From assembly GCA_964446015.1 (NCBI GenBank), contig CAYUMT010000002.1:1-49238 (forward strand): DNA of 49,238 nt, written 5' to 3'. The notes below the pieces were generated by a model. That model was not told where the DNA came from and ran no database searches. It saw nothing but the letters and a program-made list of their open reading frames with translations. Positions 1 to 49,238 of this stretch are shown here, in pieces. The translations under genes were made by a program, and so were the position numbers. The stretch is from Candidatus Hadarchaeota archaeon (GTDB taxonomy: Archaea; Hadarchaeota; Hadarchaeia; Hadarchaeales; Hadarchaeaceae). Position 1 is the stretch's first letter, and every line of letters begins with the position of its first letter.

Positions 1-53
1 AATACTTTCGGTTACCCCTCCTCGAAAATCGTCTGAAGACGTAAGGCGATTCT

Positions 54-1170
54 ATGTGTAGGACGGTGAGATTTATTAACCATTTATCGGGATCTTCTTG
101 CCAAAATATAGATGGAATAAACCACCCAGAGTTTGCAGCATCATATCAGACAATAAAACAATCAAGGTCCTTGAGAGAAGTCATTAATGCTCTAGGCTTC
201 GATGGTACCAGAGAAGTTTTCTATGGGATTTATGTAAACAAGGGCAAGAGCATGGAGGAAATGGCGGAAGAATTGGCTAAGGATTACAGGACTATCAATA
301 AATGGATTAAAAAACTTGGAATCAAACCTATACCGTACAAAGCCCCAAGTCATCTGCCAAGGCTTGTTCTAGAAACGCCGATGGAAAGGACGAGATTGGT
401 TGTCGTAGATGGTAAGCATGTGAAAATGTTATCGATCCATTTAACCGATGAACTTGCTTATCTCATAGGTTTTACAATAGGCGATGGCTACGTACGTGAT
501 AATGGAATCGAGCTTTGCAATACTGAATTCGGTCTTATAGATCCTCTCCTTTCTATTTTGAGCAAAGTTAGCATGGAGCACGGCGGAAAGATAGGTATCC
601 AGTACAGGGAGTTTAAAACTGGTAAGGGCATGGATCGGGAGGGCGCATACAGCTACAGAATCTGGTTCAGCAATTCCAACATAGCAAGGTTGATAAAAAC
701 AGACAAAAAATGGAGGAACGACACTGGAATTATTGTTGGCCAATAAACTTGGGTACTTTTTAGCAGGATTTTGGGATGCAGAGGGCACAGTGTGGTACTT
801 CGTTGGAGAAAGGTTGCTTGTAGAAGTGAAGCTGTGTCAGAATAAAATTAATCTTGAGTTAATCAAGAAAATCAGTAGAAGTTTGGATAATTTGGGAATC
901 AAAACAAGTTGTCAATTATCTCATAAGAAAAATAAGTTACGCTATTTTTATGGTAATCCCCGTAGAGCTAAAGAAAATGTGTACATACTGCACGTTTTCA
1001 AGGAGAGCGTTCAGGATTGGATTAGATTAGTTGGGCGTAACATGTTACATCCCAAAAAGGCGAGTAGGATAAAGCAACTCGAAATGCTAATGGAGAAAGA
1101 AAGTTTAAAAAGGTCAAGATCGATGCGATCAGTTTATTCCAATAATGGGATTACATCTGCAAAAATATAG
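54..1170 (+). pseudogene. Free-standing double-motif LAGLIDADG homing-endonuclease-like gene, split by a frameshift (ORFs 54..746 and 733..1170)
   Basis: Each ORF carries one LAGLIDADG-type motif (LAYLIGFTIGDGYV in ORF1, LGYFLAGFWDAEGTV in ORF2), the two halves of a single-chain enzyme. ORF2 is in the +1 frame relative to ORF1 and begins at a TTG. The frame change must fall in 694..746, which contains an A6 run at 705..710. There is an HTH-like N-terminal segment (MEEMAEELAKDYRTINKWIKKLGI). Confidence 0.7.
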
Positions 1171-1838
1171 CTAATAAATTCGGTCACAGTGGATCTACTA
1201 AAAAGCGTAACCACGGAATTTCTGGTGATCCCGACCGTGAGCCCCCGTTTTGCCACTTCAAATACGCAATACCAGAGCTTGCCCCTTTCCAGATAATCAC
1301 GGTAGAGCTTAGTATCCGCCAGCCCTGAGCCGGCCAAGGCCAGCTTCCCAACGTTCGGAATGTCAACCTCGTCGAACCAGATAAGCTTAGTAGCATGGGG
1401 GTTTGATTCATGTAGGTCCCTGAGGGTATCATTGGTGATTTTCGCCTCCACTATCGCCCCTGTTTTTATGAAGACTATCTCGCTGAGCTTGTTCGCTATG
1501 TAGTTCGTGAGTAGCTTCTTTACCCCCCTAGCCTTCGAGGGCGCGAGCACTATAAGGAAAGTTCGTCTTTTGTATCGTTTTATCCAGAAAGGGCACTCCT
1601 CCGTCACTAGGGTCTCGACCAGACCGCGCTTGTAATAGCGGCTGATCACGAAGTCCTTGCTGAAGATTCCGGAGAGCGAATCTTCCTCCATTTTTAGCTC
1701 TATTATTTCGGTCGAGAGTTTAGATGTTTTTCCGCCTGATTCATGGGGCTCTTCCTCCCTGAAACCCTTTAGCTTACGAGCGATAAGCGACAGCTCGGTT
1801 GGCTCCTTCAACTCGAAGATTTTCGCGACTAGTACCAT
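1134..1838 (-). CDS. Hypothetical protein (about 234 aa), divergent from the SMC-like operon
   Basis: Long ORF with protein-like composition. The track start at 1928 is a TTG. The ATG at 1838 (MVLVAKIFELK...) has a G-rich stretch upstream, so I prefer it. I recognise no family motif. Confidence 0.5.
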   Translation of the reverse strand: MVLVAKIFELKEPTELSLIARKLKGFREEEPHESGGKTSKLSTEIIELKMEEDSLSGIFSKDFVISRYYKRGLVETLVTEECPFWIKRYKRRTFLIVLAPSKARGVKKLLTNYIANKLSEIVFIKTGAIVEAKITNDTLRDLHESNPHATKLIWFDEVDIPNVGKLALAGSGLADTKLYRDYLERGKLWYCVFEVAKRGLTVGITRNSVVTLFSRSTVTEFISYIFADVIPLLE

Positions 1839-1999
1839 ATGTGTGCCCCAAAGATTTAGTGCATGAGACTTAATGAAGCTCGTAGCAGGTGTTTTATTAA
1901 CTTTTGTGTTTTTAGCGCCTGATTTCAATCGGCAAAGACCCTAAATGGTGGGACACTTTTAAGTTTAGCAGCCAAATATCTATGGAAGGAGCTTAGTTT

Positions 2000-3916
2000 A
2001 TGCCTAAAGTTACTAGCGCCCTAGTCCGGGAGATAATACTCGAGAACTTCATGAGTCATGAGTATTCTAGGATCCCGCTTAAAGCCGGGCTGAACCTAGT
2101 AGTCGGGCCAAACGGTGCTGGTAAGTCATCGATACTTCTCGGGCTGGCAGTTGCATTGGGCCAGACCTATACCGAGCGCTCTCGCAGGCTCGGTGACCTG
2201 ATCCGGAGGGGCAAGGACCTCGGGCGCGTCAGCGTAGTTTTCGATAACGCTGTCCAGGGTGGCAAACGCCCCATAGCGAGCGTCAATTCCGACACAATCG
2301 TCCTCTCCAGGTACCTAAGCAAGGACGGAAACTACTGGCATGAGGTGAACTCGAGAACATCAACAAAGGGTGAGGTCCTGCACCTTTTATACAGGCTCTC
2401 GATAAACCCGGACAACATGCTGATTATAATGCACCAGAGCATGATCGATGTGTTCGGCGCGATAGATACGAAAGAAAGGCTGAAGTCGGTTGAGGAGGCT
2501 GTCGGTCTGAGGGACTACCGGGAGACAATTCTTGAGGCTAGGGAGAAGCTGTCCCACACCCTGAGCGAGGAGGAGTCGACCCGCAGCCTGCTAGAGAAGG
2601 CGAATGAAACTCTGCGATACTGGGAGGGGGAGTACCAGCGGTTCAAGCGTAAACAGGAGCTCGCATGCAGAAAAGGGGAGTTGGAGCTCGAGCTCGCGTG
2701 GGCCAAGGTCATAAAGCAGTCGGAATCTGCGGAGAACTCCCGTTCAAAGTTGGCCGAGCTGAAGAAACAGCTAGGGGAGATAAAAGTTGACCTGAATAAA
2801 AATTCTAAACTAGAGGGTAGACTCGAAAAAAATCTGAAGGAGTTAGAGTTTGAAATAGACTCCACCTATCAGAGGCTTATAGAGCAGGAGCGGGCAAATG
2901 CTGAGGCGGAGGCCATCGGTAAGTTGCTTGCGGGGCTGAAAAACTCGTTGCTGGGAACCAAGGCCAAGTTAGGCGACTTCGTTAAGGGTTTGGATCCAGA
3001 TTTAAGGCGCGCGCGCGAAGGGGTCACGAACTCCAACGAGCGGATTAAGGAGACCAAGTCCAAACTTGTCGAAATAAAGGGAAAAACCGAGAGTTCCAGG
3101 AAGTCATACATTAATTCCAAGGTAAGGGCAGCAGTACTCGGGCTAAAGAGCGAACTTCTAGAGGGGGAAATCTCAGAGGTCCAGTCCTCGCTCAGAAATC
3201 TAATGAGGGAGCTCGAGGGGCTCGAAAGGGAGGCGAACGAGGTTGGTCCCAAGGTAGAGACTAATCGCAAGCCTCAGGAAGTTCTTGACGAGCTGAAGAT
3301 CACCAACGCGCATCTAATGGGCCTTGCCGATGTTTCCCCTGATGTCGAGCGCATGTACACCAGCTATCAGAACACGCTCAAGGAGCTCCAGGCTAAGGCC
3401 GAGATCGCCGCGGCAAACCGCAAGCGCGCCCTGGAAGAGCTGGAGCTCAGGAAGCAGAGGTGGAAGAGCGAGTTGAACAAGCTGCTGAGGGAGGTCAGGG
3501 TTAAGTACGTGGATATATTGAAACGCGTCAGCGCATCTGGCGATGTGCGCCTTTCGAACCCAGATGATATAGATGAGGCGGGGATTGAGCTACTGGTCGG
3601 CTACAGGGGGGCGGAGCCGCGGGTGCTGGACGCTCAGACGCAGAGCGGCGGGGAGCGGACGACGGCGATAATGTGCTTCCTGCTGGCGCTCCAGCAGCGG
3701 ATTCAGTCGCCCATCAGGGCGATAGACGAGTTCGAGATACACATGGATCCCAAAAACCGCGAGCAGATGATGAGAGAGATACTTGGAATGATGCACGGCG
3801 AAACAGCTCAGTACATCATCATCACGCCCGGGCAACTCGTTGACGTTGAGATGGTTCCGAACGTGATAACGGTCCAGAATATATCTGGCTCTTCCAGCGT
3901 GAAGGTGGCTGCGTAG
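2000..3916 (+). CDS. Short SMC-like ABC ATPase (638 aa) with coiled-coil arms and no recognisable hinge or zinc hook
   Basis: Walker A GPNGAGKSS near the N-terminus. Q-loop-like IIMHQSMIDVF. C-terminal signature QSGGERT followed by Walker B/D-loop IRAIDEFEIHMD. About 350 aa of E/K/L/R-rich heptad-like sequence lies between the head halves. No CxxC hook and no roughly 150-aa globular hinge. GGAAGGAG lies upstream of the ATG. Confidence 0.85.
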   Translation: MPKVTSALVREIILENFMSHEYSRIPLKAGLNLVVGPNGAGKSSILLGLAVALGQTYTERSRRLGDLIRRGKDLGRVSVVFDNAVQGGKRPIASVNSDTIVLSRYLSKDGNYWHEVNSRTSTKGEVLHLLYRLSINPDNMLIIMHQSMIDVFGAIDTKERLKSVEEAVGLRDYRETILEAREKLSHTLSEEESTRSLLEKANETLRYWEGEYQRFKRKQELACRKGELELELAWAKVIKQSESAENSRSKLAELKKQLGEIKVDLNKNSKLEGRLEKNLKELEFEIDSTYQRLIEQERANAEAEAIGKLLAGLKNSLLGTKAKLGDFVKGLDPDLRRAREGVTNSNERIKETKSKLVEIKGKTESSRKSYINSKVRAAVLGLKSELLEGEISEVQSSLRNLMRELEGLEREANEVGPKVETNRKPQEVLDELKITNAHLMGLADVSPDVERMYTSYQNTLKELQAKAEIAAANRKRALEELELRKQRWKSELNKLLREVRVKYVDILKRVSASGDVRLSNPDDIDEAGIELLVGYRGAEPRVLDAQTQSGGERTTAIMCFLLALQQRIQSPIRAIDEFEIHMDPKNREQMMREILGMMHGETAQYIIITPGQLVDVEMVPNVITVQNISGSSSVKVAA

Positions 3917-3918
3917 AT

Positions 3919-4710
3919 ATGTACAGCGATCGTCAGGAGCTGTTGCTGCGAGTGGTGGACCTGTGCGACTCGGTTAGGAAGCGTGGCTTGGACCCGTTCG
4001 ACGTAGAGGTCCACGAGTTCTTCGACAGGCTGAGGGAACTCCTACCCAAGCTTAAGAAAAACGAGGAGCTCTATATGGACATCCAAGCTGTGCTTGGTCT
4101 GGCTGATGTTGTATTCTATCAGAGCGAATGGATTAAGTACAAATCCTCGATGCTATACCTCGACCCCCTGCTAATAATGCTCAAACTTTACGCCCTCCCG
4201 CCTAAGGATCTAGCTGAGGTGCTCGTTCGCGCGTGGCATCCAATAATCGATATGGAGAGCCTCTCGCCGCCTGGAATCAGAGACGGCATGGACTACTGGC
4301 GCAACCTGCCCGCGCTCGACGAAAGAATGCGGGATTTAGATGTTACTGAGGTGATGACCGGGGAGATCGCCCGCAGAGAGCTCGCCCGCATGGGGATACT
4401 CACCGAAGAGGACTTGACTACACTTTTAGATAGAAACTGGAGGGAGTTGAAGGACGCGGCCGGCGAGCGCGACGCGATTTCTTACTGGGATTTTATCCAC
4501 AGCAAAAGTTTCGAGGAGACGGTGTTGAAGGCCTGGATAGTCAGCTTCCTCGTCAGCTACGGCTACGCCACATTGGAAGTCAAACCGCTTGAGGAGGAGA
4601 TAACCCTCAAACCATTAGCTAAGCCGCAGGATTTGGAGCACGTAACGACCTTTTCAGTGCCCATATCAATCGCTCGCGAGGATTGGCTCAGGAGGAATAA
4701 GCGTGGCTGA
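3919..4710 (+). CDS. ScpA-like kleisin subunit
   Basis: The ATG lies 2 nt after the SMC-like stop codon. The N-terminal ELLLRVVDLCDSVRKRGLDPFDVEVHEFFDRL resembles the ScpA N-terminal LDLLLxLIxxxxxDIxDIxIxxITxQY pattern. The C-terminal KAWIVSFLVSYGYATLEVKPLEEEITLKP resembles the ScpA C-terminal winged helix (FLAxLELxKxxxxxxxQ). At 263 aa it has ScpA-like length. Confidence 0.65.
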   Translation: MYSDRQELLLRVVDLCDSVRKRGLDPFDVEVHEFFDRLRELLPKLKKNEELYMDIQAVLGLADVVFYQSEWIKYKSSMLYLDPLLIMLKLYALPPKDLAEVLVRAWHPIIDMESLSPPGIRDGMDYWRNLPALDERMRDLDVTEVMTGEIARRELARMGILTEEDLTTLLDRNWRELKDAAGERDAISYWDFIHSKSFEETVLKAWIVSFLVSYGYATLEVKPLEEEITLKPLAKPQDLEHVTTFSVPISIAREDWLRRNKRG

Positions 4711-5311
4711 GGATCAGGATGTTGCCGAGGTTCGTGGGAAACTGGCGCGAGCCGCCCAGCTCCTGCTGTTCAGACACCATATGCAGCCCGGGACCAAGGC
4801 GTGGGAGCTGAGACGCGCGCTCGGGAGGGATTTCCTGCAGATAGTGAAGCTGCTGGATGTTGAGCTGGAGAAACTGGGTCTGACGGTCAAACGCGTGAGC
4901 GAGGGCGAAGAGGATTCTGAGTCGGACCGATACTTCGTCACCCTGCGCGGCCATCCCAAGCTCACGGACGCTCGGACTTTCGGGTGGCGCATAGACGACA
5001 TGGGCATGCTGACCGTTGCTCTGGCCCATATTCTATCGAAGCAGGGCAAGGCACCTCTGAAGGAGATCGAGCGAATACTTCAGGAGAAATTCCCCAGATG
5101 GCGCGTGGAATCCACGATTGATCGGTTCATCCGCCGTGGGTATCTGTCCGAGGATGAACAGGGGCTCTTGTATCTGGGATGGCGGGCACGGGCTGAAATC
5201 GACCAGAGGACATTGCTCGGCCTTTTGCTTGGAAAGGAGAAGTCAGAGGAATCAAAGGCCGAGCCCGAAGCTGAGGTACCAGATGAAGAAACCCAAAAAA
5301 AGATGGAGTAA
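4703..5311 (+). CDS. ScpB/MAGE-like tandem winged-helix (KITE-type) subunit
   Basis: The GTG start overlaps the kleisin stop by 8 nt. There are two consecutive winged-helix-like modules: LARAAQLLLFRHHMQPGTKAWELRRALG...LGLTVKRV and MLTVALAHILSKQGKAPLKEIERILQEKF...FIRRGYL. The tail is acidic. Size (202 aa) and layout fit ScpB/Nse3-like KITE proteins. Confidence 0.55.
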   Translation: MAEDQDVAEVRGKLARAAQLLLFRHHMQPGTKAWELRRALGRDFLQIVKLLDVELEKLGLTVKRVSEGEEDSESDRYFVTLRGHPKLTDARTFGWRIDDMGMLTVALAHILSKQGKAPLKEIERILQEKFPRWRVESTIDRFIRRGYLSEDEQGLLYLGWRARAEIDQRTLLGLLLGKEKSEESKAEPEAEVPDEETQKKME

Positions 5312-5368
5312 ATTTATTCAAAAGATTAATAACAGATTGATTTTATTTTATCGTGAGAAGGTCGGACA

Positions 5369-5884
5369 ATGGTCCTTACTGGGGACAAGAAGTTAATCGC
5401 GCCGTGTGGTCTGTATTGCGGTACATGTGCATTCTATCATAAAAGCGAGATAAGGAAGGCGGCCCGGCGTTTGAAGGAAATGCTGGATGGGTTCGAGCGA
5501 ATAGCAAAAATATATGAAAAGGTAGCTCCTGAGTTGAAGGACTACCCCAAGTTCATGAGGGTCATGGAATATTTCGGAAGGCAGGATTGTCTGGGATGCA
5601 GGTTTGGTGGGGGCAAGGAACATGGTGCGGCATGCATGCCAGAAACATGTACAATGGTCCTATGTCCGACGGATAAGGGACTGGACTTCTGTTATCAGTG
5701 CCCTGACTTCCCCTGTAAGATAATTCCCTTTACAATGAAGAAGGCCAAGAATGAGGGCCTTGTAGAAATTTGGCTCAAGTGCAACAGAAGGATGAAAAAG
5801 ATTGGGTTAGATAGGTATCTCAAGGAGAAGAAGACTGAGCCCAGATATGGGATTAATAAACGCATCAAGGCGAGAAAGCCTTAA
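5369..5884 (+). CDS. Cys-rich DUF3795-like protein
   Basis: N-terminal CGLYCGTCAFY motif and further cysteine clusters (CLGC, CxxxxC, CYQCPDFPC), typical of the DUF3795 family as I recall it. Confidence 0.6.
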   Translation: MVLTGDKKLIAPCGLYCGTCAFYHKSEIRKAARRLKEMLDGFERIAKIYEKVAPELKDYPKFMRVMEYFGRQDCLGCRFGGGKEHGAACMPETCTMVLCPTDKGLDFCYQCPDFPCKIIPFTMKKAKNEGLVEIWLKCNRRMKKIGLDRYLKEKKTEPRYGINKRIKARKP

Positions 5885-5930
5885 AAAACACTTTAAAATG
5901 GGTTCAGACTTGGGGAAATTTCCCATCGCA

Positions 5931-6317
5931 TTAATAATAAGATCTGTTTTTCAGGGTTCGAATGGTAAGTATATGCAGGGTAACGCCAACAGCCACGAGC
6001 ATCAAGATTATGGCGATAAAAAGATCATGAATTACTAAAGCCGAAATTGCTATCGTCAACCATAATAAACAGATTGTAACAACTTTAACTTTTAATGATA
6101 TACCTTTACCCTCACGATAGTTCTTGATATATCTACCAAAGCGCTTGTTGTTCAATAGCCAATCGTAAAACCTTTTGGAACTTCTAGCATAGCACGCCGC
6201 AGCGAGCAATAGGAAGGGGGTGGTTGGTAGGAGTGGCAAAAATATGCCAACTATCCCGAGCCCCGTAAAAAAAGTTCCAGCGATAATCAATACCCACCTG
6301 GTTAAGGTTTTGGACAT
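5931..6317 (-). CDS. YbaN/DUF454 family inner-membrane protein
   Basis: 128 aa with a GIVGIFLPLLPTTPFLLLAAACYARSSKRFYDWL motif and four hydrophobic spans. Confidence 0.75.
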   Translation of the reverse strand: MSKTLTRWVLIIAGTFFTGLGIVGIFLPLLPTTPFLLLAAACYARSSKRFYDWLLNNKRFGRYIKNYREGKGISLKVKVVTICLLWLTIAISALVIHDLFIAIILMLVAVGVTLHILTIRTLKNRSYY

Positions 6318-6420
6318 CTAGTTTACTCCCTTGGGCCATGGACATAAAGACCTCTATTTTTCTATAATAAATTTTTTCAACTATCGCGCAGTGTTTACTT
6401 GACTGTGACTAGGCCCTAAT

Positions 6421-7185
6421 TCAATGCAGTTCAAACTTATGTAAAATCTTCTTCTCAACCTCGGCTATCTCCGCGACGACCTCGATGTACTCACCGAGCC
6501 CAGAGTTCTTGATCCTTTTGCCGAGCAACTCATCTACCTGAAAGATGCCGGCTGAGTTTGACATATTTATCTTTATCATAACCGGCTTTTTCTCCCCCTT
6601 CATAACTTCCAAGCTTTCGATCGAAAGAGCCGAGACCGAGTGGATATCTATTTTTCCCGCGTCAAACGGTATTCTTGCCCTTCCTCGGGCCATATCCAAG
6701 GCGTCTGCTATGCAGAATATTCCAGCCTCCTTTGTGAGGGCTGGCTCCCTCGAGTAATGGGAGACGATTGCGTGTAGAGTTTCGGAAATTATTATCGTCC
6801 TCTCCTCTGTCGGGTAGTCTGAAAGTAATCTATCGAGAATTGGGTAGGATATAGCTGCGCTAAAATATTGATGATCATAGCGCTGCACCACCATCCCGAT
6901 GTCGTGAAGGATCGATGCGAGGAAGGCCACGATCTCAGAGTATTCCTCAGAAAGCTTATAATCCCTCACGACGCCTGGCATTTCCACATTTTTGAGCAAG
7001 TGGCAGAGCTTCAAAGCGGCGTTTGCGACTATCTTAGCGTGCGTTGAGCCGTGGTCCGTAAACCCGAGGCGGTCAATCGCGACGATGTTTGCGCAACGCC
7101 AAAATGTGTTTAGTTCTTCATCTTTCTCTATTTTGAGGATCAGCTTCTTGAGCCTCTCATTTTTTGTTGGAATGTTGAATTTCAT
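6421..7185 (-). CDS. HD-domain phosphohydrolase
   Basis: H...HD signature: HGSTHAKIVA followed by ASILHDIG. Confidence 0.7.
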   Translation of the reverse strand: MKFNIPTKNERLKKLILKIEKDEELNTFWRCANIVAIDRLGFTDHGSTHAKIVANAALKLCHLLKNVEMPGVVRDYKLSEEYSEIVAFLASILHDIGMVVQRYDHQYFSAAISYPILDRLLSDYPTEERTIIISETLHAIVSHYSREPALTKEAGIFCIADALDMARGRARIPFDAGKIDIHSVSALSIESLEVMKGEKKPVMIKINMSNSAGIFQVDELLGKRIKNSGLGEYIEVVAEIAEVEKKILHKFELH

Positions 7186-7535
7186 CTTACCGTGATGATA
7201 TGAGTGGACAGTTATTTAGCCTTTTAAAATTTCGATCGGACTAGCGAACCTTAAGCTCGAGCTCGAAAGTGGCCATTTAGCAGTTGTGGGGTGGGATTTA
7301 CTACCGGCCACAGGGTCCGGATAATGGGTCTCAAAATTAATCTACTTAATTTGTAATTGTAAAACTTTAAAAGCACAGTTTAGATATTTTCATCCAAGTT
7401 TAATTGAGGGGTATCGGTTCTAGCGATGGCCGCGATACTCGGGCCAATCTGGGTCTATTGGGGACTTAAAACTGCTCGCGAGTGGGAAAAGAAGAGGGGA
7501 AGGTTCAAGAAACAAGGGCACTGACTAGGAATGGC

Positions 7536-10406
7536 CTATTTCCATTTGAACCTCTTGAAAAGCGCCTCCCTCTCCCTACGCAAAATGAGCTCCAAAAACC
7601 TGTTGGAAAACTTGGGCTCTTTAGATAGGATTTCCTTGGCAGCTGAGGTTGTTATTCCCCTGCTTGACAGGGCAATAGCGGCGAGCTTACCGTGCCCCGA
7701 GATCAGCTTTGAGGTTTCAAGAATTTCATGCCAGGCCGCCACGCTCCTGCCACGGCCGACGAGTTCAATCGCTCGGCGTACTTCATCCTCAGATTCATCC
7801 ACCATACCCAACCTTTTTGAACCACAGGCCGGGCAGCTCGGCCTTTCGTCCAGCTTGTGGATCTGGAGTTCTTCGACGTAGCGCTTGCAATCAGCGCAAG
7901 CAAAGGTACGAGCCTCGCTGAGCAGGCGCGCCTTGGCCGACGCTATTGCCAGAAGTTTAATCCTTTCAGGCATGACGGGCTCTAGCGTCAGGTAGCGTTG
8001 TCTCCAGGCCAGGCTTGATATTGGCGTGGGGTCTAGCCTCTCACCAATGGATACAACTTCAATCTTGCCACCCTTAATCCGCTCTAGGACCTCCAATGTG
8101 CGCTTTAGGTCTAGGTCCTTTTGCACAACTTCCTTAAGCGCCTCCTCAAAGACCGGCGTGCCCCTTAAGGCGCGTATGAGCTTGTCGACGACGGAGCTGG
8201 TTATCTCCGCCTCGCGCTCCAGCACGCCCATCCTGCGCGCCACCTGAGTAAGCCGCCATCGGAAGAAGCGACTCTCCTCGATTATCTTTGTGAGATCCCG
8301 CTGCAGGTCCTTTGTGAGCTTTCCCTTCAGGATTTCCACCACCTGCTCGGGCTCCAGGGCCCTCGAGCGCAGCAGAATTCTGTACGGGTCAATCGAAACA
8401 GCTGTCGTCTCCTCAATCTCTCCAGATGCCTTGTATGCGAGCAGGCGAGCCAGCGTTCGGTTGACCAGCGTGCCGAAACAGGCGTTCACGACGCAAATTT
8501 CCTTAACCTTCTCGATCGTGACTCGGGAGTGAGTTGGCAGGGGCAGGCCGCTCCTCGACTGTTCATGGGCCTCTGCGAGGGCGAGCCTCATGGTTTCCCC
8601 CCTTGTACAGTAATCCTCCGCCAGTTTCTCTGTGATTTTATCAAATTTCTTGTCGGAGCGCACGAATTCCTCTACTCTTGCTCTCAGTCGTCCAACTTCT
8701 TGGGCTACCGAGTAAGGAACGGGGATTTCCTCCCCGATCCAAGTAGGTATCGCCCCGGCCGGGTCCTTGTCGGGCTTCACGAAGACCTTGTCCCTGAAGA
8801 CCTGCAAAATCCTCCAGAGTTCCCCCCCTATGACGAACTTTACCCCCGGCTCACCGTACTCCGCCACGAATGACTCGTCAAGGATTCCCACAGGTCTGTT
8901 GTGTGCATCGTCAACTACAATGTACTGCTTAGACACGGGGATCATCGAGAGGTTGCCGAAATAGTAATTGAAGACCCTCTCCGTAGACCTCGGGCGGGAA
9001 AGTTCCTTACCGTCATCCGAAACCCAAGCCAGCCTCCTCTCCAGGGTCTGGGCGAAGCTCAGCACCTTGAGAATATCTTCCTTGGTCAGCCCCTTGAATG
9101 GATAGGCGCGTCTGAAGACCTCGTATGCTTGGTCGACGCTACCTCTCCTCCGTGAGGCAATTATCGAGACCAGCGAGTGTAAAAGGACGTCAAGGGGCTT
9201 CTCAGGGACCTGGACCGGCTCCAGTTCATGTTGATGGGAACGCGCCGCTATGACTATGGACTCGATAGCGTCGTCTGGGTCCTGAACCACTATAGCGCCG
9301 TTTGAAACCTCACCTATCCTGTGGCCGCTGCGTCCCACGCGCTGCAGCAGTCTGGTCGCCTGCCTCGGGGAGTTATATTGGATCACGAGATCCACCCCAC
9401 CTATATCGAGGCCAAGTTCCATCGATGATGTGCATATCACACCCTTCAAGTCTCCCCCTTTGAGGCCCTTCTCCGCGCGCATCCGTGTGAGTGATGATAG
9501 TGACCCATGATGAACGCTTATTGGGAAGTTGATGTCCCAGAGGCGAAAGCGGCTGGCCAGAACCTCTGCTGTCGGGCGGGTGTTTGTGAATACAAGCGTC
9601 GAGCCGTGGTCATCTATCAGCTTGCGTATCGCGCGTAGCCTCGCCGCGACATGAGGGTAGGTGTAGAGTTTCGAGGCGAGTTTTTCGTCACGCTTCGTAG
9701 GCGTTGGGTAGATTACATCCAGCTTCGTTTCACGAGCTACGCTGACGTCCACCACCTCACAATTCCTTTCGGTCCCAACTAGGAACTTCGCCACCTCATC
9801 CGGGGAACCTATAGTTGCGGATAGTCCTATGACTTGGAACTCCCCGCCCTTCAGTTGTCTAAGGCGCTCAAGAGTGATGGAGAGCTGAGCCCCACGCTTG
9901 TTGTCGGCAAGCTCATGTACCTCATCCACGATGACGAATTGCACGCTGCGGAGGTACGTGCTCAATCTTCTGCCGAGGAGCAGGATCTGGAGGGTCTCCG
10001 GCGTCGTTATCATCACGTCAGGAGGTATCAGGGCTTGGATTCTCCTCTCGCGCGCCGCGGTATCGCCATGTCTAACGGAGACGCGGAAGTCGAGGCTCCT
10101 GCACCATTTCTCCAGGCGGTCGAGCATGTCCCTATTCAGGGCCCGGAGTGGGGTCAGGTAGATGATCTTGATTCCGCGCTCCCGAGTTTGGGACATCAGG
10201 AGTAGGTGGAGAGCGGGCAGGAAAGCGGCCTCGGTCTTCCCGGTGCCGGCTGGGGCGATTAGGAGCACATTTTTCCCATCAAGTATTTTAGGTATCGCCT
10301 CCTGCTGCGGCAAAGTGGGCTCTGTGAATCCACGTTCGGCCACCAACCTGCGGATTGGCTTGGCCAGCAAATCGAATGAATTGGATGTTTCCAGAATCCA
10401 CACCAA
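7536..10406 (-). CDS. lhr: Lhr-type ATP-dependent DEAD/DEAH-box helicase with C-terminal zinc ribbon
   Basis: Motif I APAGTGKTEAA, motif II VIVDEVHEL, SAT (LSATIG), QRVGRSGH in motif VI, a long Lhr-like C-terminal extension, and CADCKRY...CPACGSKRL. 956 aa. Confidence 0.85.
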   Translation of the reverse strand: MVWILETSNSFDLLAKPIRRLVAERGFTEPTLPQQEAIPKILDGKNVLLIAPAGTGKTEAAFLPALHLLLMSQTRERGIKIIYLTPLRALNRDMLDRLEKWCRSLDFRVSVRHGDTAARERRIQALIPPDVMITTPETLQILLLGRRLSTYLRSVQFVIVDEVHELADNKRGAQLSITLERLRQLKGGEFQVIGLSATIGSPDEVAKFLVGTERNCEVVDVSVARETKLDVIYPTPTKRDEKLASKLYTYPHVAARLRAIRKLIDDHGSTLVFTNTRPTAEVLASRFRLWDINFPISVHHGSLSSLTRMRAEKGLKGGDLKGVICTSSMELGLDIGGVDLVIQYNSPRQATRLLQRVGRSGHRIGEVSNGAIVVQDPDDAIESIVIAARSHQHELEPVQVPEKPLDVLLHSLVSIIASRRRGSVDQAYEVFRRAYPFKGLTKEDILKVLSFAQTLERRLAWVSDDGKELSRPRSTERVFNYYFGNLSMIPVSKQYIVVDDAHNRPVGILDESFVAEYGEPGVKFVIGGELWRILQVFRDKVFVKPDKDPAGAIPTWIGEEIPVPYSVAQEVGRLRARVEEFVRSDKKFDKITEKLAEDYCTRGETMRLALAEAHEQSRSGLPLPTHSRVTIEKVKEICVVNACFGTLVNRTLARLLAYKASGEIEETTAVSIDPYRILLRSRALEPEQVVEILKGKLTKDLQRDLTKIIEESRFFRWRLTQVARRMGVLEREAEITSSVVDKLIRALRGTPVFEEALKEVVQKDLDLKRTLEVLERIKGGKIEVVSIGERLDPTPISSLAWRQRYLTLEPVMPERIKLLAIASAKARLLSEARTFACADCKRYVEELQIHKLDERPSCPACGSKRLGMVDESEDEVRRAIELVGRGRSVAAWHEILETSKLISGHGKLAAIALSSRGITTSAAKEILSKEPKFSNRFLELILRREREALFKRFKWK

Positions 10407-10524
10407 ACAAGATAGGTAGTTACAAGCTTATGTCAGTTAAGCTGGAAGTTTTTGAGTTTCTCAGTTTTGTTTTCACGTACGTTGACGTTGAAGTCCCCAC
10501 TTGACAGCCCAATGAATGCTTTGA

Positions 10525-10986
10525 TTAACGATAAGCGGCATCGAGTCCAGATTTCTTGCGGATTTCGTCGAGCCTCTGCTTGAGGCCCCGCTCAGTGCCC
10601 CGATGTTTGCTGGGTAGCGTTTCCCTGAGGTTATCCATGGACTCCTGATAACGTCCGACGCCAGCTGCTATTATCGCCCGGTCCTTAATCTTAGGGTGAG
10701 GGGAGACAAGTCCAAATGGCATCGGCATCCCTTGCTCCATTATCTCACGAATATCATCGTCAATCTTCCTCGCGTGCAGCTTGGCGCCTGCGCCCACGAG
10801 TTCATATGGGTTCTTCATCTCCCCCTTGACCTGCCATATCCCGACTCCAGGGCCGTAGAAGAATAGATCGCTATAACCGTAATCATCGCTCCCCGCTAGG
10901 ACCCTCCAGTCCTTGCGGAGTTTGGGATGTCTCCTATAATTCCTGAAAATCTCATCCATAGTTTCCGAAATAGAACGAACTTCCAT
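10525..10986 (-). CDS. Hypothetical protein, translationally coupled to acyP
   Basis: The ATG at 10986..10984 shares one base with the acyP TGA stop (TGATG). The track start at 10995 is a GTG. No family recognised. Confidence 0.55.
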   Translation of the reverse strand: MEVRSISETMDEIFRNYRRHPKLRKDWRVLAGSDDYGYSDLFFYGPGVGIWQVKGEMKNPYELVGAGAKLHARKIDDDIREIMEQGMPMPFGLVSPHPKIKDRAIIAAGVGRYQESMDNLRETLPSKHRGTERGLKQRLDEIRKKSGLDAAYR

Positions 10987-11267
10987 CAACGCCACCCATA
11001 AATGATATCGAAATCCGAAAACTCTCCCCTGTAATCCTCCCAGTTAACATCGACCCTAGAGACTCTGGCTCCAAGCGGGCCGGTACGGCAAAACTTTATC
11101 ATTTTCTCCACTTTGTCCCGCTCTCCCTCGAAAATCGCCTCTACCCCGGTGCCCATGTTTTTTACCCAACCTTTGACGCCGAGCCGTTGGGCTAGCTCTT
11201 GGGTGTTTACCCTGAAGAAAACTCCGGTAACGCGGCCGCTTACTTGAACGTGTGCCCTGACTTTCAT
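10986..11267 (-). CDS. acyP: Acylphosphatase
   Basis: 93 aa. VSGRVTGVFFRVNTQELAQRLGVKGWVKNMGTGVEAIFEG matches the acylphosphatase V-x-G-x-VQGV-x-FR ... GWV-x-N pattern. Confidence 0.85.
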   Translation of the reverse strand: MKVRAHVQVSGRVTGVFFRVNTQELAQRLGVKGWVKNMGTGVEAIFEGERDKVEKMIKFCRTGPLGARVSRVDVNWEDYRGEFSDFDIIYGWR

Positions 11268-11372
11268 CTTTCCCCATATAATCTCCCCAGTTAAAGATTT
11301 AGGTTTATCTCGTCCCCACGATAAAAATATGTGTCTTTACAATTATTGAAATTTACTGTTCAAAATTTTGTA

Positions 11373-11445
11373 GGCGGCGGTTAGTGTGTGCCAATCCTCC
11401 GAAGCGTTAGCCAACGCCTGTCCGGGCTAGCTGGCCTCCGCCGCC
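11373..11445 (-). other. GC-clamped 73-nt hairpin element in the glycosylase-acyP intergenic region (terminator or small-RNA candidate)
   Basis: GGCGGCGG (11373..11380) pairs perfectly with CCGCCGCC (11438..11445). An inner hairpin GCGTT-AGCC-AACGC lies at 11404..11417. On the minus strand the clamp is followed by TACAAAATTTTG. Confidence 0.3.
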
Positions 11446-11526
11446 ATATAATCTTTCGCAGGATTCTTTAAATAGGGTCACTACTTTCCAAGCATCAATT
11501 CAGCTAAAAACTAGATTTTCAGATGA

Positions 11527-11937
11527 TTATGCGTAGCGGAATATCGGGTGCAGCTCGATTTCTTTAAGTTTCAATAGGCGCCTGTACTTCCCGCGGTCTC
11601 TTTTTCTAAGTTTTTGCTTTAGACTTTTCAGCTCCAATGATACGAATTCCCTGGAAACTTTAATCTGGTCTACCCTTACCTGGTTTCGATAGATCTTTCC
11701 TTTTTTAAAGTCGTATCCTCGTCTTCTGCCTTCCCTGTAAACGTGATTCAGGTAAAAACCGATGGCCGAAACCGGCTTGCGATGCCCCTTGAATCTTTCC
11801 AGCTGCGGATGATTTCTCCATCCCTTAGTCCTGCCCATCAGAACACTTTGGGCTAGCAGAGCTTCCCTCCAGAGTGCCACCAACCCGGCTGTGTCAAGAT
11901 ACTTTGGATGAACGGTCCACAATCTCAAGGGGGACAC
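11527..11937 (-). CDS. Pyrimidine-dimer DNA glycosylase family protein (endonuclease V-like)
   Basis: The N-terminal LRLWTVHPKYLDTAGLVALWREALLAQSVLMGRTKGWRNHPQLERF matches the family signature as I recall it. It starts immediately after the upstream MFS stop. Confidence 0.7.
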   Translation of the reverse strand: MSPLRLWTVHPKYLDTAGLVALWREALLAQSVLMGRTKGWRNHPQLERFKGHRKPVSAIGFYLNHVYREGRRRGYDFKKGKIYRNQVRVDQIKVSREFVSLELKSLKQKLRKRDRGKYRRLLKLKEIELHPIFRYA

Positions 11938-13125
11938 CTATTTCGTGATAAAGGTAAATGCAAGCATCGCAATTGATAACAGAGCACCGGCATAAAAGAT
12001 ACTGGCCATCCCAAAAATGCTAAAAATTACCCCCATCACGATTGGCCCCAGTGTTTGTCCCAACCTCACGACTATCTCATGCACCGACATAAACGCGCCG
12101 CGGTTCTCCATAGACCCCAACCCCACCATGAGCGTTTCAATGCTAGGCAGAGTAACCCCATGGGCAACACCAAATACCACCGATGGAATTATAAAAAGCC
12201 AAATGTCTGAAACAAGAGGGATGGTGATTAAGGCCAAAGCATAGAGAACAAAGCCCGCTTTAATAAGATTTCCCTTTGAGATAACCTTCGCTAATCTACC
12301 CAAACTTGAGGACGTTAGTGATGCAATGATGCCCGTACCTGCTATGATGATACCAATAATAATGGAGGTTGCGCCGAACGAGTTACCCACCAAAAGTGGA
12401 AAGTAGGTCAAATAAGATCCGTAAAAGATTATGAAGATGGCAATGCTGAAAACGTAAAGGCCGAAAACTTGGCGATTTTTTATGTCCCCCCAAATGTTTT
12501 TTAAATATTCTTTGATGTGCTGGTCTCCTCTTGGCTCAGGATTCTTCAGAAAAAACAGGGCCATAAGTCCAATTGGCAGGGCAAGGAGGGAGAGAAGAAA
12601 GGGATAATTCCAACCAAATATCGCCATCGCTCCACCAACTGCTGGGAAAATTGCCGAACCTAGGTAAAGAACGCTGATGTTATAACCCATGGCTGCGGTT
12701 CGTTCTTTGTCCGAATAAATGTCGCCAATAATTGTTGCGCCGAGTGGAAACAACGAAGCAGACCCTATCCCTTGGAAGAAACGCAAAATGAGTAAAAGGT
12801 TAAAATCACGGGCTAACGAGCATGCCCCTCCCGCAACGCCGAATAGGGCCAACGAGGCTATAATTATCTTTTTTCTACCAAACCGGTCCCCGAGTACCCC
12901 TAAAAAGAGGGCAAAGATTATCATCGGAAATGTAAAAACCGTAATCAGAAGTCCTACTTCTATGGGCATTATGTTAAGTTCTTCCACTATTTTTGGAAAA
13001 GCCGGTGTTATACTAGTGACACCTAGGACGGCCATTAGACTTATGCCAAAGATTATCTGTAGATTGGTATCTCGATAACGTGGTCCCCTAGCCTTGACTT
13101 TACCGATTTCTTTTGTGGTTTCCAT
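11938..13125 (-). CDS. MFS transporter (paralog of 47010..48221)
   Basis: About 12 hydrophobic spans. Contains the MFS loop motif GVLGDRFGRKKII. Confidence 0.85.
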   Translation of the reverse strand: METTKEIGKVKARGPRYRDTNLQIIFGISLMAVLGVTSITPAFPKIVEELNIMPIEVGLLITVFTFPMIIFALFLGVLGDRFGRKKIIIASLALFGVAGGACSLARDFNLLLILRFFQGIGSASLFPLGATIIGDIYSDKERTAAMGYNISVLYLGSAIFPAVGGAMAIFGWNYPFLLSLLALPIGLMALFFLKNPEPRGDQHIKEYLKNIWGDIKNRQVFGLYVFSIAIFIIFYGSYLTYFPLLVGNSFGATSIIIGIIIAGTGIIASLTSSSLGRLAKVISKGNLIKAGFVLYALALITIPLVSDIWLFIIPSVVFGVAHGVTLPSIETLMVGLGSMENRGAFMSVHEIVVRLGQTLGPIVMGVIFSIFGMASIFYAGALLSIAMLAFTFITK

Positions 13126-13307
13126 TTGAATGCATCCCTATTATCTGTGGAAAGCAAATTAAAACTCGCTTTTTGCCCGAGTAAATATAAGTTGATTCCC
13201 CCCAGATTTATTTGAATTAGCTTACTGTTTGGGGTGATGGGAGTTGTGATGCCTGAATCGGATAGAAGAATATAGAACTAAAGTAGGTGCGTAAGGATGA
13301 TTTCTTT

Positions 13308-13880
13308 CTACCTGGAGACGAACTGGTTCCCCTCGATGAAAAACCTAAGCTCCCTCTTCAGGTCCTCGCGCACCCCGATCCGGTGAGAACGTGATGTTTT
13401 GAAGCTATTCTCCGCATCATCTAAAATTGTCAGTATTCGCGATTTAGTCAGGTCAAGCTTATGATGTTCGTAAGTTATGCCCATCGCCTTCGTCATCCTA
13501 CCAGGGCCTGATGTGAGCAGATGATCGTCATCCACGCCTCGTCTTAGCCTCATAAGATCGATGCCTTCCATGGGCTCTATTGCTCTTATCAGTACGGCTC
13601 CTGGGACACCCTCGCGATTAGAAGTGGCGTTGAACATCCAGTTGTTATGGACCATATAAATAAAAGCGAGGCCGCCGTGCCACCACATTAGCTCGACCAA
13701 CTTCGTGCGCTTTCGAGAAGCTCTGGAAGCCGGGTCACCCTTACCAAAGTAAGCCTCCGTCTCAACTATTCGGCCGCTTGTGACGCCTTCCGGTGGGCGG
13801 TGGACCAGCACCTTGCCCAGCAGCTCCTTGGCCACCAGAGCCGGGCTCCTCTCGTAGAAAGACCTCGTAAGCGCCATCAT
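13308..13880 (-). CDS. mpg: DNA-3-methyladenine glycosylase (Mpg/AAG family)
   Basis: FYERSPALVAKELLGKVLV, GRIVETEAY, PGAVLIRAIEP and TSGPGRMTKAMGI are family hallmarks. The track ORF extends to 13997 and overlaps the divergent gene. Internal ATGs at 13892, 13880 and 13877 fit homolog N-termini better. Confidence 0.8.
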   Translation of the reverse strand: MMALTRSFYERSPALVAKELLGKVLVHRPPEGVTSGRIVETEAYFGKGDPASRASRKRTKLVELMWWHGGLAFIYMVHNNWMFNATSNREGVPGAVLIRAIEPMEGIDLMRLRRGVDDDHLLTSGPGRMTKAMGITYEHHKLDLTKSRILTILDDAENSFKTSRSHRIGVREDLKRELRFFIEGNQFVSR

Positions 13881-13953
13881 GCAATTGACCATCAAGATAT
13901 AGCCGAGAAAGTTAAAAAGCGCCCTCGCCAGAGTAGATTTCGGAGGTTGAGGT

Positions 13954-14616
13954 ATGAAGCTTGATCCTAAGGTTCGCGAGAAGTATCCGGACTTCATCGC
14001 AGGTTACGTTCGTGCGAGCGGTATAACTATCGAGCCTATGATCGATGGCCTAGTTGAGAGAAAGCGCCAGATTTTCAGCGACTTAAAGGCGCGTTATGCG
14101 GAAATGGACATTCTGGAGTTACCGGAGGTTAAGTCCTACCGGGCCCTTTTCAAGGCGATGGGCGCCGACCCGTCCAGCTATCGCCCGGCCCCCGAGTTCC
14201 TGCTCAGGCGCGCGCTGGACGACAGGTTTCCGTCCATAAACAATCTCGTCGACTCGTGCCTGCTTGCGACGATCGAGCACTGGGTCTCGGCAGGCGTCTA
14301 TGATTTCGAGAAGATAAAGGGTGAGGCCATAACCACCGTAGCCAGCTCTTTCGAGCCAATAGAATTGATCGACGGGCGGAAGCTAAGCACGAAGCTAAGC
14401 GAGATAATTATAAAGGATGACCAGAGGGTACTCTCCGCTTACACTTTGGGGGACTCGAAGGCAACTATGGTTACCCAGAAGACATCGAACGCCCTGATAG
14501 TTGTATGGAACGCGCCGGGGATAGGCAGGGAAAGGGTTGAGGCCTGTGTGAACTCGCTCGCCACATATGCGCGGAGATACTGTGGCGGCCACGTTGAGCA
14601 AACGGAGATTCTATAG
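13954..14616 (+). CDS. Stand-alone B3/B4 tRNA-binding-domain protein (PheT B3/4-like)
   Basis: SYRPAPEFLLRRAL...INNLVDSCLLATIEHWVSAGVYD resembles the B3/4 domain. GGAGG lies upstream of the ATG. Confidence 0.6.
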   Translation: MKLDPKVREKYPDFIAGYVRASGITIEPMIDGLVERKRQIFSDLKARYAEMDILELPEVKSYRALFKAMGADPSSYRPAPEFLLRRALDDRFPSINNLVDSCLLATIEHWVSAGVYDFEKIKGEAITTVASSFEPIELIDGRKLSTKLSEIIIKDDQRVLSAYTLGDSKATMVTQKTSNALIVVWNAPGIGRERVEACVNSLATYARRYCGGHVEQTEIL

Positions 14617-14836
14617 GGGCGAGATCACGAACGGGATAACTTTACTCGGCATAGCATTGATACTAATCGGCGTCGCCCTAGTGGCACTGCCAATGATCGG
14701 AAAATATGTAGACTTATCCAAGATCCCGTCTTGGATCATCTACGTCTATCGCAGCAACGGATTTTACTTCGTCACCTCACCGCTGCTAATACTTCTCTCA
14801 CTTATATCGCTCACAATATTCATCCTAATGCGCTGA
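14567..14836 (+). CDS. Small membrane protein (2 TM)
   Basis: Two clear hydrophobic helices. The start is uncertain, because the track ORF overlaps the upstream gene by 50 nt. Confidence 0.4.
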   Translation: MRGDTVAATLSKRRFYRGEITNGITLLGIALILIGVALVALPMIGKYVDLSKIPSWIIYVYRSNGFYFVTSPLLILLSLISLTIFILMR

Positions 14837-14873
14837 AATCCAGTCTTATTAGGCAATTTGGAGAGTGGGTGTG

Positions 14874-16091
14874 ATGACAACAACCAAAGCTGATAGACAA
14901 CTCAGGGGAGAGGTGCTTCTCTTCAGCTCAGGCGGAGGTTGGACGTCGGACGGGGATTCAGCCCTGAGAATGGAAAATCCAAGCTTTTACGTGATATCTC
15001 AAGGGGGTAGAACATATCTGCAAAAGGCGGGGCGCAGGACTTTAATAAACATCGAACCTATTGACTTTCTCGATGAGATGCTGGGACAGGGCTACCTCTC
15101 CGTTGGATACTTGGGATACGAGTTCTTCAGCTACATAAACTCGGAGTTCATGCCCAGTCCTACTAAAGTCGGAGGAGGATTTCCCGACGCCGCATTTTTG
15201 TTTTTTGAGGAGGACGAAATAAGCCAGGAAAAAATAGATATTCTGGGCCATGACCGAGGCGTAAAACCGTTTAGCCTTTGCCCAAGCCCAAACATGTCCA
15301 AGGATTATTTCGTGGGCATTGTGAACAAGGCGCGGCAGTACATAGCTGAGGGTGATATCTATCAGGTAAATCTCTCCCAGATGTTCAAGGTTCCGTTCGA
15401 GATAGACCCCGAACAGTTTCTTTTGAAGCTCTATGGGGCACAGCCCGTGCCATTCGCCTGCTGCATCGACTTTGGAGATTTTCAGCTGTTAAGCGGATCA
15501 ATGGAACTCTTCCTTCAGAGGAGTGGGCGGCGCATAGTGACCAGGCCGATAAAGGGCACGCGGAGGAGGGGGCGCGATAAAAAGGAAGATAGTGTGATGC
15601 GCGACGAACTGCTCGGCAGCCCCAAGGAGACAGCCGAGAACCTCATGATAGTTGACCTCATGCGTAATGACTTGGGCAGGGTATGCGAGTTCGGAAGCGT
15701 TCGGGTAAACAAACTTTTTGATGTCGAGGCTTATACAACCCTTTTCCAGATGGTTTCCGAGGTTGAAGGTAGGCTGCGTGATGATGTTAGCCTGAACCAG
15801 ATTATCATGAATACCTTTCCCCCAGGGTCGGTTACGGGAGCGCCTAAGCAAAGGGCAATGGAGATAATAGATGAACTCGAACCACACCTGAGGGGTCCAT
15901 ACTGCGGCGCGATCGGACTTTTCATGCCAGGCGGCGACTTCACCATGAGCGTGGCAATAAGGGTTCTCGCAGCTTCGCGCGGCAAGGGTAAATTCTGGGT
16001 AGGTGGTGGTATAATGTGGGATTCGGTCCCTGAGCAGGAGTATGAGGAAACTCTGGTAAAGGCCGAGGCGATCATGAGGGCTTTGAGGTAG
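14874..16091 (+). CDS. pabB: Aminodeoxychorismate/anthranilate synthase component I family (chorismate-binding enzyme)
   Basis: IYQVNLSQ, RPIKGTRRRG, ENLMIVDLMRNDLGRV, PPGSVTGAPK and RGPYCGAIG are chorismate-binding motifs. The adjacent class-IV aminotransferase supports a pABA role. Confidence 0.8.
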   Translation: MTTTKADRQLRGEVLLFSSGGGWTSDGDSALRMENPSFYVISQGGRTYLQKAGRRTLINIEPIDFLDEMLGQGYLSVGYLGYEFFSYINSEFMPSPTKVGGGFPDAAFLFFEEDEISQEKIDILGHDRGVKPFSLCPSPNMSKDYFVGIVNKARQYIAEGDIYQVNLSQMFKVPFEIDPEQFLLKLYGAQPVPFACCIDFGDFQLLSGSMELFLQRSGRRIVTRPIKGTRRRGRDKKEDSVMRDELLGSPKETAENLMIVDLMRNDLGRVCEFGSVRVNKLFDVEAYTTLFQMVSEVEGRLRDDVSLNQIIMNTFPPGSVTGAPKQRAMEIIDELEPHLRGPYCGAIGLFMPGGDFTMSVAIRVLAASRGKGKFWVGGGIMWDSVPEQEYEETLVKAEAIMRALR

Positions 16092-16096
16092 TTGTA

Positions 16097-16912
16097 ATGG
16101 AGGAATTTCTTTTTCTTGACGGCGAGCACCTCAAGGATGAGCTACCACTCAGGTCCCTATTCTTCGGGGAAGGAGTTTTCGAGACGTTCAGGTGGATGGG
16201 TAGGCCGCCCGTGTTAATTGAAAAACATTTGGCGCGAATGAGGTCAGGCGCGAGATATCTTAGCATTCCTTGTCCAGAGGACGAGGTCATCGGGGGGAAC
16301 TTGGAGGATGCGATCAGCGCGTCAGGTGTGAGGGACGCTTACGTAAAGGTCTGCCTGCTTTCTTCAGGGCCTTTAAAATTTTATGAAAGGGCTACGGGTG
16401 GTCATCTCCTAATCGTAGTGAGGGGGTACGAACGACCCAAAAATTACATGAGGGTCAAAGTCGCTTCCTCAAAGAGGGTTTCATCTTCACCAATCTTGGC
16501 ATTAAAATCTTTTAACTACTTGGAGAACGTCATCGCGCGAAGGGATGCTCAGGGTGGAGGATACGACGAGGCCATATTCCTAAATGAGCGCGAGGAGTTG
16601 ACGGAGGGAAGCTCGACCAACTTGTTCTGGATAAAGGAAAAAAATCTTTTCACACCTTCGCTTGATTGTGGCCTTCTTCCTGGCATCACGCGTGAAGCCC
16701 TGATACAATTAGGTTCAGAAATTGGCTTCAGCGTCCGCCAGGGAAGTTTTAACATAGATGATTTGGTCCGGTCCGAAAGCGCTTTTTTAACCAACTCATT
16801 AATTGGCATATCAGCGATTATCGAGATCAACGAGTTTAGGATTAAAGTGCACGAAGGTATTTTCTCCGAACTCAGGCACTCTCTCTTTCAAGAGCTGGGA
16901 TGGGGACCCTAG
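16097..16912 (+). CDS. pabC: Class IV aminotransferase / aminodeoxychorismate lyase
   Basis: EGVFETFR, the YDEAIFLNEREELTEGSSTNLF fold-type IV pattern, and LPGITR. It begins 6 nt after pabB. Confidence 0.7.
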   Translation: MEEFLFLDGEHLKDELPLRSLFFGEGVFETFRWMGRPPVLIEKHLARMRSGARYLSIPCPEDEVIGGNLEDAISASGVRDAYVKVCLLSSGPLKFYERATGGHLLIVVRGYERPKNYMRVKVASSKRVSSSPILALKSFNYLENVIARRDAQGGGYDEAIFLNEREELTEGSSTNLFWIKEKNLFTPSLDCGLLPGITREALIQLGSEIGFSVRQGSFNIDDLVRSESAFLTNSLIGISAIIEINEFRIKVHEGIFSELRHSLFQELGWGP

Positions 16913-17247
16913 GACTTGAGCTTCAGAATAGCCTCCGCGATGTTGCTACCTGTTTCCTTGAGGGCCTGAGCTGCAATCTCGCGATTGACCCCCACCTGTT
17001 CCATGACTAGCTTGATGTCCTCCTCATTAAGCTCAAGCTCCGGCTTACGCTCGAATTCCTGTCCGCTGACTTGGTAGCTCCGCTGGCCGGTCATTTCGGT
17101 TCTCACCACCTGGGCGTTTGGTATCACTATATCCCTGTCCGCGAGCTTGATCACCACCTCTCGCACCCCCTCGAGTTCATCCATCTTCACGCCCATTTGA
17201 CGCATCGCCCTCTCCATTTGGCGTTTGTCTATTTTCCTTGGAAACAC
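16909..17247 (-). CDS. nac: Nascent polypeptide-associated complex protein (archaeal NAC)
   Basis: MFPRKIDKRQMERAMRQMGVKMDELEGVREVVIKL is a NAC domain. There is a C-terminal UBA-like IAQALKETGSNIAEAILKL. Confidence 0.85.
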   Translation of the reverse strand: MFPRKIDKRQMERAMRQMGVKMDELEGVREVVIKLADRDIVIPNAQVVRTEMTGQRSYQVSGQEFERKPELELNEEDIKLVMEQVGVNREIAAQALKETGSNIAEAILKLKS

Positions 17248-17286
17248 CTAATCACCCATCTTCATATCATTCAACCACCTAAAAAA

Positions 17287-17721
17287 TTAAGCATAGCTAC
17301 CGAAGCCCCTTCTCACTGTAACCGCTTTACCCTGCTCAAATGAGATCATCTCTTCGCCCGTCAATAGGGCTGTCCCGCTTGCGAGTAGGCGGCCATCCTC
17401 GTCGACGACCAACACCTCCTCGCGCGGCCTTATCTCAGGGTCCGCGGCTATGATGTGTTTGGCGAAAACAGTTCTGCCGCCGGCGATGAACGAGGCCGCG
17501 TCCCTTTCGACCGTCACGCGCAGGCGCGGCGGCTTGAGGGCGGTGTGCAAAAGTTCGGCCCCCCTTCTGTTGAGTACTATGAATCCATCTGAGGCGCGGA
17601 TGGAACAGAGTATTTCTCCACCCAACCAAACTTGGCGTATCCGTCCCTTGGTTTTGACAATTCGGACCCCGTTCGGGAACAGCGCCTTACCAACGCCCTT
17701 GTCGAACAGATAGTCCGCCAC
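17287..17721 (-). CDS. PUA-domain RNA-binding protein
   Basis: 144 aa with C-terminal PREEVLVVDEDGRLLASGTALLTGEEM, typical of PUA domains. Confidence 0.65.
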   Translation of the reverse strand: MADYLFDKGVGKALFPNGVRIVKTKGRIRQVWLGGEILCSIRASDGFIVLNRRGAELLHTALKPPRLRVTVERDAASFIAGGRTVFAKHIIAADPEIRPREEVLVVDEDGRLLASGTALLTGEEMISFEQGKAVTVRRGFGSYA

Positions 17722-17802
17722 TGCTCTGAGTTTAGTGAGTTCTTTGAAAGTTGGCTCCTGAAAGATGTATCCACACCCCTTATCGTTAATAAAATTCCAT
17801 GT

Positions 17803-18639
17803 TTAAATCGACTTCTTATCCGGACCGATCTTTGCATCTATTGCAACGTGGTCCACGCCTGGAGCATAGCGCTTAACTAATCGTTTGCTAGTTATCTCCA
17901 CCCTTCGCCCGGCGGCTGCATCCAAAATCCTCTTTATCGGGCGGTCGAACCTCAGCCTCGACGGGACGCTTTCGTGGTAGTGGATTACACCTCCGCTGGG
18001 CATGAGAGCATCGAGGGCAAGTGGGATATATCGATGCGTCACATGTAGGATACCCATTATAACGCGGTCGGCCATGTTTTTTGGGGCCACCTCAGCGCAA
18101 TCCCCTAGGATAGGACTAACGATGTGTCCTACTCGGTTCATCCTTATGTTTTCGAGTAGATATCCGTAGGCGAGCTGGTTCATCTCTATTGCGTAAACCT
18201 TGCTGGGCCTTGCGTGAACGGCTATGGGTACGCTGAATTGCCCGACTCCAGCGAATAGGTCCACGACAACCTCACCATGTGCAACGAGTTCAATCAGCCG
18301 TTTTCGTTCGTGAAGGTTTCCTGGGGAGAACATGAGCTGTGCCGCATCGATTTTGAACCTACAACCGTTCTCGGTGTGGATGGTTTCAGTTACAGGGTCT
18401 CCCGATATAACTCGCAGTTTCGGAGACCTGTGGCGTCCAGATATAGGTCCCTCTTGGAGTGCAACTGTCCTAGCACCACTTATCTCAATGATTTTTTTTG
18501 CAATGTCATGAGCATGGCCAGCGAGCTCGTGAGGCAATGAGATAGTGGCAATATGGCCTATGCGCTTAAAACCACGGGGAAGGATTTCCAGTTCATCCTT
18601 ACTTAAGGTATTCCGCATTGCCTCTCGCAGGCTCTTCAT
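17803..18639 (-). CDS. trm5: Met-10+/Trm5-family tRNA (guanine37-N1)-methyltransferase (Trm5 or Taw22-like)
   Basis: SAM motif VVDLFAGVGQFSVPIA, an NP-containing region, and RIGHIATISL near the N-terminus. 278 aa. Confidence 0.75.
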   Translation of the reverse strand: MKSLREAMRNTLSKDELEILPRGFKRIGHIATISLPHELAGHAHDIAKKIIEISGARTVALQEGPISGRHRSPKLRVISGDPVTETIHTENGCRFKIDAAQLMFSPGNLHERKRLIELVAHGEVVVDLFAGVGQFSVPIAVHARPSKVYAIEMNQLAYGYLLENIRMNRVGHIVSPILGDCAEVAPKNMADRVIMGILHVTHRYIPLALDALMPSGGVIHYHESVPSRLRFDRPIKRILDAAAGRRVEITSKRLVKRYAPGVDHVAIDAKIGPDKKSI

Positions 18640-18649
18640 GGGCGACCCA

Positions 18650-20098
18650 TTATCTTTTCTTTCGCCTTGGCTTGCTGGGTTTTACTAGACCGACAGTTTC
18701 CAAGAACTTCCTGCCGACAACTCGATCTATCTCCCTTCTGAGCCCCTTCTTGCTGGTCTTGAAAAGTGAAATGGGGATTGTGGCACCAGCCATCCTCGGG
18801 TGTCCTCCAGCAGAGCCGATTGCGCCAAGGGCCTTCTTCAGCGTCAGTCCAATGTGCAGTGACACGTCATTGGTTCTAGCTGAAGCCCGAACCACGTCCC
18901 CACATATTCCATAAATTAGAGTGGTCGCCACGCCCTCTTGATTGAGCAGGAAGTCCGCCGCCTGCGCTAGGAGATCCCTGTCCTTGACCACCCCCACGTT
19001 CGCCAAAAGGTATCTGCCCACTATCTTCTTAGATTTTATAGCAGTCGCAAGTACATCCAATGCTTCGGAAGAGATGTTCGGCCAAAGCAACCTGTTCAGC
19101 AGGTCCGTGTCCGAGATATTCATCAAGTACTCGAATGCCTTGAAGTCCGGAGGTTTCGCCCCTCGCGTGAAATACATGGTGTCTGTGAGTATGCCGACGA
19201 TGAGCGATGTGGCGGTTGCCTTGTCTATCTCGATTCCCCCGTACCTCAGGTAATTTGTCAAATTTGTCGAACTGGCACCGACGAGCGTTAGGTCCACATA
19301 TCTGCCAACGACCTCCCCGGATGGTACCGAATGGTGGTCCAGCACAATTGTCGGTAATATTTCTCTGGGTAGTGCGCAGTTGGCATATGTCGCCACGTCC
19401 ACCAGGGCAAAAGCCGTGTAGCTCTTGAAATCCACATTTTCAGACTCTAACATGTTCAGCTCAAGCATGTTCACGAGGGCACGGTTCTGCGAGTGGCCGA
19501 TGGTGCCATTGTAGATAATGTCGGCGTCTAGCCCGAACGCCTTGGCATACTTCTTCAACGCAACCGCGCTAGCAATGCTGTCGGGGTCAGGGTTAGTCTG
19601 CATGACTATCGCCAATCTGCCACCAACAAATTCTTGGATCAGAGCTCGGAGTCGCTTCTCCTTAGCCATCTGCATGAGGTTTTCAAACTTTTCTACCGCG
19701 TGTTTGGCCAATGACTGCGATTCTGGCAACGCATCGCTAGCCCCCAGGCGCTTAACCTCATCCACCTCAGCTTCGTCCATCACACGGGCAATCACGACTG
19801 GGTCGACCCTGAGCTCTTTTTTCACCCTGTTTATCGCACCGAGTGCTCTTTGTGTTGAGGAGATGTCTGTGGCCATTATAAGCACGATATCCGCTTGCAT
19901 CATGCCAGCTCCCCTCAAAACATCGGGTAGCCCGAAGTCACCCTGAATCGCGTTGTATCCAATTTGCTTCAGTTGCCCAACGCGTTTCGGGTCCATTTCC
20001 AAAATTTTGACATCCGCGCCGCGGCCTTTCAGCTCGGCGACGACCGAAAATCCCACGTCTCCGCATCCCAAGATTAAATACACCGAAGCCCCTCGCAT
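18650..20098 (-). CDS. TrkA-N (NAD-binding) domain fused to a DHH/DHHA1 phosphoesterase
   Basis: The N-terminal ILGCGDVGFSVVAELKGRGADV is a Rossmann/TrkA-N motif. Then DPDSIAS, VLDHH and GGHPRMAG (DHHA1). The tail is polybasic (KPSKPRRKKR). Confidence 0.8.
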   Translation of the reverse strand: MRGASVYLILGCGDVGFSVVAELKGRGADVKILEMDPKRVGQLKQIGYNAIQGDFGLPDVLRGAGMMQADIVLIMATDISSTQRALGAINRVKKELRVDPVVIARVMDEAEVDEVKRLGASDALPESQSLAKHAVEKFENLMQMAKEKRLRALIQEFVGGRLAIVMQTNPDPDSIASAVALKKYAKAFGLDADIIYNGTIGHSQNRALVNMLELNMLESENVDFKSYTAFALVDVATYANCALPREILPTIVLDHHSVPSGEVVGRYVDLTLVGASSTNLTNYLRYGGIEIDKATATSLIVGILTDTMYFTRGAKPPDFKAFEYLMNISDTDLLNRLLWPNISSEALDVLATAIKSKKIVGRYLLANVGVVKDRDLLAQAADFLLNQEGVATTLIYGICGDVVRASARTNDVSLHIGLTLKKALGAIGSAGGHPRMAGATIPISLFKTSKKGLRREIDRVVGRKFLETVGLVKPSKPRRKKR

Positions 20099-20350
20099 AA
20101 CTATTTTTCACTTAATATTAATGGGTAAGTGATGTCGTCCTGAAAAGACTTTTGTCGGGCTTTTGTGTACTGGGGGTCAAACTTCATTTATAAGACAGAC
20201 TAGTTTGATTACAGTTACATCATTTTGACAATAGCAAAAGATAATTACAAGTTCTCAATGTTTATACTCAAATGATTACAAATAAATTTAAGGCTGATGT
20301 TAACTTAGTGAGGTTATAGGCGATTGGAAAAGCCAAGGAGGAAATCAAAG

Positions 20351-21382
20351 ATGGTTGGTCATCGTTCAGGCGGCCCAGTCGAAATTGGTAAGGAAAGGGC
20401 AAAGAAGGCAAGGGTCACGATAATTGACTACGATGAAGCTAAATTTCAGGAGAAGGAGGCAAAGACAGTTAAAGAATGCTTTCCCTTCAAGGAAACCCCA
20501 ACCGTGACATGGATAAATGTTGACGGTCTTGAGCCTGACATCATAAAGCAGCTCGGCGATTGTTTCGGCATGCACCCCCTCGTGCTTGAGGATATTTTGG
20601 CCACCGATCAGCGTCCAAAAATGGAAGATTATGATAGTTACATATACGTAGTTCTGAAAATGATCTCTTACCGAAGCGAAAACGACGAGATAACCGCAGA
20701 ACAGGTAAGTTTGATATTGGGTCAGAATTTTGTAATTTCCTTCCAGGAGACGGTGGGGGATGTCTTTGACCAAATTAGGGACCGAATAAGGGGAGAGAAG
20801 GGTCGCGTAAGAAAGATGGGTGCCGATTATCTCGCATATTGTTTGATCGACGCAATCGTTGACAACTATTTTAAAATCCTTGAGAAGTTGGGTGAAAAGA
20901 TAGAGACCTTGGAGGAGAAGTTGTTGATCAACCCAACTCCGAGGACCTCACAGGCGATTCACAGGCTGAAGAGGGAGATGATTTTCCTGCGCAAGTCGAT
21001 CTGGCCAATGAGGGAGTTGATAAGCGGATTGCAGAGGGGAGAATCCAAGATGATCACCGGGCCCACCAAGATATACCTCAGGGACGTTTACGACCACACA
21101 ATTCAGATAATAGACACGATGGAGACGATGAGGGACATGGTATCCGGGATGATCGATGTGTACCTCTCGAGTATTAGTAATAAAATGAACGAGGTTATGA
21201 AGGTCCTGACGATTATTGCCACGATATTTATCCCCCTCACGTTCGTAGCTGGAGTTTACGGGATGAATTTCCGATATATGCCAGAAATCGATTGGAATTT
21301 GGGATATCCCATAGTTTTGCTCATAATGGCTTTCATAGCTTTATTGATGGTCCTATTTTTCAGAAGGAAGAGATGGATATAA
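20351..21382 (+). CDS. corA: CorA-family magnesium/cobalt transporter
   Basis: YGMNF motif followed by two C-terminal TM helices. AGGAGG lies 9 nt upstream of the ATG at 20351. The track start at 20324 is a TTG. Confidence 0.9.
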   Translation: MVGHRSGGPVEIGKERAKKARVTIIDYDEAKFQEKEAKTVKECFPFKETPTVTWINVDGLEPDIIKQLGDCFGMHPLVLEDILATDQRPKMEDYDSYIYVVLKMISYRSENDEITAEQVSLILGQNFVISFQETVGDVFDQIRDRIRGEKGRVRKMGADYLAYCLIDAIVDNYFKILEKLGEKIETLEEKLLINPTPRTSQAIHRLKREMIFLRKSIWPMRELISGLQRGESKMITGPTKIYLRDVYDHTIQIIDTMETMRDMVSGMIDVYLSSISNKMNEVMKVLTIIATIFIPLTFVAGVYGMNFRYMPEIDWNLGYPIVLLIMAFIALLMVLFFRRKRWI

Positions 21383-21579
21383 TCCACGTCGGTTTCGGCT
21401 TGCATAAATTATTATAACGTGTATGATACGGAATGATAAAGAATGCCTACCTAAAGCTGCTAGGCCAGCTCCGATAGTTCGCTGAAACCCATGGATTTAT
21501 TTAAACGTGTAATTATTATCTTCAGTTCTTTCCAACCGCTTTTATGTTAAAGCGAAAGAATGTTAGTGGAGGTGGACTG

Positions 21580-21873
21580 ATGTTGAAGAATGCTCAAGAG
21601 GCTGTGAGGGGGATTTCTGGAGGATATCACAAAAAATATGCCACAACCTCAGCCTATTTTCACAGCTTGGTTACTGAGCAGATGGGGCAGGTAGCCCTCT
21701 CATACATGTTAAGGGGACGTTATGCGAAGGACATAGAGGTTGACATTGCGGATGTTATACTTGCTTGCTTGGCTTACCTTAACTGGCTTGACAAGGATGC
21801 TTCCGCCGCTTTTAAAAAGTCATTGGAAAAGCATAGGCGAGTACTTAAAAAATTGAAGAGAAAGAGGCCTTGA
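21580..21873 (+). CDS. Small helical protein, possibly MazG-like fold
   Basis: GGAGGTGG lies 5 nt upstream of the ATG at 21580. LVTEQMGQVA ... DIADVILACLAYLNWL loosely resembles the MazG-type EExGE ... ELADVL pattern, but acidic residues are replaced. Confidence 0.35.
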   Translation: MLKNAQEAVRGISGGYHKKYATTSAYFHSLVTEQMGQVALSYMLRGRYAKDIEVDIADVILACLAYLNWLDKDASAAFKKSLEKHRRVLKKLKRKRP

Positions 21874-22063
21874 TGGCAAAAGGCCTAGGTCTGGATTCAC
21901 GCTTAAATGGCATAGTAGGTATCCTCTACAATTTCGTAATATTTTAACGAAGGCCCACCGGTAAGGCAACTATCGGTTTCAGGATTGTTTAATAACACAG
22001 GAATAAATTATTCTATTACTACATATTTAAACAAAAAGGGAGTAAAGCTGTGAGGGTGGTGAG

Positions 22064-23419
22064 TTGTCAAAACCTGTGTGGGTTAGGAAGGGACCGCGCA
22101 TTTTGAAGCCCATCCCCGGCCCTAGGGCTAAAAAGCTCGTCGCTAGGGACGAACGTGTCATGTCTCCTTCCTACACAAGGGCAGACCCCATCGTTGCGGA
22201 CGAGGGCTGGGGTTGCTATATGCGCGATATTGACGGCAACGTGTTTTTGGACCTCTCATCAGGCATGTTCGTCCTGAATTACGGTTACTCACATCCGCGT
22301 TTGATAAAGGCGGTTGTCAAGCAGGCAGCGAAGCTAACCCATTTTGCCGGAACGGACTTCTACTACGAGGCGCAGGTCGAACTGGCGGAGCGATTAACGC
22401 GGCTGGTTCCCGGAAAGTCCCAAAAGAAAGTTTACTTCGGGAACTCGGGTGCTGAGGCCGTCGAGGCGGCGTTCAAATGTGCACGCTGGCACACGCGTCG
22501 ACCGAGAATGATAGCATTCACCGGGGCCTTTCACGGTAGAACTTTCGGGGCCATGAGCCTGTCCGCTACGAGCGTTCTTCACCACCGCTATTTCTATCCC
22601 TTGGTGCCCGGGGTGAGCCATATGCCCTACCCATACTGCTATCGATGCCTGTTCGGCAAGGAATATCCGGCTTGCGGCTATCAGTGCGTTGAATTCATCA
22701 AGGGCTATCTGAACAAGGTGATCCCGGCGGAGGAAGTGGCCGCCGTGATCGTTGAGCCCATTCAAGGGGGCTCAGGATACATCATGCCTCCACCGGAGTA
22801 CTTTAAGCTATTGAAGGAATTATGCGACGAGCATGACTGGCTGTTTATAGCTGATGAGATCCAAACTGGCCTCGGTCGCTCCGGCAAGATGTTCGCGATC
22901 GAGCACTGGAACGTGGTCCCCGACATAGTTTGCGTGGCAAAGGCCCTTTCTGGAGGTATGGCCCCAATTGGTGCCATGATAGCTAGCGCGAAAGTGATGA
23001 ACTGGGAGCCCGGCGCGCATGCCTCCACATTTGGGGGTAACTTGGTTGCCTGCGTTGCTGCCATAGAGGGACTAAAGATACTTAAGGAACAGAGGCTGAC
23101 CCAGCGAGCTGCTAAACTCGGCGAGCGAGTTCTTAAGAGGTTACAGGAGATGGAGGAAAGTTCAAAGATAATAGGTGAGGTGAGGGGCAAAGGTCTGCTC
23201 CTTGCGTTGGAGATAGTAAGGGACAAACGGACCAGGAAGAGGGGAATAAAGGAGCGCGATATGATAGTGCGCAGGGCCCTTGATCGTGGATTGATTGTCT
23301 TCAGGGGCGGGAGGTCCGTGATCAGGGTAGCTCCCCCGTTGATAATAGGTGAAAGCGAACTCGACCTCGGTCTGGATATCCTTGAGGAATCTCTTCGAGA
23401 GGTTGAGCGAAAATGCTGA
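22064..23419 (+). CDS. Class III pyridoxal-phosphate aminotransferase (ArgD/GabT/LysJ-like)
   Basis: GNSGAEAVEAAFK, DEIQTGLGRSGKMFA and the PLP-lysine context VAKALSGG. TTG start. First gene of the lysine cluster. Confidence 0.85.
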   Translation: MSKPVWVRKGPRILKPIPGPRAKKLVARDERVMSPSYTRADPIVADEGWGCYMRDIDGNVFLDLSSGMFVLNYGYSHPRLIKAVVKQAAKLTHFAGTDFYYEAQVELAERLTRLVPGKSQKKVYFGNSGAEAVEAAFKCARWHTRRPRMIAFTGAFHGRTFGAMSLSATSVLHHRYFYPLVPGVSHMPYPYCYRCLFGKEYPACGYQCVEFIKGYLNKVIPAEEVAAVIVEPIQGGSGYIMPPPEYFKLLKELCDEHDWLFIADEIQTGLGRSGKMFAIEHWNVVPDIVCVAKALSGGMAPIGAMIASAKVMNWEPGAHASTFGGNLVACVAAIEGLKILKEQRLTQRAAKLGERVLKRLQEMEESSKIIGEVRGKGLLLALEIVRDKRTRKRGIKERDMIVRRALDRGLIVFRGGRSVIRVAPPLIIGESELDLGLDILEESLREVERKC

Positions 23420-24726
23420 TGCTCAAGTCCCATTTCTCGACGAACGCGCGCGGACACATGTTAATAGGCCTCGTTGATATCGTGGAGCTGGCTGAGAAAT
23501 TCGGCACACCGCTATACGTGATGGACGAGCAGCGCGTGCGCGACAAGTACCGCCGTTTTCATCGGGCTTTTTCGGACAGGTGGTCCGGGGTGCAGGTCCG
23601 GTATGCACTCAAGGCCAATTCTAATCTTGCCGTGGTAAAAATATTGCAGGGCGAGGGAGCGGGCGCAGATGTCAGCTCTGAGAACGAGTTGAGGATAGCC
23701 CTGAAGACCGGGATTCCTGGCGAGAGAATTGTCTTCAACGGCAACCACAAAACGTCGTGGGAGTTGGAGTTCGCGTTAAAAAACAACGTCTTGGTAAACG
23801 TCGATAGCTTTCAAGAGCTTGAGGCGATCGCCAAGGTGGCCTCGAAGCTTGGTAAGCGCGCGAGAGTTGGGTTCAGGGTCAACCCAGACGTTAGGGCAAA
23901 GACCCACCCATATATAGCTACTGGTCTTAAGGAGAGCAAGTTCGGGTTTGATGTGGCCAGCGGGCAGGCGCTCGAGGCTTTCAGGCTCGCGGCAGGCATG
24001 AAGAAGGTAGAGGTCGTAGGCATACACGCCAACATCGGGTCCCAGATCTTGGACGCCTCACCGTTCGAGGAAGAGGCCGAAAAGCTCATGGCGATGGTCG
24101 TGGATATCAGGGATAAGCTGGACCTTGAGATTTCCTTAGTCGACTTCGGAGGTGGAATCGGCATCCCATACCATCCGGATGATAAAGAGCTACAGCCGGA
24201 GAAGGTGGCCGAGCGGGTCGTCGGGGTGGTGAAGCGGGTTGTAAATGAGAAGGGTCTCGAGAAACCCACGCTGGTATTCGAGCCGGGCCGGTACATAGTC
24301 GGTGATGCATGTGTGCTCCTCGCTCAAGTTGGCTACATAAAGGAGCGTCCCGGCATGCCGACCTGGGTGGCGGTGGACGCAGGCATGAACGCGTTGATAA
24401 GGCCGGCCCTATACGGGGCCTATCATCACATCGAAATTGCCAACAAAATCAAGAAGAAGAACGAGATGCTGGTTAATGTAGCTGGGCCTCTCTGTGAGTC
24501 TGGCGATTTTCTAGGTAAGGAAAGGATGCTGCCCAAAGTCGAGCAGGGTGACTTGGCTGTGGTCTTCGATGTGGGTGCATACGGGTTGACGATGTCGAGC
24601 CAGCATACCGCTAAGCCGCGTCCTGCGATGGTCCTCGTCAACGGCGCGAAGGCCCGTGTCGTGCGAAAGAGGGAAACTTTTGAGTATATGACGATGCTAG
24701 ACCAAATTCCGAGCTGGTTGAAATGA
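23413..24726 (+). CDS. lysA: Diaminopimelate decarboxylase
   Basis: GTPLYVMDE, YALKAN, GGGIGIPY, CESGD and fold-type III decarboxylase motifs. Overlaps the upstream gene by 7 nt. Confidence 0.9.
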   Translation: MLMLKSHFSTNARGHMLIGLVDIVELAEKFGTPLYVMDEQRVRDKYRRFHRAFSDRWSGVQVRYALKANSNLAVVKILQGEGAGADVSSENELRIALKTGIPGERIVFNGNHKTSWELEFALKNNVLVNVDSFQELEAIAKVASKLGKRARVGFRVNPDVRAKTHPYIATGLKESKFGFDVASGQALEAFRLAAGMKKVEVVGIHANIGSQILDASPFEEEAEKLMAMVVDIRDKLDLEISLVDFGGGIGIPYHPDDKELQPEKVAERVVGVVKRVVNEKGLEKPTLVFEPGRYIVGDACVLLAQVGYIKERPGMPTWVAVDAGMNALIRPALYGAYHHIEIANKIKKKNEMLVNVAGPLCESGDFLGKERMLPKVEQGDLAVVFDVGAYGLTMSSQHTAKPRPAMVLVNGAKARVVRKRETFEYMTMLDQIPSWLK

Positions 24727-25955
24727 GGCGGCTAGTCGTAAAGTTCGGCGGAACGAGCGTCGGCGATGGCGACCGGGTACTTTTAGGCGCCAAGTCGGTT
24801 TACAACGAGTATCGCAAGGGAACTCAGATAGCTGTGGTCGTCTCGGCCATGGGGCACGCCACCGACGAGCTTATCAAGGCTGCTAACGCGAGCACGCAGA
24901 AGAAACTGACGAGGAAGGATATGGACGACATAATGGCTATGGGTGAGCGCACGAGTGCGCGCGTATTCGCGGCGGCGTTGTGCAGTCTTGGCGCTGAGGC
25001 CAAGTCGATAGATCCGGGGCAGCCGGAGTGGCCGGTAGTGACGGACAGCAACTTCGGGCTTGCAAACATAGACCTAGATGAGACAAGACGAAGGGTGGAG
25101 AAGTACATCCTGCCGTTGCTCAAAAGGCATGTAATCCCGGTGATATGTGGATTTCTGGGAAGGGATGGGGATGGAAACGTGACCACGGTAGGTCGCGGCG
25201 GGAGCGATATAACTGGCTTTCTCATGGGCAAATGTATGGATGCGGAAGAGGTCGTGATAGTGACAGATGTGGAGGGGGTAATGACCGCTGACCCGGACAA
25301 AGTTCCAGATGCGCACCTGCTCGAGACAATAACCGTGGAGGAGATGCGGGACCTAGCGATGTTCGGCGCCCAAGTGATGCACCCGCGGGCCATGACATAC
25401 AAGGATCCGGGCATAAGCGCGAGGGTTATACACTTCCGGCACGGTAATCTATTTGTTAACGGGACAAGGATAATCGGTCCAAGTGGGGGTGAGTTTGTGG
25501 GTGTTAGGCTATATGAAAGGCCTTTGGCGATGCTCACTATCGTGGGTGAGTCCATGCAGACCACCCCAGGAATTCTGTGTAAGTCCTCAGAACCGCTGAG
25601 CAAGGCCGGGATAAACATCTTCGGGGTTTCGATAGGTCCTAGGTCCTTTTCGTTATATGTGGTGGAGGAGGACACGAAGAGGGCTCTGAACCTACTTCAC
25701 AGGTCCATAGTGAGAAATAAATTGATGAAGTCGGTGACAAGCGAGGGCAATTTGGCAATGATAATAGCTGAGAGCGAGCGGTTCATATACACCCCCGGAG
25801 TAATAGCTAAGCTCACGGAGCCTCTGGCGGAGGCAAAGGTCAACATAGTCGAGATGCTCTCCAGCAGGACTTCCATAAGCTTTTTCGTGAACTGGGAGGA
25901 CCGCGATAAGGCCCTCAAGCTCTTCAGGAAGGCCATGAAGGGTTTGGAGGTTTGA
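24723..25955 (+). CDS. lysC: Aspartate kinase
   Basis: VVKFGGTSVGD, VVVSAMG, GRGGSD and C-terminal ACT-like repeats. 4-nt overlap with lysA. Confidence 0.9.
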   Translation: MRRLVVKFGGTSVGDGDRVLLGAKSVYNEYRKGTQIAVVVSAMGHATDELIKAANASTQKKLTRKDMDDIMAMGERTSARVFAAALCSLGAEAKSIDPGQPEWPVVTDSNFGLANIDLDETRRRVEKYILPLLKRHVIPVICGFLGRDGDGNVTTVGRGGSDITGFLMGKCMDAEEVVIVTDVEGVMTADPDKVPDAHLLETITVEEMRDLAMFGAQVMHPRAMTYKDPGISARVIHFRHGNLFVNGTRIIGPSGGEFVGVRLYERPLAMLTIVGESMQTTPGILCKSSEPLSKAGINIFGVSIGPRSFSLYVVEEDTKRALNLLHRSIVRNKLMKSVTSEGNLAMIIAESERFIYTPGVIAKLTEPLAEAKVNIVEMLSSRTSISFFVNWEDRDKALKLFRKAMKGLEV

Positions 25956-25958
25956 TGC

Positions 25959-26843
25959 ATGTTTGAGGGAGCATGCACCGCTATGGTGACACCCTTCCGT
26001 ACAGATGGAAAGGTTGACGAGGATGGGCTGAGGGCTAACGTGGGGTTTCAGATAAAGCAGGGCATTCACGGCCTTGTGCCATGCGGTACAACGGGGGAGA
26101 GCCCGACACTTTCTTATGAGGAGCACAACCGCGTAATAGAGGTCGTTGTAGACGCCGCCAACGGTAAGGTTCCCGTTCTAGCCGGGACCGGTAGTAACAG
26201 CACTTGGGAGACAATAATGCTCACGAAGCACGCGAAGGAAGTCGGTGCAGACGGTGCGTTAGTCGTGGTACCGTACTACAACAAGCCGACGCAAGCTGGG
26301 CTCTACGCGCACTTCAAAAAGGTAGCCGAGGAAATAGACATCCCGCAGGTGATTTATAACATACCCTCCCGCACCGGCGTTAACATGTTACCGGATACGA
26401 TGGCGAAACTGGCAAAACTGAAGAACATCGTGGGGGTGAAGGAGGCGAGCGGAGACCTCAAGCAGATTGCGCGGATAATCGAGCTGGCGCGGGGGGAGGA
26501 TTTCTTGGTGACGTCGGGTGACGACTTATTGACTCTTGATTTAATGAAATTGGGCGGCAAGGGGATCATCTCAGTCGCTTCGAATATAATACCAGATAGG
26601 GTAGTGAAGCTTGTCGATACCGTTCGAAAGGGAGACCTCAAGGCAGCCGAGGGGATAAACGATGGTCTTAAAGCGATCTTCAAGGCTCTTTTTGTGGAGA
26701 CTAACCCAGGTCCCGTGAAGATGGCTATGAAATGGATAGGTATGCCAGCAGGTGGCCTGAGAATGCCTTTGGTTGAGCCATCACCTGATAACCAAGCTAA
26801 GCTGCGCAAAGTTTTGGTCGAGATGGGGTTGCTGAAAAAGTGA
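25959..26843 (+). CDS. dapA: 4-hydroxy-tetrahydrodipicolinate synthase
   Basis: TAMVTPF, GTTGESPTLS, YNIPSRTG and GVKEASGD (active-site Lys context). Confidence 0.9.
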   Translation: MFEGACTAMVTPFRTDGKVDEDGLRANVGFQIKQGIHGLVPCGTTGESPTLSYEEHNRVIEVVVDAANGKVPVLAGTGSNSTWETIMLTKHAKEVGADGALVVVPYYNKPTQAGLYAHFKKVAEEIDIPQVIYNIPSRTGVNMLPDTMAKLAKLKNIVGVKEASGDLKQIARIIELARGEDFLVTSGDDLLTLDLMKLGGKGIISVASNIIPDRVVKLVDTVRKGDLKAAEGINDGLKAIFKALFVETNPGPVKMAMKWIGMPAGGLRMPLVEPSPDNQAKLRKVLVEMGLLKK

Positions 26844-27613
26844 TCCGAGTAGCGATTACAGGCGCCTGCGGGCGGATGGGCAGGCTAGTCGTTCGACAGG
26901 TTGCGATGCAGAAGGACATGAAGATAGTTGCGGCAATCGATGTTGCTGGCGCACCAAGTGAGGGTAAAGATATAGGTGAGATTTCAGGTGTGGGCAAGCT
27001 TGGCGTTGAGGTGGTCGGCGCGGACAAGCTTGCAAAAGTCCTAGGGCGCTCCAAACCAGATGTGCTCATCGACTTCACAATTCCTGAGGCCTCAGTGAAG
27101 AATGTAAAGGCTGCGTCAAAGGCCGGCGTTTCCGTGGTCGTGGGCACAACTGGGCTCAGCGACCAGCAGAGGGAGGATATGGCTAGTGTTATAAAAGACG
27201 GGAAGATCAGGGCGGTCATCTCGCCTAACTTTTCGGTGGGCGTGAACGTGTTCTTCAAGTCCGTCCAGGATATTGCTAGGAAGCTCGGGAAAGGACAGGA
27301 GGTTGACATCGCTGAGGTCCATCACGTGCACAAACGGGATGCCCCCAGCGGGACGGCACTGAAGGCTGCGGATATCATAGCAAAGGAGCTCGGCCTGAGC
27401 AAAGAGGGGATCAGGATAAAGTCCGTTCGAGAGGGGGAGGTTGTGGGTGAACACACGGTCACTTTTTCAAATCCATATGAGCAGGTCGAGGTAGCTCACC
27501 GTGCCAAGACTAGGGAGACCTTCGCGGCTGGAGCGGTGAAGGCAGCTCGCTATGTGGTCAAGAAGGGTGAACCCGGTGCAATAAAGGACATGCAGGCAGT
27601 GCTTGGGTTGTGA
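26840..27613 (+). CDS. dapB: 4-hydroxy-tetrahydrodipicolinate reductase
   Basis: The N-terminal VAITGACGRMGR is a Rossmann motif. Also EVHHVHKRDAPSGTA. 4-nt overlap with dapA. Confidence 0.9.
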   Translation: MIRVAITGACGRMGRLVVRQVAMQKDMKIVAAIDVAGAPSEGKDIGEISGVGKLGVEVVGADKLAKVLGRSKPDVLIDFTIPEASVKNVKAASKAGVSVVVGTTGLSDQQREDMASVIKDGKIRAVISPNFSVGVNVFFKSVQDIARKLGKGQEVDIAEVHHVHKRDAPSGTALKAADIIAKELGLSKEGIRIKSVREGEVVGEHTVTFSNPYEQVEVAHRAKTRETFAAGAVKAARYVVKKGEPGAIKDMQAVLGL

Positions 27614-27627
27614 AGATAGGGAGTTTT

Positions 27628-27897
27628 ATGAAGATACTATTGGACGAGATGTATACCGGCCTTAAGCCGTTCCTAAAGGCGCTGGGATGGGACGTGCTTA
27701 CCGTCGAGGAGGCCGGGATAAGGGGCGCGGACGATCTTCAAGTGGTGGAACATGCGAAGCAGAAAGGGTTCCTAGTAGTGTCTCAGGAGCAGAAGGTCGC
27801 CGAAATAGCTGAAATCAAGGGAGTTCCGCATGTGGTCATCGGGTCGGTCGAGATAGCCAAGGTAATCGATCAGAAGTTAAAGTCACTTAAGCTATGA
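27628..27897 (+). CDS. DUF5615/Mut7-C-like PIN-fold small protein
   Basis: KILLDEMYTGLKPFLKALGWDVLTVEEAGIRGADDLQVVEHAKQKGFLVVSQE follows the ILLDENLP...GHDV...G..GA.D..I...A pattern of this family as I recall it. The track GTG start at 27610 overlaps the dapB stop. Confidence 0.5.
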   Translation: MKILLDEMYTGLKPFLKALGWDVLTVEEAGIRGADDLQVVEHAKQKGFLVVSQEQKVAEIAEIKGVPHVVIGSVEIAKVIDQKLKSLKL

Positions 27898-28019
27898 GTC
27901 GTTTAGAGTATTCTAGAAAGACTTTTTGATTTAGTTAAGGGGGACTGTAAGGTCAAGACGCTGCCACGATTTGGTTCCCTTTTGCCTAGCTCATCTAGTT
28001 TTGTTCGCGTGGCGTAAGT

Positions 28020-28529
28020 TCACTTTTTCCCATACTTGTCCCTGAACACGATTTCCCCCAGCTCCTTTCGCTGCGATTTTGGGAACTCGTCAGGATAGCC
28101 AAGGGCTATTATTGATAACAGGCGTCTGTCCCTAGGGATGTTCATAACTTCTTTTGCATAGTCCTCGTAGTCCATTCCGTATGAGCCTATCCAGCAACCG
28201 CTGATACCAAGGGAATGGGAGGCAAGCAGTATGTTCTGGGTAGCGATTGCCCCATCCTCTACCGCATGCTTGGATCCATTGGGGTCGATCACAACCGCGA
28301 TTCCTAACTGGGCATCCGCGAGGAATTTCCCGTGCGTGGTGGTGGCTTTTGCTACCTCTTTTCGAACATCCCCATCACTCAACACGATGAATCTACAGTG
28401 CTGGGCGTTCCAGGCCGAGGGAGCCCACCTGCCCGCATCAAGGATTTTCTTGATGTGCTCTTCAGGGATGGGTTTTTTCTTGTACTTTCTCACGCTTCGT
28501 CTAGTTTTAATAGCTTCTAGGACATCCAT
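28020..28529 (-). CDS. Nitroreductase family protein
   Basis: MDVLEAIKTRRSVRKY ... APSAWNAQHCRF is the classical nitroreductase N-terminus. Confidence 0.85.
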   Translation of the reverse strand: MDVLEAIKTRRSVRKYKKKPIPEEHIKKILDAGRWAPSAWNAQHCRFIVLSDGDVRKEVAKATTTHGKFLADAQLGIAVVIDPNGSKHAVEDGAIATQNILLASHSLGISGCWIGSYGMDYEDYAKEVMNIPRDRRLLSIIALGYPDEFPKSQRKELGEIVFRDKYGKK

Positions 28530-28650
28530 ATGATTACCTCACCTAAGTTTTCCCCAGTGATATTAAAGTTTAATTTGAACGCTTACTAGACAACAAACCA
28601 ACCAGAACAAAGGAGTTTTAAGTAAAGTGGTGGACCTTTAATCGGTAGAT

Positions 28651-29436
28651 ATGGCAATAGGACTTTTTGAAGTTGTACTTATCCTAATAGTATTTATAAT
28701 AGCCATAATCCTACCAATGTCGATAAAAATCTTACGTGAATACGAGCGGGCCGTGAAGTTCAGGTTGGGCAGATTCGCCGGAGTAAAGGGGCCGGGGCTG
28801 TTTTTAATCCTTCCAGGTTTAGAAAAACTAGCAAAGGTTGACATGCGCACAATAACGCTAGACGTCCCCAAACAACGGATCATCACCAAGGACAACGTCA
28901 GCGTCAATGTCGATGCCGTGGTCTATATACGAGTAGTGAATCCAGGCGACGCCATTATGAAAGTGGAACATTACATAATCGCCACAAGCTTGCTTGCCCA
29001 GACCACACTTCGGGACGTGCTGGGGCAATCGGAATTGGACGAAATACTATCCAAGCGGGACGAGCTGAACACGAGGCTTCAGAAAATCCTCGACGAAGCC
29101 ACCGACCCATGGGGCATAAAAGTCACTGCGGTAACGATAAGGGATGTGAGCCTTCCCGAGGAGATGCTTCGCGCTATTGCCAAGCAGGCCGAGGCTGAGC
29201 GGGAGCGAAGATCTAGGGTCATAATGGCTCAGGGGGAGTTCGAAGCTGCTAAGAAGATGTCGGAGGCAGCGAAGCAATACGCGGAAAACCCGGCCGCACT
29301 TAGACTTAGAGAGCTTCAAACGTTGACAGAGATAGCACGCGAGAAGAACTTAATAGTGGTTAGCCCGACCCAACTGGGGACCCAACTCGGGGAAGTATTG
29401 GGGATAACTTCCGCGCTTCAGAAGCCTAAGAAGTGA
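28651..29436 (+). CDS. SPFH/band-7 stomatin-like protein
   Basis: N-terminal TM helix, then EYERAVKFRLGRF, ITKDNVSVNVDAVVYIRV and an EAERERRSRV coiled region. Confidence 0.9.
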   Translation: MAIGLFEVVLILIVFIIAIILPMSIKILREYERAVKFRLGRFAGVKGPGLFLILPGLEKLAKVDMRTITLDVPKQRIITKDNVSVNVDAVVYIRVVNPGDAIMKVEHYIIATSLLAQTTLRDVLGQSELDEILSKRDELNTRLQKILDEATDPWGIKVTAVTIRDVSLPEEMLRAIAKQAEAERERRSRVIMAQGEFEAAKKMSEAAKQYAENPAALRLRELQTLTEIAREKNLIVVSPTQLGTQLGEVLGITSALQKPKK

Positions 29437-30678
29437 TCATTTCCTTAGAACCCTACGCTTTCGCACCACCAGCATGATTCCCTTTACGTCCTTGACGACC
29501 ACCTGCCCCCCTTCTTTGATTTGCTCCTTTGATGTTGCCGTCCAGAGTTCCCCTCTTATCTTGACAAGCCCGCGAGGAGCTATTCCGGTCACCGCCACCC
29601 CGGCCTGACCGATTAGCTGCTCCTTACCGACCACCGGAGGTTTTCGCACAGTACGCCTAATCAAAAAAATGACAACTGTGAATATTACAATCAATGCAAT
29701 AACCACTGCTTTGACGATGTCACTGGAGATTTCAATCCACGGTTCCCTATGGATACCCACCATAATAAGCCCCAAGAGTAGAGCTAGCCCGCCACCGATT
29801 CCGAAAACTCCAAAACCAGGCGTAAAGATTTCCGCTGCAATCAAGGCTATGCCCAATAAGAAGAGAGCTATGCCCACATAGTTTAATTGAAGCACCCCAA
29901 GGCCCCAGAGGGCTAGCAGCAAGCATATTGCCCCTGCCACGCCTGGGACACCTATCCCGGGGGTCATCACCTCAGCTAACAGACCTAAGAAACCCAATGT
30001 AAAAAGAATCGTGGCTACTTCAGGGTTGCTCAATGCCCTGAGTATTTCATCAAAAAGATCCATCCCTATGTTCTCAACGCTTGCGCTTTTCTCGTCCATG
30101 TACTCTAGGATTTGGTCCATGTTTGTGGCGCGGATTTCAATTATCCGATTTTCCAATGCCTCCGTTGGGTTCATCGTCAAATTTTGAGTCACGAATAATT
30201 CGGCCTTTTCTCTTGGTCTCCCGCGTTTCTCTGCTATCGATCCAAGCCACTCCGCCATTGCCGCAGTAGTTTTTGGGTCCACAGGCCTCGGCTCTGCAGC
30301 ACCTATTGCTGTGCCCTCGTCCATGGCTGCTACATGTGATGCCATGGCGATGTAGGTCCCGGCGGAGAAGCCCCAAGCTCCGGCGGGCGTAATCCAAACG
30401 ACAATCCTCGTGTCAGATGTAATCATCCTATCTACAATTTCCTTCGTTGAAGACAGCAGCCCGCCTGGCGTGTCCATCTCAATCATTAAGGTAGCATTTT
30501 CTTTTTCAGCGATGTTTATTGCCCTAATCACAAAATTCGATATTCCTGCATCTATTGTCCCATCGACGCGTATTACATAAACGTGATTTTGTTGTGCCTG
30601 TGCTAACTGAGCTGCTGAGAAAGAACACAGTGCAAACAGAAGGAACGTAATTACAATCCTGCGATTTTTCATATTCAC
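29437..30678 (-). CDS. NfeD-family membrane-bound ClpP-class serine protease (stomatin-operon-partner type)
   Basis: Signal/TM segment, then a ClpP-like domain (IEMDTPGGL, AGTYIAMA), a multi-TM block, and a C-terminal NfeD OB domain (GLVKIRGELWTA). Confidence 0.85.
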   Translation of the reverse strand: MNMKNRRIVITFLLFALCSFSAAQLAQAQQNHVYVIRVDGTIDAGISNFVIRAINIAEKENATLMIEMDTPGGLLSSTKEIVDRMITSDTRIVVWITPAGAWGFSAGTYIAMASHVAAMDEGTAIGAAEPRPVDPKTTAAMAEWLGSIAEKRGRPREKAELFVTQNLTMNPTEALENRIIEIRATNMDQILEYMDEKSASVENIGMDLFDEILRALSNPEVATILFTLGFLGLLAEVMTPGIGVPGVAGAICLLLALWGLGVLQLNYVGIALFLLGIALIAAEIFTPGFGVFGIGGGLALLLGLIMVGIHREPWIEISSDIVKAVVIALIVIFTVVIFLIRRTVRKPPVVGKEQLIGQAGVAVTGIAPRGLVKIRGELWTATSKEQIKEGGQVVVKDVKGIMLVVRKRRVLRK

Positions 30679-30923
30679 AACTCTGATAATACTACCTATC
30701 TACCAAAATAAATGTCGAAGTTGCGTAGGATTAATCAAATGATCACACGATACTTTTTTGCACGATTTTCACCCCTCCGAAAAGGAGTGATTTAATGGGG
30801 GAGTTTTGAGCAGAATTGGTATCGAGAGCTTCTTTTAAGAAATGGTAATCCTATCTTTTCGTTTCGGCCTTCTGGATGTTATCGGGTTTATTTGGTATCA
30901 AAGTCATGTTGAAAGTGTGACAA

Positions 30924-31376
30924 ATGGAAATAAAAGATTCAATAGAAATAAAAACAAAACCTGAAAAAATTTGGGAATTTTTCACCAACCTTGAAGAGAA
31001 TTACAAGACCTGGCACCCTCAAGATCATGTTTTATTCAAATGGACTGGAGGAAAACCAATGGAAGTTGGTTCTACCTTTTACGGTGAAGAAGTTATGAGG
31101 GGGGAATTAAAAAAACTCAAGGGGACCTGTGTTGAATCCATTCCAAACAGAAAAGTTGTATTCAAACTTCCTTTCCCCATATCGTTAGTGACTTCTAAGA
31201 TCGAATGGATAATTGAACCTAAAGGCTCAAATTCTGTTTTTACTGCTATAATTGATTTGAGATTTGAAAGATTTTATCGTAAATTATTTAAAAAAAGAAT
31301 TGAAACCGCAATTGAAGTCGCTGAAAAACATATGGGGGAAGAGGGAGAAAATCTCAAAAAGATTTTAGAAGAATAA
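30924..31376 (+). CDS. SRPBCC (START/polyketide-cyclase-like) family protein
   Basis: 150 aa. The IEIKTKPEKIWEFFTNLEENYKTWHP opening is typical of SRPBCC proteins. Confidence 0.65.
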   Translation: MEIKDSIEIKTKPEKIWEFFTNLEENYKTWHPQDHVLFKWTGGKPMEVGSTFYGEEVMRGELKKLKGTCVESIPNRKVVFKLPFPISLVTSKIEWIIEPKGSNSVFTAIIDLRFERFYRKLFKKRIETAIEVAEKHMGEEGENLKKILEE

Positions 31377-31538
31377 ATCTGTGCAATGAAAATACGTTTT
31401 TTAGCCAGTCTTTTTACTTTTTCCGTCCTCAAGACTTGGGTTAATCAGGGCCTTCCCCTTAGACACTTTTACAAAAAGGAGTAACCTAATTTTTCAAAAA
31501 CCTTTTGATTTTCAGCTCCATCAGAGATTTTATTAGAT

Positions 31539-32123
31539 ATGAATGGGGTAGTAAATAGGGGAGGGGGGATAGTGGGAAGGTTTGCAAAGGAGATGGTGAG
31601 GAAGAAAGAAGAGGAAATGGCAAGGAAGATAGCAGCAAAGGAAAAAGAAAAAATAGGTCGTTCTGGTTTGGGAAGTGCAGCAAGTGATGTTGGCGCGCGC
31701 ACAGAATTAATAACTAAAACATGGGAAGCGTTGGAAGAAGCCAGCCGTGTTGTATGGCAGCCTTTCGCCACCCTCGAAGCGAAGGCCTCCAATGGCAAGA
31801 GGGTAATAGTTCAACTTGCAACGAGCCGAAAAGTCCTTCCAGATCGGGTGCTTAATTTTTGTGGCCTTGACGACGTGTTGTACCGAGAGACGACCGACTT
31901 CCTTAAATGCCGAGTGGGGCCAGACGGTGTTTTAAACAAGAGTCCACCGCAAGATGGGGCAAAGGGTTTCGTTACATTTGAGGTACGTAAGAAAAACGTA
32001 GCCAAGTGGCTTGAGGCATACTTTAAGCAAGTTAATGACATGCCAAATGATTTCAAGCTTACCGTAACAGAATTGTTCAGTGAATCACCTAACCTCAGAA
32101 GTCCACGTGCTGTAGCGTCTTAA
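31539..32123 (+). CDS. Hypothetical protein with K/E-rich N-terminal segment
   Basis: ORF with protein-like composition. The antisense ORFs are low-complexity. No family recognised and the start is uncertain. Confidence 0.4.
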   Translation: MNGVVNRGGGIVGRFAKEMVRKKEEEMARKIAAKEKEKIGRSGLGSAASDVGARTELITKTWEALEEASRVVWQPFATLEAKASNGKRVIVQLATSRKVLPDRVLNFCGLDDVLYRETTDFLKCRVGPDGVLNKSPPQDGAKGFVTFEVRKKNVAKWLEAYFKQVNDMPNDFKLTVTELFSESPNLRSPRAVAS

Positions 32124-32308
32124 CTTCTCCAATTCCTTTCGCTCCAAAAGGTTCGCTTGGACCCTTGACCCCAAACCATTTTCCACCGCTCAGGAAAGGC
32201 ATTTTAAAGCCATATTATTTTGTCCCCTGCTAAATGACAAGATCGACTGAAAGAGTGTGGCATATTGCCCAGATGGGGTTCGTGTGAGGTTGAAAATGGA
32301 AAAATAGT

Positions 32309-32327
32309 AAAAAAAGTTAAATTTTAA
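32309..32327 (+). promoter_or_regulatory. BRE/TATA-like element AAAAAAAGTTAAATTTTAA upstream of the antiporter gene
   Basis: A purine run followed by a TTAAAT/TTTTAA box, 34-52 nt upstream of the ATG at 32361. An identical 19-mer recurs at 42130..42148. Confidence 0.4.
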
Positions 32328-32360
32328 GCTTTATAAGAAAATAAAAATAAAAGTTGACCG

Positions 32361-33647
32361 ATGGTTTCCGTACTTCCTTTCCTGCTAGCGGGCATAATAC
32401 TTATTCTGGGCTTCATAGGTGACTATATCTTCAAAAAAACGAGTGTCCCTGACATACTGATAATGATATTTCTTGGTTACATGCTGGGTCCCGTCTTCAA
32501 CATAATCAACCTTGCGGACTTGGCACCTATAACGCAAGTCTTCGCCACTTTGGCGCTCTTGGTGATACTTTTTGATAGTGGACTGCAACTGGACCTAATC
32601 AAAACTTTGCGGAACAGCCCGAGGGCGGTGATAATGGCTTTCACAGGGATGGTTTTTTCAATGTTTTTAGGCGCATTCTTCTTGGTGCTAGTTTTAAACT
32701 GGAGTTTTATTGAAAGTTTGTTAATGGGTGCTATACTGGGCGGTACAAGCTCGGCAGTCGTCATACCCCTCATTACCCGAATGAATAAGCCTGAAAAGAT
32801 CTCCACAATTTTGAGCTTGGAGTCGGTGTTTACGGATGCATTGGTTGTGGTCCTCGGGATAACTTTGCTCCAGCTGCTCACGGGCACGGTAAGTGGCGAC
32901 GCACTTTCAATTGTTATGACCGGAATAGCTTCACAATTCTCCATTGGAATAATCGTTGGGCTGTTTTTGGGTATAATCTGGTTAAGTGTCTTAAAGATCG
33001 TCAGGGGCAGCGTGTACGACGATATTCTAACGTTAGCTTTCGTTTTGCTGGTCTATTCCATTGTCGATGGGTTGGGGGGAAATGGCGCGATTTTTGCCAT
33101 TACATTTGGTCTGGTTTTGGGAAACGGTTACGCGATTTCCAAAATGTTAAGAATTAAAAATCCTGTTCAGGCCTCTAAGGTAATGAAAAAGTTCCAATCG
33201 CAGATTTCATTCCTGCTCAGGACGTTTTTCTTTGTTTATCTGGGTTTGATCATCTCCTTCCAGAACTTTTACATGATCTTGGCGGGCATCATCCTGTCCG
33301 CAATTTTATTGTTCTGCAGATATTCGACTGTTTTAATCGTTTCCGTCAGGGAAAAATTGCTGAAGAAGAATAAGATGTTGTTAACAATCATGCTTCCGAG
33401 GGGATTGGCCGCCGCAGTCATGGCGCAAATCGTAGCATCCTCTACTGTTCCAAATGGCGCTCTATTTCCGGATATAGTTATAGCAGTTATCGTGGTTACC
33501 GTTTTAATTTCGTCGATCGGGCCTTTTTTAATAGGTAGAAAATCCAAGCAGGGTGAAAATTCAGTTGGGTTGAGGAGGAGACGTGCGAGGAAGGTCGGGC
33601 GAGTGCGTACCAAACGTCGAGTGCTTCCATATAGCTTTAGAAAATGA
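32361..33647 (+). CDS. Cation:proton antiporter (Na+/H+ exchanger family)
   Basis: About 11-12 TM helices with LLVILFDSGLQLD and ESVFTDA motifs. Basic C-terminal tail. Confidence 0.8.
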   Translation: MVSVLPFLLAGIILILGFIGDYIFKKTSVPDILIMIFLGYMLGPVFNIINLADLAPITQVFATLALLVILFDSGLQLDLIKTLRNSPRAVIMAFTGMVFSMFLGAFFLVLVLNWSFIESLLMGAILGGTSSAVVIPLITRMNKPEKISTILSLESVFTDALVVVLGITLLQLLTGTVSGDALSIVMTGIASQFSIGIIVGLFLGIIWLSVLKIVRGSVYDDILTLAFVLLVYSIVDGLGGNGAIFAITFGLVLGNGYAISKMLRIKNPVQASKVMKKFQSQISFLLRTFFFVYLGLIISFQNFYMILAGIILSAILLFCRYSTVLIVSVREKLLKKNKMLLTIMLPRGLAAAVMAQIVASSTVPNGALFPDIVIAVIVVTVLISSIGPFLIGRKSKQGENSVGLRRRRARKVGRVRTKRRVLPYSFRK

Positions 33648-33766
33648 AAAGTTTCTACCGGTTGTATCCCTTTGAACATTATCATAAAACATTAATTTGC
33701 GGTAAATAACAGTACCAAGAGTTAGAAACATACTTCTTTATAGGTTAAGATTGATTGTTGCATTAT

Positions 33767-36514
33767 ATGAGAAAGAAAGTTGTAGTTGGCGCAATATTAA
33801 TCTTAACGCTATTCGCAGTCATATTTGTTGTCCCCGGTTTAGCGATTGACTATTGGTGGTTTGAATCAATAGGATACCTTCAAGTTTTCATGATTAATCT
33901 CGAGTATAAGCTTCTCCTATTTTTTGTCGGTTGGATATCGACCTCGTTTTTCCTGTTACTAACTTGGAGGAAAGTCAATAAGGCACTAAAGGGCAGGCTC
34001 TCTCCCCTTGGTAACAATTTATTCAAGGCTTTATCGATCATTATTGGCCTCGTAGTTGGCATGTTTCTCAGTGGAAAGTATCTGGTTGTCCTGAGTTTCC
34101 TGAACCAGACCTCTTGGGGTGTAGCCGATCCTATTTTCGGCCAAGATGTGTCTTTCTATGTCTTCACCCTTCCCTTCATCGAAACGATACTAACTTTCGC
34201 CGCCATCGTCTCTGCGCTGATTTTGATCTCATCAGTCTCCACATATGTCGCGGGGATAACCGCCATTGAGTCGAGTACAGAAGGGGCCACGAAAAAAATT
34301 AGATTAATCCCTCCGGCTAAGTTTCTTAGATCCCCACTAATCGTCGGATCGCTAGTCGTCCTAATTGCAGCGGCCACCGCCTTCGCTTGGTTAGGGCGCT
34401 TCTCTTACCTGTGGGGGTTCTCCCCGGGGGCATCCGTTCCAACGCACGCCGATTACATGGCCGCGAATTACCTCATCCCATACACTTGGGTTATGGCATT
34501 TGGAGTGATATTGCTAGGTGCCCTTACAATATACGCAATTTTAAAGTTGGATAAGCTTCGTGCCTCCATAGAAAATGGGGGACTTTTGGGTTTGAAAAAA
34601 GAGATTGCCATTCTAGCTATCGTGATCGTGATATTGTTTATAATTCCGGTAGCGGTGTTCGGGGCAATCAATAACTTTTCAGTAAGGCCCAACGAGCCAG
34701 GTATTCAGGAGCCTTATCTCGAGAGAACGATCGAGTACACCAAGATGGCCTACAATCTTGACGATGTGGTCAGCATAACTTATTTCCCCCGCCCTAACAA
34801 CCTGACCGCTCAGGAAGCACTGGAAAGCCCGACGGTGAAAAACGCCAGGATAGTGGACTATATGCCGACCATGACATCTTATGAAGCGAAACAGAGGCTT
34901 AGGGCTTACTACGATTTCTACGATGTGGATGTGGATCGCTACTTGATAGAGGATGAAAAACAATTAGTCGTCATTAGCGGGAGGGAAGTTAATTATAGCG
35001 ATGGGTGGCAGAATAAGAAACTGTTTTTCACCCATGGTTTCGGGGCCGTGGTTTCCCCGGCCAATAGGACTGAGGTAGATGGATCCCCAGTATTAAGCGT
35101 TAAGGATATTCCTCCAAAAAGCGAGTGGAGGGATATTGATATCAAGGACCCCAGAATCTACTTCGGCGAAATGACAAATGATTACGCGATAGTAAATGCC
35201 AAAGGCTTGGACGAGTTCGATTATCCCTTGGGGGATAAAAACGTGAATTACAGGTACGAGTTCGACAGAGGGATTAAGCTGGACAGCATTTGGAAGAAGC
35301 TCTTCATCTGGTCCTACACCGGAGACCTCGAGATTATAGCCTCGGGTTATTTGAGTGACGATTCCAAGCTCCTGCTTCACAGGAACGTTCATTATCGAGT
35401 TGAGAAGATAGCTCCGTTTCTGCGCTACGATCCGGACGCTCAGACCTTCATTGGGAAGGACGGTGGAATTTATTACATCATGAACGGGATAACTGAAGCC
35501 AGCCGATACCCTTATTCTTACTCCGATTTTAATGCTCCGGGTTACCTCTCTGACAGCGTGAAGGCTTTTGTGAAGTCGGACACTGGCGACGTGCAGTTTT
35601 ATATTGTAAACGATAACGACCCGATGGTTCTGACGTATTCGAAAATCTATCCAGACCTCTTTATAGATAGAAAAAAGATGTCGGAAGATTTCAGGGGGCA
35701 TCTGATTTATCCGCCGACTCTGTTCGAAACGCAGCTGAAAATTTTCAGCCGATACCACATGAGCGATTATCAGGCGTTCTATCAGAATGAGGATTTATGG
35801 TCGCCTGGGGAGGAGAGGTACCATGGAACTGTCACGAGAGTAGAGCCCTACAACGTCCTTTTAGATGTTTCCAATATACCTGGCCTCGGAAACAAGAAGG
35901 ACGAATTCACTCTTATCCAGCCCTTCACTCCAGATGGGAAACAAAACATGCGCGCTTGGGTTGGGGTGTCCCAGGATCCTGGGAACTACGGTAAGATGTT
36001 TGCACTTGAATTTCCCAAGGGCGAGCTTGAGAGGGGTCCGATGCAGGTAGAGGCTATAATCGACCAAACTGGGGAAATATCCACGCAGTTTACCCTATGG
36101 GAAGGGGCAGGTAGTACGGTGCTTAGAGGGAATCTGCTCGTTCTGCCGGTCAAGGGAGACATCCTGTATATCGAGCCAGTCTACCTCAGCGCGGAAACTG
36201 CCCCCTACCCTCAGCTAAAGCGGGTTGTGGCCGTATACAAGGATAAGGCCTCTATGGAGGACAGCTTGGAGAAAGCGGTGGCGGCGGTTTTGGGTGGTGC
36301 TGTCCCCATTCCCCCGGAAAACCGGCCAGTGGAGAACCTGCCTGTGGAAAACACGTATGCGATTATAGTCCAAATCGTTCGGGAGCACCTGGAGCTGACG
36401 GACAATTACCTCGGGCTGATGAGCGAACGCAGGTATGCCGAGGCTGGTGTGGTAATGGAAAAGATCAGCGCCTTGGAGGACGAGCTGAAAAAGCTGGTTG
36501 CAACGCTCCCGTAA
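33767..36514 (+). CDS. UPF0182 family large membrane protein
   Basis: About 915 aa. The N-terminal multi-TM region is followed by a large soluble region with RIYFGE, YPLGD, LIQPFTP and LLVLPV...LYIEPVYL motifs characteristic of UPF0182 (COG1615) as I recall. The track start at 33755 is a TTG and the first ATG is at 33767. Confidence 0.75.
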   Translation: MRKKVVVGAILILTLFAVIFVVPGLAIDYWWFESIGYLQVFMINLEYKLLLFFVGWISTSFFLLLTWRKVNKALKGRLSPLGNNLFKALSIIIGLVVGMFLSGKYLVVLSFLNQTSWGVADPIFGQDVSFYVFTLPFIETILTFAAIVSALILISSVSTYVAGITAIESSTEGATKKIRLIPPAKFLRSPLIVGSLVVLIAAATAFAWLGRFSYLWGFSPGASVPTHADYMAANYLIPYTWVMAFGVILLGALTIYAILKLDKLRASIENGGLLGLKKEIAILAIVIVILFIIPVAVFGAINNFSVRPNEPGIQEPYLERTIEYTKMAYNLDDVVSITYFPRPNNLTAQEALESPTVKNARIVDYMPTMTSYEAKQRLRAYYDFYDVDVDRYLIEDEKQLVVISGREVNYSDGWQNKKLFFTHGFGAVVSPANRTEVDGSPVLSVKDIPPKSEWRDIDIKDPRIYFGEMTNDYAIVNAKGLDEFDYPLGDKNVNYRYEFDRGIKLDSIWKKLFIWSYTGDLEIIASGYLSDDSKLLLHRNVHYRVEKIAPFLRYDPDAQTFIGKDGGIYYIMNGITEASRYPYSYSDFNAPGYLSDSVKAFVKSDTGDVQFYIVNDNDPMVLTYSKIYPDLFIDRKKMSEDFRGHLIYPPTLFETQLKIFSRYHMSDYQAFYQNEDLWSPGEERYHGTVTRVEPYNVLLDVSNIPGLGNKKDEFTLIQPFTPDGKQNMRAWVGVSQDPGNYGKMFALEFPKGELERGPMQVEAIIDQTGEISTQFTLWEGAGSTVLRGNLLVLPVKGDILYIEPVYLSAETAPYPQLKRVVAVYKDKASMEDSLEKAVAAVLGGAVPIPPENRPVENLPVENTYAIIVQIVREHLELTDNYLGLMSERRYAEAGVVMEKISALEDELKKLVATLP

Positions 36515-36590
36515 GTGAATAAGAGAAGTCGACGATGGAGCTGTGGAAGTCTTAAGTATAATCAAAATAAAATTTCTCGAGAGGTGAAAA

Positions 36591-36833
36591 ATGGCGTTTA
36601 AAGCCGAGGTTATAGACAAGTTGGCAAATTTAATTACATTTGCATTTGGACTAGTAGCTGCTTTAGCATGGAACGGATTAATTATCGCAGTATTCAAGGA
36701 AGTTTTTGGAACTACAGAGAGCATTCCAGCTATGCTGACATATGCAATCACAGTTACGATAATCGCTGTTTTCGTGATAATATGGGTAGGTAGGGTAGCA
36801 ACAAAAGCGAAGGGAAAGGAAGAGAAAAAATAG
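36591..36833 (+). CDS. Small two-TM protein (DUF5654-like)
   Basis: 80 aa, FAFGLVAALAWNGLIIAVFKEVFG. GAGGTGA lies upstream of the ATG. Confidence 0.6.
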   Translation: MAFKAEVIDKLANLITFAFGLVAALAWNGLIIAVFKEVFGTTESIPAMLTYAITVTIIAVFVIIWVGRVATKAKGKEEKK

Positions 36834-36962
36834 ATCAATAAAATACCCAAATATTTTGATTTTTTACCCACGAGAACTTTACCCACACCAACATTTTCAC
36901 CCCTCAAAAATATGGCAGGCAAGGGGGAAACAAATCTAAATTTTACCCAACTATATCATAAT

Positions 36963-37370
36963 CTATTTGGCTATCTTCTGTGCGGCAACTGATAAAATTA
37001 ACCCCAATATTCCAATATCTAACAGCAAATTGATAGAAACATCTCCTTGTTGAATTGATCTGAGCATTATCCTGATAATTAGCCCAATGAGTCCAGTACC
37101 TGTACCTAGAAATATTAATATCTTCCCTGTTGTCAACCTACCCTTGCCAATCAGGATTCCGCCAAAGATTACCGAAATGCCCCCAAGTGCCCCCATAAAG
37201 ATCAGAAATGCAAATATGATTATGATTAATTGGTGTTCCCCGATTAGGTAGACAATAATATTTCTTATGATTTCCCATGTAGCTACGCCATTGACACCTG
37301 AAATTAGCAGTAGGATTCCGCCTACAATGGCTATAAGCATCGCTATCTTGCGGCGCATGGGTTTCATCAC
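36963..37370 (-). CDS. Integral membrane protein (4 TM)
   Basis: 135 aa, almost entirely hydrophobic helices separated by short G-rich loops. Confidence 0.6.
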   Translation of the reverse strand: MMKPMRRKIAMLIAIVGGILLLISGVNGVATWEIIRNIIVYLIGEHQLIIIIFAFLIFMGALGGISVIFGGILIGKGRLTTGKILIFLGTGTGLIGLIIRIMLRSIQQGDVSINLLLDIGILGLILSVAAQKIAK

Positions 37371-37457
37371 TCCAGAATCTTCCTTTTCATAATAAAATCA
37401 TGTTTATTGAAAATAAGACTTAAAGTTAGAGACTTTAGATTTAAACTAGGTGGGGAG

Positions 37458-37820
37458 ATGAAAAGTAAAGAGGTTGACCAATACATCGAGAAGTTTGATG
37501 ACGAGAGAGGAGCAATTCTCAGGCGCTTAAGGTCCATTATCCTGAGGACATTTCCAGATTTGAAGGAGGAGATGAAAATGGGCGTGCCGTGGTATGGTGG
37601 ATTTTTCTATCTGGTTGCGCTCAAGGACCATGTGAATATGGGATTTTGCTTTGGCGGCTCATTGAAAAAGTACGAGAAGGAGTTAGAGGGTAGCGGGAAA
37701 TACATGCGGCATATCAAGATTCGCTCGTTGAAGGAGGTCGACGAGAAGAAGATTGTCAGGTTGATGAAGGAGACTGACAGGATCTACGAGGGATGTCCCA
37801 AGAAGAAGGCGGAGAGGTGA
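37458..37820 (+). CDS. DUF1801 (YdhG-like) domain protein
   Basis: VDQYIEKFDDERGAILRRLRSIILRTFPDLKEEMKMGVPWY is the typical DUF1801 opening. GGTGGGGAG lies just upstream of the ATG at 37458. Confidence 0.7.
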   Translation: MKSKEVDQYIEKFDDERGAILRRLRSIILRTFPDLKEEMKMGVPWYGGFFYLVALKDHVNMGFCFGGSLKKYEKELEGSGKYMRHIKIRSLKEVDEKKIVRLMKETDRIYEGCPKKKAER

Positions 37821-38202
37821 AGAGGGTGTTGGCCAAGTAGGATACGAGAGGAAAGAAATATTTCGTATGTTGTCTTCAAACTGCATTAGATGTTGAGAAG
37901 TGTCTTGTTAACGATATCGAGAGATTAAGGTGGAGAAGAGGGGAAAGTGACGACAAATCGCCAAAAACTAATGACCAAGACGTTCTTATAATTACGGATA
38001 AAGGCAGGGAAATCGCAAGGATTGATATGAAGCCCAAGAAGAAGGAACAGGCCGAAAAGATTGAGATTGTAGGTCCCAAATCTGACGATGAAATCGTAAT
38101 AACCGACTGAAAACCGCAATTAAGGGAATACTTCTTAGAATGTAACTTTCTTAGACATGCGCCTCGGTTTAATAACTTGTAGGCGAAAAATAGAAGTGAA
38201 GT

Positions 38203-39291
38203 ATGATGAAAAAATCAACCCTTGCTATAGGGTCAGTGCTAATAGTCGCCTTAGTCGTGTTCGCAGTTATTGTCATTTATCCACAAGAAATGCGCGATTT
38301 TATCCAAAGCTTCGTAGTTTGGTTTAGAAGCATATTCCACCGTGGGGAAGATGGCGGAGTGCCTCAGCCAACCTACGGAGAACCCCCAAATGTCTCCGTA
38401 TCTTTGTCGGTTACAAATGCTTATCTTGGGGACTATCCTGAAGCCACTTTCACGGTGACCAACACGGGCGGTTCTTGCACAGTCAGCTATACCATCTTTG
38501 AAACAGCACCACAGACGGGATCGTTGAGCTTGGATAAAGGAGAAAGTAAAACAGTGAATGTGACTGCGCCTCAAGCGCGCGATATTGGGACATACAGCGC
38601 AAGTGTTCAAGTTTCTGCTTCAAACTCATATGGCTCTGATTCTGCACAAACCAACAAGAGTTTCAACGTTAACGTGGAGCCTTTTGATGCTACGCCACAT
38701 CTAAATCTCAATGAATTAGAAAAAGGGTTGATTGATATATCCGAACTTTTGAAATCACCCGCCTGGTTTTTTTACATGGTCATAGGAGATGAAGCAGCAG
38801 CTATCAAACTTTTTGTTACCCCTGATTCAAAGACAATAAAAACAATAATGAATGAATTGACTGCTCGTCACTCGGGCGACCGCGAGTTACAGGCAAAAGA
38901 AATCTATTATTGGGTTAGAAATTGGATATCGTATCGCTCTGAAGTCAAACACGTCACTATTTCCGGCACGAATTACAAAATTCCATTAACTAGCTTAGAA
39001 GACCAAATAGAATACCCTGTTGAAACTCTTTATGAGCGGGAGGGCATATGTGTAAATTACTCTTTAGTTCTAGCGTCGCTCTATAAGGCCGCTGGATTCA
39101 ACGTTAGGATAATTTATCTTAAAAAAGAGGACCTAGGGGCTCACGCAGCTAATCTGCTGTACTTACCCGCAGCCGACGTTCGTCATTCATCCAGCTTTCC
39201 AGAGTGGGTAGATTTAGATGCAACAAACTGCCCAAAATTCGGCGAGGCAATGGATATCGAGTGGGACTATTGGGATTGGGCAGACGTTTAA
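38203..39291 (+). CDS. Membrane-anchored protein with Ig/CARDB-like domain and transglutaminase-like cysteine-protease core
   Basis: N-terminal TM anchor. A beta-rich VSLSVTN...TFTVTNTGG...SASVQVSASN segment. A Cys-His-Asp pattern: EGICVNYSLVLASLYKAAGFNVRII, GAHAANLLYL, WVDLDAT. Confidence 0.7.
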   Translation: MMKKSTLAIGSVLIVALVVFAVIVIYPQEMRDFIQSFVVWFRSIFHRGEDGGVPQPTYGEPPNVSVSLSVTNAYLGDYPEATFTVTNTGGSCTVSYTIFETAPQTGSLSLDKGESKTVNVTAPQARDIGTYSASVQVSASNSYGSDSAQTNKSFNVNVEPFDATPHLNLNELEKGLIDISELLKSPAWFFYMVIGDEAAAIKLFVTPDSKTIKTIMNELTARHSGDRELQAKEIYYWVRNWISYRSEVKHVTISGTNYKIPLTSLEDQIEYPVETLYEREGICVNYSLVLASLYKAAGFNVRIIYLKKEDLGAHAANLLYLPAADVRHSSSFPEWVDLDATNCPKFGEAMDIEWDYWDWADV

Positions 39292-39339
39292 AAAATTTTT
39301 AATGTCTGAATTCTCATCCACTCACATTTTTCTTTTTGA

Positions 39340-39349
39340 CCCCCCCCCC
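39340..39349. repeat. C10 homopolymer in the intergenic region upstream of the CARDB-like gene
   Basis: Ten consecutive C at 39340..39349, 45-54 nt upstream of the ATG at 39394. Confidence 0.9.
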
Positions 39350-39393
39350 ATGACTTATTAGCGTGAAAGAAAAATAAATGAGTGTAGATATGC

Positions 39394-39816
39394 ATGGGGA
39401 AAAAGGCTTGGGCCCTCGGCATAGTAATCGTATTGGTTGTAATTTTCATCATTACACAACAAACCGAGTTGATACCTGGAACACACGTTTATAGGCCTGA
39501 CTTGGAAGTATCGGCAAATTATGATATGGATGTTATTCAAATTTTGGATCCTTGTGATGGTTATGTTACAGTTAGCAATGTAGGCAATGCCGAGGCCACG
39601 GAGGTAAAACTTCTACTTAATTACGAAGGTTTTGGATTTGGCGGAACTTTGGACTGGTCTATTGAGACTTTATCACCTGGAGATTCTGAATCCTTTCATT
39701 TCGTTTTACCGTCTGCTGTAGGGAAAGGTGACCACTATTTCACAGTTACAGCGACTTGCAACGAAGGTTCAAGGGATACTGAGAAGTTTGTGGTTCATGT
39801 TGCCGGGGTAATCTAG
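39394..39816 (+). CDS. Membrane-anchored CARDB-like beta-sandwich protein
   Basis: N-terminal TM anchor, then VTVSNVGNAEATEVKLLLNYEG ... LSPGDSESFHFVLP ... YFTVTATCNEG. Confidence 0.55.
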   Translation: MGKKAWALGIVIVLVVIFIITQQTELIPGTHVYRPDLEVSANYDMDVIQILDPCDGYVTVSNVGNAEATEVKLLLNYEGFGFGGTLDWSIETLSPGDSESFHFVLPSAVGKGDHYFTVTATCNEGSRDTEKFVVHVAGVI

Positions 39817-39852
39817 TGTATCCTTTCTGATAAGATTCATGGAGCATGATTA

Positions 39853-40653
39853 ATGACCCTTTATGATATGAAACGGGTGGCTTTTGAAAACGCTGTTAGA
39901 AGATGCTCTAAGAGATTGGGCCTTGATTGCCCGCCAAAGGTCTCCATAACTGAAGAGCCGTGTCCTTTTTCTAGGGATGAGACCGCACATATCCACGTCG
40001 CAGAAAGGATAGTTTGCATTTGGAAAAAGAAACTAGAAGAACTTACGCTAGACGAGATTGAAAAGGTTGCTGCCCATGAAGTGGCTCACATAGTCGCGAT
40101 CGGTCATAACGGAAAACATGCACAAACACAGGCGGAGCTTGAAATCGGGGCTTGGGCTGATTCAATCGGAGGGGTAGTCATAGATGGTGGTAAAAGACGG
40201 ACGCCTAGCCCTCCTGTCAAATCCACAAAAAAGACTAGAAAAAGGAAAGTTTGTTCTTATCACTCGTGCAAACAAAAAACTAATCTTGTTAGGTGTAAAT
40301 ATTGCGGGGAACTTTTCTGTAAAGAGCACATTAATCCCACATTACCAAAACTATTTAACCCTAAGAAAAAGGGAATTGCGGGTAGGTTGTATATGGATGA
40401 CTGGCGAAGACCTAGCCATCCTTGTCCCCCTTATTACGATTACATGAAACAAAAGCAGAAAGAAGATATTGAAAAATATGGGAGAGCGTTGGATCATTTA
40501 ACTGGGCATAAGCGTGTTGAACCTGGGATAAGGGGTTCACCTCAAAAGCCTGTTAAACCTAAATCGTATCGCTCTCTGAGTCTTGCATTGATCATAATCA
40601 CAATAATGATTCTAATTCTAGTGCTTCTCTATCTAAATCGTTTCTTAATCTAA
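39853..40653 (+). CDS. WLM/SprT-like zincin domain fused to an AN1-type zinc finger, with C-terminal TM anchor
   Basis: HEVAHIVAIGHNGKH gives HExxHx5H spacing, as in Wss1/WLM HELxHNxxGxHDxxF. CSYHSCKQKTNLVRCKYCGELFCKEHI...SHPC fits C-x4-C-x8-C-x2-C-x4-C-x2-H...H-x-C. The C-terminal LSLALIIITIMILILVLLYL is a TM helix. Confidence 0.55.
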   Translation: MTLYDMKRVAFENAVRRCSKRLGLDCPPKVSITEEPCPFSRDETAHIHVAERIVCIWKKKLEELTLDEIEKVAAHEVAHIVAIGHNGKHAQTQAELEIGAWADSIGGVVIDGGKRRTPSPPVKSTKKTRKRKVCSYHSCKQKTNLVRCKYCGELFCKEHINPTLPKLFNPKKKGIAGRLYMDDWRRPSHPCPPYYDYMKQKQKEDIEKYGRALDHLTGHKRVEPGIRGSPQKPVKPKSYRSLSLALIIITIMILILVLLYLNRFLI

Positions 40654-40753
40654 ATCTTCAAGAATTAATATCTATTACTCTATATCTTTACACCATCAAA
40701 AAGAAACGATTTATAGAGGAATTTTTAAAGTCATAAATGAAGCGTGCTAATCT

Positions 40754-41386
40754 ATGAAAAAGGATTTAAAAGGAACAAAATGCAAATGGTGTGGCAGATA
40801 TATACCGAATATACCAGGTACAAGCATGCCAAATATGTTTTTTCAAATAATTAACCTAAAAGAATTAGAAGATTATGATTTGAAACCATTTTGGGTGTGT
40901 CCAGAATGTTTCTTGAAAATACCAATCAAGGAGTTCGAGGATGGACACTATGTGCTTTATCTTAAGTATATTCCGTCTCCAATTCAAGGACAGCAAGTTC
41001 AAATAGCAGAGAAACTAGGAAAAGATTTTACTATCATCAGGGAAGCAAGAGCAGATGGAAACTCAATTGTTACTGAAACAAAAGTGGTTGATGATTTAGG
41101 AAATTTAAAACAAATTTTGAAGCCTCCTTTCGATACCGCCAAGATATCAGGTGTTTTTGTAACACCATCAGAAGAAACGTACCGTTTACTTAGAAATTTG
41201 GTAGAAATTGATCAGGAAGCAAAAGAAAAAAGTAATGGTGGCATTAAAAAACAACCTGCGGTCAAATCTAATGAAGATAAAAAACCAACACCTGCGGTCC
41301 CGATAAAGGAGAAAATGTCTAGAGCCATATATAGGGCCTTCCCCAATTTTCCGAAACTAAGACGAAAAAAGAAAGGTGATTCATAA
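40754..41386 (+). CDS. Hypothetical protein with N-terminal zinc-ribbon (CxxC...CxxC) and basic tail
   Basis: CKWCGRYIP ... CPECF, and a K-rich C-terminus (KLRRKKKGDS). Confidence 0.5.
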   Translation: MKKDLKGTKCKWCGRYIPNIPGTSMPNMFFQIINLKELEDYDLKPFWVCPECFLKIPIKEFEDGHYVLYLKYIPSPIQGQQVQIAEKLGKDFTIIREARADGNSIVTETKVVDDLGNLKQILKPPFDTAKISGVFVTPSEETYRLLRNLVEIDQEAKEKSNGGIKKQPAVKSNEDKKPTPAVPIKEKMSRAIYRAFPNFPKLRRKKKGDS

Positions 41387-41426
41387 AACGTATTAAACTT
41401 TTATAAACTAATGAATAGAACCTTAA

Positions 41427-41975
41427 ATGGATAATATGGGCATTTTCAGTAAAAGAAAAGGCAAACGCCCGGATAAAGAAAAGCTGGACCTACCAAAATT
41501 AGAAAAACCAATTCATGAAAAGAAACTTCCAGCCAACATGAAAGTTTTTATGAAACGTATGAATGCTTTTATAAAAAAGTTTGACAAGAATACTCCGAAA
41601 CTAGGTAACCCTTTTGTTTTGGGAGAATACTACAGAGTTAATACTGAAATGTCATATCGTGGGATACCAATTGCTTTAACTATTGTATATACAGATTCTC
41701 AAGGACCCCAAGTTCAGTTTTCGAACACATTGTTTAAGCTTTCGGAAAAGGTAGAACTTCTTTCATTATATAGAGAATTACTAATTCGGAATTTCAAATT
41801 TGGGTTTACTTTTGGAATGTGGTCAGACGGATCGATAGGAATAGGTAGATACCTTGAAGTTGAAAATCTAGATTATTCCAAATTCCAGAGGGCTTTAATA
41901 GAGTTCGTGGATTATGTTGGATGGACCGTTATTGAATTAGCTAAACGATTTCCTGCTCTTACGGAAACGAAGTGA
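41427..41975 (+). CDS. Hypothetical protein, possibly YbjN/T3SS-chaperone-like fold
   Basis: Basic N-terminal extension, then an alternating beta/alpha pattern (IALTIVYTD ... LLSLYRELLIRNFKFGFTFGMWSDGSIGIGRYLEVENLDYSKF). The fold call is a guess. Confidence 0.4.
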   Translation: MDNMGIFSKRKGKRPDKEKLDLPKLEKPIHEKKLPANMKVFMKRMNAFIKKFDKNTPKLGNPFVLGEYYRVNTEMSYRGIPIALTIVYTDSQGPQVQFSNTLFKLSEKVELLSLYRELLIRNFKFGFTFGMWSDGSIGIGRYLEVENLDYSKFQRALIEFVDYVGWTVIELAKRFPALTETK

Positions 41976-42129
41976 TTAGTAATCTAATCCCCAACACCAC
42001 CCATTTCCACCCCCTCAATCAAACTCCTCAAATCTTGCTCTCCATGACTGAAAAAGGCTGATAAATGCCTATTTGCCAAAATAGAGATACCAGATTGCTT
42101 ATCGGTTATTCGAGGCGGAGGAAACGTCA

Positions 42130-42148
42130 AAAAAAAGTTAAATTTTAA
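42130..42148 (+). promoter_or_regulatory. Second copy of AAAAAAAGTTAAATTTTAA, upstream of the GC-rich secreted-protein gene
   Basis: Exact 19-nt repeat of 32309..32327. In this copy the core GTTAAATTTTAAC is a perfect 6+1+6 palindrome. It lies 83 nt upstream of the ATG at 42231. Confidence 0.35.
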
Positions 42149-42230
42149 CTTTCAATTTAAACTGAAAAATTAATGACAAAAATCAGTTAATATATATAAG
42201 AAGAAAAATAAATGTAACTAGGAGGCTGAA

Positions 42231-42812
42231 ATGAGAAAGATTATTCTGTGTCTCAGTTTTGCCGTTCTATTGGCCCTTCTCGCCAGCTCCATGGCATCGG
42301 CCACGGTGATGGCCCCGTCGGCTTCCGGCGGCGGATGGTTCTACTCCAAGGGCTACCGAAACAACTTTGGCTTCGCCGTCAACCACGGGAACCACAACCC
42401 TGTGGACAAATGGAACTACGGGCCCAACGGCTCTCTGGAATACATCGGCAGGGACTACATGGGTGGCACCGGCATCGTCAAAGTTAGGAGCCATCACGTC
42501 TGGCGGTTCCAGATACGCCCACCTGTCCCCAATGAGAAGAAGGCGGTCTTGGAAGGAGTAGCCTACGTGGATCGAGGCATGGGGTGGGAGAAAGGCTGGT
42601 GGTTCCATGCGGTGGTCTACGATAGGGGCGAGCCCGGCAACATGGATGAGCTCCACATCTCGCTCTGGGAACCAACCGGTCACACGCAACCGGGAGGCTG
42701 GTCGCCCGGTCTCTTCGACCCGACCAATCCCAGCACCCTGATGCTGAACCCAAAGGCGTACTACCACTCGGCCGGCATGCTTATGGGCGGCAACATACAA
42801 ATCTCTCCATAA
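42231..42812 (+). CDS. Secreted beta-rich protein encoded by a GC-rich, compositionally foreign gene
   Basis: Signal peptide MRKIILCLSFAVLLALLASSMASA. AGGAGG lies 7 nt upstream of the ATG. The VVYDRGEPGNMDELHISLW ... GGNIQI motifs resemble a bacterial secreted-protein family I cannot name with confidence. All other frames are open here because of the high GC. Confidence 0.7.
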   Translation: MRKIILCLSFAVLLALLASSMASATVMAPSASGGGWFYSKGYRNNFGFAVNHGNHNPVDKWNYGPNGSLEYIGRDYMGGTGIVKVRSHHVWRFQIRPPVPNEKKAVLEGVAYVDRGMGWEKGWWFHAVVYDRGEPGNMDELHISLWEPTGHTQPGGWSPGLFDPTNPSTLMLNPKAYYHSAGMLMGGNIQISP

Positions 42813-43014
42813 GTTAGAGGAAGCTGAGACTAAAGCTTGCCCCAGACCCGACGCAACCAGTTAAAAAACTTTTACGAAAAATCTAATTTATATTGCTAGA
42901 CTGAAATGTGGAAGTTAAAGCTAACAAAGTGGTTCCCTTTCCACCCCTAAAAAATATTCTATAAAACAATCAACACGTGTATAACTTAAGTACTCTAAAG
43001 TAAACCTCTAGGGG

Positions 43015-43293
43015 ATGGGCATGATAGAATTGTCTGGAATCGTCGTAATATTGGTAGTTCTAGGATTGCTCCTTGGGATTATTACCGCATTGATAGCTTG
43101 GAAGAGGAAGAAGGAAGGAAAATATAAGGAGACGGATCATAGAGCTTTTTTCACAATGGGAATCTCTTTCTTACCTTTAGGGATAGTAATGTCGATAACA
43201 ATAGGAAATCCAGGGATGTTGGGGATAACTGCCATAGGAATTGTATATATGATAATGGGTTTGGCAAATAGAGATAAATGGAAGAAGAAATGA
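43015..43293 (+). CDS. Small membrane protein (3 TM)
   Basis: 92 aa with hydrophobic helices and KRKKEGKYK and KWKKK positive patches. Confidence 0.5.
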   Translation: MGMIELSGIVVILVVLGLLLGIITALIAWKRKKEGKYKETDHRAFFTMGISFLPLGIVMSITIGNPGMLGITAIGIVYMIMGLANRDKWKKK

Positions 43294-43372
43294 TAGTGTC
43301 ATATTGTTGAAAAAATAATCGCGTTTAGATCGTGAAAAGTGATTTGCCTGATAGGTGTGAGATGGTGATCCG

Positions 43373-44785
43373 ATGGGCGATGAAGGACAGAATGTCATTC
43401 CCGGTTCAAAATCGTTAGAGATGAGAACGGAGGGCGTTAATACCATTCTCGGGGAGCCTAAGAAAGCCATCGTCAAACTCGCGTTGCCGATTATAGTGGC
43501 CATGTCGATGTACACGCTTTATAATCTGGTCGATGCGATTTGGGTTTCAGGTCTAGGCGCTGATGCACTCGCCGCGATCGGCTTCGTCTTTCCCCTTTTC
43601 TTCATGGCAATCGCGTTTTCAACTGGCCTTGGTGTGGGCTCCGGATCTGCAATATCGCGTAAAATTGGCGCGATGGATAAGGCTGGCGCAGATAGCGTGG
43701 CCGTCCATTCAATAGTAATAGTTCTGTTATCCACAGTTGTTTTTTCCGTCCCGCTTTTCATCTTCGCTGAAAACATCTTCATGCTGTTGGGGGCCGGTAG
43801 GATAGTGAATATGGTCACGGCATATGGAAGTATAATCTTCGCTGGTTCCATATTCATCTTTTTCACAAACATGGTTAACTCGATACTTCGGGGGGAGGGC
43901 GACGTTAAGAGATCGATGTACGCCATAACTCTGGGATCTTTTCTAAACATAGTGCTGGACCCCATTTTTATTTACACGTTCGACATGGGGGTCGCAGGCG
44001 CCGCTTGGGCGACCGTGTTGTCCTTGGTCGTCACGAGCGTCATAATGGTTTACTGGCTGTTTCTGAGGAGGAACACTTACGTTTCGTTTAAATTCAGGGG
44101 TTTCAAGTTCAACAGGAGAATCGTCAGGGAGATTTTTGGGGTAGGGTTGCCAGCTTCGATGGCTCAGGTCTCCATGTCCCTGTCGATTTTGATAACAAAT
44201 TTTATAATTGTGTTGGTAGCGGCGGGGGGTACCGATGGCGTGGCGGTATATACTACCGGGTGGCGCGTGGCGAACATTGCCATATTGCCGTTGTTGGGCA
44301 TCGCTACTGCCGTTGTAACAGTGAGCGGGGCCGCATTTGGTGAAAGGTCATTTGAGAAGTTAAATATTTCCCACACCTACTCGGTAAAGATCGGTTTTAT
44401 AATCGAAACAGCGATAGCGGCAGCGACCTTCATCTTTGCCCCCCAGATAGCGGCCATTTTTACACAATCCGAACTGTCGGCGCATCTCGCACCCAGTTTA
44501 ATATTTTTCCTCAGGATAATGTGTATTTTTTATCCAGCGGTTTCGCTTGGGATGCTTTCCTCCTCAGTTTTTCAGGGAACCAGAAAGGGAGTAAATGCCC
44601 TAATTGTAACGGCTCTAAGGACCCTTATACTAACCCCAATATTTGCGGTCGTTTTTGCACTCGGCTTAAACTTGGGGCTTATTGGAGTTTGGGCAGGAGT
44701 GGTTGCCGCAAATATAATTGGTTCAATTTTAGCATTCTCTTGGGCAAGGTTTTACATAACCAATCTTACAAATTTAAAAGTTTAG
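43373..44785 (+). CDS. MATE family efflux transporter
   Basis: 12 TM helices with the typical MATE opening (ILGEPKKAIVKLALPIIVAMSMYTLYNLVDAIWVSGLG) and a repeated half-structure. Confidence 0.85.
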   Translation: MGDEGQNVIPGSKSLEMRTEGVNTILGEPKKAIVKLALPIIVAMSMYTLYNLVDAIWVSGLGADALAAIGFVFPLFFMAIAFSTGLGVGSGSAISRKIGAMDKAGADSVAVHSIVIVLLSTVVFSVPLFIFAENIFMLLGAGRIVNMVTAYGSIIFAGSIFIFFTNMVNSILRGEGDVKRSMYAITLGSFLNIVLDPIFIYTFDMGVAGAAWATVLSLVVTSVIMVYWLFLRRNTYVSFKFRGFKFNRRIVREIFGVGLPASMAQVSMSLSILITNFIIVLVAAGGTDGVAVYTTGWRVANIAILPLLGIATAVVTVSGAAFGERSFEKLNISHTYSVKIGFIIETAIAAATFIFAPQIAAIFTQSELSAHLAPSLIFFLRIMCIFYPAVSLGMLSSSVFQGTRKGVNALIVTALRTLILTPIFAVVFALGLNLGLIGVWAGVVAANIIGSILAFSWARFYITNLTNLKV

Positions 44786-44846
44786 CCGGTGAACTGCAGA
44801 TATCTTATCCCAACCCACTTTACACATATTTACCCGATAGAAACAG

Positions 44847-45707
44847 CTACTCCGATTCCTTGCGTTTTTCAAACAATGGGTTCAGCAAGTCTTCGACAAG
44901 GATTTTCGTAGCTTCTTCCACATTTTTGGACGTGTCGCTAGTCGTAGCCTTAGGAAATTTCAGCATAACTTTCAATAAGTTTACTAGGATTTTTTCTGGT
45001 AAGTAGGAAAGTTCGGCCTTCACCCAACTGATTATCTCAGATTCCTCGACCCTTGAAAACAATGCAGCTGCACAGGCTAACTCCTTCAACCGTCCTACTA
45101 AGCATAAAGCCATACCCAAAGGATTTCCCTCAGCAATTTGCCATACGGTCAGGTCTTCTTTTGTTGTAGAGAGCAAGAACCTTGAGTAAGCTACCTGATC
45201 ATCGAAGTACGCCTTGTCCAATAGTAGCCTCGTGACCTCGAAGTCCTTTACAGCGGTGGAGATAAGATACAGTAGGTCAAAAGAGAAATTTTTTGTAAAG
45301 GCAAACTTATCCAATGCTTCAGCTAGAGGTTGAGGGGTCGAGAAAATATAATATTCTAAGGAGCCGTGCAAGACCGAATGCCCGGCCTCGTGTCTCAGAA
45401 TGCCGACCCGAACTAGCTCTGGTAGGTCATCCATCCTCTCAAGACAAACCATTATCCTTGAAGTTCCCCGCCAGGCATCATGAGTCGCGAAAAACGATTC
45501 ATCGAAGGGTGCGGAGACAACGCCAACCATAGAACGTTCTCTCGAAAGAAATGCGTTCAGGGCGCGGGAGCTTTTGAATAGGTACAGATCGACCAGCTGC
45601 AGCTCAAGGGGATCTAGCCGCCGGTAGCACTCATCTAGGATTTCAATTATCCTCCCCGCTTTCTTTTCCTCGACATCGCCGAATTTTGATACAATGACCT
45701 TAACCAT
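44847..45707 (-). CDS. Hypothetical protein with HExxH motif (putative metallopeptidase-like)
   Basis: 286 aa, soluble, with ILRHEAGHSVLHG. No family recognised. Confidence 0.5.
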   Translation of the reverse strand: MVKVIVSKFGDVEEKKAGRIIEILDECYRRLDPLELQLVDLYLFKSSRALNAFLSRERSMVGVVSAPFDESFFATHDAWRGTSRIMVCLERMDDLPELVRVGILRHEAGHSVLHGSLEYYIFSTPQPLAEALDKFAFTKNFSFDLLYLISTAVKDFEVTRLLLDKAYFDDQVAYSRFLLSTTKEDLTVWQIAEGNPLGMALCLVGRLKELACAAALFSRVEESEIISWVKAELSYLPEKILVNLLKVMLKFPKATTSDTSKNVEEATKILVEDLLNPLFEKRKESE

Positions 45708-45859
45708 TTATACCACTCTCATCCTCTTTAAGAAAATCAATCTTCATCGGGTTCCCAAATTTTTATTTAACACTTCAAATATTAATCTTCGATTCAAAAT
45801 ATAGCGATTGAGCTTTTCTAACTTTTTATACAGTTGGTTCAAAATAATTAAGGGGGTGA

Positions 45860-46249
45860 ATGAACCACACGATCGTGCGTTTTGATATATCTGCAGATAG
45901 TCCTGGAAAGCTCAAGCGATTCTATGAGAAGATATTTGGATGGAAGATTGAGAAACTCCCAGGATCAATTGAATACTGGATGATCAATACGGTCCCGGTG
46001 GACGAAAAGGGAAACCCTACTGAAATGGGAGTTAATGGGGGGATGGCGAAGAGGCAGCGTCCTGAGGAGAGGATCACCAACTTCATACTCGTGGAGTCCG
46101 TCGATGAGTACATCAAGAAAATAGGAGATGCTGGCGGTAAGGTAATAAGCCCCAAGACGGCAGTGCCTTCGATTTGTTAAATCGCGACGTTCGCGGACCC
46201 GGATGGCAATGTGCTCGGGATATTGGAAGAAAACAAGGAGGCTAAATAA
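45860..46249 (+). pseudogene. VOC/glyoxalase-family gene interrupted by an in-frame TAA (46178..46180)
   Basis: The N-terminal VRFDISADSPGKLKRFYEKIFGWKIE is a VOC beta-alpha-beta-beta-beta opening. The ORF stops at ...AVPSIC*, but the same frame continues IATFADPDGNVLGILEENKEAK*, which is the conserved VOC C-terminal strand (DPxGN). Confidence 0.7.
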
Positions 46250-46343
46250 CCACTTGCTGAACTAGGCCAAAAGTAAATGTGATACAAAGACCATCAGACA
46301 CTTGAATAAGGCAGGTAAGAAACGTCGATTTTCATGTCATAAA

Positions 46344-46766
46344 TTATGGCTCCAGCACGAAGGGATTAAGCACCTCTTTTGATAGCAGGCCTTTATCCAA
46401 TTTTCTCTCCATGGTAAAGCCGTGCAATATTTGTATTACAAGCTCGCAGAAAAAAGCTACCACCCCTTCCACTAGATGACCGGCCTTGACGTTTTTTTCA
46501 TTACCCCCAGCGATATGTAAATGGATTTTCAGCTTGTCTTGGAATCTGCCGATGTTGCCGTTGCCGACGATTTCAAGGTGCTCGGTGAAGTCTCCCTTGT
46601 GGCCCCGTCTATAGATTAGGGTGCCTTTCTTCATCGCGCCGACAGCTGATAATATGACGCCGCTCTTCACCTTCTCCTTGAGACAGACCTTTTCCAAATT
46701 TTCGATCACGCGCTCATCTTCGTCCAATCGAACGACTACGATGTCACCAGCTCGTTTATACTTCAA
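46344..46766 (-). CDS. PPC (DUF296) domain protein
   Basis: 140 aa. VVVRLDEDERVIENLEKVCLKEKVKSGVILSAVGAM ... LEIVGNGNI ... HLHIAGG fits the PPC/DUF296 pattern. Confidence 0.65.
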   Translation of the reverse strand: MKYKRAGDIVVVRLDEDERVIENLEKVCLKEKVKSGVILSAVGAMKKGTLIYRRGHKGDFTEHLEIVGNGNIGRFQDKLKIHLHIAGGNEKNVKAGHLVEGVVAFFCELVIQILHGFTMERKLDKGLLSKEVLNPFVLEP

Positions 46767-47009
46767 TATATCCCCAGATTACACTTGTGTACTCCTACCT
46801 ATAATCCAATCCAACGTCATTTTTACCCCAACTTTTCGCGCTATAAGGGGAGAGGCATAAAGAGGTGTTCCTACTCTCGAATCCTCTGTAATATCTCGTT
46901 TAGATTTATTTCGGGTCAAATAACGACTGTTCATCATTATCTACTTTCCACCATCTAAAAAGGAGGTGCGGTTAGATAAAAACGTAAAGTGTAAAGTTAG
47001 ACCTGGAAT

Positions 47010-48221
47010 TTACTGTATAGTTATAGCTGCCAATAAAAAAACGGTGATTGAAAAGATTGCCCCAATATAAAAAACGCTGCTCGTTCCCCATACGCTAAAA
47101 ATTGTTCCCATTATAATGGGCCCCAAGGTAATTCCTAACAGCAAGAACATTTCATCTAAAGACAAAAATGCAGCGCGTTGTTTTATGGGGGACAATTTTG
47201 TTAAAGTTGTGAGCCGAGCTGAATCATTGATGCCATGTGCAATTCCAAATATTACCATAGGAAGCAGAAGCATCCAAGGGCTAGAAACAAATGGTATAGT
47301 AATCAGAGCCAAAGAATAGAGGATAAAGGCCGCTTTGAAAAGATTTCCTCCCGGGTAGATTTTGGCCAATTTTCCAAATTTTGAGGAAGCAAACGAGGCC
47401 GTCAAAGGCATTATTGAGATAATTAGTCCGATTATAAAAGAAGACGCGCCGAGTGAACGTTCCATCCAGATTGGGAGATAGGTTAAATATGTTCCAGAAA
47501 AGATAATGTAAGTAATAATAGCTATAATAAATATTGCAAGCAGTTGGCTATTTTTCATGCTTAACCAAACATTTTTTAAATATTTCCTTAATTGGCGATC
47601 TTTTTTAGGTTCCGGGTTTTTTAGCGAAAACAGGACTAAAAGTCCAATTGGGATGGCTGTGAAGAAAATAAAAAAAGGAAAGTACCAAGCCAGAGTTCCT
47701 AGTGCTCCGCCGATGAAAGGATAAATTGAATTGCCCAAGTAGGCGATACCAACGTTGTAACCCATGGCCCTGGTGAACTCCTTGCTTGAATAAATATCAC
47801 TTATAACAGTAAAACTGAGGGGAAACAATGAAGCCGCGCCTATCCCCTGTAAAAAACGCAATATCAGTAAAATATTAAAATCACGGGCAAAGGCACAGGC
47901 GCCCCCAGCAATGCCAAATAACATAAGTGATGGGGCAATGATTTTCTTTCTTCCAAAACGATCAGCAAGGACTCCAAGGGCAAGGACTATTATTATCATT
48001 GGGAGGGTAAATGCTGATATAAGTAATCCTACTTCCTGAGTAGATATTTTCAGCTCTTGTACTATCTTTGGAAAAGCCGGAGTAATAATGGCATTTCCCA
48101 TTATAGCTATTAAAGTGATACCAAAAATAATTTGGATATTGGGGTCTCGATATCTCAACCCTAGCCTTTTATTTTTGCTGCTTTTATCCACAGATTTCAT
48201 AGTAAACCTCGCTTTTTTCAA
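47010..48221 (-). CDS. MFS transporter (paralog of 11938..13125)
   Basis: Collinear with the first MFS gene over its whole length: RYRDPNIQIIFGITLIA...ITPAFPKIVQEL...GVLADRFGRKKII...ARDFNILLILRFLQGIGAASLFPL versus RYRDTNLQIIFGISLMA...ITPAFPKIVEEL...GVLGDRFGRKKII...ARDFNLLLILRFFQGIGSASLFPL. Confidence 0.85.
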   Translation of the reverse strand: MKKARFTMKSVDKSSKNKRLGLRYRDPNIQIIFGITLIAIMGNAIITPAFPKIVQELKISTQEVGLLISAFTLPMIIIVLALGVLADRFGRKKIIAPSLMLFGIAGGACAFARDFNILLILRFLQGIGAASLFPLSFTVISDIYSSKEFTRAMGYNVGIAYLGNSIYPFIGGALGTLAWYFPFFIFFTAIPIGLLVLFSLKNPEPKKDRQLRKYLKNVWLSMKNSQLLAIFIIAIITYIIFSGTYLTYLPIWMERSLGASSFIIGLIISIMPLTASFASSKFGKLAKIYPGGNLFKAAFILYSLALITIPFVSSPWMLLLPMVIFGIAHGINDSARLTTLTKLSPIKQRAAFLSLDEMFLLLGITLGPIIMGTIFSVWGTSSVFYIGAIFSITVFLLAAITIQ

Positions 48222-48451
48222 TTTAGCTCATCATTATATATATGTTAAATTTGATTTTTGTTTTAAAGTTTCCCTTTGATTCACTCCTAATTTGTCCCCC
48301 GCCCATTTTCCATAACAATCTGGAAAGAAGAAAATTGATTTCTTATGGCAATCAGCAAACCCTAGTGGCTAAATCAACAAAGATTAAAAGGCCTCAAAGT
48401 AAAAAATAGTGCTTAGGTGGATTTAATAGTCTTGAGATAGAGATAGCTAAG

Positions 48452-48778
48452 ATGACCACAAAAATACTCGCAGATGCCGCCGTTTGCGGATATAAAACCT
48501 TGATTACAGTGAACAGGGAGGGAAATAGGACAAAGGTTAAATTGGACAGTGGTTGCTCCTTCATCAAAAAGTACAACGATGATTTGAACGAGGTAGAGAC
48601 CAAGGATTTGTACAAGATGGCTGATAGTAAAATAATGAAGAAGGCTTCCGATTGTAACGTAAGTGCTACTTGCATCGTGCCAACTGCAATAATGAACGCC
48701 TGCTGGATAGAGAATAGGCTTATGTCGAAAAATTTAGCATTGGGTAAGAAAGAACTGAAGATCATATTTAAGGAATAG
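48452..48778 (+). CDS. Small Cys-containing hypothetical protein
   Basis: 108 aa with a mixed charged composition and 5 Cys. Preferred over the overlapping antisense ORF 48394..48783, which is low-complexity F/L/S-rich. Confidence 0.4.
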   Translation: MTTKILADAAVCGYKTLITVNREGNRTKVKLDSGCSFIKKYNDDLNEVETKDLYKMADSKIMKKASDCNVSATCIVPTAIMNACWIENRLMSKNLALGKKELKIIFKE

Positions 48779-48819
48779 CCCATCGGTTGAAAATTTTGTC
48801 AAAAACGTGGGCCTTTGCC

Positions 48820-49227
48820 TCACCACCAACCCGAACGCCAATAGATTATCCTGAAAATTATCAACGCTGTCATTCCGACCACTAAGGGCAAGATGCCCAA
48901 CCAAGCCCTTTGAACGATCCCTAGGGCGTACATCGGCTCTAGGACGCCGTAAGCCAGTTGCATGAAGGTGAAAAAGGACAGCAGAAGCTTGGCGATTATA
49001 TCCTCGATGGCGTACCAGAGTATGTAAAAAATAGCAGCCGCGCCCAATCCGCCGGCGGAAAATATGAGTATGACATCGATCATGTTCTGTGGAAGTGGCG
49101 TTACGCGAACGAAGCCGTAAACGTTGGCCAGTTCTATACCGTAGAAGACATTTGCCTCATAGTTGAGGGCTCGTGCCATGACCAAGTGAAAAGTTTCATG
49201 TATGACTATGGATAAGCCCAAAAACAC
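48820..49227 (-). CDS. Membrane protein with HExxH (DUF3267-like putative zincin)
   Basis: IVIHETFHLVMARAL followed by three hydrophobic helices. The N-terminus lies at the window edge and may be incomplete. Confidence 0.5.
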   Translation of the reverse strand: MFLGLSIVIHETFHLVMARALNYEANVFYGIELANVYGFVRVTPLPQNMIDVILIFSAGGLGAAAIFYILWYAIEDIIAKLLLSFFTFMQLAYGVLEPMYALGIVQRAWLGILPLVVGMTALIIFRIIYWRSGWW

Positions 49228-49238
49228 TATGAAGAGTA

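Follow-up and report, generated by a model that had tools for sequence, protein, structure and literature searches.

The three genes packed together near the start of the window (the whole 49,238-nucleotide stretch from Candidatus Hadarchaeota archaeon analysed here) likely encode, in its Hadarchaeota form, the SMC5/6-related complex of archaea, which we envisage as an ATP-dependent DNA clamp. As a family the trio is already known, since it corresponds to the 'SMC5/6-related' operon of archaea (PMC8665677; bioRxiv 10.1101/2024.01.07.573240), and what appears to be new is the missing hinge of the Hadarchaeota motor protein, the gene trio itself having already been described. The ORF read gives a 2-nt gap between genes 1 and 2 and an 8-nt overlap between genes 2 and 3, the same tight packing that the first-pass annotation had noted; a GGAGC motif lies ~8 nt 5' of the gene 1 ATG, and the adjoining intergenic region is presumed to hold putative promoters (Table 1).

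Table 1. Features of the trio locus, in window coordinates
Feature	Position (nt)	Strand	Remarks
g0	1134..1838	-	234 aa, divergent from gene 1
Intergenic region between divergent g0 and gene 1	1839..1999	.	161 bp, sequence read
Gene 1 (mini-SMC, SMC5/6-type ABC head, short coiled-coil arm)	2000..3916	+	638 aa, ATG start
Walker A GPNGAGKS	2105..2128	+	aa 36-43
Ascending arm helix	2510..2950	+	aa 171-317, ~22 nm; AF2, pLDDT 85-92
Arm tip loop LGTKAKL, in place of hinge	2951..2971	+	aa 318-324, 7 residues; AF2
Descending arm helices, joint-like breaks aa 416-424, 442-447	2972..3526	+	aa 325-509; AF2
ABC signature SGGER to Walker B IDEFE	3644..3736	+	aa 549-553 to aa 575-579
Gene 2 (Nse4-type kleisin)	3919..4710	+	263 aa, ATG start
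Gene 3 (Nse1/Nse3/MAGE-type tandem winged-helix KITE)	4703..5311	+	202 aa, GTG start

The head halves of gene 1 are complete, as had been claimed: besides the Walker A motif, which is invariant across alignments A3 and A4, and the signature-to-Walker-B stretch, we located the Q-loop MHQS (aa 144-147) and, at the H-loop position, ITPG (aa 608-611), and the catalytic Glu is present in the Walker B IDEFE. Pfam (SMC_N, 1.5e-28), the motif positions and the AF2 model all show ABC head motifs split by a coiled coil, as expected of an SMC protein. The suspicion that this head is nearer to SMC5/6 than to canonical Smc held up in the PDB ranking, with Smc5 as the best phmmer match (3e-27) and the gene 1 family profile retrieving Smc5 (3e-43) and Smc6 (1e-35) ahead of Pyrococcus Smc (2e-30) and SMC2/3/4 (~1e-21), and again in a library of 1.84 billion proteins, where the first matches beyond the archaeal clade were eukaryotic SMC5. 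A placement in Rad50/RecN/AAA_23, which had been named as a possible outcome of profile searches, is not what these returned, Rad50 reaching only 3e-11 in the same PDB search. In a head-domain NJ tree (296 columns, built without SMC1-4, MukB, JetC or Rad50 sequences), a split with 100% bootstrap sets the short forms and eukaryotic SMC5/6 apart from the 9 canonical SMCs. Aligned residue by residue with yeast Smc5, gene 1 shows an SMC5/6-type signature-to-Walker-B stretch; it also shares with eukaryotic Smc5/6 the QY..ITP motif of the H-loop region, and the best Foldseek matches of the gene 1 model are 5xei (Pyrococcus Smc head, coiled coil and joint) and Smc5/6 chains. Gene 1 is thus an ABC ATPase of the SMC5/6 type whose catalytic motifs are all in place.

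All three proteins match eukaryotic SMC5/6 best, in sequence as well as in structure, and the combination of kleisin and KITE is common to both; the proposal of a complete SMC, kleisin and KITE module is borne out by these matches. Gene 2, with a C-terminal winged helix at ~aa 189-236 (nt 4483-4626), matches Nse4_C in Pfam (6.6e-4), as do 20 of its 23 family members (best 7.7e-8), and the family profile found EID3/NSE4B (7e-7), yeast Nse4 (3e-4) and no others in the PDB. ScpA (PF02616) gave no Pfam match at E <= 1 for gene 2 or in the 23 family members; the earlier 'ScpA-like' label is therefore given up, the family matching only Nse4/EID3 in PDB and Pfam, and homology identifies gene 2 as an Nse4-type kleisin. 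For gene 3, an AF2 model of moderate confidence (pLDDT 64) supports the tandem winged helix that had been recognized earlier, followed by an acidic disordered tail. Its best Foldseek matches are Nse3 (7dg2_C), MAGE-A3/A4/A11, Nse1 and then MukE, and Pfam MAGE is found in 18/20 family members and SMC_Nse1 in 6/20; the scores are weak throughout (MAGE best 0.002, Foldseek 3e-4 for Nse3, TM 0.3-0.5). ScpB is absent from the best 50 Foldseek matches, and PF04079 has no Pfam match at E <= 1 in gene 3 or its 20 family members, so that the 'ScpB-like' label fell as well. The likeness to MAGE/Nse3 stood, although Pfam MAGE covers the second winged helix and not the first, where it had been placed. We therefore assign gene 3 as an Nse1/Nse3/MAGE-type tandem winged-helix KITE.

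Could the trio be a canonical Smc-ScpAB that has diverged or been truncated, or could a misassembly or broken gene have produced it artefactually? The best NCBIfam match of gene 1 is indeed SMC_prok_A (2e-49), at 168 bits far under the 729-bit cut-off, and ScpA-like patterns had been noticed on first reading, but this explanation is contradicted on several counts and is hardly credible. Canonical SMCs form their own group in the head tree at 100% bootstrap, and no ScpA or ScpB Pfam match occurs in either partner family. Moreover, 117 full-length Hadarchaeota-type homologues of gene 1 from independent assemblies are of equal length, with 498-517 residues from Walker A to signature, which argues that the shortness of gene 1 is due neither to chance nor to truncation, and the concern that the 638-aa ORF might be a truncated or misassembled smc is thereby answered. 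Hadarchaeota genomes also hold a separate ScpB-like KITE, having been scored for it along with SMC5_SMC6_related and Nse1_Nse3_related, and at least one, WYZ-LMO6, has a canonical SMC operon as well (10.1101/2024.01.07.573240); the trio is probably a second SMC system alongside canonical Smc-ScpAB.

The hinge is the domain thought to define SMC proteins, and the arm of a strict SMC measures ~45-50 nm. Neither a globular hinge nor an arm of that length is found in gene 1. In the AF2 model (mean pLDDT 75.5, arm 85-92), ~339 residues (171-509) between the head halves are predicted to be helical and to form one antiparallel coiled coil of ~147 residues per strand, ~22 nm long and hence below half the canonical length, in keeping with the shortened arms seen on first reading; the return strand comprises helices 325-415, 425-441 and 448-509. 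The earlier claim that the turn-around region, which contains the AF2 loop 318-324, harbors neither hinge nor hook is sustained by this loop, by the absence of a Pfam match to SMC_hinge (PF06470) in gene 1, and by the positions of its Cys residues, which occur only at 223 and 559 and leave no CxxC at the tip; a central CxxC is likewise found in 0/48 short-form representatives. The model thus predicts head halves joined by a coiled coil that has a joint-like break and turns back in a simple hairpin, lacking both hinge and zinc hook. Conservation in gene 1 is lowest at the tip (majority fraction 0.23 vs. ~0.5 in the neck and 0.7-0.84 in the head), where indels in the Hadarchaeales alignment reach 19 aa.

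The short form is shared by at least 48 clusters (50% identity), and the clade also has longer members. Two are hinge-sized, P0418 (982 aa, locus L165) and P0436 (928 aa, locus L167), with homologous kleisin and KITE genes directly downstream (profile A1 1e-28 and 7e-36; profile A2 4e-25 and 1e-6); their heads and proximal arms align with gene 1, from which they differ by 290-340 additional residues exactly at the tip position. In P0418 this segment is Pro/Gly-rich and charge-poor, resembling a globular domain, a putative hinge. Three Bathyarchaeota relatives (P0379, P0382, P0388; 1,016-1,047 aa) have 42-47% identity to gene 1 across head and proximal arm, branch from within the short forms of the head tree (89% bootstrap), and carry a tip insertion of ~460 residues whose exact centre is occupied by C[DE][KR]CGS, which looks like a putative Rad50-type zinc hook; neither kleisin nor KITE genes lie next to them.

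These relatives bear on an alternative, namely that gene 1 forms a stable dimer through its coiled-coil tip and tethers two DNAs, the kleisin chaining heads of different dimers. RecN and Rad50 are hinge-less coiled-coil ABC ATPases able to dimerise at the tip and thus set a precedent; RecN-like tip-to-tip interfaces can be poorly conserved, and the hook-like motif, in relatives nested among short forms, would imply that apical dimerisation is used within the clade. However, we hold a tip dimer to be unlikely for the trio, as the tip of gene 1 is its least conserved part, tolerates 19-aa deletions within one order and has no Cys, and the relatives with the hook no longer have kleisin and KITE genes beside them, which suggests that hook and kleisin are alternative rather than combined solutions. 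Because the tip of the arm lacks conservation and varies in length, we surmise that dimerisation of the clamp most likely occurs via heads and kleisin, perhaps with zipping of the arms, rather than via the tip.

By analogy with yeast Smc5/6 and Smc-ScpAB, from which we infer stoichiometry, mode of dimerisation and DNA clamping, two ATPase molecules would engage via ATP sandwiched between their heads, and a single kleisin would bridge them, contacting one head at its neck and the second at its cap, while carrying a KITE dimer. DNA resting on the engaged heads may then be enclosed by the head/kleisin/KITE module, much as yeast Smc5/6 does in its DNA-clamp state. Should this be so, the complex would serve chromosome maintenance or repair as a DNA clamp or sensor gated by ATP, and would not extrude loops with long arms and trap DNA between these and a hinge. 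The trio differs from eukaryotic SMC5/6 in the length of its SMC protein (638 vs. ~1,100 aa) and its lack of a hinge, and in having a single SMC gene, whose product is presumably a homodimer, and a single KITE gene, whose product is without a RING; the trio block yielded no gene for Nse2 or Nse5/6.

Orthologues of all three genes are kept in the same order throughout Hadarchaeales (synteny in the window and at L001, L004-L006 and L168-L170), and the trio also occurs in Thermofilales and in other archaeal metagenome contigs, TACK-type archaea included; this answers the earlier call for a survey of related archaea. The block retains 56-76% identity across Hadarchaeales, and its flanks are housekeeping genes that differ by locus, a combination that speaks for a core-gene pattern and not a defence island. 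Hence we deem it distinctly unlikely that the trio serves in SMC-based defence against plasmids or viruses, in a role like that of Wadjet or Lamassu in which the ATPase with its short arms would sense foreign DNA. On the side of defence, gene 1 resembles LmuB in size and arm (~650 aa, ~20 nm; PMC10586767), has weak PADLOC matches (mad3 4e-22, AriA 2e-17, LmuB 3e-12) and has LAGLIDADG-like ORFs just upstream, and human SMC5/6 restricts episomal DNA (PMC10586767). Yet the PADLOC matches of gene 1 are generic ABC-head matches, neither PADLOC nor PHROG gives a match for genes 2 and 3, the conserved block contains no gene for a nuclease or another effector, and the Walker B Glu of gene 1 is intact, unlike the E-to-Q form of typical LmuB (PMC10586767).

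LmuB, RecN and Rad50 are, like gene 1, short or hinge-less coiled-coil ABC ATPases; they use hooks or tip dimers and have nucleases or effectors as partners. The partners in the trio are instead an Nse4-type kleisin and a KITE, and the likeness of gene 1 to LmuB (50th in Foldseek) and Rad50 (3e-11) is much weaker than to Smc5/6. Candidate systems were set aside as follows: for Lamassu, the LmuB match is generic, genes 2 and 3 are unmatched and the Walker B DE is intact; for Wadjet JetABCD, PADLOC gives JetC at 1e-7 only, with JetA and JetB unmatched, and neighboring ORFs scanned with Pfam contain no Toprim/JetD-like domain; for Rad50/SbcC, there is no tip Cys and no Mre11-like gene among the scanned neighbors; for ASRP (NCBIfam NF045487), gene 1 scores 56.8 bits where the curated cut-off is 300; and for Smc-ScpAB, genes 2 and 3 and their families leave the ScpA/ScpB models unmatched. 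'Hinge-less' SMC homologues in ocean metagenomes, related to Actinobacteria (PMC12153180), share with gene 1 a natural absence of the hinge but differ in being a bacterial clade derived from canonical SMC; by a term search, kleisin and SMC5 are not mentioned in the main text of that report, which accordingly contains no partner analysis and no SMC5/6 relationship.

The archaeal SMC5/6-related complex has the same three components, gene order and affinity to SMC5/6, Nse4 and Nse1/3 as the trio, in which an SMC5/6-type head is found with an adjacent Nse4-related kleisin and an adjacent Nse1/Nse3-related KITE. Yoshinaga & Inagaki described an SMC5/6-related aSMC in archaea in 2021 (PMC8665677), and van Hooff et al. 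reported operons of SMC, Nse4-related kleisin and Nse1/3-related kite (bioRxiv 10.1101/2024.01.07.573240), with Hadarchaeota positive in Supplementary Table 3 and Hadesarchaeon WYZ-LMO6 as a gene-cluster example. In the five Hadarchaeota rows listed in that table Nse4_related is 0, in contrast to the Nse4_C matches in the gene 2 family here. The question whether the trio belongs to an already named family thus has a divided answer: the operon does, and the hinge-less architecture appears undescribed. A hinge-less, short-armed form of the archaeal complex was not found in the searchable literature; in the main texts of both papers a term search showed protein length, hinge loss and short arms to be undiscussed, 'hinge' occurring there only in introductions, general descriptions, figure legends and reference lists.

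On the upstream side, g0 has no match in Pfam, NCBIfam, PDB or PHROG. It adjoins gene 1 divergently in all six short-form loci whose sequence extends upstream (the window, L001, L004, L168, L169 and L170), and the trio is absent at 25 of the 46 loci retrieved via g0; we regard g0 as a candidate partner only. LAGLIDADG-like ORFs are situated on this side too.

The first-pass annotation had described three tightly packed ORFs, and their coordinates and junctions match ours exactly, with 2 nt between gene 1 and gene 2 and an overlap of 8 nt between gene 2 and gene 3. On gene 1, Pfam SMC_N (1.5e-28) covers both ends of the protein; the head is of SMC5/6 type and, judged by its motifs, catalytically complete. 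This affinity, a lead of that annotation, was borne out by: 1) phmmer of gene 1 against all PDB chains, which ranked human and yeast Smc5 first (3e-27), followed by Pyrococcus Smc (1e-21) and Smc6 (2e-19), and the gene 1 family profile against the PDB, with Smc5 (3e-43), Smc6 (1e-35), Pyrococcus Smc (2e-30), SMC2/3/4 (~1e-21) and Rad50 (3e-11); 2) an exhaustive HMMER search of 1.84 billion cluster representatives, in which the first source-named matches beyond the archaeal clade were all eukaryotic SMC5 (one insect, three fungi or green algae), with a choanoflagellate (EukProt) protein as one more match, at E-values of 1e-36 to 1e-32; 3) a neighbour-joining tree built on 296 columns from 104 head domains, in which nine canonical SMCs, bacterial and archaeal, were set apart in 100 of 100 bootstraps from the set of short forms (hinge-less SMCs the size of gene 1), long relatives of these and eukaryotic SMC5/6. 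The residue-level alignment of the family with yeast Smc5 runs through TQSGGER...P(F/I)R..DE and QY..ITP, and JGI has annotated one 638-aa relative as 'structural maintenance of chromosomes protein 5'. Among other assignments considered for gene 1, ASRP reached 56.8 bits in the curated model against a cut-off of 300 bits, the curated models for Rad50, RecF and canonical SMC were far under threshold, and RecN/RecF, LmuB and JetC were dropped on scores.

Features of the window and of two related loci (nucleotide positions refer to the window unless a locus is named; aa positions refer to gene 1)
Feature	Position	Strand	Remarks
g0	1134-1838	-	234 aa; true start M31 of ORF 1134-1928; intergenic region to gene 1, 1839-1999
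Gene 1	2000-3916	+	638 aa; SMC-type ATPase
Gene 2	3919-4710	+	263 aa; kleisin
Gene 3	4703-5311	+	202 aa; GTG start; KITE
Lhr-type helicase	7536-10406	-	956 aa; DEAD, Helicase_C, WH_Lhr, DEAD_assoc; 2.2 kb downstream of trio
N-terminal head half	aa 1-170		AlphaFold2 model
Walker A GPNGAGKS	aa 36-43
Q-loop MHQS	aa 144-147
Ascending helix	aa 171-317		AlphaFold2 model
Tip loop LGTKAKL, 7 residues	aa 318-324		AlphaFold2 model; within the turn-around region named in the first-pass annotation
Returning helices	aa 325-415, 425-441, 448-509		AlphaFold2 model; followed by C-terminal head half
Signature SGGER	aa 549-553
Walker B IDEFE	aa 575-579		catalytic Glu present
Bathyarchaeota SMC relative P0379	L002 2105-5248
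Bathyarchaeota SMC relative P0382	L003 5001-8087

With respect to the partners, gene 2 as a single sequence matched Pfam Nse4_C (6.6e-4), as did 20 of the 23 members of its family (best 7.7e-8), while ScpA was matched by none of the 23; the family profile, searched against the whole PDB, recovered EID3/NSE4B (7e-7) and yeast Nse4 (3e-4) and nothing else, with the C-terminal winged helix aligned. These profile matches identify gene 2 as an Nse4-type kleisin. Because the family profile of gene 3 yielded no match in the PDB, its assignment was made via structure. In its AlphaFold2 model (pLDDT 64) two winged helices stand in tandem, and Foldseek with this model returned as top match Nse3 of the Nse1-Nse3-Nse4 complex (3e-4), with MAGE-A3/A4/A11, Nse1, MAGE-G1 and then MukE as the other best matches and ScpB absent from the top 50; in Pfam, MAGE was weakly matched by 18 of 20 family members and SMC_Nse1 by 6 of 20. 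As modelled, gene 3 is an Nse/MAGE-type KITE, in line with the MAGE lead of the first-pass annotation. Its ScpA and ScpB labels did not hold, and its overall interpretation, a compact kleisin/KITE-type SMC complex without a hinge, was essentially right save that the partners are of Nse4 and Nse/MAGE type and that the gene family had already been described.

Yoshinaga & Inagaki (PMC8665677) have defined 'SMC5/6-related aSMC' homologues, mostly in the TACK superphylum and in some Euryarchaeota, and van Hooff et al. (bioRxiv 10.1101/2024.01.07.573240) have reported in many archaea a second operon, in which an SMC5/6-related SMC is joined by a kleisin related to Nse4 and a kite resembling Nse1/3. 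[quoted passage not shown] From the published operon and these entries, the trio belongs to a described family that is known from genes alone, and it most likely co-exists with Smc-ScpAB in the host. In contrast to the Nse4-like gene 2 family found here, Nse4_related is scored 0 in all five rows shown, so that the survey seems to under-detect this kleisin family. In the main texts of both studies, a term search located 'hinge' nowhere but in the introduction, general descriptions, figure legends or the reference list, and full-text literature searches retrieved no account of an archaeal SMC5/6-like complex that lacks a hinge; the sole report of a 'hinge-less SMC' that we found (PMC12153180) deals with an unrelated bacterial clade, with kleisin unmentioned in its main text. 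The remaining new point is the architecture: a natural SMC complex with kleisin and KITE, short arms and neither hinge nor hook.

Pfam detected no SMC_hinge in gene 1. In the AlphaFold2 model (24 homologues as input; mean pLDDT 75.5, arm 85-92), the layout of helix, loop and helix gives an arm of ~147 residues per strand, or ~22 nm, interrupted near the head by joint-like breaks and ending in a bare hairpin. Cysteines occur at positions 223 and 559 and nowhere else, leaving no hook, and the hinge-less and hook-less mini-SMC proposed from the first reading is confirmed on all of these counts. The top Foldseek match of the model was 5xei (1e-17), a Pyrococcus construct named 'Smc head with coiled coil and joint', followed by Smc6 and Smc5 cryo-EM chains, with Rad50 weaker and LmuB at rank 50. 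Within the short family, conservation (majority fraction) falls steadily from the heads (0.7-0.84) through the neck (~0.5) to the tip (0.23), where Hadarchaeales members differ by deletions of up to 19 aa. Since conservation is lowest at the tip and higher in the neck, we favor dimerization of gene 1 via heads and kleisin, perhaps with zipping of the arms, over dimerization at the tip; a RecN-like tether mediated by the tip is, on the same ground, unlikely. By analogy with the architecture of Smc-ScpAB and yeast Smc5/6, we surmise that two ATPase subunits would engage on ATP, that one gene 2 kleisin would bridge neck and cap while carrying a dimer of the gene 3 KITE, and that DNA would be clamped atop the engaged heads. 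The complex would then be a DNA clamp or sensor rather than a loop extruder that entraps DNA with arms and hinge.

The short length of gene 1 is its native state, as homologues of the same size come from many independent assemblies: the best 120 of 2,833 relatives in the database search were Hadarchaeota-type proteins of 554-652 aa, 56-76% identical to gene 1 (the query itself excepted) and, where named, from Hadarchaeum, Hadesarchaea or Hadarchaeales, and the span from Walker A to signature was 498-517 residues in 117 Hadarchaeota-type homologues. The gene 2 and gene 3 families are as conserved as that of gene 1, and their members lie on contigs equal in length to those with gene 1. On these relatives, the host is a Hadarchaeota archaeon. 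The 100 best representative clusters included 48 complete proteins of 548-685 aa with a span of 429-563 residues, none of these 48 with a central CxxC. A short SMC with homologous kleisin and KITE genes directly downstream recurred on a JGI contig (L001, 40% identity), at four further Hadarchaeales loci (L004, L168-L170), in a Thermofilales MAG (L005) and in 'Thaumarchaeota archaeon UBA160' (L006); the last two were the useful relatives among the matches listed (at least 600, mostly canonical bacterial SMCs) in a genome-collection scan with the gene 1 alignment and its Walker A pattern. The trio is conserved as a core gene would be, inside variable flanks. A role in defence, as an SMC-based system against foreign DNA, seems improbable, since the block is vertically conserved and contains no effector gene, genes 2 and 3 have no PADLOC matches and the Walker B of gene 1 is intact.

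Longer relatives occur within the same clade. P0418 (982 aa) and P0436 (928 aa) retain the same trio and carry 290-340 extra residues exactly at the position of the gene 1 tip. The central segment of P0418 is called hinge-sized solely on the basis of its globular-domain composition, and phmmer against the PDB gave no hinge match for it. Three Bathyarchaeota clusters (P0379, P0382 and P0388; 1,016-1,047 aa), 42-47% identical to gene 1 over head and proximal arm, carry a tip insertion of ~460 residues, and exactly halfway along their long coiled coil stands C[DE][KR]CGS, a candidate Rad50-type zinc hook by its motif; phmmer of the P0379 insert against the PDB detected no known domain. Kleisin and KITE genes were absent after the SMC at both Bathyarchaeota loci examined (L002 and L003), and these long relatives were nested among short forms in the head tree (89% bootstrap). 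A more distant relative in a complete genome (CP147778.1; L166 4001-7632), of 835 aa and 28% identity, has Pfam SMC_hinge and unusually short arms and is followed by genes of 211 and 167 aa that neither the Nse4-like nor the KITE profile matches; this adds one more compact SMC operon, whose type is uncertain.

We tentatively postulate that, among the prokaryotic relatives closest to eukaryotic SMC5/6, the prevailing form may be a natural, minimal SMC-kleisin-KITE machine without hinge or hook, acting as a head-proximal, ATP-gated DNA clamp, and that the arm tip may have been remodelled repeatedly within the clade, with a globular hinge-sized insert in some members, a bare hairpin in most, and in others a zinc hook like that of Rad50 on a long arm, without adjacent kleisin or KITE genes. 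The hinge is taken to define SMC complexes and to be essential to their mechanism, as the site of dimerization, the closure of the DNA-entrapping ring and a gate in loop-extrusion models. If our proposal is true, kleisin/KITE-based function does not require the hinge and 'SMC-type' and 'Rad50-type' architectures interconvert. A widespread, vertically conserved hinge-less complex with kleisin, KITE and an arm of 22 nm would amount to a natural experiment, separating the SMC activities that need a hinge or long arms from those of a clamp of head, kleisin and KITE. Since SMC5/6 has no nearer relatives among prokaryotes, the architecture of these proteins is also relevant to what the SMC5/6 ancestor looked like and to how far phylogenies of heads alone can be trusted. 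The predicted 2:1:2 complex would be small (~215 kDa) and, on that account, attractive as a minimal system for studies by cryo-EM and single-molecule methods.

The sole other conserved neighbor of the trio is g0, an ORF transcribed divergently from gene 1, which adjoins the trio in all six short-form loci with upstream sequence, the other flanks of these loci all being different. Searches of Pfam, NCBIfam, PDB and PHROGs returned no match for g0. In a scan starting from g0, the trio was absent in 25 of 46 testable loci, and g0 homologues there lay in unrelated contexts (e.g. H+-PPase, MFS transporters, arginine genes). A dedicated fourth subunit was rejected on this count and g0 was kept as a candidate only; as close homologues (62-66% identity) also lie in unrelated gene contexts, it may be a partner or merely a conserved neighbor. 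Linkage of the trio to the Lhr-type helicase is inconsistent: besides the window, Lhr lies within a few kb in two other lineages, as a full Lhr at L165 (10586-10949) and as an ORF resembling the Lhr C-terminal domain at L001 (11410-12729; E 5e-12), and it is absent within 5-8 kb of the trio in L004, L168, L169 and L170. Upstream of the block, two consecutive, overlapping ORFs on the + strand (54-746 and 733-1170), the second with LAGLIDADG_3 (1.2e-6), may represent a split or decaying homing-endonuclease gene. Farther downstream, a 919-aa ORF (33755-36514, + strand) matches the uncharacterised family UPF0182 over its full length (3.5e-194).
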